From contig JAWXAY010000071.1 in assembly GCA_034439715.1 (NCBI GenBank), forward strand, positions 1 to 17,543: DNA of 17,543 nt. The letters run 5' to 3'. Source of the DNA: Pseudomonadota bacterium. Lineage in GTDB: Bacteria; Bdellovibrionota; Bdellovibrionia; Bdellovibrionales; SG-bin7. The translations under genes and the position numbers were made by a program. The notes below the pieces were generated by a model. That model searched no databases. It was not told the origin of the DNA and saw nothing but the letters and a program-made list of their open reading frames with translations. This document shows, piece by piece, positions 1 through 17,543 of the stretch (the stretch's first letter is position 1; every line of letters begins with the position of its first letter).

Positions 1-307
1 ACTACCTCTCCTGCTTGACCATTCAAGCCGTTATGAGAGGCAATCTTTTAACCTATGCTCAACTTACAAACCGGAAGGAATTACGTTGCACCCAACAAGT
101 ATGAAGCTGGGGCGCTAGAGAATGCAAAATCAGCAGACCCAACAGCGGCTGGAATTCGCGAAAGTGTGTGTGATATTCTTGAAGGTGGAAAAGGTGCTTT
201 TAGAAGTCGCGAACAGAAATATAGGCTAGAACAATGAACGGCGAAGATTTAATACAAAAAAACCGTAAAAATAGTAATCAGGTTGAAAATAGAAACAAAA
301 TTCAAAA

Positions 308-1087
308 ATGAGTATATTACTAGAATACCACAGAACAATCGGTGCTGAGCTGACTGAGTTAAAAAACAGAGTCAGGTACTTACTTGGAGATACCGAACAT
401 TGGCTTAGCGATGGACGCCATAAAGAGAGCATTTTAAAAAATGTATTAGAAAGACATTTACCTGAAACTATTTCCGCCTCTAACGGCTTTATTCGCTACC
501 CTGAGACTTGTTCATCAGAAATTGATTTGGTTTTATACAACAATTCCAAACCATTGCTGTTTAAGTCTAATGATCTCGTAATTACCACGCCAAGTACAAT
601 ATTTGGGGCTATTGAGGTTAAAACAAACTTGAGAACCGATGGTTTAGAGACCGTGCTGGCAAAACTTTCTGATAATTCTGAGAAAACGATTAATCAGATA
701 CATAGTAATGCTTGGGAGAATTTGGACTTTTCGAAGGGTCAATTGCAGCAGCATCCATGGTTTTCATTATTTTGCTATGAAAGCGAAGTTCCAGATCGGA
801 AGCTGCTTGAGTGCTTAAAAAGTACGGCCAATCTTAAATACGAGAGGGCCATAAAATGCGTTACCTTGGGCGAAGATAAGTTTATTAGATTTTGGAGTGG
901 CCAAAAGAAGCGTCCTTATGACAACGAATCCTTCACTGGATGGAAGCTTTATAAGTTAAAAGGCCTCTCCTTTTCATATTTTATTTCAAATATGATTTGG
1001 CAGGACCAACTTCTTACCAGTGAAAACTCTCCTTGGTTTGCGTTGAATGACAAAGAGACTGAATTAATTGATTCAATCGAATTTTAA
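308..1087 (+). CDS. DUF6602-like protein, predicted PD-(D/E)xK nuclease fold; candidate anti-phage defence cargo
   Basis: 259-aa ORF with 'HWLSDGRHKESILKNVLERHLP...SNGFI...SSEIDLVLYN...P...GAIEVKTNL', the G-x3-E / D / EVK pattern of DUF6602 and restriction-endonuclease-like proteins. Lies on the 3' side of a tRNA. No clear SD sequence. Confidence 0.75.
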   Translation: MSILLEYHRTIGAELTELKNRVRYLLGDTEHWLSDGRHKESILKNVLERHLPETISASNGFIRYPETCSSEIDLVLYNNSKPLLFKSNDLVITTPSTIFGAIEVKTNLRTDGLETVLAKLSDNSEKTINQIHSNAWENLDFSKGQLQQHPWFSLFCYESEVPDRKLLECLKSTANLKYERAIKCVTLGEDKFIRFWSGQKKRPYDNESFTGWKLYKLKGLSFSYFISNMIWQDQLLTSENSPWFALNDKETELIDSIEF

Positions 1088-1273
1088 TCATTTCCCAATC
1101 AACTGCTGGTTCAACCACCTAAAGCTCATGCCACCATGCTGATGTGCTTTGGCAGCTTCGCGACCTACGCAACCAGTGGCTTCAACCAGAGTGCCAGCAG
1201 CACCAAGCATAATGGCCACATAAACTAAACTTCGAATAAATTGCACGACTCCATACATAAGACCTACTTTCAT
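1088..1273 (-). CDS. small hypothetical membrane protein (start may be ATG at 1258)
   Basis: 61-aa ORF with one hydrophobic segment (LVYVAIMLGAAGTLV) followed by an amphipathic tail. Its stop abuts the DUF6602 stop exactly (1087/1088). AGGT precedes the second Met. Confidence 0.5.
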   Translation of the reverse strand: MKVGLMYGVVQFIRSLVYVAIMLGAAGTLVEATGCVGREAAKAHQHGGMSFRWLNQQLIGK

Positions 1274-1336
1274 TTGTAATGGCCTTTGAATTTCGAAAGT
1301 CTGTGAGTGGTCATCTGCGGCTGCGAAACTTAAGTT

Positions 1337-1353
1337 CCGTCAGTCACCCCAAA
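1337..1353 (+). repeat. inverted 17-bp copy of tRNA-His 3' end (att-core-like)
   Basis: CCGTCAGTCACCCCAAA at 1337-1353 is the exact reverse complement of 1549-1565 (TTTGGGGTGACTGACGG). Confidence 0.92.
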
Positions 1354-1396
1354 AACTGGAAACAGTTATCAGAAGCCGAAAACAGGGTTCAAAACC

Positions 1397-1426
1397 TGTC
1401 ATCAAGGTGTCATCAATCTGTCATCA
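1397..1426 (+). repeat. three direct repeats TGTCATCA with 11-bp period; putative integrase arm-type sites
   Basis: TGTCATCA at 1397, 1408 and 1419. The repeats are directly visible; the function is inferred by analogy with tandem P' arm sites of lambda-type tyrosine integrases. Confidence 0.75.
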
Positions 1427-1441
1427 TTTTTTGAAATCTGC

Positions 1442-1461
1442 CGAAATTTCATGAAATATCG
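1442..1461. repeat. 20-bp imperfect palindrome with perfect 12-bp core
   Basis: CGAAATTTCATGAAATATCG; the core ATTTCATGAAAT (1446-1457) is a perfect palindrome. Confidence 0.7.
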
Positions 1462-1490
1462 ATGCGAACGCTCGCTCTTCGTTTGTGTGT

Positions 1491-1503
1491 TATTAAGTAC
1501 TTA
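1491..1503 (+). promoter_or_regulatory. IHF-like binding site
   Basis: TATTAAGTACTTA matches WATCAANNNNTTR with one mismatch and lies between the tRNA core and the arm-like repeats. Confidence 0.4.
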
Positions 1504-1550
1504 GAACCATTTGGTATTTTGTTTTTCGACTACGAACCTGAGAAGAAATT

Positions 1551-1627
1551 TGGGGTGACTGACGGGGCTCGAACCCGCGACAACCGGAATCACAATCCGG
1601 GGCTCTACCAACTGAGCTACGGCCACC
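1551..1627 (-). tRNA. tRNA-His (GUG), with encoded G-1 and CCA
   Basis: Minus strand GGTGGCCGTAGCTCAGTTGGTAGAGCCCCGGATTGTGATTCCGGTTGTCGCGGGTTCGAGCCCCGTCAGTCACCCCA: D arm, anticodon GTG, GTTCGA T loop, G-1:C73 His identity pair, 77 nt. Confidence 0.98.
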
Positions 1628-1652
1628 ACAAAATAAACAGATGCACTATGGA

Positions 1653-1681
1653 GTTATAAAAACTCCTCACCCAAAGTGCAA
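1653..1681 (-). promoter_or_regulatory. sigma70-type promoter of tRNA-His
   Basis: Minus strand TTGCAC-N17-TATAAC, ending 25 bp upstream of the tRNA. Confidence 0.7.
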
Positions 1682-1748
1682 TGGATTTTTCCCAAAGAAA
1701 GGCTCAAGGCCTGCTGAAATAGCGAGCAGAAAAATCACATTTCGAGAT

Positions 1749-2954
1749 TTAGTAATCGCACGATTTAACAGTTGCCTTTGAGGGATCGCAAAGGTCATGA
1801 AATGAAGCCGGCAGCCGAGTATCCTCTGCCCACTTGCCATTCGCATTACAACGTTTGCGCACACAATTCACACTGGGTAAATCGGTACGACATTTTTTTT
1901 CTCCGTCGGGGTTGTTTTCGCATTTCCAAACGCATTGATTAAAGTCCCCGCCTGGATTCTTACAAATATCCGTGCCCTCATGATCATTCTTAGCTAGTGC
2001 CACTTTATCGGCCCCAGAATCCAACTGATTAAAATTGGTCGTGACCTCGAGCAATTTGAGTTCTTCGGCAGTTAATCTAAATACCGGGGTCAAATATCCC
2101 TGAGCGACAAAACTACTGATATCATTTTCATTAAAAACACTAGCTTCTTTTTTCGCAACCACAAAGCTCGCATACGTACCGGCAGCCACTTTAACCATTT
2201 GTTTTTTATTACCGTCATTTAACTCCACCAAACCCGAAATAGTTTCAACTTTTGTTTCCACTTTTTGCTCTTGTTCGTTTTTAAAAAAACTGGTCACAAA
2301 ATCAGTTCCCCGCACTCCCACGACCGCGGTTGGCGTTTTAACACTATAATAGTTTTCGCCATTGTAAGAATGTTTCACCGTGCTGCGAATTTTGCCATAG
2401 ATAAGATTGAGCATCGTTCTGTTCGTACCCTTAGAAGGGTCAAAACTCATTTTCTCAATTGTAATTTTTGAGTTAGGCGCGACATTAATGATGTTGTCGT
2501 CGACAAACTTTACTTTAATTTTACCGTCACTACCGGTTTCAATGTAGTCCTTGATAAAAACCTTAAAGCCAATTTTTGCTGGCAGAGTTTTGCTATTTCT
2601 CACAACAAGTGCTGTACCTTGTGCGACCACCATGACTCCCACTTGTTTCTGTATCTCTTCGATCTCAGCATTCGTAGTCTCGTTTTTCTTGGGATTACTT
2701 GCTGGCACTGTTGGCCCGGGGGCTATTAACTTACACTCTTTTTTGTCAATGGGATTACAAATTGGTTTTTTACAGGACTTCACGCGGTTCCCGTCATTAC
2801 ATTTGAGCGTGTAAAACTTTATATCGACTTCAATCTCACAGGGACCACACGTTATGACTTCACAATCGCAATCACCAGCAGCAAAAGATAAGGTCCAAGA
2901 ATTTACTAATAAAAAAAATGAAAAAAAATAACTGAGCAAACGTTGTTTTTTCAC
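1749..2954 (-). CDS. secreted FecR-domain protein with Cys-rich N- and C-terminal modules
   Basis: Signal peptide (..LSFA). FecR-like core 'DYIETGSDGKIKVKFVDDNIINVAPNSKI...LIYGKIR...VKTPTAVVGVRGTDF...GLVEL'. Start reassigned to GTG 2954 because AGGGAG lies upstream; the ORF is open from 2984. Confidence 0.85.
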   Translation of the reverse strand: MKKQRLLSYFFSFFLLVNSWTLSFAAGDCDCEVITCGPCEIEVDIKFYTLKCNDGNRVKSCKKPICNPIDKKECKLIAPGPTVPASNPKKNETTNAEIEEIQKQVGVMVVAQGTALVVRNSKTLPAKIGFKVFIKDYIETGSDGKIKVKFVDDNIINVAPNSKITIEKMSFDPSKGTNRTMLNLIYGKIRSTVKHSYNGENYYSVKTPTAVVGVRGTDFVTSFFKNEQEQKVETKVETISGLVELNDGNKKQMVKVAAGTYASFVVAKKEASVFNENDISSFVAQGYLTPVFRLTAEELKLLEVTTNFNQLDSGADKVALAKNDHEGTDICKNPGGDFNQCVWKCENNPDGEKKCRTDLPSVNCVRKRCNANGKWAEDTRLPASFHDLCDPSKATVKSCDY

Positions 2955-3032
2955 AGTAGATACTCCCTGGACAAGTAACAACACCTTTTCGGAAATTCTT
3001 CAAAAATACATAATATTATTAAGGATATGGCC

Positions 3033-3794
3033 TTACACATCTTTTTTTTCTAATTCATAGAGCTTGGCCATCTTCAAATGTACAGAGTAACCCGCACCAA
3101 CGGCTATAATAAATCCTGGCAACCCATCTAGAAATCCCCGTTTTAAAAAATAAGTTTCAAAAAACTTAACCACAGGCTTAAATATTAATTTAAATAGAGA
3201 AAAGCGAACTCCTAACTTTTTTTGTTCCAAGGCCCCTAGACTAGAGTACTTGTTGTTTTTCTCTATTTGGTGAGCAAGACTTTGAAAGGGCCAGTGTAAT
3301 AGCTCTGAGTTTAGCCGTAGCGTCGATTTCGCTATAAGTCGCTCGTGTACTTCAGAAGCCGACCACTTGACAGCAGTTCTATTAAAAAATCGTGCCTGAA
3401 GATCGGGGTACCATCCGCCATGATAAATCCACCGCCCCATATACCAAGAACGCCTTCGACACTCGTAAGCGTCTCCATTTAATCCCGCGGCCACGGTTTT
3501 TTTCAGTTCTTCGCTGAGTTCGGGGCTTAAAGCTTCATCAGCATCTAGTGAAAGTACCCAGTCATTAAGGGCCAGACTCATGCCAAAATTTTTCTGCTCA
3601 CCATAGCCACGCCATTTTTCAGAATAAACGCGCGCGCCTAAGTTTCTAGCGACATCAGGAGTTTTGTCGCTGCTAAAAGAATCAACAACTACAATGTCGT
3701 TACACCACAATGCTGATTTGATACACCGCTCTATATTTTTTTCTTCGTTTAGAGTGATAATAACAAGTGATACCGGAAGTTTTTCCACAATCAA
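3033..3794 (-). CDS. family 2 glycosyltransferase, WaaE/KdtX-like (LPS core glucosyltransferase group)
   Basis: 'SLVIITLNEEKNIERCIKS', 'VVDSFSSDKT', 'WVLSLDADE', 'GGWYPD', 'VHE', 'GFLDGLPGFIIA'. Confidence 0.92.
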   Translation of the reverse strand: MIVEKLPVSLVIITLNEEKNIERCIKSALWCNDIVVVDSFSSDKTPDVARNLGARVYSEKWRGYGEQKNFGMSLALNDWVLSLDADEALSPELSEELKKTVAAGLNGDAYECRRRSWYMGRWIYHGGWYPDLQARFFNRTAVKWSASEVHERLIAKSTLRLNSELLHWPFQSLAHQIEKNNKYSSLGALEQKKLGVRFSLFKLIFKPVVKFFETYFLKRGFLDGLPGFIIAVGAGYSVHLKMAKLYELEKKDV

Positions 3795-3871
3795 AAGGTC
3801 CCAATTTCATAATGAATTGTCAAACCGTAGTTCAATGACCTACAACTAATGTTGTTAACAAGGAGTTATTG

Positions 3872-4510
3872 ATGTTGCGCTTGAAAAAAATCTATTCATT
3901 TTTATTTTGCATGGGCCTGTCGTTAAATTCGCTCGCCCACTTTTCAGCTATGGATACAGCCGACACTTTACCCGAGAATCGCTATCGCCTGATGCTAGAG
4001 CCGCAAGTTATTTCTGGGGGACCCTCGGGCACTAATATTTTAGTTCGGTTTGATGCGTCTCTTAACAACGAGTCAGGGTTCAGAGGAGTTTTGGGTATCG
4101 GAAGTTTAGATTTACAGGCTGGCGCTTTTTATAAGTGGGCGCCCATTCCCGATGTTGGTGATCAGCCGGCCATAGCACTTACAACTGGCTTTGCTTATGC
4201 GAATTACGACGGCCAAGATTTATTTAGTCTTCGCGCTTACCCCACTGTCAGCAAAAGATATCAATGGGAATTGGGGGAGTTAAATCCCTATCTCTCGCTG
4301 CCATTTTCTATGGCCTCACAAGACGGCCAAAGTTTGTTCCCTATTCAACTAGCCATCGGTAGCGAAATAAAATTTAGGCAATTAAAAGATCTCGATTTTT
4401 ATGGCGAAGTAGGAATTGAAGTTAAAGATTCTTATAGTTACATTAGCATAGGTGTTGCCGCTTACTTTGACGAAAGCGGCGCACTTATTAAGCCTCAAAA
4501 AATAGACTAA
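3872..4510 (+). CDS. hypothetical secreted protein, probable outer-membrane beta-barrel
   Basis: AGGAG at 3861-3865 before ATG 3872; signal peptide ending SLA; alternating hydrophobic/aromatic beta-strand pattern throughout. Confidence 0.7.
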   Translation: MLRLKKIYSFLFCMGLSLNSLAHFSAMDTADTLPENRYRLMLEPQVISGGPSGTNILVRFDASLNNESGFRGVLGIGSLDLQAGAFYKWAPIPDVGDQPAIALTTGFAYANYDGQDLFSLRAYPTVSKRYQWELGELNPYLSLPFSMASQDGQSLFPIQLAIGSEIKFRQLKDLDFYGEVGIEVKDSYSYISIGVAAYFDESGALIKPQKID

Positions 4511-4513
4511 AGT

Positions 4514-6448
4514 TTAATCTGAACCTTTCACGTCTTTGAAATCAGCGTCGATCACGTCTTCACCATGTTTAGCGCCCGAAGACTTATCAGAAGCAGTTTC
4601 TTCGCCACCACCAGCGGCACCGTTACTAGCGCCACTCGCACCAGCTCCCGCTTTACTGTAAAGCTCACTACTCAACTTATAACTTATCGTTCTTAGCTTT
4701 TCAGAGACCTGTTTAATAGTGGCAACATCTTTGGCATCAGCAGCAAGAACCTTCTTAGCCTGTTCAATTGTTTCCTTAGCTTGATCAACATCGGCCTTGC
4801 TCAAAGACTTCTCGCTATCTCGAATCATTTTTTCGGTCTGGTAAACCAGAGAGTCCAACTCGTTACGAGCGTTAATGACTTCTTTTTTTGCTTTATCTTC
4901 TTCAGCGTGGGATTCCGCATCTTTCACCATGTTTTGAATCTCGGTCTCAGACAAACCAGATTTTGCTGTGATCTTAATTTGCTGTTCTTTACCTGTTCCC
5001 AAATCCTTAGCAGAAACATTTAGAATACCGTTAGCATCAATATCGAACGTAACTTCCACTTGCGGCACACCTCGCGGAGCCGGAGGAAGCCCGGTTAATT
5101 CAAAGCGGCCCAAACTTTTATTATCTGCCGACATTTCTCGCTCACCTTGAAGCGCATGAATGTCTACACTCGGTTGGTTATCAGCTGCCGTCGAGAACAC
5201 TTGTGATTTGCGAGTAGGAATAGTGGTGTTTCTCTCTATCAATCTGGTCATGACTCCACCCAAAGTTTCAATTCCCAGCGATAAAGGCGTTACGTCGAGT
5301 AGCAATACGTCTTTTACCTCTCCCCCTAAAATCGCCCCCTGCACAGCAGCTCCGACAGCTACAACTTCGTCAGGGTTCACAGAGCGATTGGGCTCCTTAG
5401 CAAAAAACTCTTTTACCAAATTTGAAATAGCAGGAATACGCGTAGTCCCGCCCACCAAAACCACTTCATCAATATCTTTAATGGTATAACCGGCATCGGC
5501 CAAAGCCTTTTTTGTAGGACCCAGCGCCCGGTTGACAAGGCTTTCAGTCAATTGATCAAATTTCGCCCGTGTTAACTTCATCGATAAGTGCTTAGGACCG
5601 CTAGCGTCAGCTGTAACGAAAGGGAGGTTAATATCCGTTTCCATAGACGAACTTAATTCGATTTTAGCTTTCTCTGCGCCCTCTCGAAGTCTTTGAAGCG
5701 CCATTTTATCTTTTCTTAAATCAATGCCTTGTTCTTTTTTAAATTCATCGGCCATCCAATCGATGAGTACCGAGTCAAAATTATCACCACCTAAATGCAC
5801 ATCACCATTGGTGGCCTTAACTTCTACGACATTGTCGCCAACTTCGAGAATAGAAATATCAAAAGTACCACCACCAAAGTCAAAAATAGCAATTTTTTGA
5901 TCTTTCTTTTTATCAAGCCCGTAAGCAAGTGCGGCTGCCGTCGGTTCGTTAATGATCCGCTTAACCTCAAGCCCTGCAATACGACCAGCATCTTTAGTCG
6001 CCTGTCTTTGTGAGTCGTTAAAATAAGCGGGAACAGTAATCACCGCCTCGGTGACTTCATGGCCTAAATAGTCTTCAGCGACTTTTTTTAGTTTGGCTAA
6101 CACAGCGGCTCCGATTTCTTCAGGTGAGGCCGTTTTGCCTTGGACTTTAAAGGCCACGTCATTTCCCTTTTTTTCGACAGAGTAGGGCACCAGTTTTAAT
6201 TCCTCTTGAATTTCTTCAAAGCGGCGACCAATAAATCTCTTAGCCGAATAAATAGTATTTTCTGGGTTTGTAACAGCCTGGCGTTTAGCGATTTGCCCTG
6301 TCAATTTTTGGCCATCTTTAGTAAAGGCTACGACTGAGGGGGTGGTGCGTCCGCCTTCTTCGTTAACGAGAACCTTAGGTTGCCCACCTTCCATAATAGC
6401 CACAACTGAGTTCGTGGTGCCTAAGTCAATTCCAATTATTTTTCCCAT
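4514..6448 (-). CDS. dnaK: molecular chaperone DnaK (Hsp70)
   Basis: '[11 protein letters not shown]', '[14 protein letters not shown]', '[10 protein letters not shown]', '[14 protein letters not shown]', C-terminal 'DVIDADF'. Confidence 0.99.
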
Positions 6449-6498
6449 TTTAATCTCCCCTGCCTGTTCATTTTTAATATCAGTTCATACTGTTTTAA

Positions 6499-6526
6499 AT
6501 CTTGGTTCACTTTCGATTTCGTCAAG
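6499..6526 (-). promoter_or_regulatory. sigma32-like promoter of dnaK
   Basis: Minus strand CTTGAC-N15-CCAAGAT in the dnaJ-dnaK gap; same -35 and spacer as the dnaJ site. Confidence 0.55.
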
Positions 6527-6537
6527 CCTTCAAATAT

Positions 6538-7632
6538 TTATTTCCGCCTAAAAAATCCTTTGGCGGGCGTAGAATGTCCCTTAAGTCCGGCAATTTCGCG
6601 CAAAAGTCGGTCTTCCTCTTTGTCTAGCTTCTTAGGCACATCAACTACCACTTCATATAAAATATTGCCACGACCATATCCTTTGAGATGGGGGACTCCT
6701 TGGCCAGGCAACATCAAAACTTCGCCAGGTTGGGTCCCCGTTGGAACACTCAGAGTTTCTTCACCTTTAATGATAGGCACCTTAACTTCTCCACCTAAAA
6801 TTGCCTGAATGTATGAAATATGAATGCTCGTACCTAAATTTTGACCTTGTCTTTCAAAAATCTTGTGTGGCTTTACGCGAATTTCTACATATAAATCACC
6901 AGAGACACCCTCGCTATATCCACCTTCGCCCTCACCAACGACTCTTAGCCTGGTACCAGTGTCAACACCAGCAGGAACTGTGACTTTTAAATTGCGTTTT
7001 TTTAATTCACGACCAGTGCCCTTACATTTCGCACAAGGATCTTTAATAACTGCGCCCTGGCCGCGGCACGATGGACAGGTCGTTGCCATCGAAAAAAAAC
7101 CTTGATTGCGAACTACTTGTCCCGCGCCACCACATTGTTTGCAGACCTCAGCCTCACTGCCCTTAGCCGCGCCTTTACCCTTACAGGGGGCACAACTAGC
7201 TTCGCATTCAAATTCTATGTCTTTTTCAATTCCGCCAACGACATCTTCTAACGAAATATCTATGAGGTATCTTAAATCTGCGCCGCGCCTTCGAACATCG
7301 CGACGCTCAGTTCGTTGTCCACCGCCAAAAAAATCTGAGAAAATATCTGAGAAACTCGAAAATATATCGTTCACATCATGAAATCCGGGATGTCCCCTGC
7401 CCCCCATGCCATTGACACCGGCATGCCCAAAGCGATCATAGCGAGTACGCTTTTCTTTATCGCTCAAAATTTCATAAGCTGACGCCGCTTCTTTAAATTT
7501 ATCTTCGGCGGATTTGTCTCCTGGATTACGGTCAGGATGGTATTTCATAGCCATCTGACGAAAGGCCTTTTTGATAGCGTCCGGATCTGCGTCCTTTTTT
7601 ACCCCTAAAATTTCATAAAAATCTTGAGCCAT
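6538..7632 (-). CDS. dnaJ: chaperone DnaJ (class A)
   Basis: J domain with HPD, G/F-rich region, four CxxCxGxG repeats, C-terminal substrate-binding domains. Confidence 0.99.
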   Translation of the reverse strand: MAQDFYEILGVKKDADPDAIKKAFRQMAMKYHPDRNPGDKSAEDKFKEAASAYEILSDKEKRTRYDRFGHAGVNGMGGRGHPGFHDVNDIFSSFSDIFSDFFGGGQRTERRDVRRRGADLRYLIDISLEDVVGGIEKDIEFECEASCAPCKGKGAAKGSEAEVCKQCGGAGQVVRNQGFFSMATTCPSCRGQGAVIKDPCAKCKGTGRELKKRNLKVTVPAGVDTGTRLRVVGEGEGGYSEGVSGDLYVEIRVKPHKIFERQGQNLGTSIHISYIQAILGGEVKVPIIKGEETLSVPTGTQPGEVLMLPGQGVPHLKGYGRGNILYEVVVDVPKKLDKEEDRLLREIAGLKGHSTPAKGFFRRK

Positions 7633-7653
7633 GCGTTTTCCCCAATCTCCTTA

Positions 7654-7681
7654 ATATGGGTTTGTAGGACAGTCCGTCAAG
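7654..7681 (-). promoter_or_regulatory. sigma32-like promoter of dnaJ
   Basis: Minus strand CTTGAC-N15-CCCATAT, close to the RpoH consensus CTTGAA-N13-15-CCCCATAT. Confidence 0.7.
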
Positions 7682-7946
7682 GAAAGGGCAGGGAATTTTT
7701 TATCTCTCTTTGAAACAGAAAAATATACTATAAGCCGAATTAGGTCACTTTCTGCTAACCAAAAGTCAGACAGCGCTCGCGAAATCCCGATTAGTCCTGT
7801 GATTTAGACTACTTATTTGTGTCTGAATACTCGCCATTGGTCGCAGAAGTAACAATATTGAGACGATTATTTTGGCCATTCGTCAAAAATTTTCTCATAA
7901 TAAGGCGGAACACACTCAAAATCCGTTTTGAAATAAAACGCTTTTT

Positions 7947-7962
7947 GGGCATGCGAGTTGCA
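7947..7962 (+). promoter_or_regulatory. sigma54 (-24/-12) promoter of pilA
   Basis: GGGCATGCGAGTTGCA = GG-N10-GC, 88 bp upstream of the pilin ATG; pilA is sigma54-dependent in Pseudomonas, Myxococcus and Geobacter. Confidence 0.78.
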
Positions 7963-8050
7963 CAAATACACGTTTGAGTGCCGATGAACAATTTGTCTTA
8001 AATTAGGAATCGGATTGAGTTAATTTTTATAAACCATTAGGGGGAACGTT

Positions 8051-8605
8051 ATGAGAAAAAATTTAAAATCCCAAGCGGGATTTTCATTAATCGAGTTGAT
8101 GGTGGTGGTCGCCATCATCGGAATTTTAGCAGCAGTCGCTATTCCAAACTTCACAAGGTTTCAGATTAGGGCAAAACAAACTGAGGGAAAATCTCAACTA
8201 GGCTCAATCTATTTAGGCGAGAGAGTTTACATGACAGAGTACGCCGGCACCTCTAGCGCGCTCTCAGACATCGGAATCGTTCCCGATGGTGGACTGATTT
8301 ATAATTGTGGGTTAGTGGCTGCCGGAGCAGGAGTAAGAGCGGGCCCCGCTACCAATATTACCGCGGCTCCTTTAAATACCGGTGGGACTATTGCAACCTG
8401 GTGCGCAACGGCTGGTCCGGCGATATGCAGCGCAAAGCCTGGATATGTATTTGACCCCTTAGTAGGGGCTGCCGCAGGAGGCGCCGCACTTACGTTCACA
8501 GCAGTATGTTCAGCAAGACTTCGACCTGCTGCTGCTGCAACAGATGATACGTGGACTATGAATCACCTTAATGTGATGGGAAACACTTTAAACGCATCAA
8601 ACTAG
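8051..8605 (+). CDS. pilA: type IVa major pilin
   Basis: Class III signal MRKNLKSQAG/FSLIELMVVVAIIGILAAVAIPNF with E5; GGGGA RBS; own sigma54 promoter and downstream hairpin, as expected of a highly expressed major pilin. Confidence 0.93.
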   Translation: MRKNLKSQAGFSLIELMVVVAIIGILAAVAIPNFTRFQIRAKQTEGKSQLGSIYLGERVYMTEYAGTSSALSDIGIVPDGGLIYNCGLVAAGAGVRAGPATNITAAPLNTGGTIATWCATAGPAICSAKPGYVFDPLVGAAAGGAALTFTAVCSARLRPAAAATDDTWTMNHLNVMGNTLNASN

Positions 8606-8622
8606 TAGACCAATTAGAATTG

Positions 8623-8657
8623 TTTCTGAGCAGAGCTTTTCTGCTCAGAAAATTTTT
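8623..8657 (+). terminator. stem-loop terminator/stabiliser after pilA
   Basis: TTTCTGAGCAGA-gcttt-TCTGCTCAGAAA (12-bp perfect stem) followed by ATTTTT. Confidence 0.8.
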
Positions 8658-8686
8658 GCATTTTACTTTAAAATATTTGTGATTTT

Positions 8687-9403
8687 ATGACTTCTTATTT
8701 TTTATATTTGTTATCGCTTACTATCTCCTTTCTATTGGTACAACTCTCTCTATTGGCTATTCCAAAGCTCGATGCAATTTCACTCGCTATTGCGCCCCCA
8801 AAAATCATTTCTCAATTTAATTTTGGCTTCAGTCACTTAATGGCCGATTTGTTATGGGTGAGGTGGTTACAAAGTATTGATCTCTGTACCCAGTCAGGCG
8901 GATTCAATGAAGAGGTTTTTAACACTACAAAAAAAACTTTAGACCCTAAGCAAAATATCGGAAAATGTGAATTGGGTTGGTCTTACCAAATGCTTGACCG
9001 CATAACAGATCTTAATCCTGACCTTCAGATCGCTTACCGCGTGGGAATCACAAGCCTGAGCGTGTTTGTAAAGGACTACAAAGGTGGCAGTCTCCTAATT
9101 GAAAAGGCCATGCGGCGTTACCCCAAAAACTGGATTATGGCCTACCGCGGCGCCTACCACTATATGTTCGAAGATATCAATCCCGACAGAGCTGCCGAGC
9201 TATTATTTATTGCAGCAAAAAATGGCGGGCCGATTTGGTTGGCATCTCTGGCCGCGAAACTCAATATGGAACAGTCTAAGGACGAGTTTGCGCTCAAATA
9301 TCTACTTGAAATTCGCGAACAATTTCCCGATAGCGAGCATCAAGTGGGAATCGAGAGGCGCATTGCCGAAATAAAGAAACGCCTGAATTCCAGAAAAAAA
9401 TAA
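8687..9403 (+). CDS. pilin-associated membrane-anchored TPR-like protein (myxobacterial PilG-like family)
   Basis: N-terminal TM segment; 'LMADLLWVRWLQ', 'LDRITDLNP...AY', 'IEKAMRRYPKNW' helical repeats resemble proteins encoded after pilA in deltaproteobacteria. Confidence 0.6.
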   Translation: MTSYFLYLLSLTISFLLVQLSLLAIPKLDAISLAIAPPKIISQFNFGFSHLMADLLWVRWLQSIDLCTQSGGFNEEVFNTTKKTLDPKQNIGKCELGWSYQMLDRITDLNPDLQIAYRVGITSLSVFVKDYKGGSLLIEKAMRRYPKNWIMAYRGAYHYMFEDINPDRAAELLFIAAKNGGPIWLASLAAKLNMEQSKDEFALKYLLEIREQFPDSEHQVGIERRIAEIKKRLNSRKK

Positions 9404-9415
9404 CCTTTAAGGCGA

Positions 9416-9443
9416 CTTGATTTTTTTTAAAGACGCCACAGAT
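9416..9443 (+). promoter_or_regulatory. sigma32-like promoter of clpSA
   Basis: CTTGAT-N15-CACAGAT, same geometry as the dnaJ and dnaK sites. Confidence 0.5.
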
Positions 9444-9450
9444 TGTAGGT

Positions 9451-9816
9451 ATGTATCCTTTGGCCCCATTGATGGAGGACGATAACTCTAAGATTGGTAG
9501 CGAGCCCGGCAACAACGCAGGGGTGAATACCATCGTTCGTCCTGAAGAAAAAACAGAGCTCAAAAGGCCGTCAATGTATAAAGTGATTTTACTTAACGAC
9601 GACTACACACCCATGGATTTTGTGGTGAATATTCTGAAAAAGTTTTTCACCAGAACCGAAACAGAGGCAACACAGATTATGATGAATGTGCACCACCAAG
9701 GTCGAGGAATTGCTGGAGTTTACGCTTATGAGGTAGCCGAGACCAAAGCCTACCAAGTTCAGAATTATGCAAAGCTGCGAGAATTCCCACTTAAGTGTAT
9801 AATAGAAAAAGAATAA
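9451..9816 (+). CDS. clpS: ATP-dependent Clp protease adaptor ClpS (alternative start 9472)
   Basis: 'PSMYKVILLNDDYTPMDFVV', 'IMMNVHHQGRG', 'EVAETK', 'FPLKC'; directly upstream of clpA. Confidence 0.97.
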   Translation: MYPLAPLMEDDNSKIGSEPGNNAGVNTIVRPEEKTELKRPSMYKVILLNDDYTPMDFVVNILKKFFTRTETEATQIMMNVHHQGRGIAGVYAYEVAETKAYQVQNYAKLREFPLKCIIEKE

Positions 9817-9846
9817 TAAAGGAACCAGCACAATGCTGAAAAAAAT

Positions 9847-12132
9847 ATGTTAAGTCGCGAACTACAAATTCAGTTAAACAGGGCCTTTCAAATGGCCGGG
9901 AGCCGTCGTCACGAATACGTGAGCCTCGAGCACATGCTATTTGCATTTACTGACGACCGCGAAGTTTGCGCAATTGTAGAGGGCTGTGGTGGTAGCATTG
10001 ATAAGTTAAGAAAACGTCTTGACGATTTTTTAACCAGTTCTTTTCAAAACTTGACCGTTCCCGTCGACCCCCGTGCTGAATGGAAGCCTGAACCCACGTT
10101 AGCCTTTCAAAGAGTTTTACAACGCGCTGTCATTCAAGTGCAAAGTGCGGGTAAAAATGAAGTCTCATGCGGGCATTTGCTCGTCGCTTTTTATGAAGAA
10201 CCTGAATCACATGCAGTTTTCTTTTTACAAGAACAAGGCATTAATAAATTTAATGTCGTGGATTTTATTTCTCATAGTCTCGGTCGAGAGTTGCCTCCGG
10301 ACTCTTCGGAACAAACAGACATCGACGGCCGCCCCTTAGACGATTCCAAGAGGCGAACTTCTGCTGCCCCGCTCGAAAAGTTTACCGTAAATCTCACGGC
10401 GCGGGCCAAGCAAGGTTTGATTGATCCTATGATTGGGCGTGAAAACGAACTCGAACGCGTGATTCAAATTTTATCTCGCCGCACAAAAAATAATCCCTTA
10501 CTTGTCGGCGACCCAGGGGTGGGCAAAACGGCCATCGCTGATGGGTTAGCATTAGCTATTGTTAAAGATAATGTGCCCATTGGCCTCAAAGGCGCCAATA
10601 TTTACTCGCTAGACATGGGCTCACTACTTGCTGGAACTAAATTTCGCGGAGATTTTGAAGAAAGAGTTAAAGCTGTAATACAAGCCATCGAAAAAGACCC
10701 GGGCGCTATTTTATTTATTGACGAAATTCATACAATTGTTGGTGCAGGATCAACAAGTGGCGGTTCACTCGATGCTTCAAATTTATTGAAACCGGCACTT
10801 GCCGCGGGGAATTTAAGCTGTATTGGCTCTACCACTTACAAAGAGTTTCGCCAATATTTTGAAAAAGATCGCGCTTTAGCTCGACGCTTTCAGAAAGTGG
10901 ATGTCTCCGAACCCAGTCTCGAGGACACTGTAAAAATTCTCGAAGGCATTAAAGTTAATTACGAAAAATTTCATATCGTCACTTATTCCTCAAGTGTTGT
11001 GCGCGCGGCCGTTGAATTATCGAACCGCTATATTACTTCAAGAAAACTACCTGACAAAGCCATCGATGTGATCGACGAAGTAGGGGCCCGCCTGCGTATG
11101 AAGGCTAAAGATGTCTCTTCGATTGAAGCCACCGTTAAAAATGTCGAAGACGTGGTGTCGGCAATGGCGCAGGTCCCGGCACGAACAGTAACCAATGACG
11201 ACCTCAAGCTTTTAAGCTCTCTCGAAGTCGGCTTAAAGTCCGTCATTTTTGGCCAAGATAAAGCGGTCGAAAGCGTAGTAACAGCTATAAAATTTAATCG
11301 CTCGGGCCTGGGCAACACAAATAAGCCCGTTGGCAGTTTTTTGTTTGCCGGCCCCACGGGCGTCGGTAAAACTGAACTTGCAAAACAACTCGCTACATTC
11401 TTAGGAAACGAGTTTATTAGGTACGACATGAGTGAGTATATGGAAAAACACTCAGTGTCTCGTTTGGTCGGCGCCCCTCCGGGATACGTCGGTTTTGAAG
11501 AAGGTGGCCTGCTCACCGAAAGCGTCAACCAACACCCCTACTGTGTGTTGTTATTTGATGAAATGGAAAAAGCCCACCCTGATGTCTCAAACATTCTCCT
11601 ACAAATTCTCGATAGCGGCAGACTCACAGATTCTAACGGAAAGTCCGTTGATTTTAAAAACGCGATCATTATCATGACCACTAACGCGGGCGCGCGCGAA
11701 ATGGCTCGTCCCAACATTGGTATTCAGGCCCAACCGGGAGCACAAAAATCACAAGATGCCATTAAGCAGTTTTTCTCGCCAGAGTTTATAAACCGCTTGG
11801 ATGGTGTGGTGACATTTAATAACCTCGACAAACCGCTCTTGATGCGTGTTATTGACAAATTTCTGGCCGAACTCACAGTTTTGCTCAAAGATAAAAAAAT
11901 TGAACTTATGATATCTTCTGAAGCCAAAGACTTTTTGTTTGAAAAGGGTTACGAGCCCGCCTATGGTGCTAGACCCTTTAATCGCGTGATTGATGACCGA
12001 CTTAAAAAACCGCTTGTCGATAAAATATTGTTCGGAGATATGAAAAAAGGCGGTCGCATAAGCGTTACTGTGAAGGGCGACTCGTTAGATTTTTCTTATG
12101 TCTTAAAAAAATCTAAACCAACTAAACACTAG
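9847..12132 (+). CDS. clpA: ATP-dependent Clp protease ATP-binding subunit ClpA
   Basis: Clp N domain ([10 protein letters not shown]), two AAA+ modules ([28 protein letters not shown]), no ClpB middle coiled coil, IGI ClpP-docking loop, 761 aa. Confidence 0.97.
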
Positions 12133-12671
12133 TTGGTTTTAGTAAACTGCCCCCGTAAATATTCCGTTTCAATTTCCATGTGGCAATTGTTCGGATAGGG
12201 CCCCGTACAAACGTCACGAACTGTTTGCTTTTCGATGATTGAAAGCCCGAGGTTTTTATTAGAGCGATCGTCGCTAAAATAAATCTCTAAAGTAATCCCG
12301 AGTATCTGTCCTCTACATTTATTGGCATCAAACTTAAATGTAGCCTGAGTAAGTGTCGGATTTTGGTCATCACCTTGAAAGTAAAGGTAAGCCAAGTCAC
12401 CCACATTTGATTCGCACTCGGCACCTAAAAGGTCATCGCCCTTGCCATCAACAAAACTAGCTTTTACATAGTCATTATTCAAAGCGAGGATGAGTTTTCC
12501 GGGCATTCCATTAAACTTCCCTAAGTACTCTCCCATGTATTCTTGAGCCTTAGGTAGATGTTCTTGAGGCACGCGTCCGTTTTCAATAGTGACCCGTTTA
12601 CACCCAACTAGCGTCAACGCTACAGATAACGCTAATAAACTTATTAGAAATTTGCTGAAAATATTAACCAT
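12129..12671 (-). CDS. hypothetical lipoprotein
   Basis: Signal peptide with lipobox LVG-C; AGGAG upstream; four further Cys; stop overlaps the clpA stop by 4 bp. Confidence 0.8.
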   Translation of the reverse strand: MVNIFSKFLISLLALSVALTLVGCKRVTIENGRVPQEHLPKAQEYMGEYLGKFNGMPGKLILALNNDYVKASFVDGKGDDLLGAECESNVGDLAYLYFQGDDQNPTLTQATFKFDANKCRGQILGITLEIYFSDDRSNKNLGLSIIEKQTVRDVCTGPYPNNCHMEIETEYLRGQFTKTN

Positions 12672-12795
12672 AAAAGTACTCCTTAGAATTGGGTCGATAA
12701 AAACATTTTTAAGTCTCTAACGCAAGTCTTATTGACAAAAATTAAATCCAACTCAAACTGAAGTTCGCTTATGTTTATGAAAAAAGGAGCTTTAC

Positions 12796-13695
12796 ATGTT
12801 TAACTTAGCAAAACGGGTATTTTTGATGCTGCTACTCAACATCCTAGTATTAGTGACCATAAGTATCATTCTTAGCGTCACAGGCCTGGGCAGTTATTTT
12901 TTCAAAAACGAGGGTGATTACCTCGCCATGTACCTGTTTTGTTTTGTCTGGGGCACAGTTGGTGCTTTTATCTCACTACTTTTATCTAAATTTTTTGCAA
13001 AAATGATGATGGGCGTACAGATTGTAGATCCTAACTCTCGGGATGCAAACTCGCGAGAACTCGTAGTGCTGGTGCATGGCCTTGCGAGGCGAGCGGGTCT
13101 TATAAAAATGCCCGAGGTGGGAATTTATGAAAGTCCTGAAATTAATGCCTTCGCCACTGGTCCCTCTAAAAATAATTCTCTGGTGGCAGTATCGACAGGC
13201 CTGTTGAATCGCATGGACCGTGATCAACTGGAAGGGGTGCTTGGGCACGAACTTGCCCATGTCGCCAACGGGGATATGGTCACCATGACTATTGTCCAGG
13301 GAATTGTGAACTCATTCGTGATGTTTTTTGCGCGCATTATAGCATCGATTTTAGCCCCTAAGGATAGCGAGGGCCGCTCAAACTTCTTTGGTTATTATAT
13401 GACTTATCATCTTGTAGAAATCGCCCTAATGTTCTTAACGATACCCATCGTAGCTGGAGTGTCGCGCTGGCGGGAATACCGGGCTGATCTTGGCGGCGCC
13501 AAAATTGCCGGTAAAGAAAAAATGATTGGCGCACTAAAGGCTCTTTCGGGAACTGAAAAATCTGTCGACAATAAAGAAGCCGCTTTCGCGTCTTTAAAAA
13601 TTTCAGGAAAAAGATCCGGTGGCTTAGCATTGTTTTTTATGACACACCCACCACTCGAAGATCGAATTCGTCGCCTTGAACAAGCTCGAGTCTGA
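12796..13695 (+). CDS. htpX: membrane zinc metalloprotease HtpX (M48)
   Basis: 'PEINAFATG', 'VAVSTGLL', HExxH 'HELAH', 'NGDMVTMT', 'SRWREYRAD', 'THPPLEDRI'; AAGGAG RBS. Confidence 0.97.
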   Translation: MFNLAKRVFLMLLLNILVLVTISIILSVTGLGSYFFKNEGDYLAMYLFCFVWGTVGAFISLLLSKFFAKMMMGVQIVDPNSRDANSRELVVLVHGLARRAGLIKMPEVGIYESPEINAFATGPSKNNSLVAVSTGLLNRMDRDQLEGVLGHELAHVANGDMVTMTIVQGIVNSFVMFFARIIASILAPKDSEGRSNFFGYYMTYHLVEIALMFLTIPIVAGVSRWREYRADLGGAKIAGKEKMIGALKALSGTEKSVDNKEAAFASLKISGKRSGGLALFFMTHPPLEDRIRRLEQARV

Positions 13696-14611
13696 TCCAG
13701 GAAAAGATTATTACACAGGTGCTTTGGCTGCGGGAATGACCGCTTTGATTTGGGCCGTGCAGGCCATCATACTCAAACTGGCTGTGGTATCGGTCTCGCC
13801 AAGTCTGGTTGTTTGGTTTCGATTTGTTTTTGCCTTTTTCGTTATTTTACTTTTCTCGCTAATGTCTGACAAAAAAGAAACATTGAGAATTTTACGCCGA
13901 CCGCCGCCGAAGGCCATTCTCGCCGGGCTATTCTTAGGTTTAAATTACTATGGATTTATAAAGGGCCTCGAACTCACAACTCCTAGTAATGCACAAATTG
14001 GAATTCAACTGGGGCCATTTGGTTTAGCGCTTTTTGGTATATTTCATTTTAAAGAAAAATTAAACAACCTTCAGAAATCAGGATTGATTTTAACTCCTGT
14101 GGGCCTAGTGTTATTTTTTAAAGATCAGCTGGGCAATTTTTTATACAACGAACAAGCCCTCATCGCGGGTTATATTTGGATATTATTTGCGGCAGCGACT
14201 TGGATTGCTTATTCAGTCCTGCAGAAAATTCTAGGTCAGACACTAAAAAACAGCTTAGTACTAATGGTTGTCTATTTGACCGCAGGCCTACTCTTTACAC
14301 CTCTGACAACGCCGCCTCAATTGCTAGATTGGACACCCCTTATCTGGACCATGATGTTGATCTTAGGTGGTACGACTCTACTTTCGTATGGCTTTCTTGC
14401 CTTTTCGCTAAGCAAGACCCCAGCAAGCGTTGTAAGTATGATCATTACGGTCAATCCTTTGCTGACAATTTTTATTATGACCAACATATCCGCAGAGAAC
14501 TCGTGGGGCCTACTGCCAGAAAGGATTCAAGGCCTAGGTAATGCGGGAGCGCTTTTTGTGGTCGCAGGTGTTATTTTAAGTGTATATCGTCCTCGAAAAA
14601 AACTGCTATGA
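13676..14611 (+). CDS. DMT/EamA family transporter
   Basis: About 10 TM segments in two EamA repeats ('VVWFRF', 'GLELTTPSNA', 'FHFKEKL'); TTG start overlaps the htpX end, exact start uncertain. Confidence 0.9.
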   Translation: MNKLESDPGKDYYTGALAAGMTALIWAVQAIILKLAVVSVSPSLVVWFRFVFAFFVILLFSLMSDKKETLRILRRPPPKAILAGLFLGLNYYGFIKGLELTTPSNAQIGIQLGPFGLALFGIFHFKEKLNNLQKSGLILTPVGLVLFFKDQLGNFLYNEQALIAGYIWILFAAATWIAYSVLQKILGQTLKNSLVLMVVYLTAGLLFTPLTTPPQLLDWTPLIWTMMLILGGTTLLSYGFLAFSLSKTPASVVSMIITVNPLLTIFIMTNISAENSWGLLPERIQGLGNAGALFVVAGVILSVYRPRKKLL

Positions 14612-14620
14612 TAAATACAT

Positions 14621-16909
14621 ATGTCACGTGTGCTGTTCGCCCTTATTGTCGTTTTAGGTTGCGCCTCCACGGGTGTTGAAATCCCGCCGCCGCCGGCCGG
14701 CAGTATTCCCAGTGATGCTCTCGGTACTGTTCCCCCTCTAACTACCGTCGACGCCCCCAGCGTAGCCCCAAAAGAAGGCCCCGATGAAACCCAAAAAGAA
14801 ACTGCAAAAGAAGATAGCGAAAAGAACCGCGAAAAACTTTGGTGGCAAACTTATAAAACCGCGCTAACTCAATTAGAATTAAATCCGGAACTCTCGTGCA
14901 AACCCTTTTTTGATCTTAGCGCTGACCCCGAGTTTCCGTTACACTTCGAAGCCGTACTTCGTGCAAGACAAGCTTGTGGCGCCAATTCAGCTCTACCTTT
15001 GGTTTTTGATTATACTCAGTTCCGCTCCAAATCTTGGCTGTGGCCACTTGCCCTTGAAGTCACTAAGAGTGAGGCTCAAGAAAACGACGATTATAAACTC
15101 TTAGCTACCATTTTATTGGAACAATCAAAGCTATCAGTCAATTCGGCCGAAAAAATCGATCTCACTGAACAAGCTATTTCTATAGCAAATCGCGCCTTAG
15201 ACAAGAATCAAGACAAAAAATTAAAAGCCGTGCTTGCTAATAGACTTTATAAACTGGCCCCAAGAAAAAAACCTCATCCCACACCTGAAGACCTCTTGAA
15301 AGTTGCGGCTGACTATAAAAAAATCAGAGATTTTAAACAAGCGCTTTACAACTATAATTTGGTGGTGAAGTCAAAGCGTTCAAGCACCGACGAGGTTTAT
15401 CGAGCCCTGTTAGGAATAAAAAGCAGTCATAAATTGGCCGAGGACAAACCGAAACATATTCAGGCCACCGAGCGACTCGTGCGTTTTGTGAAAACTAGTT
15501 TTTTAGCGGTAAAAGTTAAAAATCCCCAGTACAAGCGTCTTTTAAAACGCTATCACGACAACCTTGTGCTTTTAGCTCGCGCCTACTGGACAGAAGGTGA
15601 AGTTAAACAAGCCGTAAGCCTGTTACAACAAACCGAAAAGGTTTTGAAAAATCGTTTCAACTTAAATGAAGTCTATTGGTTACGTGGAAGAATTGAAGAA
15701 GAAGCCCAGCGCCCGGAACAAGCCATCAATTGGTTTGAAATGAGTGAACGTGAATGTAAATCTGTCTGTGCCATCAAAGAAAAAATTCTTTGGACTGCAG
15801 CTTGGAATTTTATTAAGATCAAACAATTCAAAGAAGCCACGACGCGACTACAAAGCCTTTACGACACAACAGAAAACCCTTTTGCTAAGCCCAAATATTT
15901 ATTTTGGCGCGCTAAAGCTCTCATTCAGATGAACGAAGCTGATTCTGCCAAAACCCTTTTTAAACAAATTGTTGAGGATGACTCCACTGGCTATTACGGA
16001 ATGCTCGCTTATCGTGAACTGGGCCAAACCATTCCGCCGGTGCAGTCGGCTTCTCTGAGTGGTACTTTGGGGATTGTGGATTCTGACAAAAATACTTTTC
16101 TTTCTTCGCCAGAGGGACGCTATGCCGGCTGGCTCTTGGCGGTTGGCGAAAATAGCTTTGTGGGTGAATACTTAGATGGGCAATTTGCGTGGATCAAAAA
16201 AAACAAGCTGGGTGATAGTGAGTATGTCTCGCACTATTTAAGCACTTTTGCAATGGTCCAAGAGTATTTGAAATTATTTGCCCGCGTCGGCGAACTACCT
16301 GTGACAGAACGTAATCTTATTCTGGCCAAGCACCCCGACATGGTTTTTCCGCAGCCCTTTTCTAGAGAAGTCAGCGAGGCCGCTGAGAAATACGGAGTAA
16401 AGTCCGAACTGATATATGCCATTATGAGGCAAGAGTCTGCGTTTAACCCGATGGCGCGTAGCCCGGCTGATGCCTTTGGCCTTATGCAATTAATTCCTCG
16501 AGTGGCCAAGCTGGCGGCAAAAAGCTCGGGCGTGCCCTTAAAAGAGAACAAAGACCTTTATAAGCCTGAAGTAAATATCCCACTAGGCGCTGCATTTTTA
16601 AAAGATTTATGGCAGCGCTATGATGGTCAATTTGTTTTGGTCGCCGCTTCTTACAATGCTTCAGAGGCAGCCATTCGCAGCTGGATCAATACGCGATTTT
16701 TTGACGATCCGATCCGATTTATCGAAGACATTCCCTATGACGAGACCCAAGGCTACGTGAAATTAGTTTTAAGAAATTTTATTTTTTACTCTCGCCTTAG
16801 TTCTAAAGGCGAGGCGATTTTGTTTCCGGAGTGGTGTTTGGCAAATTTACATGAGTTTAAAGGAAAGCCACAGATATCGGGTGCTCGAATCCCGGCATCG
16901 AAAAAGTAA
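14621..16909 (+). CDS. Slt70-like lytic transglycosylase lipoprotein with TPR-like superhelix
   Basis: Lipobox VLG-C, Pro-rich linker, helical repeats, 'GYYGMLA', GH23 motifs 'IMRQESAF', 'GLMQL', 'SYNAS', 'IPYDETQGYV'. Confidence 0.93.
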   Translation: MSRVLFALIVVLGCASTGVEIPPPPAGSIPSDALGTVPPLTTVDAPSVAPKEGPDETQKETAKEDSEKNREKLWWQTYKTALTQLELNPELSCKPFFDLSADPEFPLHFEAVLRARQACGANSALPLVFDYTQFRSKSWLWPLALEVTKSEAQENDDYKLLATILLEQSKLSVNSAEKIDLTEQAISIANRALDKNQDKKLKAVLANRLYKLAPRKKPHPTPEDLLKVAADYKKIRDFKQALYNYNLVVKSKRSSTDEVYRALLGIKSSHKLAEDKPKHIQATERLVRFVKTSFLAVKVKNPQYKRLLKRYHDNLVLLARAYWTEGEVKQAVSLLQQTEKVLKNRFNLNEVYWLRGRIEEEAQRPEQAINWFEMSERECKSVCAIKEKILWTAAWNFIKIKQFKEATTRLQSLYDTTENPFAKPKYLFWRAKALIQMNEADSAKTLFKQIVEDDSTGYYGMLAYRELGQTIPPVQSASLSGTLGIVDSDKNTFLSSPEGRYAGWLLAVGENSFVGEYLDGQFAWIKKNKLGDSEYVSHYLSTFAMVQEYLKLFARVGELPVTERNLILAKHPDMVFPQPFSREVSEAAEKYGVKSELIYAIMRQESAFNPMARSPADAFGLMQLIPRVAKLAAKSSGVPLKENKDLYKPEVNIPLGAAFLKDLWQRYDGQFVLVAASYNASEAAIRSWINTRFFDDPIRFIEDIPYDETQGYVKLVLRNFIFYSRLSSKGEAILFPEWCLANLHEFKGKPQISGARIPASKK

Positions 16910-16911
16910 AG

Positions 16912-16927
16912 TGGCACAATGATTGAA
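16912..16927 (+). promoter_or_regulatory. possible sigma54 promoter with non-canonical -12 (TTGA)
   Basis: TGGCAC-AATGA-TTGAA in the 53-bp gap before the HAMP gene; perfect -24, GA instead of GC at -12. Confidence 0.4.
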
Positions 16928-16962
16928 TTAAACCCCGTCACGTTCCCTGAAAGGAAGCACCT

Positions 16963-17409
16963 ATGACCCCTCAACGAAAAATATTAATAGTAGATCCCAA
17001 ACTCCAGTATCGGATTATGGGGATGATAATTGCGAGCGGTATCGGCGTATGCCTGGTGTTTCTCGGGGCCTTTTTTTACGTCATGACCAAAATATTTGAT
17101 GTATTAATTCAGGTCGATGGGCTCTCTCCTGAGGAAAAGATGGAGCTATTCCAGAGCTGGAACAAAATGCTGAATTTAATGGTGGTACTCGTCGGGTCGA
17201 CCCTTGCCGGCGTATGGATGTGGGCCCACTTTTTTACCAACAAGATTGTTGGCCCTATATTTAACACAATTAAAAAGCTTGATGAGTACTTGGCTGGAGA
17301 TCTTAGTGTGCGAGTACATCTCCGAAAAAAGGATTACTTTCAAAGTTTAGCCGTAAAGATCAATCAAGTTCTCGACAAGGTGTCGGAGCCTAATAAATCT
17401 AAATCTTAA
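16963..17409 (+). CDS. two-TM membrane protein with C-terminal HAMP-like domain, no output domain
   Basis: Two hydrophobic helices, then 'KIVGPIFNTIKKLDEYLAGDLSVRVHLRKKDYFQSLAVKINQV'; AAGGAAG RBS. Confidence 0.75.
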   Translation: MTPQRKILIVDPKLQYRIMGMIIASGIGVCLVFLGAFFYVMTKIFDVLIQVDGLSPEEKMELFQSWNKMLNLMVVLVGSTLAGVWMWAHFFTNKIVGPIFNTIKKLDEYLAGDLSVRVHLRKKDYFQSLAVKINQVLDKVSEPNKSKS

Positions 17410-17543
17410 AAACTGATACCCTTTGTTGGGTATACCGGGTGAGATTTAAGGGCCATTTTCACAAAATAAGTTTCTAACTTTGTTTAATTTTTTCACTAAC
17501 GCGTCGAAAAAATAAGTGAAACCTTCCAATTTTAAATTCTCCT

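Follow-up and report, generated by a model that had tools for sequence, protein, structure and literature searches.

The window, by which we mean the whole 17,543-nucleotide stretch of DNA analyzed here, is the start of contig C71 in a 3.26-Mb genome of 111 contigs and contains attL, the left junction of an integrative element of Bdellovibrionales that targets tRNA genes by means of a tyrosine integrase. Past the left arm of this element the 3' end of the target tRNA recurs as an exact inverted copy. Comparison across the element family suggests that this copy is probably less a DNA flip-switch than one part of a conserved RNA-level control unit, which is found in mobile elements from predatory bacteria and is complementary to the element's own xis gene. 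We put at roughly one in two the probability that the unit yields an antisense leader RNA, probably fed by read-through from the tRNA, that restrains excision; its expression is a proposal.

The integration target is tRNA-His(GTG) (1551..1626, minus strand), the sole tRNA-His found in the assembly, and the att core of the left junction (1549..1565, minus strand) comprises its last 15 nucleotides plus 2 nt. The core is adjoined by a conserved left-arm spacer (1427..1548, minus strand) with three GAAAT repeats at a 10-nt spacing (1433, 1443 and 1453), which we regard as conceivable candidates for Xis-type sites. Beyond the spacer are three arm-type repeats with a period of 11 (1397..1426, minus strand): these appear as TGTCATCA starting at 1397, 1408 and 1419, and correspond to TGATGACA on the tRNA strand. 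A DUF6602 protein (308..1087, plus strand) is cargo by position. At 1..99 lies a repeat end, 97-99 nt of which are common to the ends of contigs C15, C63 and C109; since the assembly breaks at this repeat, the element body lies on other contigs. The repeat, common to four contigs, is probably the end of an insertion sequence. On the other side of the tRNA are host genes (3869-17409), which we take to code for DnaK, DnaJ, ClpS, ClpA, HtpX and a lytic transglycosylase; a type IV pilin gene is also found among them by a pilin motif match.

The counterpart of this junction appears to be located on contig C3. Here, a 366-aa tyrosine integrase with an arm-binding domain is followed by two arm repeats and then by a 14-nt direct copy of the tRNA-His end (C3:24495-24508). 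A reading made earlier from the sequence alone had placed an integration site with arm-like repeats here, and had suggested looking for a distal direct copy and a tyrosine integrase. These expectations are borne out: the tRNA target, the arm-type repeats and the distal direct copy behind the integrase define an attL; two like arm copies lie in the same orientation 3' of the C3 integrase; and both the direct copy and the integrase are present on C3, which is linked to C71 by the common arms and core rather than by contiguous sequence. Since the C3 integrase is followed by the same arms and by a direct copy of the core, the segment 1354-1548 constitutes the left arm of an integrated element, and C3 probably holds the right end of that element. 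Contig C38 overlaps C3 and ends in an HTH_17 xis, the domain being seen on the homologue L052. Hence, C38 and C3 probably hold the xis, integrase and direct repeat of the window element, with arm repeats flanking the core on both sides and Xis adjoining int. Upstream of xis on C38, which we infer to belong to the element, are VirB4-like, TrbI and FtsK-like genes (5 of the 11 scanned ORFs had matches); none of these 11 ORFs matched a relaxase family. The named relatives of the C3 integrase are from Bdellovibrionales, and a PDB search with it recovered distant Xer/lambda matches only.

Across the family the order of components is: tRNA, left arm, cargo, xis, int, right arm and direct repeat. The direct repeat is found behind the integrase on a single contig in L107, L174/L204 and L081/L196, and one of 20 long regions downstream of left ends, that of L107, contains a complete element. 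C3 itself continues with two further elements separated by tRNA-His end fragments. Thus, C3 (genome G000), like L015, displays a tandem array of at least three elements at such fragments, featuring two integrases and two coupling-protein modules as well as cargo genes that are large and RHS-like (RHS assigned by eye); tandem accretion at one tRNA is described for IMEs in the accessible part of PMC5704250. The arm pattern had no matches in viral contigs, a Protein Atlas search gave a best score of 0.80 and no lead, and no obvious repressor was seen beside xis-int in the contigs inspected.

The inverted copy (1337..1353, minus strand) is, as had been claimed earlier, an exact 17-bp reverse complement of 1549-1565, from which it is separated by 195 nt. 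Given the span of tRNA-His(GTG) on the minus strand (1551-1626), the match corresponds to the last 15 nucleotides of the tRNA plus 2 nt. When 43 tRNA and tmRNA genes of the same genome were compared for the longest inverted match to their own 3' end within 380 nt, the 17 nt seen here were followed by a next best of 8 nt, and therefore the match is not due to chance. The repeat also has a 16/17 match at C94:42083, within a 536-aa gene; we discounted this match as fortuitous. The suspicion of an assembly artefact falls away, since contigs from all four public runs bridge the 1337-1353 junction with no joints and in the window's orientation (contigs drop rare forms): X1 and X2 cover 70-1580, X3 covers 693-1580, and X6 covers 1246-1470 and 1441-1580, with X1 possibly being the source sample of the window. 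None of the listed contig pieces of these runs continues through the tRNA.

A sister strain (L098) differs from the window at two positions in 3450 nt, 1416 and 1560. Position 1560 is inside the tRNA copy, and the repeat is consequently only 16/17 in L098. It corresponds to position 67 of the tRNA: the acceptor stem has a C6:A67 mismatch here, and G67 in the sister strain. The inverted copy and many right ends likewise have A67, and so this base may derive from the element by exchange or conversion. At position 1416, which lies in the arm array, the window has A, and all four runs and L098 have T.

A search with a cassette-internal pattern recovered 33 matches in 27 of the 384 genomes of the order and 7 metagenome loci; pooled with other loci and counted as distinct, these give 38 left ends, the examined set excluding two contig-edge matches to the arm pattern (G188:C298 and G213:C235). 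The inverted copy (at least 11 of 14 positions matching) is present in 14 of the 38, always 40-46 nt after the last arm, and is missing or decayed in 24. Nine of the carriers, including the window and its sister strain, have a His-type copy at a His site, two have a Gly-type copy at a Gly site, two have a Gly-type copy with the target unseen, and one (L074) has a His-type copy at a Gly site. In another arm class a Cys-type copy (L131, L193) is closer to the element's version of att than to the host tRNA (L139 compared). The tree of 35 left ends is poorly resolved; as most His-type carriers group together in it, the tracking of His and Gly amounts to about one switch plus the discordant L074 rather than to 14 events, which suggests few independent switches of copy type. 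Several left ends (L067, L072, L080, L095, L126, L128) have a second short inverted repeat, which starts at CCA and closes about 25 nt downstream: it is found in many Gly-type and some His-type ends. In L069 (G101) an insert after the anti-core carries a direct fragment resembling another tRNA 3' end, and IS-like or other insertions recur in or just past the hairpin described below (L049, L076, L085, L102).

As for the proposal that the segment is invertible, 33 of the 38 homologous left ends are forward, none is inverted and five are unclassified. The window has the flanking inverted repeats of an inverton, and the second orientation is not seen among the 38 ends or in the contigs of the four runs. 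The last 7 nt of the repeat are the likely, inferred crossover, since other elements at the same tRNA also have them; this terminal 7-mer is mismatched in four of the 14 carriers (L079, L081, L091, L092) and is of the wrong tRNA type in L074. A fixed position, a fixed orientation and the fact that mismatches are tolerated speak against switching in the chromosome. They also speak against the scar of a one-off inverted integration, another suggestion of the sequence-only reading, which does not fit a position fixed across the whole family. We also dropped the possibility of a 229-bp internally deleted mini-element in which the arms would go with the inverted copy: in relatives lacking this copy the arms are unchanged and stand equally far from the tRNA.

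On the tRNA strand the inverted copy forms the 5' strand of a predicted 13-pair hairpin (1317..1347, minus strand), which is conserved while both of its sides have changed between the His and Gly types of copy; 1348-1351, the complement of C73-C74-C75-A76, lies outside the stem. The partner strand switches with the His or Gly type of the copy. In 12 carriers 82.6% of the cells are paired, versus 72.2% in shuffled alignments (0/500) and 37-49% in slid controls, and six of the 13 pairs are changed on both sides (39 of 500 shuffles reach that); in alignment A4 the Gly-type outer stem is one column off, which lowers the pair counts. G-U outnumbers A-C by 22 to 8 on the tRNA strand, a weak strand signal; these counts come from related sequences selected for carrying the copy, with the structure taken from the window. 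The hairpin reaches z <= -1.6 in only 10 of 18 cases, and the 126-nt leader folds no better than its shuffles (z -0.63). In the predicted lowest-energy fold of a read-through transcript the copy pairs with the tRNA end and breaks the cloverleaf; with tRNA and leader as two molecules, the predicted cofold is 19.9 kcal/mol below the separate folds. A role as terminator was rejected, as a U-run is absent after the hairpin on both strands. Similar structures occur at the other end of these elements: among the right ends of 66 integrase loci many fold a local hairpin with a loop of 3-11 nt, in which the tRNA 3' end is the 3' strand and NCCA is left free. Of these, 23 of 66 beat shuffles at p<0.05, with G-U at 28 and A-C at 16 (p=0.10); we make no claim as to strand, because the other strand folds slightly better on average. 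Going by the predicted folds, the right-end hairpin may either give the int transcript a 3' end like that of a tRNA or form a single-stranded att structure.

The second part of the unit is a segment (1284..1325, minus strand) that overlaps the 3' strand of the hairpin; apart from small bulges it is the complement of a stretch in the 5' coding part of the cognate xis. The target on C38 begins 48 nt past the xis ATG, and is thus in the coding region and off the ribosome site. The family set comprised 80 integrases, 63 distinct usable xis segments and 66 left ends. The duplex scan left out the 15 integrases that have no usable xis segment, and 49 left ends were scored, the other 17 having no xis of the same class. 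The best duplex partner belongs to the cognate arm-and-target class for 17 of these 49 (2.8 expected) and to the same arm class for 29 (5.9 expected). A class-level permutation, with 10 arm classes of at most eight left ends and six xis each, gives p=5e-5: the own class is best in four of the 10 rows and second in two, and three classes show nothing. Fifteen hand-picked pairs, linked by contig or by arm and target, rank between 1 and 11 of 63, with six being first; the window's own pair ranks 6 of 63, with related xis above it.

The complementarity is also class-specific in its details. Matching changes particular to a class are seen in the Pro class (L174/L204), in the Ser class (L187/L247, over ~45 nt) and in the genome's own Gln pair (C62/C36); most xis/left-end pairs contain bulges of 1-4 nt. 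On account of the class-specific changes and the bulges we favor base pairing over a protein site. Codon choice in xis is also constrained: among 10 of these genes from the arm class of the window, the synonymous codon is invariant at seven of 13 target codons versus three of 32 downstream (p=0.003). Wobble pairs show no strand bias in the anti-xis pairings (G-U 44/359 vs 34/296, p=0.81), and the sequence accordingly does not give the strand of the segment. Even between distant integrase classes, the sequence of the anti-xis segment follows that of the cognate xis; complementarity to a specific mRNA that evolves along with this mRNA is what one looks for in a trans-acting antisense RNA.

The unit is followed by a conserved 56-aa ORF (1088..1258, minus strand; 61 aa from an upstream ATG at 1273), with a short stem predicted over its ribosome-binding region (1259..1286, minus strand). 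The protein has a hydrophobic N-terminal half and one long predicted helix, and matched no Pfam or PHROG family. It is found in 79 of the 384 genomes of the order and in 322 database proteins, and marks the left ends of the element family, with differing arm motifs. The layout of tRNA, arms, short segment and small ORF recurs at His, Gly, Cys, Leu, Ser, Pro, Gln and Met tRNAs. At the Gln and Pro left ends C62 and C24 (G000), a different small hydrophobic ORF occupies the position of the 56-aa ORF. No terminator-like site was seen between the tRNA and the ORF, no promoter-like consensus site in 1000-1800, and in an Rfam scan of 1000-1750 only the tRNA scored above the gathering threshold.

Based on these observations, we propose that a leader RNA read on the tRNA strand would contain the anti-core hairpin, then the anti-xis segment and then the small ORF. 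When the element is integrated, the leader would be produced by read-through from the host tRNA promoter, the simplest source given that no terminator-like site intervenes; alternatively, read-through of xis-int on the excised circle could produce it, with a nested fold recalling lambda sib. It would pair with the xis mRNA, resulting in less Xis and thereby less excision. The anti-core would be an optional module or gate, dispensable in some members: it may pair with RNAs ending in the att core, be it the tRNA or the int transcript, and thereby open the hairpin. As the 3' strand of the hairpin overlaps the anti-xis segment, such pairing would expose more of the latter in the His types. Right ends carry similar hairpins ending in the tRNA 3' end, and hence the unit probably arose as an inverted, internally deleted copy of xis-int-att. 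Several observations tell against the leader RNA: the anti-xis pairings have no G-U strand bias and no promoter-like site is seen; the 126-nt leader folds like its shuffles, with 10 of 18 hairpins at z <= -1.6; the xis target begins 48 nt past the start and not on the ribosome site; three classes show nothing and the window's pair is only 6 of 63; the anti-core is absent from 24 of the 38 ends; and C71 is connected to C38 and C3 by common arms and core only.

A broader extension, which we consider speculative and rather doubtful, is that a family of Bdellovibrionales integrative elements senses its integration state via RNA. The host tRNA promoter would drive a trailer acting in trans to silence xis; certain classes would moreover have a hairpin with an unpaired NCCA complement, which the target tRNA, or the int transcript with the att core at its end, would open, tying excision to tRNA transcription or charging.

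Among the alternatives we see it as unlikely that the unit consists of protein sites acting at the DNA level, with the inverted copy being an extra core-type or decoy attB-like integrase site beside the arms that autoregulates a promoter of the small ORF, and the xis-like segment being an operator of which xis has one copy and the left end a second, inverted one. In its favor, the copy resembles an entire attB in covering the terminal 7-mer together with 7 nt on its left and 2-3 nt past it; the Cys-type ends (L131, L193 vs L139) fit the element's version of att better than the host tRNA; and the anti-xis pairs show no strand bias. Autoregulation of an integrase at attL is known for KplE1, as far as described in the part of PMC2951348 available. 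Against this stand the 1-4-nt bulges between xis and the left-end complement in most pairs, and the facts that the partner strand follows the His or Gly type and that inner-stem pairs covary, neither of which a protein site needs.

We hold it to be distinctly unlikely that the unit is functionless, that is an ancient inverted and internally deleted xis-int-att copy kept or refreshed by gene conversion. Such a remnant would account for the order on the plus strand, which reads a 5' piece of xis and then an att end with a right-end-like hairpin, the order of anti-core and anti-xis following automatically; frequent loss, decay and IS insertion also agree with it. It does not account for a position and a class-specific match that recur in several distant integrase classes, for synonymous constraint in xis exactly at the matched part, or for the covariation of the inner stem.

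It is quite improbable that the unit operates as a single-stranded DNA fold-back. In that case core and anti-core (and likewise xis and anti-xis) would pair on the transferred strand of the circle to give either a folded attP like that of CTXphi or a nested fold, by which integration in the recipient would be controlled. The circle would have the nested order xis, core, anti-core, anti-xis; VirB4-like, TrbI and FtsK-like genes are on C38; and the right-end dyad has a center of 7 nt and the inverted dyad one of 12 nt, the 7-nt centers differing among right ends. For comparison, in the accessible text of PMC4246890, CTXphi attP2 and attP1 have centers of 5-7 and 12 bp and are 90 bp apart. However, 24 of the 38 ends that did integrate are without the anti-core, the local hairpin would compete with such a fold, among 66 right ends the hairpins differ in register and in loop size (3-11 nt), and the integrase comes with an arm-binding domain and with arm arrays of the ordinary sort.

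Least probable, and in our judgment very much so, is inversion as suggested by the sequence-only reading, with Int acting on the inverted cores to turn around the 195-bp arm segment, whether in the chromosome or, mainly, on the excised circle: the repeat is a perfect 17 bp in the window strain, the genome has a cognate-looking integrase, one of the two sister-strain differences is the base that perfects the repeat, and an inverted circle unable to integrate would leave no chromosomal trace, but none of 38 ends is inverted, no joints appear in four runs, the terminal 7-mer is mismatched in L079, L081, L091 and L092 and belongs to another tRNA type in L074, and the window has no dedicated invertase. 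Scans for invertons may thus bear in mind that perfect inverted att copies need not flip.

Returning to the antisense leader, the left-end segment, with its match to the cognate xis in distant integrase classes, would provide a testable, protein-free control of excision, and a leader fed by read-through would offer a reason, beyond conservation of the site, for integrating behind a tRNA promoter. An anti-core hairpin, as a full-length complement of a tRNA 3' end, would be unusual in bacteria. Base-pairing RNAs control mobile elements in several known cases: lambda OOP, P22 Sar, IS10 RNA-OUT and P4 CI. Retroregulation by lambda sib works through an RNase III stem. The literature searched, mostly listings and the openings of abstracts, gives no description of an anti-core/anti-xis unit.

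In its general organization the element is akin to tRNA-integrated ICEs and IMEs with heterobivalent tyrosine integrases (PMC5704250, PMC5812530; mv4 Int, bioRxiv 10.1101/2023.11.06.565760), which likewise have a tRNA 3'-end target, a direct repeat at the far end, arms on both sides, an HTH_17 Xis beside int and tandem elements at one tRNA; the accessible parts of these sources describe no inverted core copy or anti-xis past the left arm. From what is available of PMC4246890, the folded attP of CTXphi is similar insofar as the window element, too, would have two inverted att-like dyads, with 12-nt and 7-nt centers, close together on the circle, but in CTXphi host XerCD acts at dif and the fold is required, whereas the window element has its own integrase, arms and a tRNA target, and many members are without the inverted copy. 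Lambda sib (PMC2951348, in the part accessible) is alike in that a site beyond att acts on the xis-int transcript by integration state; however, sib lowers Int, not Xis, and does so in cis, whereas here the complementarity is to xis and also to the att core itself, and the window segment, on the tRNA side, may work in trans. Control of ICE mobility by RNA is represented by the Tn916 antisense orf9 RNA and CTnDOT RteR (PMC5812530, accessible text), in which base-pairing RNA likewise restrains movement of the element. RNA-controlled mobility is already known from Tn916, CTnDOT and lambda sib; the left-end anti-xis unit would be a new variety of it. In most cases the RNAs of Tn916 and CTnDOT, as far as their sources go, and OOP, Sar, RNA-OUT and P4 CI overlap the gene that they target or work on repressors or on transfer genes. 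Unlike these, the segment described here is an imperfect complement, located at the integrated element's opposite end, that tracks xis across integrase classes.
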